Source of the DNA: a virus | IMG/VR virus record: IMGVR_UViG_3300027706_000007 | Span: 30,124 to 94,123 of that record | Direction: 5' to 3' (one strand) | DNA length: 64,000 bases | In this document: positions 1 through 64,000 of the stretch, one piece after another | How positions within the stretch are numbered: the first letter of the stretch is position 1 | How the letters are laid out: each line of letters begins with the position of its first letter | Notes under the pieces: generated by a model | Told to the model about the DNA's origin: nothing | The model's input: the letters and a program-made list of their open reading frames with translations, nothing else | Databases searched by the model: none | Program-made: the position numbers and the translations under genes

Positions 1-340
1 TACTTCCACAGACGGTCTAGAAAGTGTTAAGCGATTTCTCCGACAATCCGACGTTGCTCTGGTAACATTTCTTGGTGGCGTAGTAACACTAGTAGTTCTA
101 GTTATGCGGCTGTTCGGAACAGTGGTACCATCTCTGAGCTTATCTATAGCATTTCCTGCATTGGCAACGACAGTTGTATGGCTTATAATCAGTGCCGTTG
201 TAGCATTTTATGCAGCAATTTCAAAGTAAGAAACACAATAATAAAATATTCACCAAATGTTTTTTATTTTTTAAAAGCTTTACTGTAAAGTTTAATAGAG
301 AAAAGGTTTAAATATAACAAAATAAAAAATAAAAATTGAT

Positions 341-559
341 ATGTCGTCTGTAAGTCTTTCGATTATATCGTATGCGCCAATACCCGGAGTTAGGATATTT
401 TACTGGGCGAATCACACTGGTTCGCTTGGTGTACTTTCTACCGGCACGGTTACTGAAAACTGGGCCAACTCCAACACGCCAACCTATACCGAATCCCATA
501 GCGGTACTGTAACAGCGTTTGGGTCGGGTGGGTCAGGGCAGGTTCTCTGGACATCCTAA
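341..559 (+). CDS. Small Ser/Thr/Gly-rich protein, possibly virion-associated
   Basis: 72-aa ORF with a TTTAAATA box upstream; beta-rich composition like the tail proteins. Confidence 0.5.
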   Translation: MSSVSLSIISYAPIPGVRIFYWANHTGSLGVLSTGTVTENWANSNTPTYTESHSGTVTAFGSGGSGQVLWTS

Positions 560-606
560 GCGCTACAAAATATTTAAATAAAACGTTTTTATATTTCCTT
601 TTACGT

Positions 607-3081
607 ATGTCTAATAATCAGTCTCCTTATCCGTACGCACAAGTTCTTGAAGTAAATCAACCTTCTGGGTCACTTCCCCCTGAACAGCAACCACCTCAAA
701 AAGAACCTCCCACAAGAGAGCCGTCTCCTGAACTGCCGCCAAAAGAGCCGCCAGAAAAAGAACCCGAACCAGAAAAATCGTCATCATCGTTTGAGGTTCC
801 GCGGAAAATAAGAATACCCGATAGGTTAGCGAATGATGTAAAAATTTTGGCGGAATATGCAATTAAGACTGATGGAGAAGCGGGAGGTTTCTTGGTAATT
901 GGATTGCATGGAAATGTCGGGGTTATCTCAGAACAATTGGGAGAAAACCGCGAGATTGTGCTAAAACCGAATGAAAAATTACATGAGGGAGAATTATATA
1001 TAGGAACTGTTCACTCACACCCTGTATGCGTAATAGGAGATTTTGTTTTGATAGAAACGGAACGAGGTCGTATTCCTATAAAGGATGTAAGAGTAGGAGA
1101 TTCGGTATTATCATATGGTGGTGTTTATCGCAAAGTAATCGACAAGATAACTTTCCCATACAGAGGAAAACAAACAACTGTGACAATTGATTTAAGAAAG
1201 CCGAAGGAACATAAGTTTCAAAAACTTACGACAACTTTCAACCACCCATATAGGATTTTTAGAGAAGGAAAAGAGCTTTGGGTACTTGCTGAAGAACTTA
1301 GAATAGGAGACGAAATATTTGTCCCGGAATATCTACTCAATTTCTGTCTAGTTTGTAAAAAACCGATAAATAACATCAGCCAATATTGTTCTAGAAAATG
1401 CCGTTTTATTCACAATTATAATCCAAAAAATCCAAGCGAAAAATGCTTTTATTGTGGAAAACAAATCTCTGGTCGCTATCCATATAATAAAAAGTATTGT
1501 TCTTTGAGTTGCCACATGAAAGATGCTCATCAAAAAGGACTAGTTCCTATTCACAAGTTTGACAATTTTAATCCAGAATTCCAAAGAAAAGCCAAATTAG
1601 CAAGATTCAAAACAGCAAAGGGAGGAAGTCGTTGGGAGCGCGTTGTTTTTGATTATTTAAAAAAGATGGGCGTGACTGGACTTGAGAAACAATATCCTGT
1701 TCAAATTGGAACGTATACTACCTATGCTGGAAAACGAACTATACCTAGATTCATTTTTATGGATATTGCTATTCCAGAACGAAAGATTGACATTGAGATA
1801 GACGGCGAATTATGGCACAGAATGAGAAAAGAAGAAGATGAACAACGAGATAAGAAGCTCGAAGAAATGGGCTGGACAGTTATTCGAATTCCTGCTCGTC
1901 AAGTAGCTTCTAACGCATTTAGTGAAATTCTTGCTCCCTTATTTAACATCCCTCTTCTTGCAGACCCCCCAATTAATTTTGTTAAAATACCCATATTGAA
2001 AGTTGAAACTAAGACAGCTTCTCATGCACATGCTATAGGATTAACAATAGAAGGAAATAACTATGATGAAAATTCGGTAGTAACTAACGGAATTCTAACT
2101 CATAACACAGATTTACAATCGACTGGCGACGTTATTAGTTTTCTCGCGGATGAAAAAGAGAAAGTAATGCTCGTTACGGGCGCGGATAGTTCAATTAATA
2201 TTTCATTCAAAACACAATTTACAAAAGAAGGCGATTTCTCACGAGATATACGCGAGCATTTCAAACAAAAAGATATGTTAGAAATGTCGAAAATATATGG
2301 ATTTTTGTGGTATCGCGGAGAAAATTTCTCAACCGAATTGGAATTACAAACAAAAGAACTTGGCGAGTTAAAGTTGCAACCCATAGAAGAAACGTGGAAT
2401 ATAGAAGATTTGCTAGAAGCGCTCGATATTAAAGGCTCGCCCGAGTTGCCAAATGATTATTCAACAAAGAAGTATCCGAAGAAATCTAAGCAAGATGAAT
2501 CGCGTGGAATGACTCAACTCGAATTAAAACATTATATGGATAACTCATTTAAATTGCTCTCGGATATTGAAGAAGGTTACGCTAGCGCGGGAGGATTTAG
2601 TAGAGATATGGCTACGCGGATAGCTAACACATTTCCTAAGTGGATAAATTCTCTCAATCGTGTTCTAGAAGGCGTTGATGACCCCGAGTTATATAAGCGC
2701 GCGATAGAATTACTAGACCGAATACAAAATGTTTATGGGCTTGCGGTCGATACGCTTGGTGGAAAAACGATGGTCGAAGATTATAGCGATGTCGCGGAAA
2801 ATTTGTTAACCAGATTACGTCCTAAACTTCAAAAACTATTTAATGAGCTAAATTATCTAGAGTCTATATACTCAAAACAGGGCTATTTCGATTCTAAAGA
2901 GTTAAACTACATTCTGTCCGATTTTCCCGAAATGGTGGAGTTAATTAATAAATTGAATTTCGAGAAAATAGATAACGCGACCGCTTCAAAACTTTTTGAA
3001 GCAGTTGAACGCGCGTCAAGTCTTTATAATTTAGCACTGGCTCAAACACAAGAACGTGACCCATTAGTCGAAGAGAAATAA
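607..3081 (+). CDS. JAB/MPN (JAMM) metallopeptidase-domain protein with Pro-rich N-terminus and helical C-terminus, containing an intein
   Basis: EAGGFLV followed by IGTVHSHPV|intein|TDLQSTGDV. Splicing restores an HxH...SxxD JAMM-like motif. Confidence 0.8.
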   Translation: MSNNQSPYPYAQVLEVNQPSGSLPPEQQPPQKEPPTREPSPELPPKEPPEKEPEPEKSSSSFEVPRKIRIPDRLANDVKILAEYAIKTDGEAGGFLVIGLHGNVGVISEQLGENREIVLKPNEKLHEGELYIGTVHSHPVCVIGDFVLIETERGRIPIKDVRVGDSVLSYGGVYRKVIDKITFPYRGKQTTVTIDLRKPKEHKFQKLTTTFNHPYRIFREGKELWVLAEELRIGDEIFVPEYLLNFCLVCKKPINNISQYCSRKCRFIHNYNPKNPSEKCFYCGKQISGRYPYNKKYCSLSCHMKDAHQKGLVPIHKFDNFNPEFQRKAKLARFKTAKGGSRWERVVFDYLKKMGVTGLEKQYPVQIGTYTTYAGKRTIPRFIFMDIAIPERKIDIEIDGELWHRMRKEEDEQRDKKLEEMGWTVIRIPARQVASNAFSEILAPLFNIPLLADPPINFVKIPILKVETKTASHAHAIGLTIEGNNYDENSVVTNGILTHNTDLQSTGDVISFLADEKEKVMLVTGADSSINISFKTQFTKEGDFSRDIREHFKQKDMLEMSKIYGFLWYRGENFSTELELQTKELGELKLQPIEETWNIEDLLEALDIKGSPELPNDYSTKKYPKKSKQDESRGMTQLELKHYMDNSFKLLSDIEEGYASAGGFSRDMATRIANTFPKWINSLNRVLEGVDDPELYKRAIELLDRIQNVYGLAVDTLGGKTMVEDYSDVAENLLTRLRPKLQKLFNELNYLESIYSKQGYFDSKELNYILSDFPEMVELINKLNFEKIDNATASKLFEAVERASSLYNLALAQTQERDPLVEEK
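1027..2106 (+). mobile_element. 360-aa intein with Cys-rich zinc fingers and a DUF559/Vsr-like homing endonuclease
   Basis: Starts CVIGDFVLIETERGRIPIKDVRVGD (block A), has TTFNHPY (block B) and ends GILTHN followed by Thr+1. Internal motifs SRWE, MDIAIPERKIDIEIDGELWH and DEQRDKKLEEMGWTVIRI, plus two CxxC...YCSxxC motifs. Confidence 0.93.
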
Positions 3082-3129
3082 CCGCGCAAACGAAATATTT
3101 ATAATGTTAAAGTCTATTAGTATATTTAA

Positions 3130-3621
3130 TTGAGCGCGAGCGGAGAAGTTTCTTTATCAACGACAGCTTCAATAGGTGGTACCTATTATCTAAATACAGA
3201 AAGTTCCGTATCTTTAACCGCGTCAATTATAGGTCAAAATCCGCCCGGGCAAATTCAAATAAATAACATATCTTTTAACGTAAAATCATTTCAAATTTCT
3301 AAAGCCGCGAAATATAGAATTTATAGATTGCCTGCGTATGGGTATAGTACCCCATCCGGATTCACGTATGCAAAATCGTATTCAGATTCAATACTTATGC
3401 TCGGAGCATCCAATCGCGTATTTACTTTAACATTTGAAATTATTTCTTCCGCGCAATTAGAAAGTCTTCTTCAGCAATTTCAAGCTCCCAGTTTGCAGTT
3501 ATCAGAAGTGGACGGTACATTACATTTAGTCGCAGTTAAAGATATACAATCAATAACATTCACGGGTGGACTCGTGCAAATATACGAGGTTCAAGTCGAA
3601 TTTGTTGAATTAAACGCGTAG
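3130..3621 (+). CDS. Distal-tail/gpU-like tail protein
   Basis: TTG start. Pattern 'ILMLGASNRVFTLTF...LESL...IYEVQVEFVE' is typical of the Dit/gpU fold; adjacent to the fibre gene. Confidence 0.55.
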   Translation: MSASGEVSLSTTASIGGTYYLNTESSVSLTASIIGQNPPGQIQINNISFNVKSFQISKAAKYRIYRLPAYGYSTPSGFTYAKSYSDSILMLGASNRVFTLTFEIISSAQLESLLQQFQAPSLQLSEVDGTLHLVAVKDIQSITFTGGLVQIYEVQVEFVELNA

Positions 3622-3676
3622 ATGTGCACGCTAATAAAGAAATGTTTTTATACTTTAAATGCGCGATTAAAAACAA

Positions 3677-6600
3677 TTGAGCCAAATCGTAAGCAGCCAA
3701 ACAGCAGGTATCTACCAGCAAAATGGACAGGATGAACAGGTTCTAACTGGTAGCAGCCCCGGATTATCAATAAATAATATTGCATTTAATAAACCAGTAC
3801 AAGCAGGAAGTTTACTTGTGGTAGCTGTAACTGCTACATTACCTTTCGGAGGATTTCAAAATTACGCTTCTTCTATAACTGATGCACTCGGTCTCTCTTG
3901 GTTTACAACCGAAGAGAGAACTAATAATACAGTCGCTAGTATATATTATGCATGGGCATCAGTTGGAGGTAACGAATCTATGACAGTTGGATACAGCACA
4001 AATAACTCGGGTTATACGGCTTATGTTAGTTGGGAAGTTTATGAAATTCGTGGCGCATTAAATTATAATACAATAGGACAAACAGGTAATGGAACCTCGC
4101 CACCGGCTGGTGTTGCGCAGGTTATTAATTATAATATAGGAGGTCTCTTAATATCTGCTACTGGATTATACGAACTCGGGGGTTTACCTACCCCAACTTT
4201 AGGTTTTACCACTGATAGAGTTGTTTCTTCATATAGTCTTATTCAACATAATATACCTTCTTTAAATGGTTCAACGCAATGTCTAGTTAATTTCCCTTCT
4301 TCTAGTACGCAATATTGGGCTAGTGCGGCAGTATTCTTCCCCGCAGGTATTCTACCGGTTTCTTCTCCAAATAATGTAGATTATACAAATCAAGTAGAGT
4401 TATTTAGTGATTTCACGATTCCTTCTAATGTTCTTAAAACAAATATTATAAACGGTCAACCAGATGATATGTATCTCTTTGCGGGTTGCTATACTTATCC
4501 GACACTAGTAAATGCCACAACAGCAAGTGACCAAGCTTCAGCATCAACCACATTATCTATATTATTACAACAGACTACAGAACCGTGTGTAATAATTGCA
4601 TGTGCGGTTACTAATGGTAGCGGAGTTTTTTTGAGTAGTACTTCGCTCGTATGGCAACAGCGTTTTGCAGATTCTACAACGGGTTTATATGAATGGTACG
4701 CTATCGCCGATTCTCCACTATCTAATGAGATTATCACATTGACAACATCAAATGTATCTGATTCCTATTTACAAGCTATTGCATTATATGGTGTTACTTC
4801 CGAATTCACACTATCTACTCCCGTCGAAACGACCTTAACTAGTGCAAGCAGCACTTTGAATTATTCTTCATCGGGAAATGGAATGACAGTAATTTTTGTG
4901 TTTGATAGCGATACAAATGCGGGTATTTATGCGCCCGTAAATTACGGATATGTTACAGTTGCTGGTAGTTATGTAAATCCATATTCTCAATTACGTTCAT
5001 ACATTGCTGCTACTGGCCCCGGTAATAATATTCAAGTACCCTTCTCTTTTTCAGGACAACAACTTTATGGTGTTCCAGCTTTAATAGATGGAATATTTAT
5101 CGCTTCTCCATTTTTACAGATATCAGATACGTCGAATCAGACATGGAATGTCCGACTTGCAAAATTGGCTCCATTACCAGACGCGAGCGAAACTAATTAT
5201 ACTCAGGCAGGTGATGGTTTGATGTTTTTTGAAATTTATACAATATTAACTTCAAATATTGTTCATAGTACTGTTACTTTATCTTTACCCCACTTTAATC
5301 TTCATGGTTCCGGTTATAGTGAAGTATACGTATGGAGATTGCGTGGCGTTAATATTAGTAATCCTTTTGATACAGATGCATCTCTAACTCAAATACAAGA
5401 TTTGGGTGCAGTTCAGCCAACAATTACTTTTAGTACTATAAATTCTAATACTTTCGTTTTTCCTATATTTTTCAATGAACATCATAACGACCTTTTTGAA
5501 TCTGTATCTTCTTCATCTTCTAATCCATTTTATACTATTATTGGAGATTTTTCTATGGGCGGATATACATTATTTTCTTCTTCTCAAAATAATGTAACAT
5601 TTACAGCGAATGTTTCATCTATAGATTCCAGCTATCGTACTTTCATCGATGCCGTTGTTGGGAATGGCAATTTATCAGTGATTTCCGAAGGTTTTACCCA
5701 AATAAATAATGGAAATCCAATACCTTATTATATCACAATGCCTTTAACGACACAGCATTCTAATGAAGGCGTTGTTTTAGTAGCGTTAGCACAAGCCGAT
5801 ACGACTCCCACACAATTTTATGTACCACCGCCCCATTTAATAGTTGATACACTAAATACAAACTGGAATATAAGATTTGAAAAAACATCCCCGTTTTTCT
5901 TAAAAGAATTATGGACATATTCAACATCCATAATAACTAATGATATAATATCGTTTTATATTGAACCTAATGCTAGTTATATAGCTTTAGCAGCTATGAC
6001 ATGTATTAATACGCCTCCGACAGTTTTTGATAGTTCTTTTTCCAATCCTAATCTTACAACTACTATCAATTCGCAACTCGCTTATAGTGGAGTGCCTGTA
6101 TCATGTATAAAACCTCCTGCTACAGTGTTTTTATTAAGTCCTATTGGAGTTGATGGGGGATTTGACCCAAATGCGACTTATTTTCCTAATACACCTCCTT
6201 TCTCAAGTGGCGGAGCATATTATATTGTTAATAGCGCATTTGAAAATGTGCCAATCGGGGGCGTAACATCGTTTTCAGATATATATTTTATCTTTAGCGA
6301 CGTAATCTCCAATAATTATCCTCAAGTATCCGCGACCGGATTTCAGGTTGGCACTGACACAACAATGTTAGTTGTTCCTCAACAGCATAGTAATAGTTTT
6401 AATTTGTATGTATCAGGTATAGAAGGATTTGACCAGCCAGTTTCTATCGCGTATGAAATTGTGCCAATAGCAGGAACTACAGCGCCATGGCAGGGGTCGA
6501 TAACTTTTTCACCTTATCCGCCTTTACCTGCACCATATTATACAACAGTAACGGTAAACGCGGGTAATACTCCTCCCACAATTACTTCCGCGCAGGTTAA

Positions 6601-9600
6601 TCCAAATCCGCTCACACAGGGAGCGAATACGCTCGTTCCCGCGTCATATCAGATTAACTTTTATGGATATTATTTAAATGGTAATGTAATTGAAACGTCG
6701 GCAACACCAACTGTAGTTTCTGTAGTTGTTCAGCAAGCACTTCAATATTCAATCGGGATTTCGCTTGAAAGCGAGACCGGAGTAACCTTATCACCACAAT
6801 CTTATTCGATTACGGATGCTTCATATTATGAACCAGCAAACATGCTTTATCTATGGTCTGCTAAAATTCCTTTACCATATCAAAAGAACATATGGTACAC
6901 AAACGACGGTTTATGGTGGCTGTTCTTTTTAGATGGTGTGAACGCAACTCTATCATATGCAACTAGCCCCGACGGGCAAACATGGACAGTTAACAATAGC
7001 GCGCCTCTAGGATACAATGGAAATTCTGCCATGATAAATAGTACAAGCGCATCACGGGGTGGAAACGCATCACTTTTCTCTATATCCTATGACCCAATAA
7101 ATAATCTATTTTATTACGCGTGGGTAGATAACGCAACCCCGACACTCATTAACGTTGGTTCATTTAACCCAGATGCATTCGGAAACGCGAACAACATAAC
7201 GCTGCTAACCGCGCAGAGTTCGCCCTCATCTGAAATGATACAGCTTGCAACGAACGCATCAAATATATATATCGATTCAGATTCTGCTGGAGACGTATAT
7301 GTTGGCGCACGTTGTTCGGGCAGTAACACACAAGTATTTTATTCCGCACTCCCCATTAGTCCGAATGTTCCTCCGCGAACATGGTCACAAATAACGGGTA
7401 TAGCGAAAGTAACGGATGGAAACTATTTTATCGCGCTTAAACATTTAACGGATGCAAACGGAAATGGACATGAAATGGCTATCACTGGAACTGGAACGGG
7501 GCCGATTAATATAGTTGATATATCCGGCACTTTAACTCCAGTTTCCACGATAAATAACTATGAAATAAATCAGGGCGGAATAGCCGCGTTAACTAAGGAT
7601 AGCGCTAATACAATATACTTTGCCATGCCTGAATATATTCAGCAAGTATCATCATCTACTACGTTTCCAATGTCGATTGGTTCTTCCAGTAATGAATACT
7701 GGGCTGAAGTAGGTGCCGTATTCAATGGCGTTGCAACTCTATATAATGTCTATACTTCATCTAGTAGCTCTAACTTAACTTCTGCGATATCTGTGACTCA
7801 GGGACGGACATATATTTGTGCAGCTACACAGAGTGTAGGGTCATCTAATACGAGTATGACAATATCGGATTCTTTAGGAAATACATGGACTTTAGTGGGA
7901 AGTATAATAGATACTAGTTCTGGTCAATACGAAGGCGCGGCTATTTGGTATATGATAGCAGCAAATACAGGAATTGATACCGTAACTGTAACTACGATAG
8001 GAACTAGAAATAGCATGGCTATATATGAAGTGAGCGGTGTCAATTATACAAGTGAAAGTCAAGCAACAGGAAATGGAACTTCTATTTCCGTATCAAATCA
8101 ATCTTATAGCTCAGGCGCATTCTTAGTCGCAGCCACCGGTCTATATTCGAGTGGTAGTACTCAAAATGGTACACCTAACTTTACTATCGATATTAATAAT
8201 ATGAGCTATTCTATAATTGAACATTTTGCTTCTTCTACTATTACCAATAATTGTACATACTTCACATATTCAGTTAATACAAATGAGATTTCTCCCGAAA
8301 CTATATTAAATACTAGTGCGTTAGCATCGCCTACTATCGCGCTCGCGTCTATAGCTTATGATGGCGCACAAACGTTAGCTATTACCGCGCTCAGTGTAAG
8401 TGGAACAGATGAATATATTTCCGTTAGTACTGACGGGGGTACAACGTGGAGCAGTTTCTATCCATTTGACACGGATGAAGCTATTGTCACACCCGCGCTT
8501 GATGTAAATAATGGCGCAGGAAACGGATTTAATTTCGCTTTTGTTATGTCGCAACTAGAAAATTCGCGCGGGCCATGGTTCGGGCAAAATATTCTAAGTT
8601 TTGCATCTCCAACTACTACGTTGGATAATTTGGCTCCTTTCATTCCGATTCGCGGGCCTACCATATATTGGGCTAGCACAGGTTATCAGTTCGTGGGAAC
8701 ACAAGCCTCAACGTCCTTAAACCAGCCTACGACTATAACTGCTAATCTATTGGGAGCATATCCAAACGGTGTGAGTCCTTCTAAATTATTTGGCGATACA
8801 ATTGAAGCCAGTCAGCCCATAACGATAGCAGCGCATACTGGAACGGCCACATTACCTTCGGGTAAAACTACGACTGTAACTATTTCTGCATCCTCTTTAC
8901 AATCTAATTCGATGGTAGTTGTTATATTTGGCGCGGATGGAACGCCCGGAACTGTTTCTATTAATGATGCGACATTTAACTCTCGCTTTTCTGACACTCA
9001 ATTAAATCTATATTCATGGTATAAATCAATTACGGCTTCGAGCTATGCAAACACGATTACAATTACCACAACAAATGCAGTCGCAACTGCATTAGAAGTT
9101 TTTATCTTAACAACCAACGGTATTATACAATATCCAGCATCTTCATCGGGGATTAGTTTGCAAAATGCTCCATCGTCATATACTATCTCTGTCGAAGAGC
9201 AAATATTGCCTTCATTCAGCGCAACTTTGAGCGGATTAACATTATCTCCGCTCATTGTAAATAATACAATAATACCTTCATGGCAATTACATATGACCGA
9301 AACTGACTTTAATATACCTGTAAATGTACTAGTTCGAACAAATATAATAGATATTTCACAAGTTCCTGATTCGCTTCCTGAAAATGCCCCAGTAAATTCG
9401 ATTCAATTACAACCCGGAGCATTAGCCGCGCTTTTAGTAAAAATATATCCTATTGATGATATAATCATATCAATGCCTCCACTACCTAACGACCCCATCT
9501 TTATTCAATTAGTGCCTGTCTTAAATGCACAATTAACAACATCTTTAGCAGATAAAATAATAATAAAAGAAAATACAGTTTCTCGCGATAGCCCATTTGT

Positions 9601-10063
9601 AACAACTTTATCCGTTAGTGCTATCCACCAGACAACTCAGGTACCGTATGCTACTCCCGTTGGACAGTATTTCTTAATGATAATTGCACAAGATGCTCAA
9701 CAGCTTAATTCTGCACAAACCGGACAGCAGGGTGGATATGGTGAATCGATGTTAGCTGTTTCTGTAGTAGATATAGCTTCAATTGTGATTTCACCTACTT
9801 CTGTAGCAAGCGGAACTGCGACAATATCAGTAAGTGGTGCAGGTTTTACACCAAGCAGTTCTATTTCTATCACATTATCTGAACCCAATGGTACAATCAT
9901 TTCTCCAAATAACCCACCAACAGTCACAACCGATACGCTAGGTTCATTTCCTGCAACATCATATAGCTTTTCTATACCAGTTTTCAGCCAATCTACTACT
10001 TTAATAGTTAATGCGAAAGATTCGGCTAATAAAATAGCTAATGCAACTCTTATCGTGACTTAA
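3677..10063 (+). CDS. Large tail fibre / adhesin (2128 aa)
   Basis: S/T/N-rich beta composition, Asp-box-like motifs (YATSPDGQTW, VSTDGGTTW), repeated internal modules and an Ig-like C-terminus; lies in the tail module. Confidence 0.75.
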   Translation: MSQIVSSQTAGIYQQNGQDEQVLTGSSPGLSINNIAFNKPVQAGSLLVVAVTATLPFGGFQNYASSITDALGLSWFTTEERTNNTVASIYYAWASVGGNESMTVGYSTNNSGYTAYVSWEVYEIRGALNYNTIGQTGNGTSPPAGVAQVINYNIGGLLISATGLYELGGLPTPTLGFTTDRVVSSYSLIQHNIPSLNGSTQCLVNFPSSSTQYWASAAVFFPAGILPVSSPNNVDYTNQVELFSDFTIPSNVLKTNIINGQPDDMYLFAGCYTYPTLVNATTASDQASASTTLSILLQQTTEPCVIIACAVTNGSGVFLSSTSLVWQQRFADSTTGLYEWYAIADSPLSNEIITLTTSNVSDSYLQAIALYGVTSEFTLSTPVETTLTSASSTLNYSSSGNGMTVIFVFDSDTNAGIYAPVNYGYVTVAGSYVNPYSQLRSYIAATGPGNNIQVPFSFSGQQLYGVPALIDGIFIASPFLQISDTSNQTWNVRLAKLAPLPDASETNYTQAGDGLMFFEIYTILTSNIVHSTVTLSLPHFNLHGSGYSEVYVWRLRGVNISNPFDTDASLTQIQDLGAVQPTITFSTINSNTFVFPIFFNEHHNDLFESVSSSSSNPFYTIIGDFSMGGYTLFSSSQNNVTFTANVSSIDSSYRTFIDAVVGNGNLSVISEGFTQINNGNPIPYYITMPLTTQHSNEGVVLVALAQADTTPTQFYVPPPHLIVDTLNTNWNIRFEKTSPFFLKELWTYSTSIITNDIISFYIEPNASYIALAAMTCINTPPTVFDSSFSNPNLTTTINSQLAYSGVPVSCIKPPATVFLLSPIGVDGGFDPNATYFPNTPPFSSGGAYYIVNSAFENVPIGGVTSFSDIYFIFSDVISNNYPQVSATGFQVGTDTTMLVVPQQHSNSFNLYVSGIEGFDQPVSIAYEIVPIAGTTAPWQGSITFSPYPPLPAPYYTTVTVNAGNTPPTITSAQVNPNPLTQGANTLVPASYQINFYGYYLNGNVIETSATPTVVSVVVQQALQYSIGISLESETGVTLSPQSYSITDASYYEPANMLYLWSAKIPLPYQKNIWYTNDGLWWLFFLDGVNATLSYATSPDGQTWTVNNSAPLGYNGNSAMINSTSASRGGNASLFSISYDPINNLFYYAWVDNATPTLINVGSFNPDAFGNANNITLLTAQSSPSSEMIQLATNASNIYIDSDSAGDVYVGARCSGSNTQVFYSALPISPNVPPRTWSQITGIAKVTDGNYFIALKHLTDANGNGHEMAITGTGTGPINIVDISGTLTPVSTINNYEINQGGIAALTKDSANTIYFAMPEYIQQVSSSTTFPMSIGSSSNEYWAEVGAVFNGVATLYNVYTSSSSSNLTSAISVTQGRTYICAATQSVGSSNTSMTISDSLGNTWTLVGSIIDTSSGQYEGAAIWYMIAANTGIDTVTVTTIGTRNSMAIYEVSGVNYTSESQATGNGTSISVSNQSYSSGAFLVAATGLYSSGSTQNGTPNFTIDINNMSYSIIEHFASSTITNNCTYFTYSVNTNEISPETILNTSALASPTIALASIAYDGAQTLAITALSVSGTDEYISVSTDGGTTWSSFYPFDTDEAIVTPALDVNNGAGNGFNFAFVMSQLENSRGPWFGQNILSFASPTTTLDNLAPFIPIRGPTIYWASTGYQFVGTQASTSLNQPTTITANLLGAYPNGVSPSKLFGDTIEASQPITIAAHTGTATLPSGKTTTVTISASSLQSNSMVVVIFGADGTPGTVSINDATFNSRFSDTQLNLYSWYKSITASSYANTITITTTNAVATALEVFILTTNGIIQYPASSSGISLQNAPSSYTISVEEQILPSFSATLSGLTLSPLIVNNTIIPSWQLHMTETDFNIPVNVLVRTNIIDISQVPDSLPENAPVNSIQLQPGALAALLVKIYPIDDIIISMPPLPNDPIFIQLVPVLNAQLTTSLADKIIIKENTVSRDSPFVTTLSVSAIHQTTQVPYATPVGQYFLMIIAQDAQQLNSAQTGQQGGYGESMLAVSVVDIASIVISPTSVASGTATISVSGAGFTPSSSISITLSEPNGTIISPNNPPTVTTDTLGSFPATSYSFSIPVFSQSTTLIVNAKDSANKIANATLIVT

Positions 10064-12081
10064 TGAACCAAAAATTCTTTCGGCGTTTGTACCCATTGTT
10101 GCGTTTTCTGGAGAATTACAGACTGCGCCTGTCTTTGCGCTGACAAAAATCTAACTTGCGCTGATGTATCTTTATGATAAGTTACTTCTACTACAACATT
10201 AAACTGTCCATGAGTATTTGATACTTGATTTGCAGATAACGCTTTTCCGTTAGATATAACGAACAAATATTTTCCGCTTAAATTATTAACTAAATCGCCC
10301 GAGCTATTTCTAGCACTAATCAAAGAAGGTAGCAAATCTATTTTATAATTCGTTTGTATCGGAGCGTCATAGAAAACGATACCATCTGGTTGCACACAAC
10401 GTAAATACACATTTTGGATGCTCGGAGTTGTTGTATAAATTGTTACCCATAAACCTTCAATTAGAGCTTGTTCTGGGAAATATTGCGATACGACACTACC
10501 AAATGTTTTAAGTGTCATTACTTGCGCGGTAATATCTACTGGTGCAACAGCAACCCCCGGAATTAGGAGATTTGAATTAAGATAAAATATATTGTTATTT
10601 TTTAGCGAGAGCGGGAAAGTTAAACTAACGTTTTCAATTGGGCCTTCTGGCGGGTTGTATACTGAATCGTGTATTTGTTGTGCATATCTCGCTGCTATAG
10701 AATTGCCACTAGGATTAGTTTGTGGATAAAGAAATTGGGTACCTTCTCCATGAACCGTACTAGCCACAATTGGAAGTATAAACGTGTAAGTTACATCTTC
10801 GCCGTTTTGTGTATCCCAAGTTACGGAAATTCGTCTAACGCGCGCAACAAAATTTGGTTGTGAAAGTACATTTCCGTTCATATCTTTTACTACACCTACA
10901 AAACTTGGGATATTTAATATGACTAAATCGCCCGGATTTATTCTTGGTAATTGAGGATAGGTCGGAGAACCATAAGTATCTGGGGGCGCAAAGGTTGATT
11001 CTGCTTTAATAACTATATTAGGAATAGGACGTTGAAAGAGCGGAGTAACGTCTTTGATATATGTATTAATTTCTTCGGGGTCGATAACGTTTCCTAATGT
11101 TTTGTTCTGCTGTTTTAATCCGAGTTGCGCGATTGAAGACGGATTTTCAACGGGGACGGCTACAATTTGCGCACCTCGAAAGTTCGCGCCCGAGTAAACG
11201 AAGCTGTTTGCCATATCATCATAATCATATTCCAAAGTAGCTGAAACGATATTTTCCGCTTCAGAAAATATAATTGTATCTACGGGCGCGGAACCCGGAG
11301 TGGGCGAGGACGCACGGGGGTCATATATTGTATTGGGGCCATTTCCCACCGGTTGCCCAGTTTTATTTTGGCCGATACCAAACGCAGATTGAATTGGGTC
11401 GTAATATTCGATATTAAGCGTAGGATAAAATGGTATAGTATCTAACAACGCTTCTGCAATATAAGGTGCGGTAGAACTAGAAGAATCGAATAGCGCGGAT
11501 TGCCATAATCTTTCTATTGCAGACGCGACACTAAAATATTGTAAAATTAATTGGTCATTTACAGTTGCGTTATCAAACAGCGAATATACAGTCCCGGGTA
11601 CAATAGGGGGTAAATGCCCTGTTGAATAACTCTGTGTAAATCCATTCCACACCAAAAAGTCAAATAAATATCCGAATGTTAAATTCAATAACGGATTCAA
11701 ACGAACTAAGTAAGGGTTCGTGTTTGGCGCGAAAGGTGGCGGCGCTAAACCTTCTATCTTAACGAGACGATATTCCAAAAGTTTCCAATATGATTCTACA
11801 TAAATTGTCGTTTGAACGCCAGTTTCACTATCCAACGCATATGTTACATTTCCCGAGAATCCGCGAAACATTTGTATTTGGCTACCATCCCTGTTAACTC
11901 GATAAATTGTAATATCGCGTGCGGGTTCAATATCTTGCGCGCCTGCTAAGGTGATAGTTGCTGTATTTTCGCGCGGATGTAAATTTGTCTGAAACTCAAT
12001 TGAGACGATATTATTTGTAAATTTCGTTTGTCCATCATATTGCACGATATAAGTTATTGTTGAATAAGTTGGGTTGCTCAT
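10060..12081 (-). CDS. Baseplate hub / tail tip protein
   Basis: Immediately downstream of the tape measure gene. Hub-like motifs 'FRGFSGNV', 'SIAQLGLKQ' and 'INPGDLVILN...RVRRISVTW'. Confidence 0.7.
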   Translation of the reverse strand: MSNPTYSTITYIVQYDGQTKFTNNIVSIEFQTNLHPRENTATITLAGAQDIEPARDITIYRVNRDGSQIQMFRGFSGNVTYALDSETGVQTTIYVESYWKLLEYRLVKIEGLAPPPFAPNTNPYLVRLNPLLNLTFGYLFDFLVWNGFTQSYSTGHLPPIVPGTVYSLFDNATVNDQLILQYFSVASAIERLWQSALFDSSSSTAPYIAEALLDTIPFYPTLNIEYYDPIQSAFGIGQNKTGQPVGNGPNTIYDPRASSPTPGSAPVDTIIFSEAENIVSATLEYDYDDMANSFVYSGANFRGAQIVAVPVENPSSIAQLGLKQQNKTLGNVIDPEEINTYIKDVTPLFQRPIPNIVIKAESTFAPPDTYGSPTYPQLPRINPGDLVILNIPSFVGVVKDMNGNVLSQPNFVARVRRISVTWDTQNGEDVTYTFILPIVASTVHGEGTQFLYPQTNPSGNSIAARYAQQIHDSVYNPPEGPIENVSLTFPLSLKNNNIFYLNSNLLIPGVAVAPVDITAQVMTLKTFGSVVSQYFPEQALIEGLWVTIYTTTPSIQNVYLRCVQPDGIVFYDAPIQTNYKIDLLPSLISARNSSGDLVNNLSGKYLFVISNGKALSANQVSNTHGQFNVVVEVTYHKDTSAQVRFLSAQRQAQSVILQKTQQWVQTPKEFLVH

Positions 12082-12091
12082 TTTCACTCAC

Positions 12092-12967
12092 CTAATAGCT
12101 GCCACGCGTTCTAAATAATGTCGCGAATTGTTTCTCTATTTCAGATACAATCGATTTCGCGGTCGCGACAGGACTTGAACTGCCGCTAATATTAAACTGC
12201 ATAGATATTGGCGCGTTTCCACCAGCACCACGCAAACCTTTTAGCGCGTCAACTAATTCTGCGGTCACAACTTCTTCACCTTTATGGATGACTGCGAGAC
12301 CGCTTTCTTGTACCGTTCCTCCACCCTGAGCACCGGCTATTGTCGCAAATCCGCTCGCCGTTTTAACGGCTGCCTGTGCCGGAGCCATTGCTGCTTGAAT
12401 TATAGTTCCGAAGGTGTTTAACCATGCATATTGCAAACCGGTTGCAGCAACAGTTTGATTTTTCAGCGCCTGATTATAAAGTGCTAGATTATAGTTGAGT
12501 GCAATTTGTGTAGATAAAGCCTCAGAAGAATATCGTCCAGTTGCCTGAACTGCAAATGCATTTAGAGCTAGTGCCTGTGTGTACATATTCTGTTGCTGAA
12601 TCGCGTTTATTTGCGCATCGTAGAGTTGTACTTGCTGGTCTACATATCCCATATTCATATTTATAAGCTGGTTTTGTATTGTGAGAATCGAGTTATATGT
12701 AGTTACTAATGTATTTCCTACGCTAGAAAGTGTTGATAGTATTCCACTAACTCCCGATAAAGAACTCTGTAAAGCATTGGAATGACTTGCGGTCTGTCGT
12801 ATGATTTGAGCAAGCTGATTTTGAGCCTGTGTCATAGCTTCTAATTGCATCGAAACCTGAACGGTTGCCAAACCGATGGCATTGAGGATACTAATCATTG
12901 TTTGATACTCGGGCATATACTCCGAGAAATTCCCATCACTCTCATCGTTGGAAGAATCTGCGCTCAA
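12092..12967 (-). CDS. Short tail tape measure protein (291 aa)
   Basis: Ala/Gln-rich helical body and C-terminal 'AQGGGTVQESGLAVIHKGEEVV' motif; sits between chaperone and hub. Confidence 0.75.
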   Translation of the reverse strand: MSADSSNDESDGNFSEYMPEYQTMISILNAIGLATVQVSMQLEAMTQAQNQLAQIIRQTASHSNALQSSLSGVSGILSTLSSVGNTLVTTYNSILTIQNQLINMNMGYVDQQVQLYDAQINAIQQQNMYTQALALNAFAVQATGRYSSEALSTQIALNYNLALYNQALKNQTVAATGLQYAWLNTFGTIIQAAMAPAQAAVKTASGFATIAGAQGGGTVQESGLAVIHKGEEVVTAELVDALKGLRGAGGNAPISMQFNISGSSSPVATAKSIVSEIEKQFATLFRTRGSY

Positions 12968-12991
12968 TATTTAAAATTAAGACGTGCTTAC

Positions 12992-13479
12992 TTAAAAGTT
13001 TTTCAGATTAGATTTCCTTTTTGCTTGTTTTAAGATTTTATCATTCTCGGCTTGATTTATAAATAAGAACGCGTCCCTATCTCGCGCTGAGAGTTTAGAT
13101 AGCTCCCATGGTTTGATTCCGAGCATTAAGAGGTTGTATTTTCTGACGGCTTCGATTGCATCTTGTTTTGCTCGCGCGTTACGAGTGTTTGTAGTGCCGG
13201 AGGCAACAATGTCAGCGAGCGCGCTAAAAAATCGTAATAGGTGTTATTAAATTGTAACCATTCTATCCACAATCCCGTTACTACCTCTCGGGGCAGTTGT
13301 TTATACCACGCAACGTCGTGTGCAGGTTCCACACCCATAGCCAGTTCTAAATAGCGCGCATCTGAACTTTTAGATTTAGATTTTAGCTCGCTCAATTCAT
13401 CATCTTGAGCCGCAGTTAATCTTTTAAGTGTAAACTTATATCCTAAAATTTCAACTTCTTTACGCTCAGGATAGGACAT
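12992..13479 (-). CDS. Frameshift-extended tail chaperone (gpGT-like, about 162 aa), not in the ORF track
   Basis: A -1 shift at T_TTT_TTA opens 77 further codons (SALADIVASG...LGIKPWELSKLSARDRDAFLFINQAENDKILKQAKRK...) ending 24 nt before the tape measure start. Confidence 0.8.
13126..13479 (-). CDS. Tail assembly chaperone (gpG-like)
   Basis: 'FTLKRLTAAQDDEL' motif; upstream of the tape measure; carries a slippery site near its 3' end. Confidence 0.75.
   Translation of the reverse strand: MSYPERKEVEILGYKFTLKRLTAAQDDELSELKSKSKSSDARYLELAMGVEPAHDVAWYKQLPREVVTGLWIEWLQFNNTYYDFLARSLTLLPPALQTLVTREQNKMQSKPSENTTS
13225..13231 (-). promoter_or_regulatory. -1 programmed ribosomal frameshift heptamer TTTTTTA
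   Basis: GAT TTT TTA in the chaperone frame matches the X_XXY_YYZ pattern. Confidence 0.78.
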
Positions 13480-13512
13480 TAAGATATACGCGGAAAACGC
13501 GCCTTATAAATT

Positions 13513-13731
13513 TTATGTAGAATGTTTCTGTTGGTGTAGGATATCATCTAACGTGGGTTGATTGAAAACTCCATTAGTATATAGTTGGAGTAAGTATAAA
13601 TTGTTCGAGGTTTCGCGAGCCTCTGACGGAGTAATTTTTAAAGAATTTCTGTAGGAAGAAATTAACGCGAGTAGAGCAACTAAACTAAGGAAACCAAACA
13701 TTATCAACATATATTCTTCTATGAATCCCAT
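13513..13731 (-). CDS. Small protein with N-terminal transmembrane segment
   Basis: Hydrophobic stretch MLIMFGFLSLVALLALI; TATA box upstream. Confidence 0.55.
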   Translation of the reverse strand: MGFIEEYMLIMFGFLSLVALLALISSYRNSLKITPSEARETSNNLYLLQLYTNGVFNQPTLDDILHQQKHST

Positions 13732-13814
13732 GGTAATGAGAATGGACTCGCATGCTATATAAAGTTTTCTCGGAAATAGAAATATTTAAAAGGTCGGCGC
13801 GCTGAATTTTTTAT

Positions 13815-14525
13815 ATGAGAATTGTCGCGCTCGCGTGGAAAGATGATTCTTTTAAAGCGCAAAACTGGATTCCCCAATCTGGTACCAGCGCATCCACCAC
13901 AGGAGACGAGATTACGCTAAATGGAACCATTACGCGCACATTAACTGAATCCTTACTACCATACAGTTTTAATTTTATGTCTGTTCGCAGCTATTCCACG
14001 AGTAGCGCGAATATAACAATAAATCTTAATTATAATTCCACTACTGAAGCTTCTGTATCTTTTACCCCAGCAACAGTTTATTCGCGCCAAGGATTTCTCT
14101 TAACTCCCATTCCTTCAAACATAAACAGCATACAAATAATTAGTTCCGCATCTGCAACAGTTGATTATATAGCTTTAGCTGATTTGTCAGCTTTTCCTAA
14201 TGGCTATGCGTCCGAAATAGACTTCGGAGGTGATTTACTCACTATCAGCGCAAATTTCCGCACAACATCTCAATCAGTTCCAAACTCTACAGATGTTATC
14301 CAGCAACTCGGAATAGCTAGCAAAGAATATAAGTTACAGTTACCTAAAGTTCCGAAAGAAGTATATAATTGGCTTGAATATTTAGAACAAAATCATATTC
14401 CTGTTGAATTTGTTTCTAATAGTTTATCTGCTACCGGTTACCTAGTCAATGTTTCCGCACTAACTAATTGGGGCTGGGTCTCACAGCCCGTGGGTCAATA
14501 TATTTACGGGGAAGCACAAACGTGA
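13815..14525 (+). CDS. Dit-like tail protein, 5' part (jelly-roll-like N-terminus plus Dit core lacking its last strand)
   Basis: 'DVIQQLGIASKEYKL...WLEYLEQNHIPVEF...GYLVNVS' aligns by eye with ORF 3130-3621. Confidence 0.6.
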   Translation: MRIVALAWKDDSFKAQNWIPQSGTSASTTGDEITLNGTITRTLTESLLPYSFNFMSVRSYSTSSANITINLNYNSTTEASVSFTPATVYSRQGFLLTPIPSNINSIQIISSASATVDYIALADLSAFPNGYASEIDFGGDLLTISANFRTTSQSVPNSTDVIQQLGIASKEYKLQLPKVPKEVYNWLEYLEQNHIPVEFVSNSLSATGYLVNVSALTNWGWVSQPVGQYIYGEAQT

Positions 14526-14530
14526 TAAAG

Positions 14531-14701
14531 ATGGTTGAAAAATTTACGCAAATTGGAGGAAGCAACCTCGCATCTGGCTCAATGGGTCTAAGCTTATCTG
14601 TATACATTATAAGTCTACAGCCACCACTACCAGAACAACAACTCTATGATGTTACAGCGACTTTGATTAAAGCTGATGCAGATGTAGATGAATCATATTA
14701 A
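14531..14701 (+). CDS. Dit-like tail protein, 3' part (terminal strand LYDVTATLIKAD)
   Basis: Matches IYEVQVEFVEL of ORF 3130. In the -1 frame relative to the 5' part; ATG preceded by GTGA. Confidence 0.5.
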   Translation: MVEKFTQIGGSNLASGSMGLSLSVYIISLQPPLPEQQLYDVTATLIKADADVDESY

Positions 14702-15558
14702 GTGTGTACTGTCGCGTTTTCTCCCGCGAAACTCATATCGAACTTCACAATATCGCCGGGGCTGAATTTCATGTTGTTCGATGCAACATATTTGGTAACT
14801 GTACATTCGAGATAATAATTCGTACTACCGTTCGTTCCGATTAAGAGTTCTAAATCAAACGGAGACATATTCATCATCTGACCAAATTCTGATACATCTT
14901 GCAGCGTGAAAGTGATTGTACCTTCAATTGTCGCGTTGAGTGCGGGATTGGCTCGGATATATGGTTGGTCGAATTGATATACGCGCTGCAAATTGTTGCT
15001 AATTGTTACATCAAAACTTAAAGGACGCACAGAAACTACTCCACCCAATATTACTTCTTGTTCAACGAAATAGAAAGGAGTAACCCCGGGGTCAGTCGCA
15101 AACGTTACTCCAGTTGGCGCAGTATTTGTAACGTTTTGTCCCCAATATTGTACGTCAACATAAAAAGGCTGATTAGTGCGACCCTGCATCTGAACCCGAT
15201 TTGCGCGTGCACCATTCACGAGAAAGTATTGATTTATATCGGTATCATAAATTAAAACGCTATGAGAAGTGGTTGGTACATTGTTAATTTGGTCTGTTAA
15301 AAGAACAATATCCTGTGGATTATATCCCACTTCAAGATTGACTTCTCGCGGCCCCTGCAAAATGTTATTAGGATATCTTCCGGTTCCGTCAAGTGGCCAT
15401 GTGTAGAATTTTTTCTGGTCTACCGATAATGTAATTCCGCCCTGTGTTGGCTGAAAACTGCCGACCCAGTTATATGTAGTATTTGTTGGACTTACGCCAT
15501 ACGAACTCTCGGCCGCGAATCCTACTTGGGAACGCCAGCCGACCGCGATAAGAGACAT
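14698..15558 (-). CDS. Major tail tube protein
   Basis: N-terminal 'VGFAAESSYGV' and 'FDVTISNNLQ...IEGTITF' motifs of siphovirus-type tube proteins. Confidence 0.85.
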   Translation of the reverse strand: MSLIAVGWRSQVGFAAESSYGVSPTNTTYNWVGSFQPTQGGITLSVDQKKFYTWPLDGTGRYPNNILQGPREVNLEVGYNPQDIVLLTDQINNVPTTSHSVLIYDTDINQYFLVNGARANRVQMQGRTNQPFYVDVQYWGQNVTNTAPTGVTFATDPGVTPFYFVEQEVILGGVVSVRPLSFDVTISNNLQRVYQFDQPYIRANPALNATIEGTITFTLQDVSEFGQMMNMSPFDLELLIGTNGSTNYYLECTVTKYVASNNMKFSPGDIVKFDMSFAGENATVHT

Positions 15559-15645
15559 ATAAATATAAATTTCTATCGCTAATATTTAAATTTTTGTATC
15601 CGCGAATGTTTCATAAAAGTAAAAAGGATATAAAGTTCTTTACTT

Positions 15646-16356
15646 TTATGGAACATCAAATACATTTACAAGTTCATCATTATGCCATATTTCGACTTTC
15701 GGAAATGTGCCAGATGTATAAATCGCATAATGCTGTTCTTTTTGACTGCTATCTACACGAATCGATAACGTTCTGCCAAATCTCGCAATCGTGTATGGGC
15801 CGCTGATGTGGCCACTAAACGCGAGTTTTGGTTGCAATTTATTTAGCGCACTTTCCATAATCCGCAATCCTGTCATAGGCTCGTGAACAAAACTCAAATA
15901 TTCCTTAGTTAGCGGACTTTCGTGAGTACAAACAACATCAACGTTTGTTAATTTTTGCAGAAAAGATTCGTAAACCCATGGAAACTGACGCGGGGTTTGG
16001 TCTTTTATTAAACTTTTCTCGCTTACAATACCATTTACAAATCCCCACGTTAATCCCGCAATTTCCCGACGCTCTGCATCGTGACACCATATACTTGTGT
16101 TATCACGATTCCGTGCACGTGTGAGCGTAAATAGATTATCGTGGTTTCCATAAATAATATTTAGGCGCGCTAAAGTTGCTAAATCTTCCCATTCTTCAAC
16201 CGTCCATGCATGACCCAAATCCCCAACCGCGACAACTTCATTAATATTCTGTTTCTTGATAATTCCACGCAACCAATCTAATGCGTAACCCTGATATATT
16301 TTATGGTGTTCTCCATGCTCGTAATGTATGTCACTCACGATTAGTACTTTGGTCAT
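15646..16356 (-). CDS. Calcineurin-like metallophosphoesterase (probable start 16356)
   Basis: SDIH, GDLG, GNHD, THESP and SGHI motifs. Confidence 0.9.
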   Translation of the reverse strand: MTKVLIVSDIHYEHGEHHKIYQGYALDWLRGIIKKQNINEVVAVGDLGHAWTVEEWEDLATLARLNIIYGNHDNLFTLTRARNRDNTSIWCHDAERREIAGLTWGFVNGIVSEKSLIKDQTPRQFPWVYESFLQKLTNVDVVCTHESPLTKEYLSFVHEPMTGLRIMESALNKLQPKLAFSGHISGPYTIARFGRTLSIRVDSSQKEQHYAIYTSGTFPKVEIWHNDELVNVFDVP

Positions 16357-16450
16357 TCCGCGAAAATTTAAATATCTAACTATTAACGTTTTCGTATGTT
16401 TTAAAATATACCAGAAACTTTTATATAAAGACTCGCTATTACAGAAGGCC

Positions 16451-16681
16451 ATGGACACATGGCTCTCGAACTTTAAAAATTTCAAAAGACATGCATGGCT
16501 CGAAAACTCGCGCGTTTCTTGGTTTCTGGTACGCACTTATTCAGATTATAACTCATATGAACGAGAAAGCCGACAACTATTTGACGTTAATCTATATTAC
16601 GTGTCCAGAATAGAGAAAAAAATTGGCGGTCGTTTCGCGCGCATAAGACAAATTAACAAGAATAGTGTGCAACTTTACTGA
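16451..16681 (+). CDS. Hypothetical small protein
   Basis: ATG about 25 nt after TTTTATATA. Confidence 0.5.
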   Translation: MDTWLSNFKNFKRHAWLENSRVSWFLVRTYSDYNSYERESRQLFDVNLYYVSRIEKKIGGRFARIRQINKNSVQLY

Positions 16682-16739
16682 ACATCCGCTATTGATTCTA
16701 TCCATAAATTTATATATTTTGAAAGCCTAACCAAATACC

Positions 16740-16958
16740 ATGGACGGAGATATGTATAGAATGCAACTTTTACTGAGAAATCAGCTTTTAGATTTTAATA
16801 ATGAAGTATCAGAGTTTCTAAACAAACATTATAATCAATATCATAATTATAATATGGATTTAATAAGCAGATTTGAAGTTCCATTATGGATATCTTTAGA
16901 TTTTAAAATGCTAGTAGAGAATCATGTAATACATATATACCATGAATGGTACTACTGA
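16740..16958 (+). CDS. Hypothetical small helical protein
   Basis: Own TATA box; overlaps the stop of the convergent ATPase gene. Confidence 0.5.
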   Translation: MDGDMYRMQLLLRNQLLDFNNEVSEFLNKHYNQYHNYNMDLISRFEVPLWISLDFKMLVENHVIHIYHEWYY

Positions 16959-17953
16959 ACATCTATATCGGGTCTAGCAACATCGTTCGCAGTGACGAGT
17001 TGTCTGCGCGACGCGAGTTCGCGTTTCAGTGTAGCTCTCTCTTCTTCTGATGACCGTCGGAATCCATTCGAGTCAATCTGTAAAAGATATACTTTACTCC
17101 ATTCTTGTATTGTCGGATAGCGAAGAACCCAAATATTACGCGCGCCCGTAGGAAATGGTATCGTAACTTCACGTTCTTCTTTTTTAATTGTTTTAGTTTG
17201 TTTTAAGATATTAAGAAAGTCGTTACTACGTTCGATTGCAAATAGTACTTTTACATGATGACCAACCGCGCTGCCCCCCTTAACGACGGCAGAGGTTATC
17301 GTCTGGAACGGTACCGTAGGATTCATAGATAGGTGATGTGTAGTAAATATGTATATTTGCTCTTTCGTTAGTTCGACAACTTTCATAAGATAAATGAAGA
17401 ATGCCTCTTCAAGTGCCTGTCTCAGTGGAAAATTTTGCTGGCCACCCATTAGAAGAATATCAAACGCGGCCGTGATTGAATCGATTACTATAAGGCCAAT
17501 GTTATTTTCTCTTATGAAATCTAATAGTGGAGATGTCTCAGGCGCGACAGAAATCGGAACGAATTCTGCTTTAGTTGCTTTAACTTTAGTTTCTTGTTCT
17601 TCATTTTCTTCAACTTTCTTTGGTGTATGTTTTGTCATCATAAGATTTCCTGATATACCTACAAGTCTCAGCAAATCGAGTGGCATGGGTACATATTTAT
17701 AGTGCAGTGTGAGTTTTGTGTTATATTTTACCTCAAGCGACGGTGCCCACAAATCTTGGAAATAATGAGACGATTCTTCCGAACTGATATATAGAGTATC
17801 TTTTCCGGTCTCGCGTTTAATTTGATAAGCTAATTCTAGCGCGTATAAGGATTTCCCAGATTGCTTCCTACCCATCATACCCGTAATTATGCCAGCAGGC
17901 ATCGTTTCGTCGAGATATGGAAATTGCATCGGCACTATGTAAAATAATCCCAT
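16952..17953 (-). CDS. RecA-superfamily (RadA/RadB-like) ATPase
   Basis: Walker A GRKQSGKS, YISSE, Walker B LIVIDS and 'KGGSAVGH'. Confidence 0.88.
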   Translation of the reverse strand: MGLFYIVPMQFPYLDETMPAGIITGMMGRKQSGKSLYALELAYQIKRETGKDTLYISSEESSHYFQDLWAPSLEVKYNTKLTLHYKYVPMPLDLLRLVGISGNLMMTKHTPKKVEENEEQETKVKATKAEFVPISVAPETSPLLDFIRENNIGLIVIDSITAAFDILLMGGQQNFPLRQALEEAFFIYLMKVVELTKEQIYIFTTHHLSMNPTVPFQTITSAVVKGGSAVGHHVKVLFAIERSNDFLNILKQTKTIKKEEREVTIPFPTGARNIWVLRYPTIQEWSKVYLLQIDSNGFRRSSEEERATLKRELASRRQLVTANDVARPDIDVQ

Positions 17954-17965
17954 TAATAAATATAA

Positions 17966-18280
17966 TCAAAGATTTTGCTGTGAGCGATTGCGCATACGAT
18001 TTATATCTTCTCGTATTGCAGCTATATCGGCACTCATTTGCGTGGAATTGTGATTTAGAACGACTATCGATTTATTAATTGACTCTATATCAATTTTTAT
18101 ATCTGCTATTTCTTTTCCGGTAACTTGCTGAAGAACTTCTAATTTAGCTAATGCGACTGCGGTATCTATTTGCTTGCGTGTATTTTCTCTAATAATATGA
18201 TGAAAATACCACAGGATTGTCGCGATTAAACCCACTACAGGTGTGATAGTAATTGCAAAATATGATAAAATAGTACTCAT
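17966..18280 (-). CDS. Membrane-anchored coiled-coil protein
   Basis: N-terminal transmembrane segment, heptad-rich C-terminus, GGTGAG RBS upstream. Confidence 0.6.
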   Translation of the reverse strand: MSTILSYFAITITPVVGLIATILWYFHHIIRENTRKQIDTAVALAKLEVLQQVTGKEIADIKIDIESINKSIVVLNHNSTQMSADIAAIREDINRMRNRSQQNL

Positions 18281-18281
18281 C

Positions 18282-18992
18282 TCACTCACCGACATGATAA
18301 GCATCAGGTTCTTCTTTTTTCACATAAACCACCTCAAATAAATCTGTGTTTTGTATCGGCGCGTAAGAACGGACTTCAATTGTAGGAGACCTCAATAAAT
18401 TATTAAGTGCCTCTTTAGATACGCGTCGAGTTAATTTTTTTGATTTTCTCGCAGCCTCGCGAGAACTATGCGCTTCATTTATATGTTTTGCAAAATCATC
18501 CAACAGTTTATTAGCTTCTTTCATATCCTGTCTCCCTATCGCGGCTTCAATTACCTGCTGAAAATTTGCGCACGTTGGACAGTCCTCTTCCCATAATCTA
18601 TAAACTCCCATGTCAGGAGTTCCATATATCGCATTTTCATCTCCTGTCGGTTTAGTCGGTGGATTATATTGCGCCAAAAAAGATAGTATATCATCTAAGA
18701 ATGCTGAGACTTCTTCATATAAAGTATTACGTTGACTCCATTGAGTACTTGGGCCAGCCGAAACTGGCTGGTGTGTATCTTGTACAACAGTGACTGGCTG
18801 TGTTGGTTCTGGTTTTTGTAATTCTCCATATTCTTCAGGTTTCTTATCGTCGTAGTATGCTTGCTCGACCCCGCGCAGTTCTTCTACAACGGATTGCGGT
18901 TCCATTTCTTTCTTCTGCGTCTTTTCTTTGGGCGCAGCTATCTGTTCCAGTTCCATTATGAGGTTCCCGAGTTCTGCGATGATGTCAGCCAT
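18282..18992 (-). CDS. Hypothetical acidic protein with a CxxC...H...H motif
   Basis: 236-aa ORF with TATA box; CPTC and HINEAH. Confidence 0.65.
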   Translation of the reverse strand: MADIIAELGNLIMELEQIAAPKEKTQKKEMEPQSVVEELRGVEQAYYDDKKPEEYGELQKPEPTQPVTVVQDTHQPVSAGPSTQWSQRNTLYEEVSAFLDDILSFLAQYNPPTKPTGDENAIYGTPDMGVYRLWEEDCPTCANFQQVIEAAIGRQDMKEANKLLDDFAKHINEAHSSREAARKSKKLTRRVSKEALNNLLRSPTIEVRSYAPIQNTDLFEVVYVKKEEPDAYHVGE

Positions 18993-19080
18993 ATATTAAT
19001 AAAAAATTGAAACCTATATTTAAATTTATAGGGGCGAAAGTAGCGATGGGTTTAAAAATACAAACCTCGGAGTTCTGCCG

Positions 19081-20475
19081 TTGATACCCATTAATAACAT
19101 AATTTTTCCAAGCGTTTCATTCGAAGTAGTTGATTTGCTTTACACGCCCGCACATTTAGATAACGAAGGACGAACAAATATAGGCAATTCTTTTTATGCT
19201 ATATATCCGCGCCGAGAATCTACTATATATTATATAGTCGATTTAGCTAAGAGCATACATGCTAATAAACATGAATTAACTATTGAACGTATTACGAGAG
19301 CAGAATTAGATACGCTTTTCAATGCGACAGACCAAACTATAATCTTAGCCAAAATAAAGCAACATGTGCGCGACCCAAAAATTAACACGTGGGAAGATTT
19401 AGCGTTATGGACATATAAAACAATTAAAAGCTTGCGTCCCGAAGGATTATACTACTTTTTTGATGTGGCAAATTGTGCGATTAAACCTGAATGGAACACT
19501 TTAGTAGATAGCGTAATAGCATATAAAGCAATAAAAGACCCAACTATATATTTGGTTCATAAAGCAACATTGCCACGTGGGTATGTGATGCATTATCAGC
19601 CACATAGCATAATTCTCGCGCCACTCAGTGTAGGTAAAACAAGTTTCGCGAAACAGCTAGGATTATGGTATGAAAGAGTCACAGCCAATGCACTCAGCGC
19701 TACAGCACGTTGGAAAGATGATGTTTCATATGGCCCATTTAACGACCAATATTACGCGCTAACAATTGAGCAAATCGAATCACAAAATATCGAAAACGCG
19801 CTCGGTCGTTTAATTAACTTTCTAGATGAAGGTGTGGGACATACTCGCGCAGGTGGAACACAAATAAGTTATCGGGGAGCGGCTCCTTTAATCATAACGG
19901 GGAACGGGCCGGTAAACGCGCCACGTAGTAAAAAACTCAGCCGCTTTCGAGAATTACTCGTGCCATATCTAGTTTATAATAATACACACGCGCTCGGAAA
20001 GCGGTTTGGAATAATTGCCTACGGTGAATACCAACGAATTAAATCCATACTTGAAAATAATGTACCGGTTGCATATAATCAAACCGAACAAACAGACCTT
20101 TTTAAAATCTTTCGCGCGGTAGAAGAAGAAGGAGACGCGTGGCTGCACAAGTTTTGGAACGATGAAGCTATATTGAATTTCATAATGAATGCGAAAGTCT
20201 ATACAGACGAAGATAAAAAAGTGGTAGAAAGTTGTGAATTTCCTGAGGTTCGAGATTTCTGGCTCGGTCATATGAATGAGGCTTATTATCACATTGCAGG
20301 TGCCGCTCTAAATTGTGCTGTCGTGGATTGTTTACCACTTTTTGCCGCGCTAACCAACCACGTTCCCGCGCTAACTTATGAGATTGTACGAGATAAGATA
20401 TTTTCTCTGGCGACCGATTATTTGCAAAAAATCAAAGAAATAAATATCAATAGCTTGAAATACATGTTATCTTAA
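19081..20475 (+). CDS. Divergent MCM-like AAA+ replicative helicase
   Basis: HSIILAPLSVGKTS (Walker A), ERVTANALSA (H2I region), LTIEQIES (Walker B position), LDEGVGHTRAGG (PS1 hairpin), IITGN (sensor 1) and LGKRF (Arg finger), in MCM order. Confidence 0.72.
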   Translation: MIPINNIIFPSVSFEVVDLLYTPAHLDNEGRTNIGNSFYAIYPRRESTIYYIVDLAKSIHANKHELTIERITRAELDTLFNATDQTIILAKIKQHVRDPKINTWEDLALWTYKTIKSLRPEGLYYFFDVANCAIKPEWNTLVDSVIAYKAIKDPTIYLVHKATLPRGYVMHYQPHSIILAPLSVGKTSFAKQLGLWYERVTANALSATARWKDDVSYGPFNDQYYALTIEQIESQNIENALGRLINFLDEGVGHTRAGGTQISYRGAAPLIITGNGPVNAPRSKKLSRFRELLVPYLVYNNTHALGKRFGIIAYGEYQRIKSILENNVPVAYNQTEQTDLFKIFRAVEEEGDAWLHKFWNDEAILNFIMNAKVYTDEDKKVVESCEFPEVRDFWLGHMNEAYYHIAGAALNCAVVDCLPLFAALTNHVPALTYEIVRDKIFSLATDYLQKIKEININSLKYMLS

Positions 20476-20518
20476 AATAGAGAAAGATTTTTATATACCC
20501 CATCTTTCAGCAAATACA

Positions 20519-20830
20519 ATGCGAAAACTCCGAGTCGTAATTTTAGACCCCAAAAAGGTTGTCATTGAAGAAGAATCTGAAGAGAATAAATCCGTGCCAA
20601 CACCTCCCGCTGACGCAACACCGCCAAACAATCCTAATGCTCCTTCAATTGGTACTTATCTTTATCCTACCCCGAGTATATGGTATGACGCAACTAATGC
20701 TGCAACATGGAACAATATGTGCGTTTTTACGGTAGGTAGCGGTGCCGGAAGTACTCCAATGGTAACTTTTAATACTATCCCCCTTCCCGCAACAAACACA
20801 ATCCAGCTTTCTTATTCCTATAGTTATTAA
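20519..20830 (+). CDS. Hypothetical Pro/Thr-rich protein
   Basis: Own TATA box; beta-rich C-terminus. Confidence 0.55.
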   Translation: MRKLRVVILDPKKVVIEEESEENKSVPTPPADATPPNNPNAPSIGTYLYPTPSIWYDATNAATWNNMCVFTVGSGAGSTPMVTFNTIPLPATNTIQLSYSYSY

Positions 20831-20878
20831 ATCAAAAGTCAGGCAACCTTTTAATATTTATTTTTCTATAGTCGATAT

Positions 20879-21571
20879 GTGAATAGCTCATTTCTTGAAA
20901 TTGCTAACGCATACTGGTTGCGCGAATTTCGCGACACAAGTGGGTTACATTGTGTGCGCCCCGAGAATCCGACGTATGAAATTTTTGCGCAAAATCAATT
21001 TGACTTTCTAAAGTTTATACATTACAACATAGTAACGGGGGGGCATATTTTCGCAGGATTTTACACTGAACGTGAACGCAAGACAGGAATTGTGCCGTCG
21101 ATTTTTTTAGATATAGATGTTGCTGAAAGAGAAGCACCCGAGTCAATTTGGGAAAATCTGCAACTCGCCTTTCTGCCTATATTTTTCTCTAACACGGAAG
21201 TTTATTTCTCGGGGTCGAAAGGATTTCATTTTAGAATATATATCAGCCCGACACAATTCGAATTATTACGTAAGGAGCGCGAAAAAATGTATTTAGTGTT
21301 TTCTGCGTGGGTTCAACATTATGTAGATAAATCGACGTTTTTATCTCTCAAGCGTTTATATCGCGTACCTTTAACCGTGCATCCTAAAACGCAGTTATGG
21401 AAAATTCCGGTTACAAAAGATTTAAAGTGGAACGAGATTAAACAGATAGCTAATTCACCATATAGTTATGTTACATACTTAGAAGAGCAATTTGCGCGTC
21501 CGATAAAACCTATTGATGTAAATATATTTACAAAAAATCCAGTCGATTTAGTGACACAGACTACACTTTAA
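20879..21571 (+). CDS. priS: Archaeo-eukaryotic primase, catalytic subunit
   Basis: FLDID, FSGSKGFH and D...RLYRVPLTVHPKT motifs. Confidence 0.9.
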   Translation: MNSSFLEIANAYWLREFRDTSGLHCVRPENPTYEIFAQNQFDFLKFIHYNIVTGGHIFAGFYTERERKTGIVPSIFLDIDVAEREAPESIWENLQLAFLPIFFSNTEVYFSGSKGFHFRIYISPTQFELLRKEREKMYLVFSAWVQHYVDKSTFLSLKRLYRVPLTVHPKTQLWKIPVTKDLKWNEIKQIANSPYSYVTYLEEQFARPIKPIDVNIFTKNPVDLVTQTTL

Positions 21572-21574
21572 AGC

Positions 21575-21829
21575 TTAGCCATAAAAAGCGTTTCGTTTTT
21601 GTTTACTGAACATTTTCCGCAGTTGGTCTTGCATCATTGTATCTAAATCTCGCGCCAAATCATCATCGTTGGTGGTATACGTGACTACAACATGCACAAC
21701 AGTATTTTCATCGGTCTCCGGCCCTATAAGTCGTTTATATTTCTTATCTCTTTCATCATCGGCACACTTTGCGCATAGTCCATGCTCATCTACTCGCTTC
21801 GTTTCCAGCTTGCAACTTTGACATTGCAT
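21575..21829 (-). CDS. Small zinc-finger protein
   Basis: CQSC...CAKC. Confidence 0.65.
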   Translation of the reverse strand: MQCQSCKLETKRVDEHGLCAKCADDERDKKYKRLIGPETDENTVVHVVVTYTTNDDDLARDLDTMMQDQLRKMFSKQKRNAFYG

Positions 21830-21857
21830 GATATCCTAGAATAAATTATCTCCTTAT

Positions 21858-22160
21858 TTAAGCCTTTCTCCATTTAAAAATAACTTTCTCCGCGGATACA
21901 TCAAGCAAAGTCTCAGGCGCAGAACAATGAGGACATTTTCCAGTGAAATGCGTGCGACATACACAGTGCGCAAAACCGCATTTTGGACATATATGTAATA
22001 GAAGATGATGTATTTTTTTCTCTCTAGTTTCTTCGACTTCTGTTTTAACTTGGCGCAATTCTGTAAAGCAGCGCGGACAAAATCCGCGAAAATGCTGAGA
22101 ACAAACGCAGTGAGCCATCCCACAATCGGGACAAACGCGTAATAGTAATTTATGGGACAT
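21858..22160 (-). CDS. Protein with two tandem Cys/His-rich zinc-binding repeats
   Basis: CPxCGxAHCVCxxHFxGxCPxC occurs twice. Confidence 0.75.
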   Translation of the reverse strand: MSHKLLLRVCPDCGMAHCVCSQHFRGFCPRCFTELRQVKTEVEETREKKIHHLLLHICPKCGFAHCVCRTHFTGKCPHCSAPETLLDVSAEKVIFKWRKA

Positions 22161-22249
22161 GGCTCGCGCTTCTATGATGTTTATATAAAAATATATCTTC
22201 ATTTTAATTGCGAAATATTTTTAAGGAGCGCGTATTAACTTACTATATA

Positions 22250-22441
22250 ATGAGTTTCGATTTACGGAATATTTACTGTTCAAACTGCGGGCATCCTCTT
22301 TCTGCACATATTGTGTCGAAAGATAGCCAATGGATAAAAACTAGCGGGAAATATATTTTATTGGGAGAGCATGTTAGTTGCGCCGAATGTTTAAATCAGG
22401 AACAACCGAATTTTTGTAACAAAATTGTGATACAAACATAA
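22250..22441 (+). CDS. Small zinc-finger protein
   Basis: CSNCGH...H...CAEC...C. Confidence 0.6.
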   Translation: MSFDLRNIYCSNCGHPLSAHIVSKDSQWIKTSGKYILLGEHVSCAECLNQEQPNFCNKIVIQT

Positions 22442-22939
22442 TTATAACAATTTACTTATAGATACAAGATAAAATTTCTTTAACACATTAAAATAATTTT
22501 TTGAAAAGCACTCGAAGCAAACGGGGCCATTATCATAATGCGCCCCGTTAAAATATGTTCCATGGGATGAAACCTTCTTCTTTTTATCCACTTTCTTCTC
22601 TTTCTTAACAAAAACGCCTCTCACAAATTCGTCACAAATGTTGCATCTAAATACAAATCCAGTATCCAAATCATCTACTATTCGTACAAATAACCAATCA
22701 TCAATAACATTAATAACCTTTACATAAGAAATATTATCGAACAAATCGAAATATTTTACTATTGCCACATTATACAATCTCTCATCCATAATTCTAGTTA
22801 TAAAAGGTAATATCACTTTTAGCTCTTTTTTTCTTTCTTTTATTTCTTTTCTCCTTCCAAGATATTCTGCTAATGATGGCCACCTATTAACTATGCCAGA
22901 AGTAAAAGACGCGTAAAACTTTTGGGGGCTTCTTTTCAA
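22442..22939 (-). CDS. Hypothetical zinc-binding protein
   Basis: CNIC...CFEC; abuts a convergent stop codon. Confidence 0.55.
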   Translation of the reverse strand: MKRSPQKFYASFTSGIVNRWPSLAEYLGRRKEIKERKKELKVILPFITRIMDERLYNVAIVKYFDLFDNISYVKVINVIDDWLFVRIVDDLDTGFVFRCNICDEFVRGVFVKKEKKVDKKKKVSSHGTYFNGAHYDNGPVCFECFSKNYFNVLKKFYLVSISKLL

Positions 22940-23293
22940 TGCGCCAGTAACACTAAATCCTCTTCTTTAGAAGCAATTATAAAAAAGTTTCTTAAATTCC
23001 AATATGGACAACAAAACATTTTTAAATAGGAATCTGGTAATAATGTCAGTTAAGGTCAGTTCGAACATGAGCAAGAAAAATCCAACCAAATTTAAGGAAG
23101 AGCTAGAAAAATTGGGCATCCATGAGGAAATCTTTAGCGCCACATTAGCTCTATCACCAACTAGAAAAATCACAGTTGGATATCCACAAGAAAAAATTAA
23201 CACCATATCGGTACAACAGAACTGGTAATCTTCCTGTTGAATTCTACAGTTTTATTTTAAAAGTTTAAATATTATTTTGTTAAAATCTTTCTT

Positions 23294-23749
23294 ATGTCCG
23301 CGCCAGTCTATGAATTTATGTATCCACTAATGGATGGAGGTGCACTTCACGTGTACTATCCCATGGGCGAAACTGAAGAGGTTAAAATAAATGATATGAC
23401 TGAACGTGAGGTAGATTTACTGCGTAAAGATTTGGAGCGTAAAATAGATAACCGACTCGCAACTGTTTATCATGTTGATAATGAAGCCCTCCGACAGAGT
23501 TTACTCGATACAATCTACGATGAGTACCCTGAGTTACCCAAAGGCGTTTCGCGTAAAAAATTTAGAACTTTACAGGAATATCTTTCGCGAGATACTACTA
23601 TATTAGATTGGCTCAGCGATTTAAGACTCTTAAATACTATTAGTGATGTTTTCGATGAACTCGACAGCTATTCACTAGAAGATTTGAAAGAATCATTTAA
23701 TGTAACTTCAGGAGAACCTGAAATAGATGAACTCGCAGAAGAATTTTAG
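23294..23749 (+). CDS. Hypothetical acidic helical protein
   Basis: 151-aa ORF with a TTTAAATA box. Confidence 0.7.
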   Translation: MSAPVYEFMYPLMDGGALHVYYPMGETEEVKINDMTEREVDLLRKDLERKIDNRLATVYHVDNEALRQSLLDTIYDEYPELPKGVSRKKFRTLQEYLSRDTTILDWLSDLRLLNTISDVFDELDSYSLEDLKESFNVTSGEPEIDELAEEF

Positions 23750-24888
23750 CGCGGTATAATTCTAATTGTATCTTTACTTTTGAAATAAATAGATTTAGAG
23801 ATTGGTGTGTTTTCGTCTATATCTCCATCGACATAATTCATGTTGTCTAAGTTCATTCTAATATTATCGACTATTTCATCCAGCGATTGCGATTGTAAGA
23901 ATTCGCGCATATTGCGCCGTACAAATGGGCTGGAGTAAACCACGCCACCATGTTCTTTGAACATGAAAGATAAGCGCGCTATAATATCTGCCAACGTGAA
24001 AGATGCAGGAATGAAAAATGTAAATGGTAAATTCCAAACATACAACTTATAAAGTTTTGAAGAAAGAGGCAAATGAAATTGTATATCATCACCATGTATT
24101 ATGAACTGAAACCCCAGTTGAGCCTCTTGCCACATTAATTTAATTAATTTACGATTTAATACCTTTCTACGTATAAATAATATATGTTTAGGTGTTCCGC
24201 TACATAAAAATATGTCGTTTGACATTATTTTAGGATTAGAAATTTTATCTTCGATATCCGTGTTAAAAAGATTGTTGCATGCGTTACATCTCACATCCAA
24301 TGCCCCCCCGTTACTATCCGTACCTACTTCGGGCATCAAATATATTCCAGTTGCAAAAACTTCATCAAATTGTGTTCGCACATTTAATTGTAAAGCCTCT
24401 AACAATTTTCCAGAGTCGTCGCGGCGTAAACGTGCGGCAGGATAAACTAGAAAATCTAGAGGAAAAAAAAGCTGGGCAAACGTTTGTAATGTGAGGGGCA
24501 CCTGCGCGACGGAGGGAATCACGTGCGGAGTTAGAAGTATCTTTTTCTGGATTCCTTTCTCAATAATTTTATTGATATTTTCATTCGTAATTGCGCGAGT
24601 AGTAATATACTGTTCGCGGTTTTTAATATTATGTTCATTAATATTAGCCGCTAGTAAATTGCCCATATGTTTTAAGTGGAAAGAGACTGCCTGCGATATA
24701 ATATCGTCCCAGAATTTTAAAATATCTTGGTCTATCTTCTCCTCGCCGCGCAATAATCGTAATAATGTTTTCATTTCAGCGAGCCTAGAAAAATTCTCGA
24801 CCACATTTCCATTTGCCAACAAATTCAATAGTACATCATATTGTTCGCTTGTAAAGGTTTGTTTTTTTGGGGGCGAGTCTCCCATCAA
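23746..24888 (-). CDS. Hypothetical protein (380 aa) with a CxxC...C...H insert
   Basis: Long ORF whose start overlaps the stop of 24885-25178. Confidence 0.7.
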   Translation of the reverse strand: MMGDSPPKKQTFTSEQYDVLLNLLANGNVVENFSRLAEMKTLLRLLRGEEKIDQDILKFWDDIISQAVSFHLKHMGNLLAANINEHNIKNREQYITTRAITNENINKIIEKGIQKKILLTPHVIPSVAQVPLTLQTFAQLFFPLDFLVYPAARLRRDDSGKLLEALQLNVRTQFDEVFATGIYLMPEVGTDSNGGALDVRCNACNNLFNTDIEDKISNPKIMSNDIFLCSGTPKHILFIRRKVLNRKLIKLMWQEAQLGFQFIIHGDDIQFHLPLSSKLYKLYVWNLPFTFFIPASFTLADIIARLSFMFKEHGGVVYSSPFVRRNMREFLQSQSLDEIVDNIRMNLDNMNYVDGDIDENTPISKSIYFKSKDTIRIIPR

Positions 24889-25178
24889 GCAACACCTGCA
24901 TATTCCACTATTTTCTTTTTCGCTTTTCGCGCCATCAGTTTCCGTTTAGCTTCTTCGATAGCTGCTCGTAATTCGTCATCCGTTAAACTGCGCATGTAAG
25001 AATAAAATTCATCCGCGTTCTGTGTACCCCAAATATTACACATTTCAGATACAATATTATGTGCATCTAAACCAAGCCAAATCTTTAGACGCCGCTGAAT
25101 CTCTCGTGCTTTACCCCAGCACGAATGAGAATCCTTATCGTAGTTGCGTCCAATCACATTTCCTTCATCTTCTGACAT
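24885..25178 (-). CDS. Hypothetical basic helical protein
   Basis: TATA box upstream; coupled to the next ORF. Confidence 0.65.
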   Translation of the reverse strand: MSEDEGNVIGRNYDKDSHSCWGKAREIQRRLKIWLGLDAHNIVSEMCNIWGTQNADEFYSYMRSLTDDELRAAIEEAKRKLMARKAKKKIVEYAGVA

Positions 25179-25274
25179 TTATGCTCTATTTAATTAGAAT
25201 AATCGTATTTAAACTTTGTTTCCATTCTTTATTCACAGAAAACTTTAAATGTAAAAAAGCTGACAAAGTAAAGT

Positions 25275-25637
25275 ATGCGAATCTTCAAAAAATCCGATGC
25301 GCTAAAAGAAAAACATGTAAAAGGTTTACCACCTAAATGGCTTCTTGCACTGGACTCACATATAGCGTGGGGAGCCGCGATTCCAGTTATATTTGCTCTC
25401 AGTTATTATGTACATTTATACGGGCTTGCTGCTTTACAGCTATTCTCGCTTGGAGCCGTAGTCATTCTGAGTGTAGATTTGATTAAAGAAGTTATCTTAG
25501 ACCCGTATTTCGAAGGGGAACCTTTCTTTTTCGACGGGTTAGTTGATTGGTTAGAATATTGGGCTGGTATAGGTTTATCGTTGTTTTTACTATTCGTACT
25601 CGCAAACTATATTATTCCTTTTTTCTTTAAAATATAA
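25275..25637 (+). CDS. Multi-pass membrane protein
   Basis: Three hydrophobic segments with H...KE...D residues. Confidence 0.7.
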   Translation: MRIFKKSDALKEKHVKGLPPKWLLALDSHIAWGAAIPVIFALSYYVHLYGLAALQLFSLGAVVILSVDLIKEVILDPYFEGEPFFFDGLVDWLEYWAGIGLSLFLLFVLANYIIPFFFKI

Positions 25638-25672
25638 CAAGCTTTATATACAGATACTTCCAATTTAATAAC

Positions 25673-25843
25673 GTGGCTCAATATTATATACCATATCGAA
25701 AAACAACAGGTTTAGCACGTTGTAGTTGTCCCTATTGTGAGCACGTTTTTATTGACGAATGTAAAAATGAAACCTGTCTGTGCGAACTTGTAGATAATTT
25801 AATCTATCATAATGAAAGAAAACATACAGCCCGTAAAAAATAG
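25673..25843 (+). CDS. 56-aa C2H2-like zinc-finger protein (below the ORF-track cut-off)
   Basis: GTG start after a TTTATATA box; CPYC...HNERKH. Confidence 0.55.
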   Translation: MAQYYIPYRKTTGLARCSCPYCEHVFIDECKNETCLCELVDNLIYHNERKHTARKK

Positions 25844-25924
25844 TTCGCCATATTTTATTACTGTTCGCTCTCGGCGAACAAAAATTTCAGAAACCCTTAA
25901 ATAAAATAACTTTGTAGCAGATTC

Positions 25925-25995
25925 GCGGACAGGGGACAAAGACAGGGGGTGCCTCGGCGCCCCGCAACCGGTGCTGTTCTTTGTTCTCTGCCTGC
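25925..25995 (+). ncRNA. Candidate structured small RNA 1
   Basis: GC-rich island about 22 nt after CTTAAATA. About 20-bp stem with G-U pairs enclosing a GGGGTGCC/GGCGCCCC hairpin. Confidence 0.55.
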
Positions 25996-26042
25996 TTAAA
26001 TTATCAACAAAGTTTAAATAAATAGGAAACTACTTTTAGAAC

Positions 26043-26456
26043 ATGGAATTGGCTGATTTTTTGCGGCGTTTCAATATCCAAAACTGGGAAACGAAACACG
26101 TAACGGAAAATAGAATAGAAAGTAGCGTAAAAACTAATGGCTATGAGTACATTGAACGATTGCTATCGACTCCAGTAAGTGATGGTAGACACCGCATAAT
26201 TTGGCTAATCCTTACTCCATACTTAATTAATGTAAAAAAATTATCTGAAGAAGACGCATCCATGTTAATAATGAAATATATAGACAAGTGTAACGAATTA
26301 ACTAATACGAATGCGATTGACCGCTTACAATATTATATTCAATACGCAACTGTAACAGGATTAATGCCACCTAAACTCGTGACTTTGCAACAAACGGAGC
26401 CTGATTTATATAATATAATAACTAAAGCCATCGGTGAAACACAGCATGCAGATTGA
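26043..26456 (+). CDS. priX: Primase non-catalytic subunit, PriX-like
   Basis: 'YIERLLSTPVSDGRHRIIWLILTPYLINVKKLS' matches the PriX signature. Confidence 0.8.
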   Translation: MELADFLRRFNIQNWETKHVTENRIESSVKTNGYEYIERLLSTPVSDGRHRIIWLILTPYLINVKKLSEEDASMLIMKYIDKCNELTNTNAIDRLQYYIQYATVTGLMPPKLVTLQQTEPDLYNIITKAIGETQHAD

Positions 26457-28521
26457 TTCCGCGAATTATATTATTGATGAAGGCAAACTAAAGGTTAAGT
26501 ATTTCATAGATGGCAAAGAGTACATTGAATCAGACCCTACGCCCGCGCCCTATATGTTCGTACCGCGTAGATATGCAATAAATAGCACACATCGAGAAAT
26601 GGTCGATTTAACTACATTTGATACTGACGAATTAGTATACAGATACAATTATCCGCGTCCGTCCGCCGTTAAAAATGCGCGCTTATTACTTGAGCGCCGC
26701 GGAATACCTACTTACGAAGCTGACGTTCTTTATCGTAAAAATTGGATGCGCGATAATGATATTATTTGTGGAAATTATCCGCGACAAATCACAATGGATA
26801 CAGAAGAAATGGATGTTCCCTCACTACCAGATGTAGCGACGGCGCAGCAACCCATTATAGCAATAGGCGTGATTTACAATGGTAAACAACTAGTATGGAC
26901 AGGAGAGGAAAAGTCTATGCTTGAGGATTTTTTTACATTTCTACAAAGCGAACGCATCCAGATGATAAAAACGTGGAACGGCAAAGCATGGGATTGGCCA
27001 TATTTAATTAAGCGCGTCCAAAATTATCCTTCACTGGTCACAAAAGTAGATTTTTTACAATTTCGACATTTAGATTTAAGCCTTTTGTATAGAATATCAC
27101 AAAAAACCTTTAAAACTGGATGGAGCCTCGAAAAAGTAGGAAAACGATTTTTAAATCGCGAAAAGCCTTTCGTTAATCAGCGCATGGGTATGCTTTCAAA
27201 AGAGCAGTTAAAGGAACGCGTTTTGTGGGATGCAGAAATAACGGATTTGATTGACAGTCGCGTTGGACAAAGTAAGTATAGCGATTTGGCAATCGAACTC
27301 GCAAAAATGTCATATATATTTCCAGATGAAACTGTCTCGGAAAATCCAAATTCAGGTAATTTAACTATCACACCGGTATTAGACCAAATCTTTCTGAAAC
27401 AAGCTAGAATTTCTGGTTTCGTTCTTCCCTGTAAGCAACAATTTCAAGGCGCATATCAGGGCGCAGTTGTACTCGAAACCGAATATGGTATCTTCTCAGA
27501 TGTATTACAATTTGATTTCTCATCTCTGTATCCCAACATAATGCTTGCTTATAAAATTGCCCCTTATGGAAAATTTGAGAATTTTTGGGAGCCTATTATA
27601 CGTAAATTTTTAAATCAAAAGGAATTAGCAAAAAAGCTTGCAGATAAAGCGAAATATTGGTCTTCCAAAATAGCATCAAATTCGCTATATGGAATTATGG
27701 CAAGTAAAAATTACAGATTCGATGCATTAGCCGAAGCGCGACGCGTCGCAGCACAGGGACGAACAGTTCTTTTATCGCTTAAAGATTTTCTTCCCACACT
27801 AAATTATTATATACGTTACGGAGACACTGATAGCACATTTATCCCCGCTAAATACAGCGAGAAAGATGTGTTAAGTACTATACTCAACACATATATCGCT
27901 CAGAACTTCTCTCCAAATTTGAAACTAGAATTTGCCGCATTTTGGGATAAAATCGCCTTTACGCGCGGCATGGATGCGAAAGCTGTCAAAAAGAGATACT
28001 TCGGTCGCATAAAATATAATGAGAAAGGTGAATTAGTTAATACAATAGAAATAGTAGGACTCGAAAGTATGAGAAATGATTGGTGCGAACTGGCGCAAGA
28101 AATCCAAGAAATGGCCATCCATGAAATACTTAATGATGTACCGAAAGAGAAGATAATGGAAAAAGTATACACGATACTCGATGATATGTATGCAGGTAAA
28201 TTAGATTCAAAATTAGTACTTGAGAAACATCTAAAAAAGGACATATCTCAATATAAGGTCAGAACACAACACTTGAAAGCATATCTATCAGCGTTAGAGT
28301 CTGGCTGGGTTCCAGTCGATATGCTCCAATATCACGTCATACGCTATTATCTCACGCGTAACGGGCCAAAACTAGTTAATCTCACACAGCCTAGCGAAAT
28401 TGATTATGGTTTATATTGGGCGAAACAAATCGCTCCAATCTTGTATCGTCTGAATATACTCGACGAACTACCTAAATATAAAAACAAAATTCTCGCTGAC
28501 CCAAAACAGAAAACGCTATAG
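26446..28521 (+). CDS. polB: Family B DNA polymerase
   Basis: Exonuclease motifs DTE and NGKAWDWPYL; polymerase motifs DFSSLYP, KIASNSLYG, YGDTDS and KKRY. Confidence 0.97.
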   Translation: MQIDSANYIIDEGKLKVKYFIDGKEYIESDPTPAPYMFVPRRYAINSTHREMVDLTTFDTDELVYRYNYPRPSAVKNARLLLERRGIPTYEADVLYRKNWMRDNDIICGNYPRQITMDTEEMDVPSLPDVATAQQPIIAIGVIYNGKQLVWTGEEKSMLEDFFTFLQSERIQMIKTWNGKAWDWPYLIKRVQNYPSLVTKVDFLQFRHLDLSLLYRISQKTFKTGWSLEKVGKRFLNREKPFVNQRMGMLSKEQLKERVLWDAEITDLIDSRVGQSKYSDLAIELAKMSYIFPDETVSENPNSGNLTITPVLDQIFLKQARISGFVLPCKQQFQGAYQGAVVLETEYGIFSDVLQFDFSSLYPNIMLAYKIAPYGKFENFWEPIIRKFLNQKELAKKLADKAKYWSSKIASNSLYGIMASKNYRFDALAEARRVAAQGRTVLLSLKDFLPTLNYYIRYGDTDSTFIPAKYSEKDVLSTILNTYIAQNFSPNLKLEFAAFWDKIAFTRGMDAKAVKKRYFGRIKYNEKGELVNTIEIVGLESMRNDWCELAQEIQEMAIHEILNDVPKEKIMEKVYTILDDMYAGKLDSKLVLEKHLKKDISQYKVRTQHLKAYLSALESGWVPVDMLQYHVIRYYLTRNGPKLVNLTQPSEIDYGLYWAKQIAPILYRLNILDELPKYKNKILADPKQKTL

Positions 28522-28773
28522 TTAGTTATATGCACTGAGGTCTACCTTATTCTGCGGTTCCGTGGGTTCTATCATATTTCCTTCGCGCATAATTTCGGTC
28601 ATAATGCCTGTTATTCGGTGTGTTAATTCGCGCGTGTCGTCCATGTCAGTTTTATAATTTAGCAATATTACTTTCAATTCATTTGAATAGCGCGTAGTGT
28701 AAATATTTCGAGCGACTAAAAAACCCACTACAAAAGCTAATGCGCCAACCGCAAATGCAAGAAGGTCAATCAT
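28522..28773 (-). CDS. Small membrane-anchored protein
   Basis: N-terminal transmembrane segment. Confidence 0.65.
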   Translation of the reverse strand: MIDLLAFAVGALAFVVGFLVARNIYTTRYSNELKVILLNYKTDMDDTRELTHRITGIMTEIMREGNMIEPTEPQNKVDLSAYN

Positions 28774-28876
28774 ATCTACGCCCCATTAAAATGCGTGGGT
28801 TATAAAGTTTGTCAAACCTTTTAGATTAAAAAATTGAGGAATTCTTATATAGTCGGCTGATGCTAAATTTATAGTT

Positions 28877-29371
28877 ATGAAAAAGACACACTCGTTTTCA
28901 GACATAAATCCATTTACTGGCCGCGCTTCAATTGATAGACGCACGGAAACTGAATTAATAGAGCAATCGTTAGGATTCTCCGGTATGTTAATTGCTTATT
29001 CGAAATCAACTTACTTGCGTAAATTTCCTACACATGTTGTATATTTTAATGGATGCATTTTTATAATTGAGAATGAACAACCTGTACAAATTTGGTGGGG
29101 AGATTTGGATATATCAGATAAGTTCGAAGCTATACGCGAACTAGCTCGCGCGCTGCAAAAAGATATATATGTAGCACCGGAGCATCCATTCAGAAGCGAC
29201 TTTTATCGAGTAGGTATAAAAGACTTAAATCATTCAGTCGTTGTATTTCGCTTCACACCGAATGGAGATGTTTTTGTGCATGGCGACATTCCGATTAAAA
29301 CTAAAAAACTTACGACTTCATACTTCTCGCACGTAAAGGATGAATTCTATGAAACGTTGCGCGCAAAATAA
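28877..29371 (+). CDS. Hypothetical phage-type protein
   Basis: 'MLIAYSKSTY...VYFNGCI...IWWGDLDI' pattern; own TATA box. Confidence 0.7.
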   Translation: MKKTHSFSDINPFTGRASIDRRTETELIEQSLGFSGMLIAYSKSTYLRKFPTHVVYFNGCIFIIENEQPVQIWWGDLDISDKFEAIRELARALQKDIYVAPEHPFRSDFYRVGIKDLNHSVVVFRFTPNGDVFVHGDIPIKTKKLTTSYFSHVKDEFYETLRAK

Positions 29372-29428
29372 AATATACGACACTATTTAGCGACATCCTG
29401 CGCAGGTCTAGCAAAAGCTGGAAATCTT

Positions 29429-32050
29429 TCACCAATCGCCATTTTTCATCATTATTTGTGTACCCGTGTCAATAAAATGCATATTGGTGGAGAAACTAAA
29501 ATCGGACTTTTCCTTACGCAGATAATTGTCAACTTCAAAACACAATACAGTTAAATCATAACTAAGCGGCCACTTTTTTACAAATACTTTTATGCGCATC
29601 GCCATTTTAAAATGAGTTATCATATAATATCTACTCTATTCCGAAAAAAACTTGTATTCGTTCATGTTGGGCAAATCTGAACATATGGTGAAAAGTAGCC
29701 GCATCAAGAATATCTATGCTTGATAGTCTAACATCGTTATTATCGCGGAAGCATTTAGCATATTTTTCAAGCTTATGTGATATATTGTAACCATACATTA
29801 ACTCTAAATATACGCTGTTCCTGTTCGTTGTGTAATATTCCAGACCTATTATTCTAACTTTCATATGTTTCACTTTTGATTATAATTTCTTCAAGCTTTT
29901 CTGAGTCCGCTAAATATTCAACAGTTGCAGTATTAACGCGCCATATTCTAAGTAGCGGCTGTTCTAAGTCTACAAAATTGGGAAATAAGCCCACATGGGA
30001 ATATTCCCACGTTGCTATACGCTGCATATCTCTTATCTTTAAAGGTATAACGGTTCTCATTTCAAGCGGCCTAATTTCCGCGTTGAATATCTGTTTTTTC
30101 ATATCTTTCACTCAAAACCACAACATTCAATTTCTATTACGCATTCTGTAAAATCTTCTATAGTATCGAAAATCCCAAGAAAATCAAATGCATTTATTTC
30201 TTCTTCTTCGAGCGAAGCGTCATCCCATAAATAATAGAATACATCCTGTCTTAACTGCGAAATATCTAAAGGTAACTCACAGGTAAAATGTTCAAAGCTA
30301 TAATAGGTATGGAAAGCGCTCTTAAATATATTTCGTATCTCAGGACTCATATCCCATCCATGTCTAACAAATGACTATATTAATATTTACGATTAATTTT
30401 GCAGATTGCGCGCAGTATAAAAGTCTAGCGCTTTTTTGGATTTATACGCCACCATTCGATTTGATTTATTGGCACACGTTCGTCGATTTCATGTGTAAGA
30501 TTGGTTTCGATATCATTAACAATAGCGCGGAACCAATTTAGTTCACTGAATCTGATTTTGATAATTTGTTCTTGTATCGCATATTTAACCAAGACCCGCG
30601 CACGCTTACGCTCGCGTCGCAGCGCCTTACTAATCGCGCGTATAACTCTTAAATCGGACTCATGTCCTCTTGTATCAATTTTTGGTTTCGTTGCATCTGC
30701 GGCTATAAGCGGGTAGCATATAAAAGCTTTTTTAAATTTAAAAATCGCAAAAACCTTATAAAGATAAGTGACATAAGAGCCACGTGATGAGCACGGGTGC
30801 TGTGCTGGGAGTGCGTATAAAAATATGAAAGTACGTGAAATTTTTTTCTGGTGGCAACTGCAGCCTATTGGCGCGTTAGAATGCGCGTATCGTCTATCAC
30901 GTAAGATGAATGTACCTTTTACTGCGCTAGCTTATGAGGCGAAAGAATATCTTACATGTAAGGATTCTTCGCCACTTCCTGATTTTGAGCCATTCTGGGA
31001 AGACATCGCTTATGATATGCGCTTAGGGACGCGCGATTTAATCATAGCAAATAAATTACGCGCATCTCTAAAAATGTGCGCGGTCTAAGGTTTTCCCAAT
31101 CTGTATCCGTACCCGTTAATAAGTTCCATGTAGCATAATATAACGATGATGTAATCTCTGCCATTCTACGGAAATCGGAATAGGGCGCGCGGTCATAACC
31201 AAACGAGTTCACTAGAAAATCTCTCCCTACAATCATATCATCTTGTAGTTCGCGCTCTACTAGCTCTTTTAGAAGTCGTGGATATAATTCCCGCTCAGAA
31301 AGATTTCGCAGTTTTCTCTTCATCACAATTCACCTCTATTATTTAAGTCCGAAAAGTATATAGTATGTTTCGCGTTCAACTTGCCTCGTTCTATATGTTA
31401 TATGTATTATATCGCGTTCTACTCCGCGCAAAAGATTAAGGTTGCTCCGTGACATATCGTATACTAGCGTATCTGGGGTCACCGAAAGATACATATCAGA
31501 TATTTTACCTAATATCTTTTTGATAAGTTCCTCGCTGTTTTCGCGCAGAATCAACATATCAAAGTCCTCCACTTTTCTCATATTTTATTCGCTAAGGAAA
31601 TTGTCCCATGTCCAATAATTATAGTTCTAAAAGTAATATAATACAAGTCGCCTTCTAATATGTCTAAGTATAGATATAGATATCCTCGCGCTAAAACGTA
31701 ATCTTCTTGTATCCTTTTATCTAGCTCGCCAAACATCTCCCGTAATCTAAATATAACTCGGAGATTAACTCCCCCGTTATCTTCATGCGTTAGAAATAGC
31801 ATTTCTATCTGTGCTCCATTAGTCTTAGACGGGGGTTATTTCTTTTCTGCGCTAGATATTTAATGTACCTGATATATGTTACGTCGTTAATTTGTGAATA
31901 TAATATCGACCAAATTAATGCTATATGGTTCCCAAATCTCTCAGCAAAATTGCTTGCGGCTAACAAAGTATTATCTTTTAGTTGTTCCTCTACACTAGAA
32001 AAAGTATCTCGCAGTTTCTCTTTCACCTTATCATCCGAATATACTATCAT
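29429..32050 (-). other. Cluster of ~65-95-aa ORFs (29429, 29631, 29854, 30108, 31042, 31339, 31578, 31805 on minus; 30825 on plus)
   Basis: Tightly packed or coupled ORFs. 31339, 31578 and 31805 share a (D/Q)(I/L)...(I/V)T(Y/F) motif. Confidence 0.65.
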
Positions 32051-32126
32051 ACACTAAGCATCGTTCTTACTGAAATAGCAATATATATAGCTTATGATAA
32101 AAATAAAAAAATAAAAAAACGTATGT

Positions 32127-32423
32127 TTAATCTGCCAGCCGTCGCATTTCTACAGGGTTGTATTCAACAGGCTGAATGATTCTGTACATTCCCGCTGGAA
32201 GTTCGATTGGCTTGTGCTCTTCGTGAACAACAACGGCGCGTTCCGCTACTTGTGCGTACTTGTTGTTCTGTAGCTGGAGTAGTTGCGCGCCCTGTATTCT
32301 GTGGTGATGGCCAGTCGCCTCACCGTATGCAACGATATCAGTGTTGAGCGGAGTCGCTTCGGGGGGAAGTGTGTCTACTCTCAGAAACATTACATCACCC
32401 TGTCGATATAGTTGTTTTGTCAT
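32127..32423 (-). CDS. Conserved His-rich protein (RQGDV...GEATGHHH...HEEH...EY), usual partner of DUF6745
   Basis: Signature motifs are visible directly in the sequence. Confidence 0.85.
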   Translation of the reverse strand: MTKQLYRQGDVMFLRVDTLPPEATPLNTDIVAYGEATGHHHRIQGAQLLQLQNNKYAQVAERAVVVHEEHKPIELPAGMYRIIQPVEYNPVEMRRLAD

Positions 32424-32527
32424 ATCGGGCTACCTTAAAATTATGGATTATATAAATGTTTTTACGGTTTTAATCACGCAGAAAAAAGATAAAACTTTAT
32501 AGAGGTCTGTATAAAGGATATAGGAGT

Positions 32528-32794
32528 GTGCGAACTAAAAATTTGAATGTAACTTCCGCAGCCAACGTTTCAGTTATAAAGACAGTCGCTGATACTTTGC
32601 GCACAGAAAATATTTACGCGAACCGCGCCGGATTTAATTTTGAAAGCGAAGACGAACAAGTAGATATGATAAATGAACTGTTCATATTTTATTGGCCGCT
32701 TGCGGAGCGAATACGACGTATTATACAACGGGAAGCAAAACGGATGTTAGAAAGGAAATCGCAAAAGCTTTATAAACCAAAAGCGCGCACCTAA
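32528..32794 (+). CDS. Hypothetical small helical protein
   Basis: TATA box and GGAG RBS. Confidence 0.55.
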   Translation: MRTKNLNVTSAANVSVIKTVADTLRTENIYANRAGFNFESEDEQVDMINELFIFYWPLAERIRRIIQREAKRMLERKSQKLYKPKART

Positions 32795-32801
32795 ATGCGC
32801 A

Positions 32802-33788
32802 ATGTCTGAACTAACAGAAGAAGCGAAAAAAGAAATCCTAGAGCGAGTAAAGAACGAATGGTACAAGCTGATTTTCGAGTCGGGCAAAATTCCAGATGAG
32901 AAAGAAATCAGACCTCTCATGGACAGACTATACGAACTAAGCGGCGAAAAGCCACCACGCAAAATAAAGATTTTCTTGTCTCTCATTGATGAAAAAATAG
33001 CAATCCACAACGTGCTACGAAAGCGTAAAAAGTATCAACAATACAAAGGCGAGTTCTTGTATCTCAGCAGCTATCAGGGTGGTGGCTGGGACGCGGCGTG
33101 GTTAGCAAAACTTGAAGCTGCCGAACAAATGGGTTTCAAACCATCGAAAGAACTATTTTTCGTTTACAAAGACCTAGTGAAAAAAGGTGTGTACGATTTC
33201 GTCCCAGACCGAGACGTATATGTTTGCGCGTATCCGAAAAAGATACGAATGGATGACCGCATGAGACTACATTCCACGAACGGCCCCGCTGTAGAATGGC
33301 ACAACCACCGCGGAGACCTCTATTTCATACATGGAGCACTCTTCCCCGAAGACTTATACTGGCGCGTGGTAAAGCGCGAAATATCGGCTGAAGAAGTTCT
33401 GAAAATAGAGAACATTGAAGTGCGAACACGAGCAATCGAAATACTAGGATATGAACGAATGCTGCGTGAACTGGATGCAAAGGAACTCGAAAAAAGAACG
33501 ACAACGTCCAGACCCCCGCTAAACGTCCCAATCACATATGCACTATACGAAGTTCAATTGAACGATGACCAACAAGATGGCGAAAATCTGCCCGCGAAAA
33601 TTCTCCAAGTGCAGTGTCCATCAACTTCGAAGATAACCTTCATACGCGTACCACCGTTTCTTACACAGGAACGGGGCCGAGACCGCAAACCCCTTAAGAC
33701 CATCGATGATGCACTTACAGCGATGTTCCAACTCAACAACGAAATCAATCCGGAAGAATATTTCAATTCGCTGCTAGCTGAAACATAA
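32802..33788 (+). CDS. DUF6745-domain protein
   Basis: 'RLHSTNGPAVEW...YFIHG...IENIEVR...LGYER...VQCPST...RVPP' motifs. Confidence 0.85.
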   Translation: MSELTEEAKKEILERVKNEWYKLIFESGKIPDEKEIRPLMDRLYELSGEKPPRKIKIFLSLIDEKIAIHNVLRKRKKYQQYKGEFLYLSSYQGGGWDAAWLAKLEAAEQMGFKPSKELFFVYKDLVKKGVYDFVPDRDVYVCAYPKKIRMDDRMRLHSTNGPAVEWHNHRGDLYFIHGALFPEDLYWRVVKREISAEEVLKIENIEVRTRAIEILGYERMLRELDAKELEKRTTTSRPPLNVPITYALYEVQLNDDQQDGENLPAKILQVQCPSTSKITFIRVPPFLTQERGRDRKPLKTIDDALTAMFQLNNEINPEEYFNSLLAET

Positions 33789-33863
33789 TTTTTTATCGCG
33801 ATTTTTATTTTATTTTATTATTTAGAGAAAACCATATATTCTACAATATTATCCCATTACTTT

Positions 33864-36733
33864 ATGCGAGTCTGTGTACTGTTCTCAATCCCAGAGGACT
33901 TGGGACTAGATGAATGCTGTGTCCGCATAGCACTAAAGATAAAAGGCGTATTCCAATTATGGCCTCTAAACCAAATCGATGGGTCGTTTCCGTTTAGAGC
34001 AACTCCTACTGATATTTTCGATGCCACGTTACAGAACATAATAGAGCGCGTAAAAAATAGATAATCAATTCCGACGAAAGCTATATATCTGACATAATCG
34101 CCGGTATTACATAAAATGATAATACGTATGATATATACGGATTCGACAGCGACATTACAATCTGAGTACAAAACCCGTCCTGCATATGCGATTGTAAAGG
34201 AGCTAGTAAAGATGCGTCTTGCAGTTGATACTCTGGCCTTAAAATATCTATTATATAACGAAGTCGATAATCTGGACGTTATTATGTTTTTGCGCGCTAT
34301 ACAAAATTCCATAGACGAGTGGGTTAATAGAGCAGTTGATAATGGAAAACATAGAATGTATATATCAGACTATATGTACAAATACAAATTTGATAAGGGG
34401 GTTGATGAAGACTTTGATGAGGACTATGAAATTTAAATATAAGAAATACATATTACGGAGTAGGTTCAGCTTTGCGTAGGACAGTAATGTGTGCTGGAGA
34501 GTTTTAAATTATGAACAAATTTGTGATTCATATTGGCGAAAAAACTGTAGAATATAGTAAGTTTCCATACGACGGAAAGACACTTAATACAATTGCGCAT
34601 AACTTGAATGAATTATTACATGAAGTATATTGGTATCATACTCCGACTGAAACGCCCATCGCAGATTTCTACAGGAACACTAATGACATGCAACTTATAA
34701 ATAACGGGAGTATACTTAATTTACCTTTTAATTATACCGTAACTTTTAATCATATTGTAGTGTTGGAACTAGGGATAACCCCAGAAACTACTACTTTAAT
34801 AGACTTATTTTAAGTGGTGGTGTTTATTGAACAACTTTATAATCAATGTGGGAGAAAATCAAAAGGAGTTGCCTAGAATCGAATACGTAGAAGAAATAGC
34901 ATATAAAATTAACGGCGAATTAAACGCGCTTGCGAACGAAGTTGCCACATTTTTTAGACGAAATCCAATGTCTAATCTACAACGGTCTATATTCCCTAGT
35001 ACTATGTCTTTGGTAAGTCGCGCAACCATATGTAACATCCCCCCACCCGCTATAGTCCTAGAACCTAAACGGGGCGCAACTTCTAGCCATGTCTCAGATT
35101 TTTATCATGTACTTATTGTACGCTCAGAAACATAAAAATAATTTACCATAAAGGTTTAAATAACTTACTCTTTATACTACTAACTGCGGTCGTCTTGGCT
35201 GCTGCGGCGACCGCACAAATGATGGCCCCTCTCGCCCGTGACGAACGTGGCCCCCGTGGCTGTTCACCTCCCCACGGGGGCAAAAATTTCCAAAAACCTT
35301 ATAGAGTGGATACTAGATAACTTGCGTACATGAAGAACGTAACTCGACGAAAACTTGCGCGCGCTGAAAAAATACTTGCGCAGTTCGCAGAAGTAGGAAT
35401 TACAGATGAAGAAGCTGTAGCCAGAGTGCTCAGAACGCGCGAGCGAGAGAGACGTGAACAAGATAAGCACGAAACGCGTAAAGAGTGAAAATTATATGCG
35501 TCATGTAAGACGGGTAGAAACAGAAGAATTAGGAAATACGACACGCGTCATAGTATTTAAAATTCTACAAGCTTTATCTTCTGCGGATACAGATATATCC
35601 GAAAACGCTTTTACCGCAATAACAGAAGCTTATCACGATTTCCATGTTAATGTTTTAACCATCCGCGGACGCGTGGGAAGCTGTCTGATGGAAGAATTGA
35701 AAAAAATTAAGAACGCGCAAAATCCCCGTCATACACTTCTTTTCTTAGCGTAAAAATCGATGTTAGTATAGGAATGTATTCCGCGCGTAGCCACAAACAC
35801 AATCTCGAAATCAAGCGGATTCCAATTTGAAATGCGTGAATAAATATAAAAATCGGCTGCTTCTAGTTCGTCTTCACGCATAAATTCCACTCGTTCCCAC
35901 GAGTTGCGCGTATATTCAGTTACGATTTCTATCATTTAAATCCCCTAGATACTTGTAAAATCGCATTTTTCAGGGTCAAGTTTTAGTCTTATTATCTCTA
36001 TTGTTGCGTCTTCGATACTATGTACCACCCTTCTGTACATAGGTCTTATTCCCTTAAACTCAGTACAATATTCACAAAACCATCCTTCGCGACAAAGGTC
36101 GCTTCGTGTTTCTCCTCTTTCAGTGCGCCAAGCCTTTTCCACTTTAGCGGGGTAAGAAGGTATTTTTAACATCGTTTTTACATCTCCCACCAGCGTTTTC
36201 GCGATTCGCGTACATAATTCTTGTATGTTTTTTGGTATTCCCAATCAATTTCAAACGTGATATCGCGAATAAAACCTAAATTTAAATTGAACGCATATGG
36301 ATGCATAAAAATATTAATTTCGCGATTAAAATTGTCTTTAAGATATTTTCCAAACATATTAAAGCGTATATCTCCCACGCCAGTCAACCCAATCAATTTT
36401 ATCGCGTCTTTCCATACAAACTCGTTATATAAAAATTTGAAGGCATTTCCTAAAATCTGCGCTAGCTTTATATAACGAGGCGCTAGCTATCTTTCGGTGA
36501 AGAAAATGAGTGAACGCCCGTCGCACGACCGTGTTTCAAGAATTCTTGACAAACTCACAGAAGCTAAGGTTGACCAATATATCGCGGTAAAACAAAACGA
36601 AAAGGTGAATATGTCTCTCGCTGATACGGGTACCAAGCTGGATAAACTAACTCGTAACGTTATTGCTACATCATATGGCGCGCAAAAAGAAGAAACTTCT
36701 GTCTTAAAGGAATATAAACCTAAACACGAATGA
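33864..36733. other. Cluster of small hypothetical ORFs (33864, 34116, 34511, 34827, 35330, 35496, 36497 on plus; 35729, 35945, 36178 on minus)
   Basis: Most have their own TATA box. 34511 and 34827 share a MNxFxIxIGE N-terminus. Confidence 0.6.
35185..35281 (+). ncRNA. Candidate structured small RNA 2 (two 10-bp GC hairpins)
   Basis: TGCGGTCGTC/GGCGACCGCA and GCCCCCGTGG/CCACGGGGGC stems; begins about 23 nt after TTTAAATA; no ORF on this strand. Confidence 0.6.
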
Positions 36734-36804
36734 AAGTTATACGCGAGATTTTTTTAGTTAACTTTATATAGCTTCCTCACTTACGGGGTTTAGAGGTGAA
36801 CAGA

Positions 36805-37206
36805 ATGAGCACGGGATGGAGAAACGTGTACCGAAATACGGGGCACAACCCATTACAATACTCGCCAACGGAACGTGTGGCGCGCGAAATTTTAATTGCG
36901 CTAGGATTTAAAGAAGGAATCGATTTTTCGCACGAATGACTGCCTAACGGGAAACCTATTCAGGTACGCGATTCGCGGGGGCGAGTCCATAACTACTATC
37001 CCGACTTTTACTTTCCGCGAGAAAAAATTGATTTAGAAATAAATCCAAATTTTCACGTGACGTACAAACCTTACTATTACAAATGCATAACACGGACAAA
37101 AAGACTTAAACGGCTGGGCATATCTGTGATTAACATACCGGTCGCAGCCAAGATAGACAGCGCAAAACTTAAAAACTTAATCGTGAGAAAGCTGCGCGTG
37201 AAATAG
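36805..37206 (+). pseudogene. DUF559/Vsr-like endonuclease with an in-frame TGA at codon 45
   Basis: SPTERVAREIL...FSHE*LPNG...YYPDFYFPREKIDLEIN...FH...RTKRLKRLGISVINI. GAGGTGA RBS and promoter are intact. Confidence 0.75.
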
Positions 37207-37220
37207 GGAGTTGAGTAGTT

Positions 37221-37445
37221 ATGCGTATTGATTCCTATATTTTGGCTAACGTCCTAGACATTCTGATTCAGCATCCTGAATTTGATAATGGTGATTGGTA
37301 TAATATGCTGAAGCAGGAAATCTGGATTTGGGCAAAAAATCATGGGGATATTATTCTTTTTGCGAATTCGGGGCATAAGTACCACACAAAAGAAATCTTT
37401 GGAGAATTTGAGCTAGTAGAACCAAATAAGGAGATTAGGACGTAG
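37221..37445 (+). CDS. Hypothetical protein
   Basis: GGGAG RBS; 74 aa. Confidence 0.6.
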   Translation: MRIDSYILANVLDILIQHPEFDNGDWYNMLKQEIWIWAKNHGDIILFANSGHKYHTKEIFGEFELVEPNKEIRT

Positions 37446-37579
37446 ATATTAACGGGATAATATAGAACAAAAGTTATGAACTATAAAGATTATTCTGGCG
37501 TTCAAAAGAACGCCAGCGGATAAATACACGATTGGGTAAAAGATGGATATATAAAAATCTTTCTCTCTGTTTTAGGATT

Positions 37580-37717
37580 AGCCGATAGAGATAAATAAAT
37601 GCAATACATAAGAGAGTTGAAGGTGGAGAAGTAACAGGCTCCCGATTGCATTTATGAAGCGGCTTTCGGGAGTGGCTACGTCGAAAGGCGTGGCCCCGAG
37701 CCACCTTCACCGTTGGC
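37580..37717 (+). ncRNA. Candidate structured RNA 3 (multi-helix junction with GAAA tetraloop)
   Basis: TGAAGGTGG/CCACCTTCA, GCTCCCGA/TCGGGAGT and GGCTACGTC-GAAA-GGCGTGGCC; TATATAAA at about 37547-37554. Confidence 0.55.
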
Positions 37718-37787
37718 CGACTTAGTGGTACCTCTAATGAAATATATAGAACAAACCTTATAAGTCATAACTATAGACCTAGAGAAG

Positions 37788-40179
37788 ATGCGCTCAAAAC
37801 ATATAAAAATAGACTTACCGACTAAAAATAATATGGAATTAGTCTTGAGTGAATTAGAACTAAGCGTACACGCGAGCGTCCCATTTAGTCATTCTCTGTT
37901 CAAAGATTTTTTAATCGCGCTCAAAAGTATATATATGGTTTTAGATGATAGTGCATATCGTAAATTAAAAGGTATATCAAACAGAACAGAATACGTACTT
38001 CACTTACCTGAAGATTTAGGAGCGATTGGAACGAGCATGGAATGGGAAAATATTACGCGCAGAATAAGTGAATTGTAGAATAACGTTCATAAACCGCGCG
38101 TGCGTTCCGTGCGCCTCAGAAAAGAAAATGTATATAGATTCGCCAATAGCTGATAAGATAGAATCTGCGATAAACGAAACAAAATTAAGTATAATTGAGA
38201 ATTATCCTGTGTTTGTTTCAAGCGCGCAAAAATACAGTGATACGTGGCCGCTCTATTTCAGCGATTTGTTTTTCAAGCATCCACTGGGGAGAAGGTTTAA
38301 GGATATAGTAGAAAACATATACATAATTTTGGATAACGATACGAGTTCTAAATTATTTAGAGGCGCGCGCAGAAATCGCGAATAGGATGACAGAATATGG
38401 TACATAAAGTGCGTAAAAATGGAAAAATTTAGTTTGGGAATAGATGTACTGGGATGCGAAATGGTGATAAGCCATGGAATGTAAAGTACGTAAAATTGAA
38501 AAAATTCACGCGAAAATAGTTAACGCGAAAGAGGAAATGGAGGCAGACTTTAAACGCAACTACATCTTAGAGCGTCCTCGGTGGTCAGGCTTCTATAATA
38601 TGCAGAGCGCTTTGTCGTTGCTTATAAAGACTGTGTACGGTTTTGCGCGAGATGAAGCTGAAAATCGCGCAGAAAGAGAACTCAGAGACGCGGGGTACGA
38701 CAAACCATGAAATGTAAACTACTCATAACCGAAAAAATTAACGCGCAAATAGATGACGCGAGAGAAAAGATAGAATTCGAACTCTCGCGCTACATCTCGC
38801 AACACTGGGTAGGGTCGGGTTTCTATATTATGCAGAGCGAGTTTTCGTTTCTCGTGCGAACGATATACGGATTCGTGAGATATGAAACTGAAAAATGCGC
38901 GGAAAAGAATTAAGAGATATGGAAAGGAAACCATGGCTCGCTATGCTAGTAAAAAGTGAGCGTATCGCAGATAAAGTATTCCGCGCGCTACGGGGTTTAT
39001 AAGTTTAGCACAAAAAATTAGCGCTTAAATAAAGACGGGTAACGTTGCGGCGCACTCGCGGCACACACTGTTTCATGTTTCATATCCGCGTCTCATGCCC
39101 GCGCGTTTATATGTTTTGTATTTCCCTTACAGAAACACTCACGGGGCCGAGCGCGCTCGCACGGCCGTAATTGAGAATGAGAGCATAGCGAGAATCGAGC
39201 CACACTATATCACTTTCGCCATCGCGCACTTCAACTTTATATCCGAGTTTATCGAATAGTTCACTTAAACGAAAAAGCACTTTCATTCGACGCTCGTATT
39301 CCGCTACCTGTTTTTTGTTTGGCGCGCCCGAATTTTCCGTACTCATATATAGGTCACCGGCTCCTTATGCGAGAACGCGCTATATAAAAGTTTATTAGAA
39401 AATTTAAAGGAGACTACCTATATCCGCGTTATCTATATAGACTGCTTCGAAACCAGCATCACGTGTATATGCGCGTATCATAACATACCCGTGTTGTGCG
39501 CTTTCGGCTAAAGCAGTCTCCGCGAAAAACAACCCAACAGAAGAAACAAAAAATCGCGCGCTGTCAAGACGGCCGGTAAACATCAATCCGCGCAAATTCC
39601 GAGTAATATTATTGTCCGTGGTGAGTATTTCGCATTTCATGGTGAGAGATATATTATCGCGAACTATATAAAAGTTTAGCCAAAATCATATTCTAAAGCG
39701 CGCGCGAGAAAAGATAAAGAAAGCGCAACGTAGCAATGTCTAATGCATCAGAACCGCTAAGTCGTCCGTACGAAAATAGGTTTATATCTCCAATTATCCA
39801 TTCTAAGTGCGGAATACTTATTGAATCAAAAACTGCAGGCATTTCTAGCATATCTACGCGCAACGCTGTGAGCGCTTGTTTTACGCGGAAATCTAACTTT
39901 ACTACACGAACGCCTGATGTCAAAATAAAGTCACATATCTACAGACGCGAGATTGTAAAGAAAGCGCAACTTAGTTGCATCTGATAGATAGCTCCTGTTA
40001 CTTAGTATAGAATACGTAAATAAATCTATGTCCTCGATAAAATTTTCTAGGCGGGGAATGTTCTGCGCGCCAAAACCTCTATACATTTCTCGCGCTCCCA
40101 CAAGTAACTCTCTGAGTTTTTGCCCTATGCGAGAATCTAACTCTACCACACGAGCATCCGATTTCATAATAAGATACAA
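37788..40179. other. Paralogous small-ORF pairs: 37788/38068 (+), 38474/38707 (+), 39693/39931 (-), plus 39107 and 39404 (-)
   Basis: Visible similarity, e.g. WSGFYNMQS vs GSGFYIMQS; RVVKLDFR...LRFLY vs RVVELDSR...LRFLY. Confidence 0.75.
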
Positions 40180-40286
40180 TAGCGCAGACTATATAAAAAT
40201 TATCGAGAAATCAATACCTACGCGCTAGAGAAAAAACTCAACAACCTTTATATAATTATCAAAACTAACGGGGCAGAGATAAGAAA

Positions 40287-40712
40287 ATGAAATCCAATAA
40301 AAAAAGTGAGCGCGAAAACGAATGGTGCGCGGAGTGCGGTAGAAGTGTAAATTTTGTGAGCGGAAATTATATAAATCGAATTCCTGAGTTTAATGACCCC
40401 GAAATAAGAAAAGGAATGGGCAGACGCTATCCCGATGGAGACTACATATGTTACGCGTGCGATGAAAACAATCCTAAACGAGAAGAAGTGGATATAGATA
40501 CAGGAATATGTAGCGAGTGTGGGAAAGAATTCAACCGAACGTCTAAAGGAATACTAATCACTTCACCGAAGTCCCGAGACGCGTTCCCGATTCAGGAATT
40601 TTGCTCTAAAAAATGTATGGATAAATTCTACAACTTGGGCAGCCAGCAACTTCGAATCACTCTAGACAAAACAATACTTGTTCGCGCGCTAGCAATGTTG
40701 TATAGAAACTGA
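40287..40712 (+). CDS. Double zinc-finger protein (TRASH/MYM-like C-terminal motif)
   Basis: CAEC...CYAC and CSEC...FCSKKC. Confidence 0.75.
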   Translation: MKSNKKSERENEWCAECGRSVNFVSGNYINRIPEFNDPEIRKGMGRRYPDGDYICYACDENNPKREEVDIDTGICSECGKEFNRTSKGILITSPKSRDAFPIQEFCSKKCMDKFYNLGSQQLRITLDKTILVRALAMLYRN

Positions 40713-40927
40713 ATAAACTTTATATATATTAGCGGGGAGAGATAAAGAGTAATGACGAGAACAGAGTTGCGAAAATACAGGACAGTAGTCTGGCTGCTGT
40801 TCTTCAGCCTAGAGGCGACTCTTATAGTTCTCACCCTCAAGAATTCTCAGTTTGCGTGGCTTTTATCAATATGTGTCATGTCTTATTTCCCGCTACTATT
40901 TTATTTGGACGATTGGGGCGATAAAAA

Positions 40928-41221
40928 ATGATAGACCAGAAAAAATTAAGCGAAAAAGATGGGGGAGAGGTGGAAGCGTTCATAAAGAAATATAAAGGTA
41001 TGCGCTTTCACTGCTATGGTACGCACAAGAAAGGCATACCTATGACGCATGAAGCTAATACATTCTTCGGCTACGAGCACTCGGACGGTCTTGCCGATAA
41101 GAATGGTAAGCGGTGGTGGGTCTATGTATATTGCACTGAAGACGATTATGCGACCTCTTTCGTAAAACTACCTTTCTTGCTAGACAAAAAATCGGAGAGA
41201 GAAATATTGGCGCGTCACTAA
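40928..41221 (+). CDS. Hypothetical phage-type protein
   Basis: 'YEHSDGLAD...WWVYVYC' motif. Confidence 0.65.
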   Translation: MIDQKKLSEKDGGEVEAFIKKYKGMRFHCYGTHKKGIPMTHEANTFFGYEHSDGLADKNGKRWWVYVYCTEDDYATSFVKLPFLLDKKSEREILARH

Positions 41222-41538
41222 AATTCTGTAGGAACGCCGTAGAAATCATACTTTCGCGCGCCGTCTAACGCGTGGCACGCATCATTGCCTTCAACGCGCT
41301 TGAGAACCAGATGTAAAGTCTCGTGTGTAATTAAGTGTACGAATAAATCACATATATCTTTCTCGCCTTCCGTGAGCGCGGGTACGTGTTTAGCCAAGTC
41401 GGTAAGCGCGTCGTCGTCAAATGTGCCTATATACATGGTTTCCAAATCCTTAGCGCGCCTAGGGTTACGCGCGAATACGGCCGCGATATACTTTTGTCGG
41501 TCAAATATGTTTTCAAACGGTTCGATATTCGTTATCAC
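41218..41538 (-). CDS. Small HExxH zincin-like protein
   Basis: ITHETLHLVL; GAGGTGA RBS. Confidence 0.65.
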   Translation of the reverse strand: MITNIEPFENIFDRQKYIAAVFARNPRRAKDLETMYIGTFDDDALTDLAKHVPALTEGEKDICDLFVHLITHETLHLVLKRVEGNDACHALDGARKYDFYGVPTEF

Positions 41539-41638
41539 AGATTTGTCACCTCGTATTACCCTACGCGACTAAAATATATAAAGTTTGTTAAGTATCCGCT
41601 CTAACTGATGGAGAAAAAATATAAAAAACGTTGGCGCG

Positions 41639-42184
41639 CTAAGTTAAGAGAGGAAATGTAATTCCCGCTACTAGGTTCGCGGTTTTCTGAATCAGGATGC
41701 GCAGATTGGCTTCGATTTCATATTTCGCGTTGTCAAATGTTTGATTTTTTTGCGTGACGCGTGCAATTGCTACTACCCAGTTCAGTGTGTCGTTTTCGCT
41801 TTTGCCTGTGATTGTAACGCGATATAGCCACTCTTCATCGCCATGGAGTTTATGGTTTGTTTTTTCTACTCCATAGCCGAGTTGTACTATATCGTTTCCG
41901 TCTACGCTTTTATAGTCGTGGGGTTTGCCGTACGCGCCAGAAATATCGTACTTTTCCTCACCCTTACGTTTCATGTAAAAAATAAAGTTCGCTGCGAGAT
42001 ATGAAACATCATCGTTCCGTCCGGTGTTCCACTGATAGAATTCGTAAAGGTCGGGTATCACGGCACTTGGATAACCATCTGAATGTCGGTATATTTGCGC
42101 TTCCTCTCGCCACGTTTTCTTTTTGCCGTCCTGTGTCTTGTATTCCCCTTCTCGTACGAACAGAATTTGACATCTCGTACTCAT
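41639..42184 (-). CDS. Conserved phage protein with MSTR N-terminus and YxHxDGYP motif
   Basis: MSTRCQI...IYRHSDGYPS...HGDEEWLY. Confidence 0.75.
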   Translation of the reverse strand: MSTRCQILFVREGEYKTQDGKKKTWREEAQIYRHSDGYPSAVIPDLYEFYQWNTGRNDDVSYLAANFIFYMKRKGEEKYDISGAYGKPHDYKSVDGNDIVQLGYGVEKTNHKLHGDEEWLYRVTITGKSENDTLNWVVAIARVTQKNQTFDNAKYEIEANLRILIQKTANLVAGITFPLLT

Positions 42185-42299
42185 TTTTTCACCTCGGCAC
42201 CTCTGATGCGCCAGACGTATATAAAGTTTGTTTTAAAAGTTGAGCGAGTAAAAAATCTGATAAATGTTTATATAGGATTGCTCGCTTCCCAAAACCGAG

Positions 42300-43533
42300 G
42301 TGAATGGAATGAAAACGCTAGAAAGGGAATCGAAAAAGGATAATTACCTGTTCGAACTGTGGAAATTCCAGCGCGCGGGAAGAATTTATTACGAACTTGA
42401 TGTTACTGATACTGAAACTGAGAAGAAACAGAAACTTATAGTTCAGTCTCACGGGATGCTGGCCACGTTGGATTTTCTCCATGACTGGGACGTACAGGGG
42501 AGTGTGTGAGGAATGACTGATAAATCATTTCGCGCGAAAACAATAAAATATTACAAGCGATACTGTGGGCAGAAGCAATATTACCGTGATAGTGAAGCCC
42601 TAAAAGATGACCTGAAATTGCTTGAGAGTGATTACGAGCGGTATAAGCGAGATACTGAAACGCCGAGAGATGTACTCGAAGAAATTTTGACCGACACACA
42701 GAACCAAATACAAGCAATGAGACAGCTATTACAAGAAAGAGGTGAGTGAGAAAATGGAGGATATAGACATTTCTAACCTGTCAGCTAGAAAACACACTAA
42801 AAGTATCATACTTGCTGCCTTACAGAATGGAGATAATGTCATAAGAAATGGCCATTATATCGTAAATAATATAGGGATAACAACATACATAAGCTACGAA
42901 CACTTGACTCCCACGGAGTTACGCGCCATTGCAAATTACAAGCAATTTCAAGAACGTGTAAAGAAACACATATACATATAAAGTTCTTGGAGCCGCGTAA
43001 GTAAATTGAATATCGTTACTTACTTCTTGCAACTATTTTTTGTGTTAGTCGTTCTACCATTTGTCATAGCGGGAATCGCTTACGCGCTAGATTATGCACT
43101 CAAAAATTAGCGCGCACGAGTAAAAGTTTTAGTCACCTTTATATATTCATTTAACGTTACGCGCAATATGGAACAAAGAGACCCAGCAAAAAAAGATGAG
43201 ATTGAAATCTCTGTAGTTCACACGCCTCGTCAATTACCAGTGATAAAAATAGGTAAAAGAAAGTACTATATCGACGAGCGTTCTATATATTTCTATACCT
43301 ATAAAACGCCTGATGGGTTAATCCACATCCAAGACATAATAGACACAAGTGATTCACTAATAGGTAAGCATCATGTTTACACACTTGAAGACTTCAAAAA
43401 ATGGAGTAAAAAGATAAACAAAAAGAAGATAATTGATTTCGGAGAAGCTAGTTCCTGCGTTTGCGGTTTAGAAGCCGGAGAGAAAAAACAATATGACGAC
43501 TTCTCGGTGAAATTTAACACGAAAGCGAAATAA
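42300..43533 (+). other. Small hypothetical ORFs (42300, 42513, 42742, 43168)
   Basis: GAGG/GGTGA RBSs and coupled junctions. Confidence 0.6.
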
Positions 43534-43583
43534 AATTTTTTCAGAATCTTTATATACTCGCGAAAACAATATGCGCGCTAGAG

Positions 43584-43913
43584 GTGAACGAAAAAATGAG
43601 AATGAGCGCGACAAAATTTTCGGTTTATGTACCCACGGGGGACGACTTCAACGAACACGCGGACACGTATACTAAGGAGATATCAGAAAAATTCGGTGGC
43701 TGTACCGAAATACCGTTTAACGGGGCATGGATAGACCCCGCGACACATCAAATAGTGCGCGACTTCGGCGTAATTCTCTATACGTACGTGGACGGATTGC
43801 GCGATTCTGAAGCGCGCGAATTTTTCACCCAACTTGCCAACCGCATCAAGACCGAATTAGCACAGCAAAGTGTTCTTATATCTGAAGAACCGGCAAAAAT
43901 AGACTTCATTTAG
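43584..43913 (+). CDS. DUF3574 / SAM-lyase-like PII-fold protein
   Basis: FGGCT...GAWID...V.D...KTELAQQSVL pattern. Confidence 0.55.
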   Translation: MNEKMRMSATKFSVYVPTGDDFNEHADTYTKEISEKFGGCTEIPFNGAWIDPATHQIVRDFGVILYTYVDGLRDSEAREFFTQLANRIKTELAQQSVLISEEPAKIDFI

Positions 43914-43991
43914 GTGCGTTTTTAGGCGCGGTAAATTTTTTAGTAAATTTTATATAGTTCGGTCAACGCTTAGCGCGCGGGAGGTGGAAAA

Positions 43992-44207
43992 ATGGGAAAA
44001 TTGGGTAGAGCCGCGTTGATAACACTCGCGTTCGCCATACTCGCGGCCGCGGTATATTTCGTCGTCCAGTATATCCTTTCACGGATTCCGCCCGAACTCC
44101 TAGACTTGGCACTCTCGCTTATCGCGGTCGGTGTAGTAGTCGGTGAAGTGGCTCTCGTATACGAGAGGAGCCAGAACGTGAAACTCCCGCGATTAGTGAA
44201 GGACTAA
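43992..44207 (+). CDS. Two-transmembrane protein
   Basis: Two hydrophobic helices; GAGGTG RBS. Confidence 0.7.
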   Translation: MGKLGRAALITLAFAILAAAVYFVVQYILSRIPPELLDLALSLIAVGVVVGEVALVYERSQNVKLPRLVKD

Positions 44208-44299
44208 ACACGAGAGAAACCGCGGGCGTGTTTTTTTAGCGCGCCCTAATTTTTTTATTTAGTCAGCTTTATATACGCGATAGTTTGCTATGCGCGCGT

Positions 44300-44524
44300 A
44301 TGATGTATATTTGCGACCGATTCGAACAAACCGCGCAAAAAGCGGTAGAGAATGTACTCGAAGCGATTAAATTAGATGTTACGTTAGACGTTAAAGAGAT
44401 TAAAATAAACGAAAAAGAAAATTCGTTCACGGTTAGCGCGGTAATTAATGGCGCGCCGAAAATTTTAGAAGGCGTGGTTACACGCGAGCGTAAGGGCTGG
44501 TTCGCGCTAATATATGGGTTTTAG
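44300..44524 (+). CDS. Small beta-rich protein, paralogue of 45733-45987
   Basis: Shared 'DV.EI...F.V...NG...L.G..TR..KG' pattern. Confidence 0.7.
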   Translation: MMYICDRFEQTAQKAVENVLEAIKLDVTLDVKEIKINEKENSFTVSAVINGAPKILEGVVTRERKGWFALIYGF

Positions 44525-44593
44525 GCGCGATAAATTTTTCAGCAATATATTTATATAGTTATCAAAGCTAGTGTAAGCAGAGGTGATAAAGGA

Positions 44594-44848
44594 ATGGAAA
44601 GAAAGACATGTGAATGTTGCGGACTCAATAAAGCAACAATATCAGAGTGGCGCGACTTTAAATATGATGGCTATGATGGATATGCAAGAAACTTTAATAT
44701 TTGTTCTAAATGCTTCAATCTAAACAATTACTGGTTTCTCGAACTACTGAACGCAAAGCCAGAGCAAAAAATGAGAGTAATAAAAGCAATGTTCAATGAA
44801 AACAGTACAAAGAAAATTAGGCGCAGGTGGCTAGTGAAAGGTGACTAA
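44594..44848 (+). CDS. Zinc-finger protein
   Basis: CECC...CSKC. Confidence 0.65.
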   Translation: MERKTCECCGLNKATISEWRDFKYDGYDGYARNFNICSKCFNLNNYWFLELLNAKPEQKMRVIKAMFNENSTKKIRRRWLVKGD

Positions 44849-44965
44849 GTGATTGATATTTGAACATTTATCACGAGTGAGTAACCGCGCGTTTTAAGCG
44901 CGTTAAAATTTTTCAGCAAGCTTTATATAGTTTTGGCGCGCTAGGGTTAGCTGGTGAAAAACCAC

Positions 44966-45379
44966 ATGAGCGAAATAGAACAAATCCAGTTATACCGCGG
45001 TGCCGTAAACAACACATGGGTGCGATACGGTCTTTCAGAAGCACTAGTCTATTACGACAACACAGTCAAGCCAGAGAATGAAACAGGATATAAGGCCATT
45101 CTCAGCCAAGACGGGAAAGTCGTGTCAATCGTGAGTAAACGCTACACAGTCATACCACACGCATACCTCAAAGAAAAAGCTCAGTCGTACGGGTTAACTC
45201 TCGTACGTGAACGCGGTGATGATTTATCGCGCTACTGGGAAGGCGACTTCACAATAGCCAAACTACCAAAGAGTGAAGTAAAAATCGGTGATGTAGTGGA
45301 AACACGACTTAAAATCGTCAATTCACTGGACGGGAATAGGGGCCTAAACTTCTTTATGGGTTCTTTCAGACTTGACTAA
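44966..45379 (+). pseudogene. DUF932-family protein, N-terminal half (cut by inversion)
   Basis: VSKRYTVIPH...IVNSLDG...GSFRL, stopping just before the expected VCSNG motif. Confidence 0.85.
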
Positions 45380-45732
45380 AAAATCCGCGCGCTAAAAAAA
45401 TCTACTCACGCAAGTCATCAAGCAACCGCTTGTATTCGTGTAACTCTCTCGTGTACTTTCGTACTAAGGCGCGCCCGATTGTTGTATTGTCGTTTAGCGC
45501 TCTCTCAAGCGCCTTTATTGTCTTCTGTTTCACTCAAGACCTATCCTCCGTTCAGTATATGCTTGTATTATATCTTCACGAATTCGGTCACATATCGCGC
45601 ACGGCCCGTCACATTCCTCACCTGAGATGTGTTCATTCATACTCTCACTCATCTTCTACTTCACCTCAGCACGCGTATCGCTAAAGCATGTATATAAGGG
45701 TGACTAAAAAATTATCGCGTAAAAAATTCACG

Positions 45733-45987
45733 TTAGTCGAATTCTATCTTTTCCAATTCCGCACTCGCAACGTATCCCTTTTTGCTTCGAGTGATTGAAC
45801 CCGTTAAAGTATAGACTTCTCCATTAGCTACTATTGTGACACTGAAGTGTTTATCATTGTCTTGTAGCTGTATTTCACCTACATCAGTGACATCACGCAA
45901 AAATTCAACTCTCCGTAATATGCTGTTTATTGCTTCAAGTGAATCGCGTTCAGGCGTGCTTTCGTAATACTCCGTCATTTTTTCCAC
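45733..45987 (-). CDS. Small beta-rich protein, paralogue of 44300-44524
   Basis: Shares the pattern given for the paralogue; module promoter upstream. Confidence 0.7.
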   Translation of the reverse strand: MEKMTEYYESTPERDSLEAINSILRRVEFLRDVTDVGEIQLQDNDKHFSVTIVANGEVYTLTGSITRSKKGYVASAELEKIEFD

Positions 45988-46038
45988 CGCAAATAAGGCA
46001 CGTGCTAAAGTATATAAACTTGACTAAAAAATCGCGCG

Positions 46039-46245
46039 CTATAAATCGCATATTAACTCTGCGTATGCGTATCCGCTGTACGCGGCGGTGCGTTCACAAT
46101 AATCGCATTCACATCTATGCTTTTGACCGGTGAGCGGAGAGATTATTATCCCATCCTTCAGCGGTGACGGGGGCGTGTCCCATACATCAGAAGGCATTTT
46201 CTTAAAATGTTTCTTACAAACAAATACAGCTATTGTATCTTCCAA
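46039..46245 (-). CDS. Small zinc-finger protein
   Basis: CKKH...CECDYC; module promoter and GCGGTG RBS. Confidence 0.6.
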   Translation of the reverse strand: MEDTIAVFVCKKHFKKMPSDVWDTPPSPLKDGIIISPLTGQKHRCECDYCERTAAYSGYAYAELICDL

Positions 46246-46338
46246 TTTTTCACCGCGAATAAAGCACACGCTAAGGTATATAAGTTTAACTAAAAAATTT
46301 AAGCGCGATAAAAAAATGTGGCGCGCGCCCGCGTTGAT

Positions 46339-46755
46339 TTACGAGCGCGCGATTATTTCAGCTAATACCGCGTGTAATTGCTGTGTGTATGTCGTAGCTG
46401 TGCGCGGCGTGAGGTCTTGATGTGAGGTGTATTCAGTTACTTCATTGAACACATCCCAGAGTGTCGCGTTCGGATTCGTTACGTTTATTTGTCGTTCTGG
46501 GTTCTGTTTCGTTTTGCGCGTTAGTTCTATTGACTTGAATACTTTTGAAGGTAGTGTATTCAGCAATTCGTTCGCAATCTCGGGAGTTATTTGTCGTTCT
46601 GCGAGTTGGCGATAAAATTCGAGTAGTTCGTGCCCCGCTGATTCGGCCTGCGCGATTACTTGCGTGATTATTCCGTCCAATTTGTCGATATTTCCACGGT
46701 GGACTACTGAGGTGGATACGAGTTCATCAGGCGCGACTGCCCCGTTCGAACATAC
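46339..46755 (-). pseudogene. DUF932-family protein, C-terminal half
   Basis: VCSNGAV...VVHRG...TLWDVFNEVTEYTSH. Confidence 0.85.
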
Positions 46756-46784
46756 AAGTTTATATACGCGCTAAAGCGTTACGC

Positions 46785-47072
46785 GTGGTAATGAGCCAAA
46801 ACGTGAACGGGATGGAAATGCGCGCGGAAAACGCGCAAGTGATTAGTGCCACTGATGAAGCACTTACACAAATACGTACGCGCCACGCAGATATAATGCA
46901 GGATGTTCGGTTCGAAAAGGGGTCAACCGAGTGTATCTTACGCGTTTATCCAGCGAGACGCGATAAGATAATCACGGGTGTCGTACTCGAAATCTTGTAT
47001 GGTTATGGCTACATGCTGGTGTCCGTGAATCTTAAGCGGGGTGGATACATCTTACTGCTAAAGAAAGCCTAA
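46785..47072 (+). CDS. Hypothetical protein whose promoter is cut at the inversion boundary
   Basis: Keeps TTTATATA but has lost the upstream T-run/AGT part of the module. Confidence 0.65.
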   Translation: MVMSQNVNGMEMRAENAQVISATDEALTQIRTRHADIMQDVRFEKGSTECILRVYPARRDKIITGVVLEILYGYGYMLVSVNLKRGGYILLLKKA

Positions 47073-47078
47073 GCAACT

Positions 47079-47181
47079 TTCCAGTGGAAACGCTGGTCGC
47101 GCTCGCGGATTTCCAGTGCCGCGGGGGCGAAAGCTTTATATACCCCATACGGGGGGCGAGCGCGAGCGAAAGCTTTATATA
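47079..47181. promoter_or_regulatory. Candidate replication origin / regulatory region with an ORB-like box and direct repeats
   Basis: TTCCAGTGGAAAC, a second TTCCAGTG followed by a G-string, and GCGAAAGCTTTATATA twice. Confidence 0.35.
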
Positions 47182-47406
47182 GCGCGCGGCCTGCATAAAA
47201 ATTCGGGAATACACAGAACTCGACCACGCGTTAAATAGCGCGGTTTGCGTGGAGTGAGGTCTCCCCGCAACGTGCGGGGCTATAGGTATATAAAAATACA
47301 TAAAAAACTAAAGAAAAACCAATACTGGGTCGCGTGTCCCGGTTAGTTTAGTTTTGCGGAAATCTTTATATATATAAAGTATCCGCGCGAGTTAAGGGAG
47401 ATTTAA

Positions 47407-47637
47407 ATGAAAAAAACGTCATGTGAGCATTGCTGGCACAGTTTTGTGACCGAAGTTGTAAGATATGGGAAGAATATACATGGCCCTTTTTGTGTGTCCC
47501 ATCCGGAAGCAAAGAGAGTCCATGAGCATAATTTTTTACTTCATAAAAAGAAATGCTGCAAATGCGGCATAGGCAAAGTACTTTACGAAGATTACATTGA
47601 CCCGGGAGAACCGAACGAGTATGCATATACAGTATGA
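47407..47637 (+). CDS. Cys/His-rich small protein
   Basis: CEHCWH...CCKCG. Confidence 0.6.
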   Translation: MKKTSCEHCWHSFVTEVVRYGKNIHGPFCVSHPEAKRVHEHNFLLHKKKCCKCGIGKVLYEDYIDPGEPNEYAYTV

Positions 47638-48639
47638 AATTAATCACCGGCTCCGCGATGTGTACGAGAACGCGACCGCGCAAATGGAATCTAACCGCGC
47701 GCTTTATAGAACCATACTCGAATACAATTTCGAAGAATTGGGAACTGTGGGAGAGATTGATACAACTATTTTTATGTCTATTCGAAATGCGGTGGATGTA
47801 CACGATTCGAGAGTAGCTTGGATTTCTTTCCTCTTCTAAATTTTAAGAATTCTTTTTATATACGCGATTTACCTAAGTGAGCGTGCCCGAGTGAATATGA
47901 ATATACATCGGAAGATTAATAGAAGTCTCACTAATGTATGCCACAGTGAGAGAGAGCGAATGATACATAATAGATACACTATTTTTCATACTTTGTCCAG
48001 ATATGACTTTATGGGAATCGATGCCGTAGGGGAAATTGATAACGGCAGTTTTAGGCTTGTCCATGACCCAAGATATATACGCGATGAAAAAATAATTTGG
48101 ATTTGGCTGCTTTAACTTTTTAAGAATTCTTTTTATATATGTGCGATATATCCGAGTGAATATGCGCATCCGTCAGAAGATTAATAATAAACTCCGCGCT
48201 ATGTGCGTTAGTGAGGGCGAGCAAATTGAAGATGATGTTAGACTCGCGTTTTATTGTATTTTAGGCAGATATAACTTCGAAGGTCTTAATACCATAGGGG
48301 AAATTAATAGAGCCGTTTTTATAACTACCTCCAAACCCCGTATGTATTTATACGATGAAAAAATAGCTTGGATTTGGATGTTTTAAATTTTTATATTTTA
48401 AGGAATCCTTTTATACACGCGGGGCGCGCCCAGACGGTATGTATATACGTTGGAAAATTCATCACTGTCTTGAGTCCATGTATAATAATGCGGATGTGAG
48501 AATGAAATCTAATTTTACGTTTTATAAAACTGTCCTCAAATATAATCTGGTGGAGTTCGAAGTCGCGGTAGACATCGATGACGGTCTTTTCAGGACTATT
48601 CACAATGTGAGAGATTTAAATGCTGACTATTATTTCTGA
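47621..48639 (+). other. Four tandem paralogous ~70-aa ORFs (47621, 47897, 48162, 48439)
   Basis: MxIxxKINxxL...YNF...GEID motif. Three are preceded by a TTTTAAG(G)AATTC/CCTTTTTATA-type promoter. Confidence 0.8.
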
Positions 48640-48790
48640 TTAGGTGGGTGGTGAAATTGGTACAGAAGGAAATTTCAGACATTGTGCTGAAGAAAAAGAA
48701 GGCATCTCCAGATATTTCTATTTTACAATACTTCACCTTTTCTCCAGAGATGATTCGCCTTCTTTTCGAAACAAAAAAAGTGAGTAAGAA

Positions 48791-51700
48791 ATGACCTCTT
48801 TGACCGGGGAAGATTTTTTAACTGCGAAAAATATTAACGAACGTATCTATACCGCGGAATTTGAATGTGGATATGTGATTACTAATAAATTAATATCTGA
48901 GTTTTTAGATATGTTTAAAATAAATTTTGAAAATATCCTTTTTGAAGTTATATTTTCAATCGAAAGCACGCTAGCTGCTGAACGCAAGCTGTGTATACAT
49001 ATGGACGATGAGTTCGATTTAATCGTTTAATTGTGTAAATTTAAAAATTTAGTAATTCTTATAAAGTTACGCGCGTATGTGTGCGTATATGCGACAAATA
49101 TCCGTCCCGTATAGGATTATTGAATTAAGTTTAATCGAGTTATATCTCGATAAAATAATATCTCTCGATTTCTCAGACGTAATATCTTTCGATTTCCCAG
49201 ACGTGCGGCATTTTATGCAAGAAACAGAAAAATGCGCCTGTGAAACTTTAAGTCCATGTACGCACTTTTCATATGTCATTCGCGGAAACGCGCGCTTTTA
49301 AAAATTTAGTAATTCTTATAAACGTCCGCGCTTGAATATGATGAGTAAAAATGGATTTTTTGACCCTGCGCAAATCAGACTTTTCTACCGCGAAAGAAAT
49401 TAATAAGGGTATTCATATTATGGTATATGATTGTAATGTCGTGATTGCTGATGATTTAGTATATTGGTTTTTAAGAGGATTTCAAAACAATTTTGAGGAC
49501 AACCTTTTCGATGTTGCTTTTTCAATTGAGAGCGCGCTAATCAGAGAGTACGAGTCTTGTATACACATAGATGACGCGTTTGAGTTACTCTTTTAAAAGT
49601 TTAGTAATTCTTATAAACGCGGTGCGCGACGCGCGATACGTGTATAAAACAATTAAGCAAATCAACGTCGCAGTTTTTGAGTTTCACGATAATTTCTACT
49701 CTATTGATTTACCTCGTGATGAGGATATTCGAATCGCTTTAAATAGGCTTCCGGTTGGTGCTATATATGATAGAACTTCTGATATTGAACGTGGTATGAT
49801 AGAGTCTTTTAAACCGGCTAAACTCATCAGGCCTTATTACGAGGATAAATTTGTTTTCATCTTGACAAACCAAATCTTTGGATAAGGTGGGTGATATGCG
49901 CAGATACGATACGCCTCTCTTCGATAAAGAAGTACGTTATGCTTAAATGTAAACAGACATAACATGCTTTTAGCCGCGCAACTTGTGTACATTGTTTTTT
50001 CAGAAATCTTTATAATATCAGTTTTTCTGTGATAGCCTATGAATAAGCAAACAATGCTTAAGAAAGTTTATTTTATACATGAAGGCGGTTTTGGAGCATC
50101 GGCAGCGGATGTGTTTGTTAAAGGTATTAAAAAGATAGAGACTGAAAAAGAAGCGTATAAACGCTATGATATTGACTATTATATGCCAGATTGTAAATAT
50201 GTCTCTGCCTTTCTGAAAGAACACCCAGAATATGTGTATGTAGGGTCAACCGATAATATGCATGAACGTGGTTGGGGTATGAACTTAGACCGATATACTT
50301 TAGTACAACCACCAAAATTGTAGTTTCAGTATAAGTGGCTATAAAATGTTTAAACGAATTGAACCTATAACTTGTGTACGCCCAGTTTGTAAATATCTCG
50401 ATGACAATATTTCTTTAGTGGATAGGAGATTTTGGAGGAGCGCATTTTATAAAGACCGCGCTTTATGTGAGAATTCGCAATATATTGATTATATCTGTCG
50501 CGAAATCGAGCGCGGGATTTGCACACTAATTGTAAAAAGAGATTTATCTTTAGATAATGACGATGATGTTCGCGCACTTTTGTTCATTGGTATCATTTAA
50601 AATATTTTCACATAATCCTTATAAGCGTAAATATTTACTCATTTAATAATGTTTAAACAATTTACACCTGTAAGGTGCAGACATCCAATCTGCACTTATC
50701 TTAATGATACCATTGTCTCCTCATCTATGGATTCTGATAAAAATGTGTTTGGCATAGGCAATTCCGTACGCACGAATTTACTATATATTGATTTTATTCG
50801 TCGCGATATCGAACGCGGAGTTTGTATGTTAATTGTAAAAAGAGAGTTACGTTTAGATGACGTTTCTCCTCCAGTTTTGTATGTTGATTTCTTTTAAAAA
50901 AAGAGCAATTTTTATAAACATCGAGTTTGCGCGTATATCGCATGAGGCATTATGACACTCCGATTATTGAAGACGTGCGTATTTCGAGACAACTAGATTA
51001 TGCTTGTATGGGTATATGTAATATACTGTTTACTCCTTTACCAACAGAAGTGCTAAACATTATGTCCGCGACCAAAATATTCGCGAATGGACGAGATGAA
51101 AAAATATGGGAATATTAACAATCATTAAAAGAGAGGGCGATGTGACATATCGTATTATAAGGCCGAATATAACATTACCACCAACTGCGAATGTTGGGAG
51201 AAATACACTTGAGGTTCTGGTTACATTTGCTGAACTAGAATATCCTCAAATGATAGGTACTTTGCGCAAACTTAATTTTTTAGATGGCTTAACGTTATCG
51301 ATTATAGGAACTATAGAACAAATTTATATGGATTATCTACCTCTAACTTTTTATATTACTCGCGCCGATGCATCTGCACCATTAAAGGCGGGATAAAAAT
51401 GCGTATTTGTAGAAAATTTAGTTCCGAGTTAGCAGAATTGTATGAGTCTATGCTGTCTCCTGAAGAGCGGCGGCGATTACCACCTGTATTTTCTCATCCT
51501 TATATGTTATTTCCTTTTTCTGGGGGCGATATAATGCCGGCGCGCCAGCAGAATAGCTGGGGTTATATTACCTATACTATTCGAGGAGAATTATTAAATT
51601 TTTTGAGAGCGAAAAACAAAAAAGTACGCATAATAGCCGGATTTAATGTATAATTTTTGGGGATGTATAAAATGCGTATTTGTAGAAAACTTAGTTATGA

Positions 51701-51926
51701 GTTAAAAGAATTATATGAGTCTATGCTGTCTCCTGAAGAGCGAGAACGATTACCACCCATGTTTTCCCATCCTCATGCCTTAATTCCTTTTCTTACAGGT
51801 AATCTTATGCCAGTGCGCCAGAGGAATGATTGGGGTCACATTACCTATACTATTCGAGGAGAAGTATTACGTTTTTTAGAGACAAAAAACAAAAAAATAT
51901 GTATGATAGCTGAATTTGATGGATAA
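48791..51926 (+). other. Further small ORFs including paralogue pairs 48791/49351, 50346/50649 and 51399/51657
   Basis: Clear pairwise similarity, e.g. YESMLSPEER...WG.ITYTIRGE in 51399/51657. AAAATTTAGTAATTCTTATAAA-type promoter occurs three times. Confidence 0.78.
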
Positions 51927-51976
51927 TAATTTTTAGGAAAGATATATAATATAGAGTTACAGCAGGCACGATTACA

Positions 51977-52426
51977 ATGCTATTCGCACTGCTGGTATTG
52001 TTTGGCTATATAAGCCAACAATTCACAACTCTAAGTGAAATATTCACAATTGATTATATGCGAGAGAAAGGATTTAAGAATGGCACATATATTGAACAAA
52101 TAGAAGATGGGAACACTATAAAATATAGATATACGCGTATTTTTCCATTTAAGTTTCTATGGATAGCAGTCGCCGCCGTCCAGCTATATTACGCTTTTAC
52201 TATGCCAGTGTGGTCAGGTATAATGATTATTTATATGATTTTTTTGGTACCTTCGCTTGTCTATGAAATCATTTTACTATTCGCACCATATGAGGAAACG
52301 TTTTCATCTGGCAGTCTATATACAACAGAAGGTATAGAAATAGCAATCATTGCGGCTCTGTTCTTTTATGTATTGGGCTGGTGGCACTTTTCAGGATTCT
52401 TCTCTACGCCATTCTTGCATCTATAA
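51977..52426 (+). CDS. Multi-pass membrane protein
   Basis: Four hydrophobic segments. Confidence 0.7.
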   Translation: MLFALLVLFGYISQQFTTLSEIFTIDYMREKGFKNGTYIEQIEDGNTIKYRYTRIFPFKFLWIAVAAVQLYYAFTMPVWSGIMIIYMIFLVPSLVYEIILLFAPYEETFSSGSLYTTEGIEIAIIAALFFYVLGWWHFSGFFSTPFLHL

Positions 52427-52473
52427 AAACGTAGAAACGCTTATAAATATATTTTTTATTCTATTGCTCCACA

Positions 52474-53451
52474 TTGTATGATTATATTAAAGTTCCACAT
52501 TTCGGTGAACCGCTGTCACGTGGAATAACGGACGGACACGTGTATGTAGAAGAAAAAGTAGATGGGTCGCAGTTTCGTGTTTACATTCCAAGCGAGAATA
52601 AACCCATACAATTCGGCTCTCATCATCAAAACATAACCACGACAGTCCCAAAGATGTTTGAAGTTGCGGTTGAGAGCGCGAAAAAGATATTTTCTCCTGA
52701 TAGATATCAGGGATACACTTTCTATTGCGAATTTTTATCGAGCAAAAAGCATAACACATTAGTCTACAATCGTGTTCCGGAAAACAATTTGATGCTGTTT
52801 GACGCATATGACGAACTTCATTCGCGGTGGGTTTTTCCATCCGAATTACCTACCCTCGCGCATGACTTGGGCATAGAAGCGGTTCCCATTTTAGGTGAAT
52901 ATGATAACATTTCTATGACCGAGTTAACTGAGAAACTTAACGAGTTCGCGAAAAATCGGGTATCAATTCTCGGCGGAGAGATAATTGAAGGGGTTGTCAT
53001 TAAAAATTATTCGAAACTTCACTCTCGTCACGATGAACACGGCCCCGAACCCGGACTTTGTCAGATAGTTTACTGGAATTCTACTAGTGTACCGCCTCAA
53101 ATCCCGTATATGGCAAAATATGTGCGTCCCGATTTTCGTGAGCGAAATAATTTAGAATGGAACCGCAAGCGCAATCCAGACCTCGATATTGCTCTTTCAT
53201 TGGCTACATCTTCACGCTTCACTAAAGTCATCAATCATGCGCGCGAACAGGGACTTCCACTTACGGATACTATGAAAGATGTGTCTATTCTACTTAAAGT
53301 ACTTGAAAAGGATTTCACTACCGAAGATAAACTTTACGTACAAGAAAAATTATGGGACGCATATAATGAAGATGTCTGGAGACAGCTAGTGAAACAATTC
53401 GTCACGTGGTATAAAGAAAAAACCTTCAAACAAAAACTTAATATGCAGTAA
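52474..53451 (+). CDS. ATP-dependent RNA ligase (Rnl2-like)
   Basis: EKVDGSQ (motif I), YCEF (III), LFDA (IIIa), EGVVIK (IV), AKYV (V); no OB domain. Confidence 0.85.
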   Translation: MYDYIKVPHFGEPLSRGITDGHVYVEEKVDGSQFRVYIPSENKPIQFGSHHQNITTTVPKMFEVAVESAKKIFSPDRYQGYTFYCEFLSSKKHNTLVYNRVPENNLMLFDAYDELHSRWVFPSELPTLAHDLGIEAVPILGEYDNISMTELTEKLNEFAKNRVSILGGEIIEGVVIKNYSKLHSRHDEHGPEPGLCQIVYWNSTSVPPQIPYMAKYVRPDFRERNNLEWNRKRNPDLDIALSLATSSRFTKVINHAREQGLPLTDTMKDVSILLKVLEKDFTTEDKLYVQEKLWDAYNEDVWRQLVKQFVTWYKEKTFKQKLNMQ

Positions 53452-53905
53452 TTGTTAGGTCGAAGTTAGCAGTTCCTACGGGTGCCGAAGGAGACGTTAC
53501 CAGCGTTAATACAAAAGATTGACATCCATTTGGTGCCAATGATACTGTGCCAGATTGGGCTAATGTGCTTGTTAGACTTCCTACACTCGAAGGCAATGTA
53601 CTTGATGTACTATTCGCGAAAAATGTTAATGTCGTTCCTCCAGTATTCTCAATTGCTACAGTTACAGAAGAAGTCCCACCCTGAACGACTTGCGGAAAAG
53701 ATATACTCGAAATTGGTGTACCCGAACACGCGCTACCGGAATACAGAACTAAATTTGGCGCTAAAATTATTGTGACTGTAGAAGGATATGTGAAATTTAG
53801 CGGATTTGAATTGGCGCGCAAATAAACAGCTATTCCTACGGATAGAGAAAATATCATATTTATTAGAAGGATTATACCTAAGATTTTTACCGTTTTGTTG
53901 CGCAC
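53438..53905 (-). CDS. Signal-anchored Ig-like surface protein
   Basis: Basic then hydrophobic N-terminus; 'IENTGGTTL' Ig-like strand pattern. Confidence 0.65.
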   Translation of the reverse strand: MRNKTVKILGIILLINMIFSLSVGIAVYLRANSNPLNFTYPSTVTIILAPNLVLYSGSACSGTPISSISFPQVVQGGTSSVTVAIENTGGTTLTFFANSTSSTLPSSVGSLTSTLAQSGTVSLAPNGCQSFVLTLVTSPSAPVGTANFDLTITAY

Positions 53906-53944
53906 GATTAAATTGGTTATTTTTTGCCCTATAAAAAGTTTTGT

Positions 53945-54466
53945 CTAAAGAGTAACCGTAATTGTTACGTAATTGTTTACTGAATCATTAGCTATAATTG
54001 GAAGCAAGCTATCGCCAACAACATTATAATCTAATGGAGTTATATATCCTACTCTATAATGTATATATAACAAATTTGCAGTTGTGTTATAAAACCAACC
54101 TTCTTGATTAAGGTCTACCCACGAGATACAAGCGCCCGTTGTAATATTAACATTTGCACATTTAAAGCCTATAGTGGTTGCATTTAATGAATAAAGAGAT
54201 GCATATTGTGGTATTGCCCCCGTTTCGTTACTATATACAGCAGTAGGTGTCGCATTGGTATATATTATAACCCATCCACTGCTATCTACTGGCCCAGTAA
54301 AAACATATGAAACATTATATGGGACGATTGTTACATGACTCGGTATTGTCAAACTTGTATATGCTGCTATTGCGATTATAGTACCCGTAAATACGATTAC
54401 TATAATACCAAGTAAAAGGTAAAAGTTTCTCTTTTTCAACTTTAAACCTCTCGCAATGCGATACAA
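53945..54466 (-). CDS. Signal-anchored surface protein with many NxS/T sequons
   Basis: KKRNFYLLLGIIVIVF followed by a beta-rich body. Confidence 0.65.
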   Translation of the reverse strand: MYRIARGLKLKKRNFYLLLGIIVIVFTGTIIAIAAYTSLTIPSHVTIVPYNVSYVFTGPVDSSGWVIIYTNATPTAVYSNETGAIPQYASLYSLNATTIGFKCANVNITTGACISWVDLNQEGWFYNTTANLLYIHYRVGYITPLDYNVVGDSLLPIIANDSVNNYVTITVTL

Positions 54467-54828
54467 AGTCGCGTTGAGGTACTTCCTACTTCACGTATGA
54501 AAATTTTCCAGATTTTTAATTGGCTATCTTGTATTTTATCTTGCAGCATTGATAAACTATCAACCATAACTCCTAGATAACCATCAATTTGGATTAACCA
54601 TACGTCTTTAAGATATGATGGTTTAGTTACATATTTATATTCTATATTGCTTTCTTTTAGCGCACGTTGTATTTTACTTCGCTGTTGTGTGTAATTTTCA
54701 TCGTAATAATTTATGCGCACTTTTTTAAAGTTTCCTTCCAAACCTAATTGCATTGCATCACGTTTTATCGTTCTCATATAGTCCGATTCAGTCTTAAGTA
54801 TGTCATTCTCAAACTGTGTCGAGGTCAT
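54442..54828 (-). CDS. Hypothetical protein
   Basis: 128 aa; TATA box upstream. Confidence 0.6.
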   Translation of the reverse strand: MTSTQFENDILKTESDYMRTIKRDAMQLGLEGNFKKVRINYYDENYTQQRSKIQRALKESNIEYKYVTKPSYLKDVWLIQIDGYLGVMVDSLSMLQDKIQDSQLKIWKIFIREVGSTSTRLCIALREV

Positions 54829-54865
54829 ACTTCGATATAGTTATTTTTCTGTATATAAGGGTTTA

Positions 54866-55441
54866 TCAATTTTTTAATATGGTGTTATTTGTGATTTGTT
54901 CCTTTTTTAAATGCTCACATTTCCCATTCAAACATTCAGTTTCGGGTATCCACAAACGCCTATCTTGTGCAATTATTCTTCTTGTGCGCACGAGTTTGTA
55001 TGCAGTATCGATTGGCATATGTTTGCGCGTGTGTAGATACCAAACTACTGCGAGCGGGCTTCGCTCGATTCCCGCGCCACAGTGTACTAAAACTTTTTTA
55101 TCATTTTTTAGATTATAATCAATTGTATTCGCGATTTTATCTAGTTGTTTCATATCTGCGCGCTCTCCGCGCAACAGTCTAATCCATGTCACATTTTTCG
55201 CTGTTTGTGTTGGGTGTTCTAAAACGCAAATTATTTTATCATAAGCATCAACTTTTTTCGCGTCGGAAAAATTTCCTATGAATAGGTTCGGAACGATTTC
55301 TGATGCCGGTATCGCGTTTAGTATATACGCGAAAAGAATGTGGTTAAAGCGAATTGATGCAATGAGTATCTTAGGCGATATCGAAAGCCAGAACCCGTTC
55401 TCGGGGCGAGAATCGTATATCTTATAATGAAATAAGTTCAT
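54866..55441 (-). CDS. Dual-specificity protein phosphatase
   Basis: EIVPNLFIG and VLVHCGAGIERS (CX5R). The true start may be internal. Confidence 0.9.
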   Translation of the reverse strand: MNLFHYKIYDSRPENGFWLSISPKILIASIRFNHILFAYILNAIPASEIVPNLFIGNFSDAKKVDAYDKIICVLEHPTQTAKNVTWIRLLRGERADMKQLDKIANTIDYNLKNDKKVLVHCGAGIERSPLAVVWYLHTRKHMPIDTAYKLVRTRRIIAQDRRLWIPETECLNGKCEHLKKEQITNNTILKN

Positions 55442-55617
55442 AGTTCTTAACTCTCGGGAGGTACATTCGCCATTGATTCAGGAGGTCGGTGTTCATCACA
55501 ATAATAGCGCCCTTTATACATATATTTTGTATCCAATGGTAAATTCTGGAAACAGATAACGCAGTGAGGCATATTTACTTACTTTCAATCTTCTAAATAA
55601 AAAGGTTTCTCAGAAAT

Positions 55618-55824
55618 TTAATGTACTTCGACTCGTTTACCGCAGCAGCATTCGAAGGTTATTATACCCGTGGGCAATTTTTGAATATTTTTCGGTTTTA
55701 AACAGCCGAAACACGGGTGTTTTGGGTCTGTTTCGGAATTTCTTTTGCAAATATAGCATCTTTCGTCTTCTTGAACGTCTTTTAGAGGTAAATCAATCTT
55801 AAGTCCCCGCTTTCTTCTGGGCAT
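55618..55824 (-). CDS. Small Cys-rich protein
   Basis: CYIC, CFGC and CCCG. Confidence 0.6.
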   Translation of the reverse strand: MPRRKRGLKIDLPLKDVQEDERCYICKRNSETDPKHPCFGCLKPKNIQKLPTGIITFECCCGKRVEVH

Positions 55825-55920
55825 ATAAGTGCAGGATTAGAAACATGGTATATAAATTTTGCTGAATTTTGTATAAAATTCACGAAAGATTTATATAGAT
55901 ATCAGATGGTCTTAAATTTA

Positions 55921-56328
55921 ATGAGTTCTGATAATAAAGAGCAAATCAAAATAGAACTGCTTTTATCTAAAGAGTTAGTTAACAGAATTAGTAGATATTC
56001 AGTAAATTGGAATCAGGTATTCACGGATATTCTTACTAGTTATCTAGACTTGAAGGAACGCGCAGAAGTATTCGAAAGAATAATGCCCGCACTTAAACAG
56101 TTCAGTAATCCAAAAGATGAAGCAATAATAATGCCCGCAGGAACGAGCGGAAACATAAAGTTCCGTGAACAGCCCCAATCCGCAGAATCACCCGCCGAGA
56201 ACACGGGGGCCGTTTTGGATGTAAGACAGGGTAATACAGATGTCGCATCTGCCGGGTTACAATATCCAAAAATCCCAGATGAGGTACTAGAAAAATATAG
56301 AAAACCTGCTGAAAAACCTAGGAAATAA
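55921..56328 (+). CDS. Ribbon-helix-helix-like DNA-binding protein
   Basis: IKIELLLSKELVNRI...VNWNQVF resembles archaeal RHH/CcdA-like antitoxin folds. Confidence 0.55.
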   Translation: MSSDNKEQIKIELLLSKELVNRISRYSVNWNQVFTDILTSYLDLKERAEVFERIMPALKQFSNPKDEAIIMPAGTSGNIKFREQPQSAESPAENTGAVLDVRQGNTDVASAGLQYPKIPDEVLEKYRKPAEKPRK

Positions 56329-56656
56329 GATAATATTTAAATATCTTTTATTTAAAGGATAACATTATGCGTACCCCGAAAAAACCAGTTTATTTAAATT
56401 TGAAAGAGTGGGAACTTATACTTACTATTTTGCGTGGGCATCTCAATCCGGCTACCTCATTTGATGACCCATGGAATGCGAATTTGAAACGCATAATTTT
56501 AAGCGCAGAAATGCAACTCTCGCGACAAAAGATAAACAGAGAAATTCTCAAATTATCTCGGTAATAAAAGATTCCAAATGGTAATAAAACTTACCATATA
56601 AAATTTCATTTTGAAGCGAAACTTTTATATTTAAGTTTTGTTTTATCAATTTTAGT

Positions 56657-56980
56657 ATGTCCTCTATGGTTACACCGTTAGCATCGGGGTCTTCAGTTGC
56701 CTATCAGATTGGCGGAACACCCGTGCTTAAGATAGAAGTACCCGCTGCGCCATCGGCAATTACTGTTGGAACGAGTCCATTCACTTATACTAACACTAGC
56801 AATGGTATAGTTATAGTACTGGTTTCTGGTGGTACCGTATCTTCGATTGAGTTTCAGCGAGGTGCATTTACCTCTGGGTCTCTTGGAACTTCGGGAATGT
56901 TCGTTCTTGCAGTTGGTGACTCTCTCATAGTAACATATAGCGCTGCACCCAGCATGGAACTTGTACCGTTGCTGTCTTAA
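56657..56980 (+). CDS. Small beta-rich protein, possibly virion-associated
   Basis: 'ITVGTSPFTYTN...VSGGTVSSI...GDSLIVTYSAAP' resembles fibre C-terminal domains. Confidence 0.6.
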   Translation: MSSMVTPLASGSSVAYQIGGTPVLKIEVPAAPSAITVGTSPFTYTNTSNGIVIVLVSGGTVSSIEFQRGAFTSGSLGTSGMFVLAVGDSLIVTYSAAPSMELVPLLS

Positions 56981-57003
56981 GACTCTCCATATCGCGGATA
57001 AAA

Positions 57004-57321
57004 ATGAACGCAATTCTCCGCGTGAAGACTATTGAGTGGGGTAACGAGAAATATATAAAAGGCGATGGTACTCCAGTTTTCCCTGACATAGATGGAATTG
57101 TTGAATATACAATTGCGCTTCCTGATAGAGAAATATATTTTATTCAACCTTTTAAACGCGGCGCGTCACTCACAGGTAGAATATGGGATTGGGATGGCAA
57201 TAAAAACGAACCCACATTAAGGCCTTCAATTGTGGCAGAGCAACCAAACTTTCGCGCGCACTTTTATCTCACGCGCGGAAAAATTGAATTATTGTCAGAT
57301 TCTACCGTATCGGTAGGTTAG
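57004..57321 (+). CDS. DUF6527-like protein
   Basis: WDWDGNKNEPTLRPSI...HFYLTRGKIELLSDST. Confidence 0.7.
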   Translation: MNAILRVKTIEWGNEKYIKGDGTPVFPDIDGIVEYTIALPDREIYFIQPFKRGASLTGRIWDWDGNKNEPTLRPSIVAEQPNFRAHFYLTRGKIELLSDSTVSVG

Positions 57322-57324
57322 AAT

Positions 57325-57549
57325 TTAGTCTTTTTCCAGTGATTTAAACGTCCATTCTAAATCCATTAAAAATGAGACAGTCATAGACGCGGATATAGAT
57401 ATTAAATCTGCTAATATGGGTGTCCAACTAAATCCATAAAGTAAAACCCAAAATAAAGATATCTGAAATATAATAGATATAATTCCAGTAATCCAATAAA
57501 TCGCGTACATTTTTAATACTTTTCTCGAAAAAAGTTTAGAGACTTTCAA
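57325..57549 (-). CDS. GtrA-like small membrane protein
   Basis: Two transmembrane segments ending in SF...WTF. Confidence 0.55.
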   Translation of the reverse strand: MKVSKLFSRKVLKMYAIYWITGIISIIFQISLFWVLLYGFSWTPILADLISISASMTVSFLMDLEWTFKSLEKD

Positions 57550-57592
57550 ACACTATAAAGAAGAAACCTTTAAATAAAAATCTTTCTGTATT

Positions 57593-57877
57593 TTGTCTCG
57601 AATGACCATCGAAATAGACTTTTTTTATTCCGCGTTAAAATCTGCTGGCGCGTGTGCGAAAATAGATGACAAAAGAAATACAGATTACTTAATTCTTATA
57701 AATCCACTCGGTTTTGCGACTGATTGCATCTCATGGAAACGCGAAGAATTATCTGTAGAAGAAAGAACCGTTTTAGCTCTAAATGAGACTCTATTGCACG
57801 AATTAACACATTGGGGAGATTTCGAGAAAAAGTGTTCGAAAAAGTGGGATGAATATATTCTAGGATTGCTGGACTGA
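57593..57877 (+). CDS. Small HExxH zincin-like protein
   Basis: ETLLHELTHW. Confidence 0.6.
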   Translation: MSRMTIEIDFFYSALKSAGACAKIDDKRNTDYLILINPLGFATDCISWKREELSVEERTVLALNETLLHELTHWGDFEKKCSKKWDEYILGLLD

Positions 57878-58222
57878 TGTAGGTTTTCTCGTAGATTCGA
57901 CGAATAGCGCGTATGCTAAATCTAAATAATTAGAGAGGTCTATAAATGAGTCTTCCACAGCTTCATTTACCGCGACACCGCCCTTTAGTTCTATGTTAAT
58001 TATGCGGTCTATCTTCATTATCGCGTAAAGAAGTGCGAAAGCCAAATCGGGCTTACGTTCCCACAGTTCTGGAATTCGTAAAATTTGGGCTATTGTACCA
58101 TTTCGCTTAAAGTTGCTTAACACGTCATCAGATGTTGCATAATCGCGACTTTTTTGACTGGATACTTTTTGTCGGGCCAGAGTAAACTGTTGAATAAGTT
58201 CACGAAATTCTTCTTGCTGCAT
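57860..58222 (-). CDS. DUF1599 / MazG-like all-alpha nucleotide pyrophosphatase-type protein
   Basis: KSRDY...NF...KIDRI...EDSFIDLSNY. Confidence 0.75.
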   Translation of the reverse strand: MQQEEFRELIQQFTLARQKVSSQKSRDYATSDDVLSNFKRNGTIAQILRIPELWERKPDLAFALLYAIMKIDRIINIELKGGVAVNEAVEDSFIDLSNYLDLAYALFVESTRKPTSVQQS

Positions 58223-58312
58223 GCAGTTAAGAGAAATACAGTGAAAATATAAGCGTTACTTAATTTTCCAGAAGAGCAAACCTTAAATATATAACGCGCT
58301 ATTATTTTTTCG

Positions 58313-58699
58313 ATGCCCGAACCTCAGAGTGTGATTTCAAAAGAGCATATAGTTACTGTATTTATCCAGAATGGTTTGAATCAGGCTGCCTCAGTGCAGG
58401 TTCTCGGAAATATTTCCGGAACAAATACGGGTGCAGTAAATGTCGGAACGGCGATTTCTGCGGCGGCATCGGGGAACGCGTATCAAACATTTGATGCGTT
58501 GCAAACTAGTGGTTGGTTACCATATATATCAGTCGCAGTGACATGTTCTACCGCGCCAACTAGTGGCGCGATTACTGTTACACTTTTATACCCCGATGGT
58601 TACTCACAAACAATAATAGTAAATAATGATTCAATACGCGATACATCCACTCATACAGCGGCAAATGACGCTGCTATTTCGTGGACGCAGTGGCTTTAA
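58313..58699 (+). CDS. Beta-sandwich protein, possibly virion-associated
   Basis: S/T/A/N-rich; late-type TTAAATAT box. Confidence 0.6.
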   Translation: MPEPQSVISKEHIVTVFIQNGLNQAASVQVLGNISGTNTGAVNVGTAISAAASGNAYQTFDALQTSGWLPYISVAVTCSTAPTSGAITVTLLYPDGYSQTIIVNNDSIRDTSTHTAANDAAISWTQWL

Positions 58700-58998
58700 A
58701 GAACTTTAGCAGTTCCAAACTTTCCGATGGAAAGTTCGACATTCCCTCTAAAGTTTCGTGTGTATGCATTCTTAATTTCGAGTTTCGTTCCTACGTCTAT
58801 GTTCAAGTTCGTATCCCAGAGAGCCAGTTTTATGGTTCCGCTTTCATCAGCTATAGTCAGTTCCGAAACTACATGATTTGAACCATCTTTCAGTCTCACA
58901 TTCTTCTTCTCTGCTTTCATCACGACAACTAGAGGTAAGTCTATCTGCTTTGTTCCATCTTTTATATCCTTTATTTTTAGGTTCATTATATCACCCAT
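58696..58998 (-). CDS. ssb: Single OB-fold ssDNA-binding protein
   Basis: ELTIADESGTIKLALWD...IKNAY...ELSIG. Confidence 0.88.
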   Translation of the reverse strand: MGDIMNLKIKDIKDGTKQIDLPLVVVMKAEKKNVRLKDGSNHVVSELTIADESGTIKLALWDTNLNIDVGTKLEIKNAYTRNFRGNVELSIGKFGTAKVL

Positions 58999-59018
58999 AA
59001 TCTATGGTCTATATAAGA

Positions 59019-59348
59019 TTAACTCAAATATTTTTGAGATACATCATCTTTCTCTGGCTCATTTTCTTGTTTCTTTCCTAAAAGTTTTACGTCATTAAAA
59101 GCTATTATTTTTGCATCTTCTATCATCTCAAGAAGAATTTGCACGGTTTTTGCTGGATTTTGCTTACCTTCATCGCTGTTGAGATAATTCCTGATTAGTT
59201 GAGCCTGATATAGCTGTTGAAGATATGTGAGTGCATATGTGGCTATTTCTGTAGCTTCCAAACTTTTGTTAATCGTCTCAACTATTGTCTGTGCCAATTT
59301 AGCTACACGTTCTATCATATGCTTTCTTATTTCGTCTTCAGAACTCAT
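59019..59348 (-). CDS. Hypothetical helical protein
   Basis: 109 aa; TATA box upstream. Confidence 0.65.
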   Translation of the reverse strand: MSSEDEIRKHMIERVAKLAQTIVETINKSLEATEIATYALTYLQQLYQAQLIRNYLNSDEGKQNPAKTVQILLEMIEDAKIIAFNDVKLLGKKQENEPEKDDVSQKYLS

Positions 59349-59434
59349 GCCGATACTCGCAAAAATGCTCGTTATAAATGTTATGCGATTTTTGAATAAA
59401 TTTTAAATACTCACCCGACTTTTAGACACAATTG

Positions 59435-59767
59435 ATGCCCGTTTTTCTTTTTGATTTAGTTCAACACAATTTAACGAGCGCGCGATGGAAAACCGATGAG
59501 TTAAATATGTATTATATGCGAGATTTTATACTTTTGTGCGCTGACACATGGGAACATAAAAATCCAAAAATCCAAGAAACGAAATTAAAATTTAAAAATA
59601 ATAATGATATAATTGAGATAGATATTCCCGACGATTTGTTGAGTAAAATTTTCGATATTCCAAAAGATGGTGGAACTATAGATATGTTCGCGGCTGCCAA
59701 TGAAAATGGACAAGAGTACATCATTTTAGCGCGAACAAATATACCATCCCAAACGGCCCAGAAATAA
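59435..59767 (+). CDS. Hypothetical protein
   Basis: TTTAAATA box upstream. Confidence 0.6.
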   Translation: MPVFLFDLVQHNLTSARWKTDELNMYYMRDFILLCADTWEHKNPKIQETKLKFKNNNDIIEIDIPDDLLSKIFDIPKDGGTIDMFAAANENGQEYIILARTNIPSQTAQK

Positions 59768-59804
59768 GATTTAAATATATCTTCTCCCTTTCCTATTTGC
59801 GCGC

Positions 59805-61265
59805 ATGAACTTTTTCTCACTCTCGACTGAGTATAGCGCGGGTATCGCTCCCGCAATTTCGCAAAAACAATATACCGCGCTGATAGATGCATACAAACGC
59901 ACAGGAAAATTCCCTCCCGTTCTGAGAATTGGTGGGGTTGCAGTTGATGCGAGCGAAAATGGGAATGGCTGGCGTATCAAAAAAGACGATTTAAAGAAAG
60001 TTGCTAAGGCACTTAAAGGCGTTCAGATTCGAAAGAATCACTCGGATAACGTAGACGATATAATTGGGCGCGTAAATCATGCGTGGGCAGAAAATGATAA
60101 AGTATTTTTCGAGGGCGAAATAATCGACCATCCAAATAATCCAATAATTCCAAAAATTTTGCTCGGATATGTGAAATTTAGCTCGATTCAAATCACTACA
60201 GATAAAGTTTACTGCGCATATTGTTTGGATAATGGACTGGTAAAAGAGGAAGAGGAAGCGCGTTTGCATGAAGACGATATTGTATGTCCGCGGTGTGGAC
60301 GTTTCAAAGTTGAAATACGCGACCCAACAGTATTGGAACAAAGTCTTGTTTCAATGCCCGCGTATTCGGAAGCGGTATTTCATCCGCTCGGTTTCAAAGC
60401 CGCGCTAGATAAGGCCGTGCAAGAAAAACTTAAATATATCCCGCAAAATAATAATATTCAATATGAAACTACTCGCGCTAGGAGTTCGGGTAGCGGATTT
60501 TCTTTCTCCGCAAAAAGCGATATGAGTAATTCAAGTACTGCTGCTCCTTCTGGTGTTATATCGGAAGGCGGCAATCTGAGTTACGATAAGGTTATCGCGC
60601 GCATGGAAAGTCTTTCCAACAAGCTGGATTCGGCTATCGAAAAGCTGGCCTCTATAATGGAGACTCAGTATGGGCCGCTTCCAGAAGGTAAGGACTCTCT
60701 AGAGAAGGCGCGGAAAGCTGCGCTAATGGCACGGAGAAAAGCGTTGCGAAATGAAGCTAGACGCGTAAAAGCTGCTTTGAAGAAGCTTGAGGAAGATGAA
60801 GACGAAGATGAGGATGAGGATGAAGATGACGAAGATGAAGTCAAGTCCCGTAAGAAAGAAGTCAGACATGTAATGCATGAAGAAGACGAAGATGAAGACG
60901 AGGACGAAGACGAAGATGAAGACGACGAAGATGAAGCATCTTCCAAGAGGAAGTCAAAGAAAGAAGAAGATGAAGATGAGGACGATGAAGCAGCTAAACG
61001 CAAGCTAGTTGAGGAAGCGAAGCGCAAATTTGAGGAAATCAAGACAAGAATCGCAACTGCTAAGAAGAAGATGGCCGAAACCCAGATGGCTACATTGGCT
61101 CAGGGTAAGGGTAATGTCGGCGAGATTCGGGGCGATGTTCAGAAGTCAGCAACCGATGCTCTCGTTGACAAGTATCTGAATCCTGACAGTCAGCCACCTT
61201 CACCAGTACTTCAGGACTTGCTGAAAGCTTCTGAATATTGGAAGGGTATGAGGTACTTCTCCTAA
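59805..61265 (+). CDS. Prohead protease fused to an acidic coiled-coil scaffold
   Basis: NGNG, NH...IIGRV and EQSLVSMPAY motifs; Asp/Glu runs; immediately upstream of the cement and capsid genes. Confidence 0.85.
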   Translation: MNFFSLSTEYSAGIAPAISQKQYTALIDAYKRTGKFPPVLRIGGVAVDASENGNGWRIKKDDLKKVAKALKGVQIRKNHSDNVDDIIGRVNHAWAENDKVFFEGEIIDHPNNPIIPKILLGYVKFSSIQITTDKVYCAYCLDNGLVKEEEEARLHEDDIVCPRCGRFKVEIRDPTVLEQSLVSMPAYSEAVFHPLGFKAALDKAVQEKLKYIPQNNNIQYETTRARSSGSGFSFSAKSDMSNSSTAAPSGVISEGGNLSYDKVIARMESLSNKLDSAIEKLASIMETQYGPLPEGKDSLEKARKAALMARRKALRNEARRVKAALKKLEEDEDEDEDEDEDDEDEVKSRKKEVRHVMHEEDEDEDEDEDEDEDDEDEASSKRKSKKEEDEDEDDEAAKRKLVEEAKRKFEEIKTRIATAKKKMAETQMATLAQGKGNVGEIRGDVQKSATDALVDKYLNPDSQPPSPVLQDLLKASEYWKGMRYFS

Positions 61266-61281
61266 ACTTAGGTGCTATTAG

Positions 61282-61680
61282 ATGGGTTCAGTTATTCCGG
61301 GTTTCTTTGAGGGTTCTCCGTGGCATGCTCTGGGCGAAGCCCTAGGGTCTGCTGTAGCGAGTGGACAGACTGTCAGCGTCGGAAATGTGGTCAAAATCGC
61401 GGGGCCGGGATTGATTGCTCCAGTTAGTGCGGCTACCGATTTCCCAATCGGTGTTGCAGTAACCAGTGGTCAGCTTAATGTGGACGTGCTTTTTGTACCT
61501 AAAGGTGTCGTGAATGTGATATCTGACAATGCTGTTACAGCGGGTGACTTTTTGATTGCATCCGCCGTTACGGCTGGACAGGTACACGACAATGGTTCAA
61601 CTGCACCTTCATATGGAGCTAGATTCATAGCTCTCACATCAGGTTCTGCGGGGTCACCAGTTCTTGCTCTCCTGCTATAA
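61282..61680 (+). CDS. Capsid decoration/cement protein (DUF2190-like)
   Basis: G/A/V-rich; 'IGVAV...VTAGD' pattern; between protease and capsid genes. Confidence 0.75.
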   Translation: MGSVIPGFFEGSPWHALGEALGSAVASGQTVSVGNVVKIAGPGLIAPVSAATDFPIGVAVTSGQLNVDVLFVPKGVVNVISDNAVTAGDFLIASAVTAGQVHDNGSTAPSYGARFIALTSGSAGSPVLALLL

Positions 61681-61691
61681 GGTGATATAGA

Positions 61692-62612
61692 TTGGCAATG
61701 ACACGTGAGCAGTTCCCAATTGTAACGCAGGGGGCTGCATTCTATCCAGCACTTGCAAGAAGGATTGTAGAACTTACAATGCCTAATTTGGCATTGAAAC
61801 CTCTACTTCAGGACTTCTTCATAAAGGTTGGAGCATCTGCAACTATAATGAAACAGTCAGGTCAGCGAACACTAGCCGTTGTCGGAAAGGCGGCAGAAGG
61901 ACAGGAAATATTGTGGGACTACACACCCTACGATACATTCTCTGTCATCCCGTACAAGACGACATTCAGGCTCCGGTTTTCTAGAGAACTTCTGGAAGAC
62001 CAGATAAACGACATGGTAGAAGACCAGATGAAAAGGGCTGCAAGACGAGTGATAATGACAATCGACCAAGATATCGAAGGTGCTCTCAATGCAACGGCGG
62101 CAAACTCGTTCGCTGCATCGGGTTCATCGATATTTCTGGACGGTAGTCAGAGTTCATTCGCAGGTACAATTGGTGTAAAGGATATCACCAATGCAAAGCA
62201 GGTTCTTCAGAATCTTGCTTTGGAACCTGATACTCTAGCTTTCAATCCTGCTGCTGTGCAAGACCTTTACAGCTTACCTCAGTTCGCGGCACAGTTGCTA
62301 TATGGACAGGGCATCTATGCTAGTGGTACTGGTACTGTACAGACCGTGCCTCAGCTTTATGGATTGAAGGTAATAAGCACCCCTAACATCCCTCTGAGCG
62401 GTGGTCGCGGATATATGCTCGCGGCTGCTGGAGCTAACTACTCAGCAGCTTATGCGCCCCTCGGTTACTTTGTAACCAAGAGACCGCTTGATACGAGCGT
62501 ATGGCCCGCACCAGTGTTTGACTCTTTGGATGTCGTTATGACAACCAGATACGCGCCAGTAATAACCTACCCTGAAGGCATCGTGAAGTTCACGAGCCTC
62601 AGGACATCGTAA
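61692..62612 (+). CDS. HK97-fold major capsid protein
   Basis: 'AEGQE', 'FSRELLED', 'FNP', 'LYGLKVISTPNIP' and 'TRYAP...PEGIVK' motifs. Confidence 0.92.
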   Translation: MAMTREQFPIVTQGAAFYPALARRIVELTMPNLALKPLLQDFFIKVGASATIMKQSGQRTLAVVGKAAEGQEILWDYTPYDTFSVIPYKTTFRLRFSRELLEDQINDMVEDQMKRAARRVIMTIDQDIEGALNATAANSFAASGSSIFLDGSQSSFAGTIGVKDITNAKQVLQNLALEPDTLAFNPAAVQDLYSLPQFAAQLLYGQGIYASGTGTVQTVPQLYGLKVISTPNIPLSGGRGYMLAAAGANYSAAYAPLGYFVTKRPLDTSVWPAPVFDSLDVVMTTRYAPVITYPEGIVKFTSLRTS

Positions 62613-62874
62613 CTCTCAAAAGTTACCACAAAACGCGAAATATGTTTAATTGGGGCATTCAAACGCCCCTTCACCTTTTTTCAAAATATTTATTTAGTAG
62701 TTCTTATTATAAAATATATATGAGTGCAACTGGTGTTGGAGTTCGCGCAAAAGTTGTCGCGCGCAATCCGTGCCCGAAACACGGGATAGTCGATGAATGT
62801 CCGGAATGTATTGTAATTAGCGCGAGTTAGTAAAGTAAAGATTATTATATAACCTTTTCCTTTTTTTATTTTAT

Positions 62875-64000
62875 ATGCCATCGTTCGCGCCCGGAACGCA
62901 ATATTACATTCCCGTTACACTTACAAATAACCAGAGCACAGCCACACCTTCAAATTTTACTGTAAGTATCTCGGTAAACCAATCTACTTATTCATCTTAT
63001 TTAGCATCAAACCTTTCAAATATTAACTGGCAAGACGGCGCGGGCAATATCCTCAATTCGTGGAGAGAAGCAGGTACTTCAAATACTGGAACTAATGGAT
63101 TATGGTGGGTTAATTTAGGCACCTTAACAATATCGGCAAATAGTACGTTAACAATTTATTTATGTTTTTATGCGACTTCGCAAAACGTTCTCAATACAAC
63201 AAACACAGGCGTTGCTCCCCAATTAACGACACCATATGCACAATATGATAACGGTACATCAGTTTTCAAATGGTATGAGAATTTTGCAGGTACTTCATTA
63301 CCATCAGATATGAGTGCTGTAGCTATAGGGACAAGTACATATTCAGTTAATAACGGTTTAACAATAAATCCGGGAGCGGCGGGTGATGGCACAGTTATTT
63401 ATAAAACTACTGGACTTGCCTCGCCCGTTTATCTAGATTGTTTAGTTACTGCTGTTTCTGGAAGTAATTATGGTTTAATGGGACAGCAGACAGCAACACC
63501 TACTAGTCAATCGACTAATGGTATATGGACATCATTAAACAGCAGCTATCAATGGTTTGCTAGTAACGGAACAACCTATGCTCAAATCGAACTAGATTCG
63601 AGCGATACTCCATCAACTGTTTTGGCTGGTGTTACATCAAGTCCTCCAGCCATAATTAGTGGTGCGTGGTCTGCAACAGGCACAGAACAACGTATGCTCA
63701 ATTACGGTAACGCGGGAACCGGTACCAATTCAACTCTGACATTACCAGCAACTATTTATCCCGAACTCACTGGCTATGGTAATGGGGGGTCTTCTTCGCA
63801 GACGTGGCAATGGTTTAGAGCGAGACTCTATCCCCCAAACAATGCTATGCCGGCCGCGACATTTGGGTCTATCGGAATTGCAGGTTCCGTGAAAATTACT
63901 GAAACGGCATCATTGATAGCATCTAGTAAAATAGCTTCCGAGATTAATTTATCCTCGCGCGCATCATTGATAGCATCTAGTAAAATAGCTTCCGAGATTA
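62875..64000 (+). CDS. DUF2341-domain virion protein (3' end outside the window)
   Basis: YYIPVTLTNNQSTATP...LNSWRE...WWVNL...GVAPQL...YDNG.SVF.YENF; frame appears open to the window end. Confidence 0.85.
   Translation, partial: MPSFAPGTQYYIPVTLTNNQSTATPSNFTVSISVNQSTYSSYLASNLSNINWQDGAGNILNSWREAGTSNTGTNGLWWVNLGTLTISANSTLTIYLCFYATSQNVLNTTNTGVAPQLTTPYAQYDNGTSVFKWYENFAGTSLPSDMSAVAIGTSTYSVNNGLTINPGAAGDGTVIYKTTGLASPVYLDCLVTAVSGSNYGLMGQQTATPTSQSTNGIWTSLNSSYQWFASNGTTYAQIELDSSDTPSTVLAGVTSSPPAIISGAWSATGTEQRMLNYGNAGTGTNSTLTLPATIYPELTGYGNGGSSSQTWQWFRARLYPPNNAMPAATFGSIGIAGSVKITETASLIASSKIASEINLSSRASLIASSKIASEI
63907..64000 (+). repeat. 54-bp in-frame tandem repeat (ASLIASSKIASEINLSSR)
   Basis: An identical copy restarts at 63961. 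Confidence 0.9.

Follow-up and report, generated by a model that had tools for sequence, protein, structure and literature searches.

A viral JAB/MPN-like gene interrupted in its predicted metal-binding motif by an intein with an in-frame Vsr/EDxHD-like nuclease domain

Described EDxHD homing endonucleases are separate ORFs, which stand free, lie within group I introns, or sit between the halves of split inteins (Dassa et al., 2009, PMC2677866; Taylor et al., 2011, PMC3239194). Among the non-canonical inteins of actinobacteriophages, a Vsr-like gene lies antisense, and the sole in-frame non-LAGLIDADG type listed is HNH (bioRxiv 10.1101/2025.01.02.630785). The literature that we searched yielded no Vsr/EDxHD nuclease in frame within an intein, only separate, antisense, or split-locus genes. 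The viral intein described here carries a cargo that shares with EDxHD enzymes such as I-Bth0305I (PDB 3R3P) a predicted nuclease fold with conserved acidic and His residues, a tie to viral self-splicing elements, and a DNA-binding region that precedes the nuclease. Unlike those separate-ORF members, however, it is translated in frame within a contiguous intein. Its putative DNA-binding module also differs, consisting of FCS-type Cys4 fingers rather than the NUMOD-type motifs of I-Bth0305I, although NUMOD modules, a feature of that prototype, may not be diagnostic of the EDxHD family as a whole. The actinobacteriophage inteins, found in viral structural or other genes, resemble it in being contiguous and in having a Vsr-like nuclease in place of LAGLIDADG; but the nuclease here is in frame instead of antisense, and antisense ORFs at the locus are at most 61 aa long.

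The window analyzed is a 64,000-nt stretch of an IMG/VR virus record (IMGVR_UViG_3300027706_000007, positions 30,124 to 94,123), and the gene in question lies near its start (Table 1). An in-frame insert of 360 aa occupies residues 141-500 of the 824-aa ORF, with junctions HSHPV/CVIGDF on the N-terminal side and GILTHN/TDLQSTGD on the C-terminal side; taking it out joins HSHPV to TDLQSTGD and restores the host sequence exactly. Against an HMM built from 12 intein-free homologues, the spliced sequence matches as a single domain (323.4 bits) that runs through the junction without a gap, while the precursor matches as two, the first ending at residue 141 and the second resuming at residue 500. 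BLASTP against eight related viral genes likewise gives segments that stop at 140 and restart at 501, with contiguous subject coordinates. The insert is absent from the homologues, and an uninterrupted HxHP[VI]T...S.GD motif with identical spacing occurs in every one of the 30 related loci spanning this position. The match pattern of the insert is far above what chance would produce, and both boundaries are observed directly. A prior sequence-only reading had placed an insert at 1027-2106, where it separates HxH from SxxD within a JAMM motif, and had suggested a search for intein-free alleles: the coordinates are exact in an ORF open over 824 codons, the break in the HMM match and the 140/501 break in BLASTP bear out the position within the motif, and the intein-free alleles exist.

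Table 1. Features of the interrupted gene and its intein (nucleotide positions in the window; residue numbers refer to the precursor).
Feature	Position (nt)	Strand	Basis or remark
TATA-like box TTTAAATA, with its start 34 nt ahead of the ATG	573..580	+
Host gene for a JAB/MPN-like protein: precursor of 824 aa, spliced product of 464 aa	607..3081	+
N-extein, aa 1-140: Pro/Glu-rich linker, then first half of the JAB core	607..1026	+
N-extein residues Glu91; His136/His138	877-879; within 1012-1020	+	Weak Prok-JAB match, aa 112-139, 14.4 bits
Class-1 intein, 360 aa, Cys141 to Asn500	1027..2106	+	Full-length alignment with in-frame inteins of other viral contigs
N-terminal HINT splicing region	1027..1332	+	PT-HINT 20.9 bits vs cut-off 27.7
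Block A, Cys141; block B, TFNH, aa 210-213	1027-1029; 1234-1245	+
Cys4 finger 1, C-x2-C-x10-C-x3-C, ending YCSxxC, FCS-type	1345..1401	+	Cys invariant in alignment A4
Cys4 finger 2, C-x2-C-x14-C-x3-C, ending YCSxxC	1444..1512	+
Vsr/EDxHD-like (DUF559) nuclease domain	1612..1950	+	Above Pfam cut-off; model matches
C-terminal HINT splicing region, blocks F and G, ending His499-Asn500	1978..2106	+
Thr501 (putative +1 nucleophile); Ser505..Asp508 of the JAMM motif	2107-2109; 2119-2130	+
C-extein, family-conserved part: second half of the JAB core and conserved ...YSTKK tail	2107..2520	+	Homologue comparison
C-terminal extension, about 186 aa, without counterpart in the homologues found	2521..3078	+	Weak Pfam match only

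The residues of a class-1 splice site are all in place: Cys141, T210-F-N-H213, His499-Asn500, and Thr501 at +1, the last nearly invariant across the JAB family. Alignment A4, of three inteins, leaves C1, T70, H73, D347, E348, G355, H359, and N360 (intein numbering) invariant; block F of the window's intein is without the usual Asp and His. The HINT-N region and an insert in the portal protein of Eggerthella phage LE2-3 are 34% identical across 101 aa (pairwise E 2e-13), and this HINT-like insert was the only match of the whole protein in tblastn against GenBank phages. The C-terminal HINT region scores 13.5 bits against NCBIfam intein_Cterm, under the cut-off of 15.6, and the HINT parts of the AF2 model are unreliable (pLDDT below 50). 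With the exact in-frame insert and the Cys, TxxH, His-Asn, and Thr501 signature all present, the initial proposal of a real intein with Thr at +1 is upheld; the element is a class-1 intein that is predicted to splice.

The cargo consists of two Cys4 fingers (residues 247-265 and 280-302) followed by a DUF559 domain, matching the earlier description, in which LAGLIDADG gives way to a DUF559/Vsr-like nuclease with two Cys fingers. Pfam DUF559 matches at 28.1-31.8 bits (cut-off 20.6), phrog_1271 matches over the finger region (E 7e-13), and the intein contains neither a LAGLIDADG motif nor a Pfam NUMOD match, the two FCS-type fingers forming its N-terminal module. The nuclease domain model (pLDDT 59 to 86 per 10-residue block) finds its best PDB matches in 3r3p (Z 10.9), 3hrl (Z 10.1), and 1cw0 (Z 9.7); the first of these, I-Bth0305I, superposes with an rmsd of 2.4 over 91 residues. 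Asp386, Glu397, Asp399, His404, and Asp411 are invariant in comparison with P0019 and P0020 as well as among the related inteins, and this Asp/Glu/His set probably maps residue by residue onto I-Bth0305I. Free-standing relatives share the order of fingers and DUF559—P0019, which is 42% identical to the nuclease domain, as well as Atlas clusters and PHROG matches—and the best explanation of the locus includes a derivation of the cargo from such free-standing viral endonucleases. The excised intein would be a two-module homing endonuclease, with a nuclease activity predicted from its domains.

At least six other groups of viral contigs carry full-length in-frame relatives of this intein, at 22-29% identity and with the same domain order. 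These were recovered by pattern scans of IMG/VR contigs (the L040 and L045 groups, L068, L069, L071, and L072) and are hosted by MuF/minor-capsid genes and, in one case, a cytosine (C5) methylase gene. The L045 relative passes Pfam Intein_splicing, PT-HINT, and DUF559 inside one ORF, and three relatives exceed the Intein_splicing cut-off of 35.8 bits (L045 37.8, L068 66.5, L072 43.2). They share with the window's intein the arrangement HINT-N, Cys4 finger, DUF559, HINT-C, and the same invariant residues, and in all but one of them His-Pro precedes the junction. They differ in having Cys at +1 rather than Thr, a single finger each, with finger 2 absent, and MuF or methylase hosts rather than JAB. 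A word-indexed search of 5.8 billion proteins, with the whole protein or the intein region, returned only a 97%-identical variant (P0005), and P0002 alone as the query had no match in viral or metagenome contigs; the orphan intein suggested by the word-indexed search was overturned by the IMG/VR scans. The window's intein belongs to a small, apparently undescribed family with an in-frame DUF559 nuclease.

Taken as a whole, the locus very probably codes for a divergent JAMM/MPN-type metallopeptidase in precursor form, split by a class-1 intein between His136/His138 and Ser505/Asp508, with the excised intein acting as a homing endonuclease. After translation, a thioester would form at Cys141, the acyl group would move onto the Thr501 hydroxyl, cyclization of Asn500 would release the intein, and an O-to-N shift would link Val140 to Thr501. 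The product, 464 aa long, would have HSHPVTDLQSTGD as an unbroken motif, as all intein-free homologues do. The two FCS-type zinc fingers of the freed intein would bind DNA and its Vsr/EDxHD-like nuclease would cut, the targets being intein-less alleles of the JAB gene in co-infecting relatives, into which recombinational repair would copy the intein.

It is also conceivable, though somewhat doubtful, that the element has reached the decay stage of the homing cycle, with splicing retained but the endonuclease inactive and the intein fixed in the virus lineage. Recent homing is unsupported, because the nearest empty sites are only 28-34/60 nt identical and no near-identical intein-less allele was found. 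The GC3 of the intein is close to that of its flanks, giving no sign of recent arrival, and composition and codon usage carry no clear foreign signature. The identical protein occurs on six contigs from several sources, and the sole sequence variant, P0005, differs by three substitutions that all fall within the finger 1 region; one of them replaces a Cys ligand with Ser, which may signal decay of the endonuclease. Against this, the window's allele keeps all eight finger Cys as well as the five conserved acidic and His residues of the nuclease, and the whole 360-aa cargo persists with no trimming to a mini-intein. The preferred reading remains an intein whose excised form is a homing endonuclease. 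As to its immediate origin, a second intein in the same genome shows block-level similarity only (24% over 74 aa), which rules out that the window's intein is a recent intragenomic copy of it.

The host protein belongs to a family whose finds are confined to viral and metagenome contigs. Members of the family are 34-53% identical to a reference sequence, P0013, and have N-termini that bear variable zinc fingers. Glu91, His136, His138, Ser505, and Asp508 are nearly invariant in this family, and matches to the C-extein extend no further than about its residue 139 among the homologues found. The model of P0013, an intein-free homologue, has a pLDDT of 80; with it as the Foldseek query, all top 30 matches are JAMM/MPN (probability up to 1.0), and it aligns with Rpn11, CsRpn11, PfJAMM1, and Cap3 at VIA Z 7.6-8.1 over 111-130 residues, values of about 8 being "middling" on the comparison tool's own scale. 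The fold result is that of the P0013 model, the spliced protein itself having been compared with the 12-homologue HMM only. In common with JAMM/MPN+ metallopeptidases (Rpn11, AMSH, archaeal JAMM1, CBASS Cap3; Prok-JAB PF14464), the host protein has Glu ... His-x-His ... Ser-x-x-Asp and the predicted fold; it differs from them in a His-to-Ser loop one residue shorter and in sequence scores under the family cut-off. No family member reaches the Prok-JAB cut-off of 25 bits: sub-threshold matches occur in eight of nine, the best being 21.2 bits (P0018). The original assignment to JAB/JAMM is therefore upheld by the motif and by the MPN fold that P0013 adopts in its model, the check then proposed, but not by the Prok-JAB profile. 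Searches of one genome per prokaryote species did not recover the family, its profile had no match among PDB sequences, and NCBIfam and PADLOC gave only noise or very weak JAB matches on the intein-free homologues. A conserved upstream partner gene, whose product is about 270 aa long, resembles an RPA/SSB-type OB-fold protein (a lead only; Atlas score 0.85).

A homologous JAB gene, P0010, contains a LAGLIDADG intein six residues upstream of the present insertion point. This intein has no similarity to that of the window, and the two are therefore independent; that two unrelated inteins have entered one metal-binding motif in different viruses argues that the motif is functionally important, as had been surmised from the position of the insert. 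The same observations weigh against the unlikely case that the host protein is an MPN fold without (iso)peptidase activity, either a scaffold-type MPN or a RadC-like protein acting on DNA. Such a role would fit the Prok-JAB scores, the HxH-x6-S-x2-D loop (one residue under the canonical x7), the N-terminal zinc fingers of many homologues, and, as a lead, the OB-fold partner gene. It is harder to reconcile with the independent inteins in the motif and with the near-invariance of Glu, His-x-His, Ser, and Asp despite 34-53% identity to P0013. Such near-invariance is typical of catalytically active MPN+ proteins. We infer that the host protein is a divergent JAMM/MPN-type metallopeptidase, with peptidase activity predicted from sequence and model, and it is reasonable to suppose that its zinc site is complete only after splicing.

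The source is probably an archaeal virus, uncultured and tailed. Of 67 occurrences of the motif TTTAWATA in the window, 19 begin 30-34 nt ahead of the ATG of an ORF, where about 0.4 would be expected per 5-nt bin, and a scan for sigma-70 promoters and terminators revealed no enrichment. The element TTTAAATA ahead of the host gene is a probable archaeal-type promoter of a leaderless mRNA. The virus lineage has no deposited relative in the GenBank phage collection: megablast of 20 kb gave no match there, nor did the portal protein or the intein-free JAB homologue.

A broader joint reading, which we regard as quite unlikely in its entirety, would make this an undescribed intein class whose in-frame zinc-finger-plus-DUF559 nuclease represents the "fully integrated" end state that the fractured-gene model predicts for the entry of free-standing endonucleases into inteins. 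Such a class would have jumped between MuF/minor capsid, cytosine methylase, and JAB genes, perhaps across bacterial and archaeal viruses, guided by a short target (His-Pro at -3/-2, or CAYCC 4-9 nt before the junction), and would here make splicing an obligatory control on a virus-specific JAB peptidase, possibly a counter-defense enzyme acting to strip off ubiquitin-like tags. Very unlikely, in our view, is the related idea, raised in the sequence-only reading, that splicing is conditional (for example, on redox state or temperature) and serves as a switch timing JAB activity in infection. Conditional protein splicing is established in other inteins, and, with the intein in this position, the metal site of the precursor is probably incomplete; but the sequence indicates no sensor, and 30/30 related viruses do without the intein, so it is not needed for the function of the JAB protein. 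That the insert is instead a permanent, non-splicing domain of the mature protein is extremely improbable: no Pfam or NCBIfam HINT or intein model reaches its cut-off on the window's own sequence, but the complete set of splice residues from Cys1 to the +1 nucleophile, end-to-end homology to inserts that pass Pfam Intein_splicing, and a metal-binding loop whose site would probably be destroyed by 360 intervening residues all argue against it.

The preferred reading, a homing intein within a divergent JAMM/MPN-type gene, offers a clean natural case in which a contiguous intein carries a Vsr/EDxHD-type nuclease as an in-frame fusion, and the relatives make this type of intein a recurring family and not a one-off. 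It extends current ideas without overturning any, and may provide parts for protein engineering, namely a compact zinc-finger-plus-Vsr nuclease and a Thr+1 intein. The His-Pro just ahead of the insertion in three unrelated host genes is a testable clue to how these elements choose their sites. For the viruses themselves, the locus adds a new class of intein host, a virus-specific JAB/MPN peptidase, in what is probably an archaeal-virus setting.

The insertion in the JAB/MPN-like gene is, at the level of sequence, certain, and it is sporadic in the family, since profile comparison, BLASTP, and 30 intein-free loci agree on the site. The window forms the final 64 kb of a linear 94,123-bp IMG/VR virus record whose completeness is estimated at 68%. 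Class-1 inteins have as their standard set Cys1, a block B Thr-x-x-His, a penultimate His, a terminal Asn, and a +1 nucleophile; the insert has each of these, with a hydroxyl nucleophile at +1, and the boundaries proposed in the sequence-only reading are exact. With the C-extein as query, full HMMER over 1.84 billion representative proteins recovered 13 relatives, 11 of them uninterrupted at the insertion site (HxHP[VIK]T...S.[GA]D). A search for intein-free alleles had been proposed as a check, and none of the 30 related loci that cover the site, from viruses and metagenomes, has the insert; their motif is unbroken and identically spaced. Run locally against a homologue profile built from 12 intein-free sequences, the joined exteins matched as a single domain (323.4 bits), gapless at the junction, and the precursor as two, the first ending at residue 141 and the second starting at residue 500; in BLASTP alignments to genes from eight related contigs, the query is broken at 140/501 and the subject coordinates run on uninterrupted. 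The intein reading is thus borne out by exteins that join as one gapless domain and by homologues without the insert. The +1 residue, Thr501, is itself nearly invariant across the JAB family.

Features of the host gene and its intein, and related inteins on IMG/VR contigs (L handles); slashes mark junctions
Feature	Position	Strand	Remarks
Host-gene ORF	607-3081	+	open for 824 codons
Intein	1027-2106, residues 141-500	+	starts CVIGDF, ends GILTHN, then Thr501
Block B, TFNH	residues 210-213	+	Thr-x-x-His
Putative metal-site residues, N side	Glu91, His136, His138	+	before intein
Putative metal-site residues, C side	Ser505, Asp508	+	after intein
L040 group	L040:3001-4047		host family without Pfam identification; HPH/C ... 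HN/C
L045 group	L045:3001-4035		Phage_min_cap2, minor capsid protein 2; HPN/C ... HN/C
L068			MuF-like with C-terminal ADP-ribosyltransferase domain; HPM/C ... HN/C
L071			MuF-like with C-terminal ADP-ribosyltransferase domain; HPN/C ... HN/C
L072			Phage_Mu_F; DIN/C ... HN/C
L069			C5 cytosine methylase; HPE/C ... KN/C

The host protein can be read as a divergent MPN+ (JAMM) protein, because of the modeled fold of an intein-free homologue (P0013) and the Glu, His-x-His, Ser, and Asp that are nearly invariant across the family. The JAB identity claimed from sequence alone stands on this fold and motif, but not on profile score: the Pfam model Prok-JAB is a recurring match that always falls under its 25-bit cut-off (14.4 bits for the N-extein; 12-21 bits in eight of nine homologues). 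From an alignment of 12 sequences, AlphaFold2 modeled P0013 with confidence (pLDDT 80.3, pTM 0.81), and all 30 Foldseek matches to the model at E <= 0.001 are JAMM/MPN domains (AMSH, STAMBPL1, Prp8 Jab1/MPN); Cap3 and proteasome-lid MPN subunits come next, just above E 0.001. A structural aligner placed the model at Z 7.6-8.1 to Rpn11, a Caldiarchaeum Rpn11 homologue, Pyrococcus JAMM1, Cap3, and AF2198; a Z of about 8 is middling by the aligner's own warning, yet all top matches share one fold. The family loop from the second His to the Ser spans six residues, against seven in the canonical JAMM motif. The exact 824-aa protein is present on six contigs from several sources, and the JAB family was not found in the GenBank phages and representative prokaryote genomes searched. 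Among the homologues found, none matches the C-terminal extension of ~186 aa (window 2521-3078); P0015 and P0016 carry C-terminal extensions of other kinds.

A homologous JAB gene on a Logan contig, encoding the 738-aa protein P0010, is interrupted six residues upstream of the window insertion point by a LAGLIDADG intein of 354 aa (GT/C...HN/CHMHP), which has no detectable similarity to the window intein. On this comparison, the two inteins are independent invasions of the same motif. The only close variant, P0005 (97%), lacks 18 residues of the Pro/Glu linker and has three substitutions relative to the window protein; all three fall within 14 residues of finger 1 (window 1345-1401), and one changes a ligand Cys to Ser; these finger changes may reflect early endonuclease decay, or noise. 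No near-identical empty allele was found, and the nearest empty sites, only about half identical in DNA, are too divergent to show current mobility.

The cargo is, as originally described, a Vsr/DUF559-type nuclease with two Cys fingers. DUF559 passes its Pfam cut-off of 20.6 on the intein (28.1-31.8 bits), and the two Cys4 fingers upstream of the nuclease each end in YCSxxC, the FCS type. AlphaFold2 modeled the intein as a whole poorly (pLDDT 52), with a usable nuclease domain (59-86 per 10-residue block) whose best match is 3r3p, the I-Bth0305I catalytic domain (Z 10.9, rmsd 2.4, 91 of 98 residues aligned), followed by 3hrl, a DUF559 protein (Z 10.1), and 1cw0, E. coli Vsr (Z 9.7). In P0019, a free-standing metagenome protein of 335 aa, fingers likewise precede DUF559, and identity over the nuclease is 42%; Atlas look-alikes of the cargo, a lead only, are free-standing viral DUF559/zf-FCS proteins, and the finger region is matched by PHROG families with homing or HNH endonuclease annotations. 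These matches show the fingers and nuclease to be, by homology, one pre-existing endonuclease unit. Because ORF reading of the window found no long ORF antisense to the intein, the nuclease is made in frame.

Word-indexed protein searches with the intein returned P0005 only. That the intein is an orphan is ruled out by full-length relatives from pattern scans of IMG/VR, run with small alignments; these contiguous inteins share 22-29% identity with it over residues 1-360 and its domain order, with a Cys4 finger before the nuclease. When a representative ORF from each of the six groups was compared with Pfam, DUF559 lay in the same frame in five, and L072 gave a sub-threshold match to a related model, the MTES_1575 nuclease. 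The HINT identity of the window intein is anchored by its homologues in L045, L068, and L072, which pass Pfam Intein_splicing. Cys1, Thr70, His73, the four finger-1 Cys, the nuclease Asp/Glu/Asp/His/Asp, and the terminal His-Asn are invariant in a three-way intein alignment. Of the loci from the first scan, the remaining 21 are free-standing ORFs (162-514 aa) that lack intein ends. The MuF-like ORF at L068:1-3540, which ends in an ADP-ribosyltransferase domain, contains tandem inteins: the DUF559 intein occupies residues 478-859, and the other ends at residue 428. His-Pro stands at -3/-2 in host genes of three unrelated kinds, MuF, methylase, and JAB, with L072 (DIN/C) as the exception; in DNA the pair reads CAYCC, 4-9 nt ahead of the junction (window 1012-1026; N-flanks of L040, L045, L068, L069, and L071). 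The shared His-Pro may stem from how the target is recognized, from a requirement of splicing, or from chance.

The virus encodes a terminase large subunit, portal, tail-tube protein, and family B DNA polymerase. Upstream of the window (G000:C1:14359-16386 of the virus record), a 675-aa protein adjoining the terminase gene hosts a second intein, of LAGLIDADG type, running from Cys197 to Asn562 with a +1 Cys and without similarity to the JAB intein beyond block level. Across the whole window, TTTAWATA starts 30-34 nt upstream of ORF ATGs 19 times and 40-44 nt upstream 11 times (n=67), the 30-34 nt spacing being far commoner than expected (boxes lie, e.g., at 307-314, and at 573-580 before the JAB gene). 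Archaeal leaderless transcription fits because of the placement at 30-34 nt, and the boxes point to putative archaeal-type promoters of mRNAs with a short leader or none. In related viruses a conserved ~270-aa gene usually lies immediately upstream of the JAB gene (L022:2160-2966, L031:2093-2932, L008:4292-5131), and in this virus it is ~2.3 kb from it, upstream of the window (G000:C1:27637-28440); its product resembles RPA/SSB-type OB-fold proteins (Atlas score 0.85; lead only). The portal gene is often near the JAB gene.

Vsr-like (EDxHD) homing endonucleases have been described as separate genes between split-intein halves, and also in group I introns (PMC2677866, PMC3239194). A 2025 preprint describes Vsr-like genes antisense in actinophage inteins; it names HNH alone as an in-frame type other than LAGLIDADG, and states that there are no other reports of intein-associated Vsr-like nucleases (bioRxiv 10.1101/2025.01.02.630785). 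Unlike these separate or antisense genes, the nuclease of the window intein lies in frame. The open-access papers searched yielded no account of DUF559 in frame within an intein, or of a JAB protein with a natural intein; an earlier one is possible. The observation and main interpretation of the sequence-only reading are correct, and its suggestion that splicing regulates the host protein is speculation. The window intein belongs to a small, apparently undescribed family, and the metal site of its host protein can soundly be expected to form solely after splicing.

What the first reader, a model, noticed from the sequence alone, without database searches (positions are those of the whole stretch)
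14483..14622. Tail gene split by a 131/134-nt intervening sequence flanked by an ACAGCC direct repeat
Seen: the Dit-like ORF reads ...WGWVSQP and stops 11 codons later, while its missing last strand (PLPEQQLYDVTATLIKAD, matching IYEVQVEFVEL of ORF 3130) lies in another frame. Removing 134 nt between the ACAGCC copies (14483-14488, 14617-14622), or 14490-14620 (GTGGGT...CTACAG), fuses the two in frame. Both junctions have a CAG codon, the first within a GGGCTG/CAGCCC hairpin. The insert carries TGATAA and a GTGA-spaced ATG. Inference, with options: non-canonical mRNA splicing (the virus encodes an RNA ligase), ribosomal bypassing between matched CAG codons, -1 frameshifting, strand complementation in trans by a 56-aa peptide, or a recent inactivating insertion.
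Basis: partly seen in the sequence, partly recalled or inferred. Interest (0 to 1): 0.76.

Follow-up and report, generated by a model that had tools for sequence, protein, structure and literature searches.

The report
Tail protein gene split before last strand
A carbohydrate-binding tail protein gene of an uncultured archaeal tailed virus is cut in two just before its last beta-strand, and the strand is most likely supplied by a small, translationally coupled downstream gene rather than by RNA splicing or ribosome hopping.

Summary
ORF1 (13815-14525) stops 11 codons after WGWVSQP. The family's conserved last strand (QQLYDVTATLIKAD, 14636-14677) lies about 134 nt downstream in the -1 frame. 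Thirty remote homologues carry that strand in the same ORF, 1-25 residues after the GW motif.

The intron and bypass readings are not supported:
- The ACAGCC repeat is at chance level; 31.5% of shuffles give such a repeat.
- I found no bulge-helix-bulge motif, no slippery heptamer, no Rfam match and no unusual RNA fold.
- The "insert" has gene-like codon usage in the downstream frame.

ORF2 starts at GTG 14522, which overlaps ORF1's TGA as GTGA, or at ATG 14531. A distant relative (L008) has the same break without any insert. Its ORF1 ends GWVGVFYS, an ATGA stop/start overlap follows, and an intact 422-aa ORF2 begins MSQKNQQLYD.

On a tree the split forms need three independent origins.

Best reading (about 0.57): a gene fission, with two coupled genes and the last strand donated in trans. 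The solved Tuc2009 BppU-BppA baseplate joint works this way. A decaying gene remains possible.

The scan has noted similar split-domain phage fibre genes on other DNA.

The parts
13785..13792 (+). TATA-like promoter element of ORF1 (ATATTTAA..., 30 nt upstream of the ATG)
   Evidence: A genome-derived weight matrix (consensus AAAcTTTAAATA, built from 37 of 73 ORF upstream regions) scores this site 9.0 at -30.
13815..14525 (+). ORF1, 236 aa: CBM-like jelly-roll domain plus a small alpha/beta domain that lacks its last strand. It ends with tandem stops TGA TAA (14523-14528).
   Evidence: family profile positions 9-244, 201.6 bits. AlphaFold2 model. Fold matches.
14469..14489 (+). WGWVSQP: the conserved GW motif that ends the penultimate strand. 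This is the last family-conserved segment of ORF1.
   Evidence: Alignments.
14471..14489 (+). 6-bp hairpin GGGCTG-N7-CAGCCC. It is present, but there is no sign that it is functional.
   Evidence: the region's fold z-score is -0.17.
14483..14488 (+). First ACAGCC copy of the direct repeat
   Evidence: the repeat is at chance level.
14490..14522 (+). Lineage-specific tail of ORF1 (VGQYIYGEAQT). It is not predicted to replace the missing strand.
   Evidence: residues 221-229 and 231-236 have pLDDT below 50, and residues 209-236 have no secondary structure.
14522..14701 (+). ORF2, 59 aa from GTG 14522 (overlapping ORF1's stop as GTGA) or 56 aa from ATG 14531. It carries the missing strand at its C-terminus.
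   Evidence: called as a gene on about 13 contigs from several sources. (profile positions 250-274, 22.5 bits).
14531..14620 (+). Its codon usage is gene-like in ORF2's frame.
   Evidence: log-likelihood ratio 5.85. Real genes give 7.2 +/- 3.6. The value lies in the top 3% of open shuffles and the top 8% of open wrong-frame windows.
14617..14622 (+). Second ACAGCC copy of the direct repeat
14636..14677 (+). QQLYDVTATLIKAD: the family's conserved last beta-strand, encoded in ORF2
   Evidence: In the model of the uninterrupted homologue P0008 this strand is residues 250-258, with pLDDT about 92.
14698..15558 (-). Tail tube gene, convergent with ORF2. The two stop codons overlap.
   Evidence: PF18906 Phage_tube_2, E 2.5e-18.

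Best explanation
This is a gene fission, not an interrupted gene that is mended at the RNA or ribosome level.

ORF1 and ORF2 are transcribed together from the ORF1 promoter. ORF2 is translated by termination-reinitiation at the GTGA stop/start overlap, or from the ATG 5 nt downstream. The C-terminal strand of the 56-59-aa ORF2 product (QQLYDVTATLIKAD) then pairs with the penultimate strand of ORF1's small C-terminal domain and completes its sheet in trans.

Shown:
- The two ORFs match adjacent parts of one family profile.
- The stop and start codons overlap.
- The same break recurs in other lineages.

Inferred:
- ORF2 is translated.
- The two products bind each other.
For: 1. Thirty remote homologues have the strand in cis, 1-25 residues after the GW motif.
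2. With a family profile built without the window's protein, ORF1 matches positions 9-244 and ORF2 matches positions 250-274 (E 2.4e-9).
3. ORF2's GTG overlaps ORF1's TGA, and an ATG follows 5 nt later. Start codons placed one base before the stop codon (-4 overlaps) occur at other gene pairs of this genome. Such overlaps give translational coupling in archaea and often join subunits of complexes (PMC6728339, PMC10666635).
4. There is no promoter-like site upstream of ORF2, whereas ORF1 has one.
5. The insert's codon usage in ORF2's frame is typical of this genome's genes.
6. Locus L008 is a relative whose family shares about 26-39% identity with ORF1. It shows the same break with no insert. 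Its ORF1 ends GWVGVFYS, an ATGA overlap follows, and an intact 422-aa ORF2 begins MSQKNQQLYD. Against an uninterrupted relative, the two ORFs align to residues 1-277 and 288-687.
7. P0018 is 82% identical to L008's ORF1 and ends at the same column. P0011/P0036, seen on 5 contigs, also end there.
8. On a tree the split forms need 3 independent changes.
9. In the AlphaFold2 model of ORF1 alone, the tail is disordered (pLDDT below 50) and the penultimate strand shrinks. In the uninterrupted homologue the last strand is confident.
10. ORF1 and ORF2 are found letter for letter in several assemblies (7 and about 13 contigs; NCBI, JGI, Logan, ENA).
Against: - There is no direct evidence that ORF2 is translated or binds ORF1.
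- This virus has no close relative (best 36% identity), so conservation of the split within its own lineage cannot be tested.
- The roughly 30-residue N-terminal part of ORF2 has no homologue and no assigned role.
- The Shine-Dalgarno-like GTGAT is weak, and such motifs are rare in this genome.
- For P0011 and P0018 only the protein ends were seen, not the DNA.
Confidence: 0.57

Rival explanations
1. The gene is damaged. A frameshifting insertion or loop rearrangement cut off the last strand. ORF2 is an untranslated relic, and ORF1 is either dead or works in a crippled form.
For: - The insert is unique in the genome.
- It has no homologue.
- No close relatives exist that could show the arrangement is maintained.
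- The ORF1 model lacks a structural strand.
Against: - The strand keeps every family-conserved residue (22.5 bits).
- The -1 frame is open for 78 codons, back into the overlap with ORF1.
- The insert has gene-like codon usage.
- A start codon sits exactly on the stop codon.
- The same break in L008 keeps an intact 422-aa downstream ORF, and it is shared by a protein 18% diverged from it.
- The break has three independent origins on the tree.
Confidence: 0.2
2. Recoding fuses the frames while the insert is translated. This would be -1 ribosomal frameshifting, or insertion of one base by transcript slippage, within the 55-nt overlap (for example at the GGGG run 14508-14511). The product would be about 295 aa with a long loop before the last strand.
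For: - The downstream frame is -1 relative to ORF1, and both frames are open across 14468-14522.
- The insert looks coding in that frame.
- L008 also has a GGGG run in its overlap.
- Another first-stage note proposes a -1 frameshift in this virus's tail chaperone (not tested here).
Against: - No X XXY YYZ heptamer lies in frame in the overlap, in either the window or L008 (read directly).
- There is no significant downstream structure.
- By general knowledge, GGGG is far shorter than known slippage tracts.
- The -1 frame relation is explained more simply by the NTGA stop/start overlap, which is present in both lineages.
Confidence: 0.1
3. The 131-143 nt are removed from the mRNA (an archaeal bulge-helix-bulge or other splicing event), or are skipped by the ribosome between matched codons (CAG 14484 to CAG 14618, or CAA 14496 to CAA 14639). 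Either way a fused protein with a short loop results.
For: - Frame-restoring joins give loops like those of homologues. SQPPLPEQQLYDV resembles the PLP...QQLYDV loops. VGQLYDV resembles P0012's QPVGQLYDV.
- Conceptual joins gain 25-29 bits against the family profile.
- Matched codons and a hairpin at the first CAG exist.
- The virus encodes an RNA ligase.
Against: - An exhaustive scan found no bulge-helix-bulge at any frame-restoring junction near the break.
- There is no Rfam family match, and the fold z-score is -0.17.
- The direct repeat is at chance level.
- No stop codon directly follows either candidate take-off codon.
- By general knowledge, the gap is 2.7 times longer than in T4 gene 60.
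- The gap has gene-like codon usage and a start codon.
- L008 shows the same split with nothing to remove.
- By general knowledge, the ligase is Rnl-type (PF09414), not RtcB.
Confidence: 0.05
4. The frameshift is an assembly or sequencing error, and the real gene is one continuous ORF.
For: The window comes from a metagenome-assembled record. A single added base in the overlap would fuse the frames.
Against: - The identical 236-aa ORF1 and the identical ORF2 occur on 7 and about 13 contigs from independent assemblers and sources. One of these is a strain variant with one amino-acid change in ORF2.
- Relatives show the same break.
Confidence: 0.03

Closest known systems
Lactococcus phage Tuc2009 baseplate joint BppU-BppA (crystal structure, PMC4742702)
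   Same: BppA has a CBM domain similar to PDB 1GUI, which is also among the matches of this family's N-terminal domain. BppA also has a small C-terminal beta domain, one sheet of which is completed in trans by a beta-hairpin from another baseplate protein.
   Different: - There is no sequence relationship.
- In Tuc2009 the donor is the C-terminal extension of BppU. Here the donor would be the product of the next gene: a 56-aa peptide in the window, or a 422-aa propeller-like protein in L008.
- Here both uninterrupted and split versions exist within one family.
- Binding has not been shown here.
Overlapping stop/start gene pairs coupled by termination-reinitiation in archaea and bacteria (PMC6728339, PMC10666635)
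   Same: An NTGA stop/start overlap (GTGA in the window, ATGA in L008) joins two co-directional ORFs that would form one complex.
   Different: Coupling was shown for haloarchaeal and E. coli gene pairs, not for this virus or its unknown host. The GTG start is inferred.
Donor-strand complementation in chaperone-usher pili, and split-domain phage fibre genes noted earlier by this scan (e1-6003675, e1-5634312)
   Same: A beta domain lacks its last strand, and the strand is supplied by another polypeptide encoded next door.
   Different: - The fold is different: an alpha/beta subdomain behind a CBM, not an Ig fold.
- No chaperone is involved.
- The scan notes are unchecked AI readings on other DNA.
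Translational bypassing in phage T4 gene 60
   Same: Matched codons lie on both sides of a gap, and a hairpin sits at the first one.
   Different: - No stop codon follows the take-off codon.
- The gap is 134-143 nt rather than 50 nt.
- The gap looks translated.
- A relative has the same split without any gap.
- The comparison with T4 rests on general knowledge.
Archaeal bulge-helix-bulge introns in protein-coding genes (cbf5 of Crenarchaeota)
   Same: The host domain and the size range fit, and removal would restore the frame.
   Different: No bulge-helix-bulge motif lies at any frame-restoring junction. The comparison rests on general knowledge of the motif.

Membership tests
Split gene (fission) with translationally coupled halves | The two ORFs match adjacent, non-overlapping parts of one family that is uninterrupted in most members. 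| tested here: met
   ORF1 matches profile positions 9-244 and ORF2 matches 250-274; the homologues are uninterrupted.
Split gene (fission) with translationally coupled halves | The start codon of the downstream half lies at or next to the stop codon of the upstream half, on one transcript. | tested here: met
   GTG 14522 overlaps TGA 14523-14525, and an ATG lies at 14531. No promoter-like site lies upstream of ORF2. L008 has an ATGA overlap.
Split gene (fission) with translationally coupled halves | The split state is maintained in evolution, with the downstream half intact. | tested here: met
   L008's ORF2 is intact over 422 aa and aligns end to end with an uninterrupted relative. P0018 is 82% identical to L008's ORF1 and ends at the same column. 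The tree needs three origins. This could not be tested within the window's own lineage.
Split gene (fission) with translationally coupled halves | The two products associate, with the strand donated in trans. | not testable with these tools
Only indirect evidence is available: ORF1 modelled alone lacks the strand, and its tail is disordered.
Archaeal bulge-helix-bulge intron | A 4-bp helix flanked by two 3-nt bulges brings the two splice sites together. | tested here: not met
   An exhaustive scan of junction pairs found no motif at the ACAGCC or CAA junctions. Elsewhere it found only weak chance-level candidates.
Archaeal bulge-helix-bulge intron | A spliced RNA exists. | not testable with these tools
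Translational bypassing (T4 gene 60 type) | Matched take-off and landing codons. | tested here: met
   CAG at 14484 and 14618; CAA at 14496 and 14639. Such matches are expected by chance.
Translational bypassing (T4 gene 60 type) | A stop codon directly after the take-off codon, and a short non-coding gap. | tested here: not met
   The first in-frame stop is 12 codons after the CAG and 8 codons after CAA 14496. The gap is 134-143 nt and has gene-like codon usage.
Programmed -1 ribosomal frameshift | A slippery heptamer X XXY YYZ in the zone where both frames are open. | tested here: not met
   I read all in-frame heptamers of 14468-14525 and of the L008 overlap. None fits.
Programmed -1 ribosomal frameshift | A stimulatory downstream RNA structure. 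| tested here: inconclusive
   The fold of 14450-14660 is no more stable than shuffles (z = -0.17). Pseudoknots were not modelled.
Distal tail protein (Dit) | Sequence or fold match to Dit families. | tested here: inconclusive
   There are no Pfam or PHROG hits. The N-terminal domain matches CBM folds (Z 9.3 to 7ay3, rmsd 2.3 over 116 residues). The C-terminal subdomain was barely tested by the fold searches.

The most novel reading that the evidence does not exclude
The 131-143 nt between the GW motif and the last strand are removed from the mRNA, or hopped over by the ribosome, in an archaeal virus, so that one fused tail protein is made. This would be the first spliced or bypassed structural gene of an archaeal virus.
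Probability: 0.05. Interest if true: 0.9.

Novelty: new variant of a known kind. Interest (0 to 1): 0.4.

Why it matters
If the two-gene reading is right, this uncharacterised family shows the same beta-sheet in two states. In most members the sheet is closed within one chain. In at least three lineages it would be closed between two chains.

In L008 the donated strand sits at the start of the large propeller-like, probably receptor-binding, protein. The strand would then act as a plug that docks an exchangeable receptor-binding module onto a CBM-bearing adaptor. That would be a simple route to host-range modularity in archaeal viruses, whose tail tips are poorly known.

It also gives annotators a practical warning. 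Truncated-looking tail genes followed by tiny ORFs may be functional pairs, not pseudogenes or recoding sites.

Tried and rejected
RNA-level signals
- Bulge-helix-bulge scan of all junction pairs in 14380-14700: nothing at frame-restoring junctions near the break.
- RNA fold of 14450-14660: not unusual.
- Rfam on 13700-14900: no match.
- tRNA scan of the window: none.

Origin of the insert
- Is it a decayed tandem duplicate of the strand region? Local alignments are no better than shuffles. One search was flawed by overlapping ranges.
- Is it a repeated or mobile element? There is no other copy in the 94-kb genome. Reading the sequence shows no terminal inverted repeats.

ORF2 signals and relatives
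- Internal promoter for ORF2: scores of -3.6 or lower, against a training minimum of 4.8.
- Shine-Dalgarno use in this genome: rare, so the GTGAT motif is weak evidence.
- Homologues of ORF2 as a small protein: none.

Searches for close relatives or for the DNA of P0011 and P0018
- Phage records.
- Viral contigs.
- Metagenome contigs with ORF1.
- Genome contigs.
- All gave nothing usable. L007 was a spurious match.
- A word-based homologue search with P0011 found only itself.

- The look-up of encoding contigs, the look-up of sequencing runs (so read laying was not used) and complex prediction.

Full report
SETTING

The window is bases 30124-94123 of a 94,123-base IMG/VR virus record. It encodes:
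- a tail tube protein (PF18906) directly downstream of the finding, on the opposite strand;
- a family B DNA polymerase, an HK97-type capsid protein, an RNA ligase (PF09414) and a metallophosphoesterase.

Other first-stage notes describe PriS, PriX and MCM, which fits an archaeal tailed virus. Genes mostly lack Shine-Dalgarno motifs. About 30-34 nt upstream of the ATG they carry an AAAcTTTAAATA-type element.

THE OBSERVATION

ORF1 (13815-14525, + strand, 236 aa) reads ...TNWGWVSQP, then VGQYIYGEAQT, then TGA TAA. The -1 frame is open from 14468 to 14701 and ends ...SLQPPLPEQQLYDVTATLIKADADVDESY. ACAGCC stands at 14483-14488 and at 14617-14622. Removing 134 nt, or 131, 137 or 143 nt, joins the frames.

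IS THE DOWNSTREAM PIECE REALLY PART OF THE PROTEIN? YES.

Word-based searches found only the protein itself. An exhaustive phmmer search of 1.84 billion representatives found 30 relatives at 26-45% identity over the matched stretches.
- The short relatives (213-298 aa) end ...GW(V/I), then a loop of 1-25 residues, then LYD(V/I)..T(L/F)IK(A/G)D and a few more residues.
- The long relatives (380-790 aa) continue after that strand into a domain with Asp-box-like SxDGxTW motifs.
- A profile built from these relatives without the window's protein matches ORF1 at positions 9-244 (201.6 bits). It matches the C-terminus of ORF2 at positions 250-274 (22.5 bits, E 2.4e-9 for one sequence).

An AlphaFold2 model of the uninterrupted relative P0008 (31-sequence alignment, mean pLDDT 81) shows:
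- a beta-sandwich at residues 1-130;
- a beta-alpha-beta-beta-beta subdomain at residues 179-258;
- a last strand (250-258, LYDVTLTVI) that is confident, with pLDDT about 92.

The model of ORF1 alone was built with an alignment that, if anything, favours placing its tail as that strand. Even so, residues 221-229 and 231-236 have pLDDT below 50, and residues 209-236 have no secondary structure. The penultimate strand also shrinks from 13 to 4 residues. ORF1 therefore lacks a structural element, and ORF2 carries it.

WHAT THE PROTEIN IS

The N-terminal domain is a CBM-like jelly roll:
- VIA-align Z 9.3, rmsd 2.3 over 116 residues, to CBM36 (7ay3).
- CBM6, CBM4 (including 1GUI) and the turret protein of Haloferax tailed virus 1 (Z 8.2) are also listed.
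- Viral predicted structures that match are minor tail and fibre proteins, at low TM-scores.

I found no support for the label 'Dit-like'. The resemblance to ORF 3130 is weak.

TESTS OF THE INTERVENING-SEQUENCE READINGS

- A frame-restoring 6-mer direct repeat between the two regions arises in 31.5% of shuffles.
- An exhaustive scan for the archaeal splicing motif found none at the ACAGCC or CAA junctions, and only chance-level candidates elsewhere. The motif is a 4-bp helix between two 3-nt bulges with flanking helices.
- The local RNA fold is no more stable than shuffles (z = -0.17).
- Rfam gives nothing.
- The insert has no other copy in the genome, is not a decayed duplicate of the strand region, and has no homologue as a small protein.
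- No in-frame X XXY YYZ heptamer lies in the 55-nt zone where both frames are open (read).
- For a gene-60-type hop, matched codons exist (CAG/CAG, CAA/CAA). However, no stop codon follows the take-off codon, and the gap is 134-143 nt.
- The RNA ligase is PF09414. By general knowledge this is an ATP-dependent 3'-OH/5'-phosphate ligase, of the kind phages use for RNA repair. It is not RtcB, which seals archaeal splicing products.

POSITIVE EVIDENCE FOR TWO GENES

1. ORF2 has a GTG at 14522 that overlaps ORF1's TGA (GTGA), and an ATG at 14531. Gene callers in several collections call it as a 56- or 59-aa protein.
2. ORF2 has no promoter-like site of its own, while ORF1 does. ORF2 would therefore be translated from the ORF1 transcript. 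Stop/start overlaps of this kind couple translation by termination-reinitiation in archaea and often join subunits of complexes (PMC6728339, PMC10666635). The same overlap type occurs at other gene pairs of this genome.
3. The 30 codons of the insert that belong to ORF2 (14531-14620) have a codon-usage score of 5.85. Real genes of this genome give 7.2 +/- 3.6. The score lies in the top 3% of stop-free shuffles and the top 8% of stop-free wrong-frame windows. An intron or a bypassed gap has no need of this.
4. The decisive comparison is locus L008 (a JGI metagenome contig), found with the truncated-looking relative P0018:
   - Its ORF1 ends ...HSEAGWVGVFYS.
   - Its stop overlaps an ATG (TCATGAGCC).
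   - The next ORF begins MSQKNQQLYDTSFNLMKSD... and runs intact for 422 aa.
   - Against the uninterrupted 687-aa protein of L012, ORF1 aligns to residues 1-277 (61.5% identity). ORF2 aligns to residues 288-687 (53.5% identity), end to end.
   - Against the family profile the two ORFs cover positions 1-242 and 254-547.
   - Nothing here could be spliced out. The gene is simply cut in the loop before the last strand, and the strand heads the second protein.
5. P0018 is 82% identical to L008's ORF1 and stops at the same column. P0011/P0036 (two alleles on five contigs up to 77.7 kb) also stop there.
6. On a maximum-likelihood tree of the N-terminal domains, the split forms (window; P0011/P0036; P0018/L008) need three changes, and well-supported branches force that number. 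Caveat: the window's branch is long. For P0011 and P0018 I saw only the protein ends, not the DNA.
7. The other ten distinct loci I fetched are uninterrupted at this point.

IS IT AN ERROR?

The identical ORF1 occurs on 7 contigs and ORF2 on about 13 contigs, from NCBI, JGI/IMG, Logan and ENA assemblies. One of these is a strain variant with one amino-acid change in ORF2. I could not look at reads or at those contigs.

MECHANISM PROPOSED

ORF1 and ORF2 are co-transcribed. Ribosomes that terminate at TGA 14523-14525 reinitiate at the overlapping GTG or at the nearby ATG. The C-terminal strand of ORF2 pairs with ORF1's penultimate strand (TGYLVNVSALTNWGW) and completes the small C-terminal domain.

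The steps from translation of ORF2 onwards are inferred.

A solved analogue exists in the Tuc2009 baseplate. BppA has a CBM domain similar to 1GUI plus a small C-terminal beta domain, and one sheet of that domain is completed by a beta-hairpin from BppU (PMC4742702). In L008 the donor would be the large, probably receptor-binding protein, so the strand would act as a docking plug. In the window the donor is a stand-alone 56-aa peptide whose first 30 residues have no assigned role.

WHAT REMAINS OPEN

- Whether the window's split is functional or a decaying gene (I put decay at about 0.2).
- Whether some recoding fuses the frames (about 0.1).
- How the extra 130-odd bases arose. The ORF1 tail begins SQPVGQ, like the NQPVGQ-LYDV loop of P0012. 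ORF2 has PLPEQQ-LYDV, like the PLP...QQLYDV loops of the long forms. This hints at recombination between two alleles or cassettes, but I could not test it.

The scan has earlier noted split-domain fibre genes in phages on other DNA. Those notes are unchecked and count only as leads.

VERDICT

The intron and bypass interpretation is not supported. The trans-complementation option is favoured. The finding is a moderately interesting, untested case of gene fission at a strand boundary in an uncharacterised tail-protein family of archaeal viruses.

Noticed in passing
window 52474-53451 (+) and 15646-16536 (-): An RNA ligase (PF09414, E 8e-17) and a calcineurin-like metallophosphoesterase (PF00149) are encoded in the same virus. 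They might form an RNA end-healing and sealing (repair) pair. Neither is an RtcB-type splicing ligase.
   Followed up: partly
whole genome; example window 13785-13792: About half of the long ORFs (37 of 73) carry an AAAcTTTAAATA / TTTATATA element that starts 30-34 nt upstream of the ATG. Shine-Dalgarno motifs are rare. This suggests short-leader or leaderless transcripts.
   Followed up: partly
L002, L006, L009 (IMG/VR and JGI contigs), gene end about 970 nt after the gene start: In these relatives the gene stops right after ...NIDLTCPVIP. In the long forms this is the linker that leads into the propeller-like domain. It may be a second modular boundary of the family.
   Followed up: no
P0026 (465 aa) and P0030 (452 aa): These family members begin in the middle of the N-terminal module (at ...KKTVSQTIPN.. 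/ MQAIPNASDVIQQ) and then continue through the strand into the long C-terminal domain. They may be truncated gene calls, or a further split point between the CBM and the alpha/beta subdomain.
   Followed up: no
window 3130-3621 (+): This 163-aa ORF lies upstream of the 2128-aa adhesin gene. It ends ...QIYEVQVEFVELNA and aligns weakly (hhalign probability 3%, E 0.013) to the C-terminal alpha/beta module of the family. It is possibly a distant paralogue with the strand in cis.
   Followed up: partly
window 13815-14189 (N-terminal domain of ORF1): The CBM-like domain also resembles a chain of the turret of Haloferax tailed virus 1 (8qpg_TC, Z 8.2, rmsd 2.8 over 118 residues). CBM-type decoration may therefore be shared among archaeal tailed viruses.
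   Followed up: no
window 14698-14701: ORF2 and the convergent tail tube gene overlap by their stop codons (4 nt), so the + strand gene pair is packed tightly between minus-strand tail genes.
   Followed up: no

Follow-up and report, generated by a model that had tools for sequence, protein, structure and literature searches.

The window analysed here, 64,000 nucleotides in length, comprises bases 30,124-94,123 of the linear 94,123-bp IMG/VR record IMGVR_UViG_3300027706_000007, for which CheckV gives a completeness of 68%. Portal, capsid, tail tube and terminase proteins were identified in a Pfam scan of 89 open reading frames (ORFs) of at least 100 amino acids (aa), along with a family B polymerase, PriX, an RNA ligase and a LAGLIDADG domain, while the nucleases recognised by Pfam in the record include ERCC4, PD-(D/E)XK and two Metallophos proteins. 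Successive genes are preceded by a TTTATATA-type box and an upstream BRE-like element, as in archaeal BRE/TATA promoter modules; the TTTATATA boxes were located by a module scan at 22-38 nt 5' of the start codons, and a GGTGA-type ribosome-binding site is frequent. 'Uroviricota' was the sole assignment returned for the polymerase by an ESM Atlas look-up, and tblastn searches of the INPHARED phages produced no match to either the 486-aa ORF at 59805-61262 or the C-terminal half of the DUF932 gene described below. Judged from its sequence, the record probably represents an archaeal tailed virus.

The locus under study contains two halves of a DUF932 (PF06067) gene on opposite strands, between which lie four small cassette genes (g1 to g4) and several of the nine promoter modules (numbered up to M9) of the restored orientation. 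The arrangement in the window is termed I1, the intact arrangement R and a second inverted form I2. The features are as follows.

44909..44929, plus strand: promoter module M5 (TTTTTCAGCAAGCTTTATATA), ahead of the DUF932 gene and untouched by the inversion (module scan, sequence).
44966..45379, plus strand: N-terminal half of DUF932, codons 1-136 followed by Asp and a junction-made stop (Pfam PF06067 positions 3-87; equals residues 1-136 of protein P0029).
45370..45374, plus strand: left copy of the 5-bp crossover core, ACTTG (sequence).
45375..46754, no strand assigned: inverted segment of allele I1, 1,380 bp, with four cassettes and their own modules plus the 3' half of DUF932 (in-silico flip).
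45375..45400, minus strand: upstream half of M9, moved to the left junction, with T-run terminator, GCGCGC, TTTTTTAGT and the left arm of a 9-bp stem (sequence, module scan, folding).
45402..45533, minus strand: cassette gene g4, 43 aa (exact protein public as P0037 and P0038).
45530..45652, minus strand: cassette gene g3, 40 aa, with a CxxC motif (public as P0039-P0042, SNP variants among them).
45691..45711, minus strand: promoter module M8 (module scan).
45733..45987, minus strand: cassette gene g2, 81-84 aa, a paralogue of ORF 44285-44524 (BLASTP, 32% identity, E 4e-11).
46011..46031, minus strand: promoter module M7, with the same 21-nt core as restored M9 (module scan).
46039..46269, minus strand: cassette gene g1, a Cys-rich small protein (ORF list).
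46277..46297, minus strand: promoter module M6 (module scan).
46339..46755, minus strand: C-terminal half of DUF932, codons 137-274 and stop (Pfam positions 88-216; equals residues 137-274 of P0029).
46453..46454, minus strand: gene-side crossover of allele I2 (AT, after codon 237), which is carried by another contig as protein P0001 (exhaustive join scan).
46755..46759, plus strand: right copy of the crossover core, CAAGT (sequence).
46755..46775, plus strand: downstream half of M9, which stays put, with CAAG, TATA box TTTATATA and right stem arm CGCGCTAAA (sequence, module scan, folding).
46764-46765: I2 crossover within the M9 TATA box (join scan).
46791..47072, plus strand: ORF served by M9, 93 aa from ATG or 95 aa from GTG at 46785 (exact protein P0030 on five contigs).

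At the left junction the plus-strand ORF 44966-45379 ends in GSFRL, followed by D and a stop codon, while at the right junction the minus-strand frame from 46755 opens with VCSNGAV and encodes 138 residues before its stop codon (46339-46341), its first start codon being a TTG at 46680. These are the half-ends that the earlier note had placed at an ACTTG core, and both could be read from the junctions. Replacement of 45375-46754 by its reverse complement in silico produces a single 274-aa DUF932 ORF, as had been predicted, and the public proteins P0029 (274 aa) and P0027 (278 aa) match it letter for letter. The two halves are also complementary in the Pfam DUF932 profile, with the N-terminal half covering positions 3-87 (20.6 bits, on its own under the cut-off) and the C-terminal half positions 88-216 (35.8 bits; cut-off 23), and since positions 87 and 88 are continuous across the halves the cut leaves no seam in the profile. 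Through the same flip, ...GGATTTTTTAGT is brought up against CAAGTTTATATACGCGC, which rebuilds the 21-nt M9 core TTTTTTAGTCAAGTTTATATA before ORF 46785/46791; the claim that this core would be identical to the copy at 46011-46031 proved correct, with 0 mismatches. In the restored orientation nine modules are present, where chance would yield none in the module scan, although their promoter role is predicted. All nine lie on the plus strand, and the interval 43,125-46,766, which contains a tandem array of eight, has each of its cassette genes on that strand too, in line with the expectation that the internal genes would be brought onto the strand of their neighbours.

The crossover sites share ACTTG (45370-45374) and CAAGT (46755-46759), the 5-bp inverted core claimed previously, and their exact identity does not extend beyond it. 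An identity of at least 5 bp was reached in 0.7% of 200,000 random breakpoint pairs in the same sequence. Both reciprocal junctions are contained in the window and no base has been gained or lost at either, and among the 25 longest inverted repeats listed there is none at the 45370/46755 junctions beyond the 5-bp core.

The earlier note had proposed related genomes as a check on the inversion, and public proteins indeed hold R, I1 and a second inversion form, I2. A protein search with the C-terminal half of DUF932 against 1.84 billion representative proteins led to P0001, which is 246 aa long and 99% identical, includes the C-terminal half from residue 137 and carries a precomputed PF06067 annotation. 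The 90%-identity cluster of P0001 has seven members, identical over every overlap, as follows.

P0024, 137 aa: I1, truncated (GSFRLD); two contigs, from JGI/IMG and ENA, the longest being the 94,123-bp record.
P0025, 141 aa: I1, truncated; 7,204-bp NCBI/Logan contig.
P0028, 141 aa: I1, truncated; 24,469-bp JGI contig.
P0026, 113 aa: C-terminal half called from TTG; 5,980-bp JGI contig.
P0027, 278 aa: R, intact; 1,641-bp JGI contig.
P0029, 274 aa: R, intact; source label SRC.
P0001, 246 aa: I2, the third form; 93,918-bp ENA contig.

Since P0027 and P0029 equal the in-silico restoration, the R arrangement exists in nature, and with this intact ancestral arrangement still found among public proteins, I1 represents the derived state. 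P0001 is intact to residue 237 (...ATLWD) and then continues as INLTKKSAR to a stop. In an exhaustive scan of junctions linking the restored gene to the reverse-complemented M9 region, the 246 residues of P0001 were reproduced in full only by joining restored positions 45674-45676 with 46765-46763. In I2, codon 237 is thus joined to reverse-complemented M9 at a microhomology of 2 bp (AT), the crossover in M9 being situated approximately 6 nt from that of I1. As I2 needs an intact M9, R must have been its parent, and the event was independent of I1. The I2 contig (93,918 bp) and the 94,123-bp record are nearly equal in length, suggesting that I2, of which one junction is documented, is likewise a balanced inversion. 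Its reciprocal junction would consist of the reverse complement of codons 238-274 and ...ATACGCGC ahead of ORF 46791; the predicted 37-aa fragment is not in the protein collection, possibly being too short to be called, and separate protein clusters contained no further truncated or hybrid DUF932 forms. Taken from the junctions and protein sequences, there are two independent inversions from the intact state, both of which share M9 and both of which break DUF932. Clusters of the neighbouring genes place the virus on further contigs of 75,899, 11,324, 5,225, 5,018 and 2,691 bp, and since g2 or g3 differs by single residues on some of these, the sampling extends to several natural populations.

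The I1 form ending in GSFRLD and a stop occurs on at least four contigs (sources JGI, ENA, NCBI and Logan), and this bears on the suggestion, made in the earlier note, that the inversion might be an amplification chimera. If only the intact arrangement existed in the virus itself, I1 and I2 would be inverted microhomology chimeras that formed on amplification or in library preparation and were carried into the assembly. Inverted junctions between neighbouring sequences at 2-5 bp of microhomology are a typical signature of multiple-displacement amplification, and template switching in vitro might be encouraged by the hairpin propensity of M9. However, the reciprocal junctions of I1 are complete, at exactly complementary positions without loss or gain, and the truncated form recurs in four independent data sources beside SNP-variant populations. 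Furthermore, a rare chimera would not form the main path of 94-kb and 24-kb contigs, and k-mer assemblers cannot join sequences at a 2-5-bp overlap without junction-spanning reads. An artefactual origin is therefore considered very unlikely.

The M9 module differs from the remaining modules in its predicted structure. When restored, it contains a perfect 9-bp GC-rich inverted repeat (TTTAGCGCG / CGCGCTAAA) with a 25-nt loop formed by the T-run/BRE/TATA core, and the crossovers of both I1 and I2 fall inside this loop. Its predicted DNA folding energy of -10.2 kcal/mol for 71 nt is the strongest of the nine modules (-2.5 to -8.6 kcal/mol for the others) and places M9 within the bottom 3% of windows genome-wide, although with a loop of 25 nt the extrusion of the modelled hairpin in vivo is uncertain. 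M7, with the same 21-nt core and weaker flanks, was used in neither event. On the gene side, I1 is cut inside R135-x-x-C138-x-N140-G141 and I2 inside W236...N240...T243, corresponding to the two most conserved DUF932 motifs (R..C.NG and W..N..T), which are invariant and common to 19 homologues; no convincing common motif or hairpin was evident when the two gene-side breakpoints were compared. M9 is located approximately 310 bp upstream of an ORB-like TTCCAGTGGAAAC box, which is a possible replication origin. With the segment inverted as in I1, its modules form imperfect inverted repeats of 21-38 nt with M4, M5 and a module-like spacer at approximately 44,530, and such repeats could seed further rearrangement.

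With a microhomology of 5 bp in I1 and 2 bp in I2 between otherwise dissimilar sites, the events have the properties of short-homology inversions. I1 is a real, recent and exact inversion allele that inactivates DUF932, and on balance it probably arose as a conservative event of this kind at a fragile or selected site, being neither an invertase switch nor a chimera. The ancestral R arrangement would have consisted of tandem small gene cassettes on one strand, each preceded by a terminator/GCGCGC/BRE-TATA module, and M9 would have been the last module of this array. A single conservative reciprocal exchange within the 5-bp identity, between DUF932 codons 136/137 (ACTTG) and M9 (CAAGT), would have flipped the intervening 1,380 bp through short-homology (illegitimate) recombination or strand switching, without a dedicated invertase. 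M9 may have been favoured because no other module of the array can extrude so strong a hairpin or cruciform, the loop of which would carry the AT-rich BRE/TATA core. Recurrence would then reflect a hot spot at M9, the tolerance or selection of inversions that disable DUF932 or flip the four cassettes, or both. The earlier note had offered a one-off microhomology inversion among its explanations; it appears to have been right as to the kind of event, but not as to its singularity, given that I2 (P0001) joins another point of the gene to M9. HUH/Rep-type nicking at ACTTG|A, a site similar to CTTG|ATA, at which rolling-circle replicons are nicked, was also considered and rejected, since I2 uses another position and no Y1 transposase was found in the 94-kb record.

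The exactness of I1 is a difficulty for the short-homology explanation, as a conservative exchange in which both cores are kept without an indel is more typical of site-specific enzymes, and a recombinase of the host, or one encoded in the missing third of the 68%-complete genome, may be conceived of. This leads to the intragenic ON/OFF switch that the earlier note had offered among its explanations. In such a programmed and reversible system, a recombinase or structure-specific nuclease, encoded by the host or in the missing third of the viral genome, would act on the M9 hairpin and loose DUF932 sites, toggling DUF932 ON and OFF and, by way of bet-hedging, reversing the direction of g1-g4. 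In its favour, public data contain this virus in three arrangements whose protein sequences are 100% identical; M9 is common to both inversions and structurally unlike the other modules; the cuts fall in the two most conserved DUF932 motifs; and illegitimate joining is seldom as perfectly conservative as in I1. The sites themselves, however, do not resemble those of an invertase. Inverted repeats of the invertase type (about 10-30 bp or more) do not bound the segment, the flanks of the 5 shared bp are without binding-site symmetry, and the core position is not constant, the I2 crossover being displaced by approximately 6 nt and sharing only AT with its partner, unlike any site-specific system. 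The earlier note had advised looking for an invertase beyond the window, but in the whole 94,123-bp record (68% complete) there was no match at E<=1 to PF00589 (Phage_integrase), PF00239 (Resolvase), PF16795 (SSV-type integrase), the Y1 transposase or the TnpB zinc-ribbon domain, so that none of the five families is represented. Contigs of approximately 94 kb were moreover assembled through the I1 region, and in the I2 form through at least the left junction, from which one orientation seems dominant per sample. The data thus do not support the proposed switch, including its supposed bet-hedging role, and we regard it as unlikely.

A related proposal dispenses with the recombinase. Recombination would be focused on the M9 hairpin module as an inherent hot spot, where a viral structure-specific nuclease cuts or the nearby origin causes stalling, so that inversions into the neighbouring DUF932 gene arise again and again. 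The locus would then be a recombinase-free contingency locus through which an archaeal virus population maintains DUF932-ON and DUF932-OFF lineages, the latter being of use where, for example, possession of DUF932 is a disadvantage in the face of a host defence. This is judged to be rather unlikely. The clustering at M9 rests on two events, and part of it could reflect which inversions are viable: as the end of an inversion must fall in an intergenic spacer, viability may explain some of the coincidence. Another explanation is selection without any hot spot, whereby rare random inversions would occur everywhere and the survivors would be those that flip g1-g4 or disable DUF932 while sparing essential genes, with M9 as the only permissive spacer. 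I1 and I2 each disable DUF932 and flip the same four cassettes, their right end is confined to a spacer of approximately 85 bp if g4 and ORF 46791 are to be spared, and the other cassettes retain intact promoters. The spacers of M6-M8 and those further downstream would, however, be equally permissive, and M7 has an identical core, yet M9 was used twice; the 5-bp microhomology of I1 likewise points to a homology-guided event. Selection alone therefore appears improbable, and it overlaps with the short-homology, fragile-site explanation rather than excluding it.

The consequences for gene expression differ along the locus. The earlier note had envisaged the inversion as controlling two genes at once, which is borne out only by half. 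For the first of these the reading frame leaves a clear verdict: DUF932 is knocked out in I1, cut within its invariant R-x-x-C-x-N-G motif, with a C-terminal half that has no promoter-proximal start codon. The second, ORF 46785/46791, retains its complete TATA box TTTATATA together with CAAG, the four proximal bases, but loses the T-run/AGT upstream part, including TTTTTTAGT and the upstream terminator. I1 may alter the expression of this ORF, probably without abolishing it, whereas the I2 event would destroy the TATA box of ORF 46791. The g1-g4 genes keep M6-M8 and the T-run terminator after g4 in I1, and now converge on the DUF932 stub, which is without a T-run after its new stop, making antisense read-through into g4-g1 possible. 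To our knowledge, DUF932 is widespread in phages, plasmids and integrative elements, and we know of no role for it. A confident AlphaFold model was obtained (pLDDT 87, pTM 0.80), for which Foldseek returned no match in the PDB at E<=0.001, and the top VIA-align Z score, 7.4, did not rise above the values given as noise. A PDB sequence-profile search with DUF932 was likewise without a match, and in the literature located the family is named outside titles and abstracts only.

For uncultured archaeal viruses, structural polymorphism is hardly ever described at single-base resolution, and here one virus is visible in three defined arrangements, the ancestral form and two independent inversions. 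Should M9 be a true hot spot, promoter/terminator modules with cruciform potential would shape archaeal viral gene order, and the alleles would amount to a natural knock-out series for DUF932. Should the inversion be a mere lineage marker, the apparent pseudogene in the IMG/VR record would still stem from inversion and not from decay. For annotation, the two DUF932 fragments are to be treated as one gene.

The mechanism favoured here would have its nearest analogy in the recA-independent or illegitimate inversions between very short inverted repeats that have reportedly been described in E. coli plasmids and explained by strand-switching models, and in microhomology-mediated inversions. These have in common with I1 an inverted identity of a few bp, the absence of recombinase sites, a partner 1.4 kb away, a heritable allele and the possible involvement of secondary structure. 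The present case departs from them in being reciprocal at 5 bp, in its repeated use of a single promoter hairpin, each time with another partner, and in occurring in a probable archaeal virus, and the mechanistic likeness is suggested by analogy. In the haloarchaeal myoviruses phiCh1, phiH1 and ChaoS9, a tail-fibre region is said to be inverted by the tyrosine recombinase Int1, reportedly between clusters of long repeats in two convergent tail-fibre genes with the integrase between them, generating functional variant proteins. As in the virus studied here, the inversions of these archaeal tailed viruses end within genes and produce several arrangement variants, whereas in I1 and I2 DUF932 is destroyed, the partner site is a promoter and no integrase was found. 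The intragenic invertons and gene-altering inversions of bacteria are flanked by recognisable inverted repeats (11-nt in a validated example) and have been attributed to invertases (bioRxiv 10.1101/2023.03.11.532203; PMC9881135). They share with I1 an end inside a coding sequence that leads to a premature stop, as well as alternative orientations in nature, but differ from it in that the repeat here is of 5 bp, a second event used another crossover and no invertase was found in 94 kb. Finally, as in the promoter switches fimS/FimBE, Hin and the Bacteroides capsule promoters (PMC10403206), a promoter element is among the re-oriented parts, but unlike in those systems the promoter is here cut in two, and its TATA box stays with the gene.

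In the inverted state of the window's allele I1, in which 45375-46754 is flipped and the DUF932 gene is cut between codons 136 and 137, imperfect inverted repeats of 21-38 nt (72-86% complementary) arise in the small-gene cassette array. One arm of each is a flipped promoter module (M6-M8), and the other is M4 or M5, both on the plus strand, or a spacer near 44,530 that resembles a module.

Arms of the imperfect inverted repeats in the inverted state
Left side: 44231-44276, 44519-44555, 44892-44933; plus-strand modules M4 and M5 and the spacer at ~44,530
Right side: 45690-45726, 46007-46032, 46277-46316; flipped modules M6-M8

These repeats are candidate substrates for secondary inversions. 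The array also contains paralogous ORFs at 44285-44524 and 45733-45987 (g2, minus strand), which share 32% identity (E 4e-11), indicating that cassettes have undergone duplication within it.

A distant DUF932 relative with 34% identity, P0006 (151 aa), is encoded on a JGI contig of 1,299 bp. Its N-terminus reads LICQNGAV..., and its first residue is exactly the Leu preceding the I1 cut in the window's DUF932 protein, a coincidence with a chance of ~1 in 300; P0006 is most likely a gene truncated by the end of its contig. Among the flipped cassette genes, the g3 stop overlaps the g4 start at 45530-45533, and the g3 variant P0041, from a 75,899-bp JGI contig, carries five additional residues (WNRRQ). 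This extension is consistent with mutation of the g3 stop from TGA to TGG; such a change would alter residue 2 of g4 as well. A T31A substitution in g2 and an Ala-to-Glu substitution in g3 are present on other contigs, so the variation is strain-level diversity within one virus.

Downstream of M9, the module split by I1 and inferred inversion hot spot, TTCCAGTGGAAAC is followed 20 nt further on by TTTCCAGTGCCGCGGGGG (47079-47135; ~310 bp from M9). The TTCCAGTGGAAAC element may represent an Orc1/Cdc6 ORB-like box, and if this region is an origin, its proximity to the hot spot may matter. Directly past the array, tandem small ORFs (47597-48639; ~66-81 aa) share a ...Y-N/D-F...G-E-I-D... pattern and have a promoter type distinct from that of the cassettes. 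Pfam matches across the whole record include a LAGLIDADG_3 domain in one viral ORF and Ribosomal_S2 in another (E 1.3e-09); a ribosomal protein S2 homologue is unusual for a virus.
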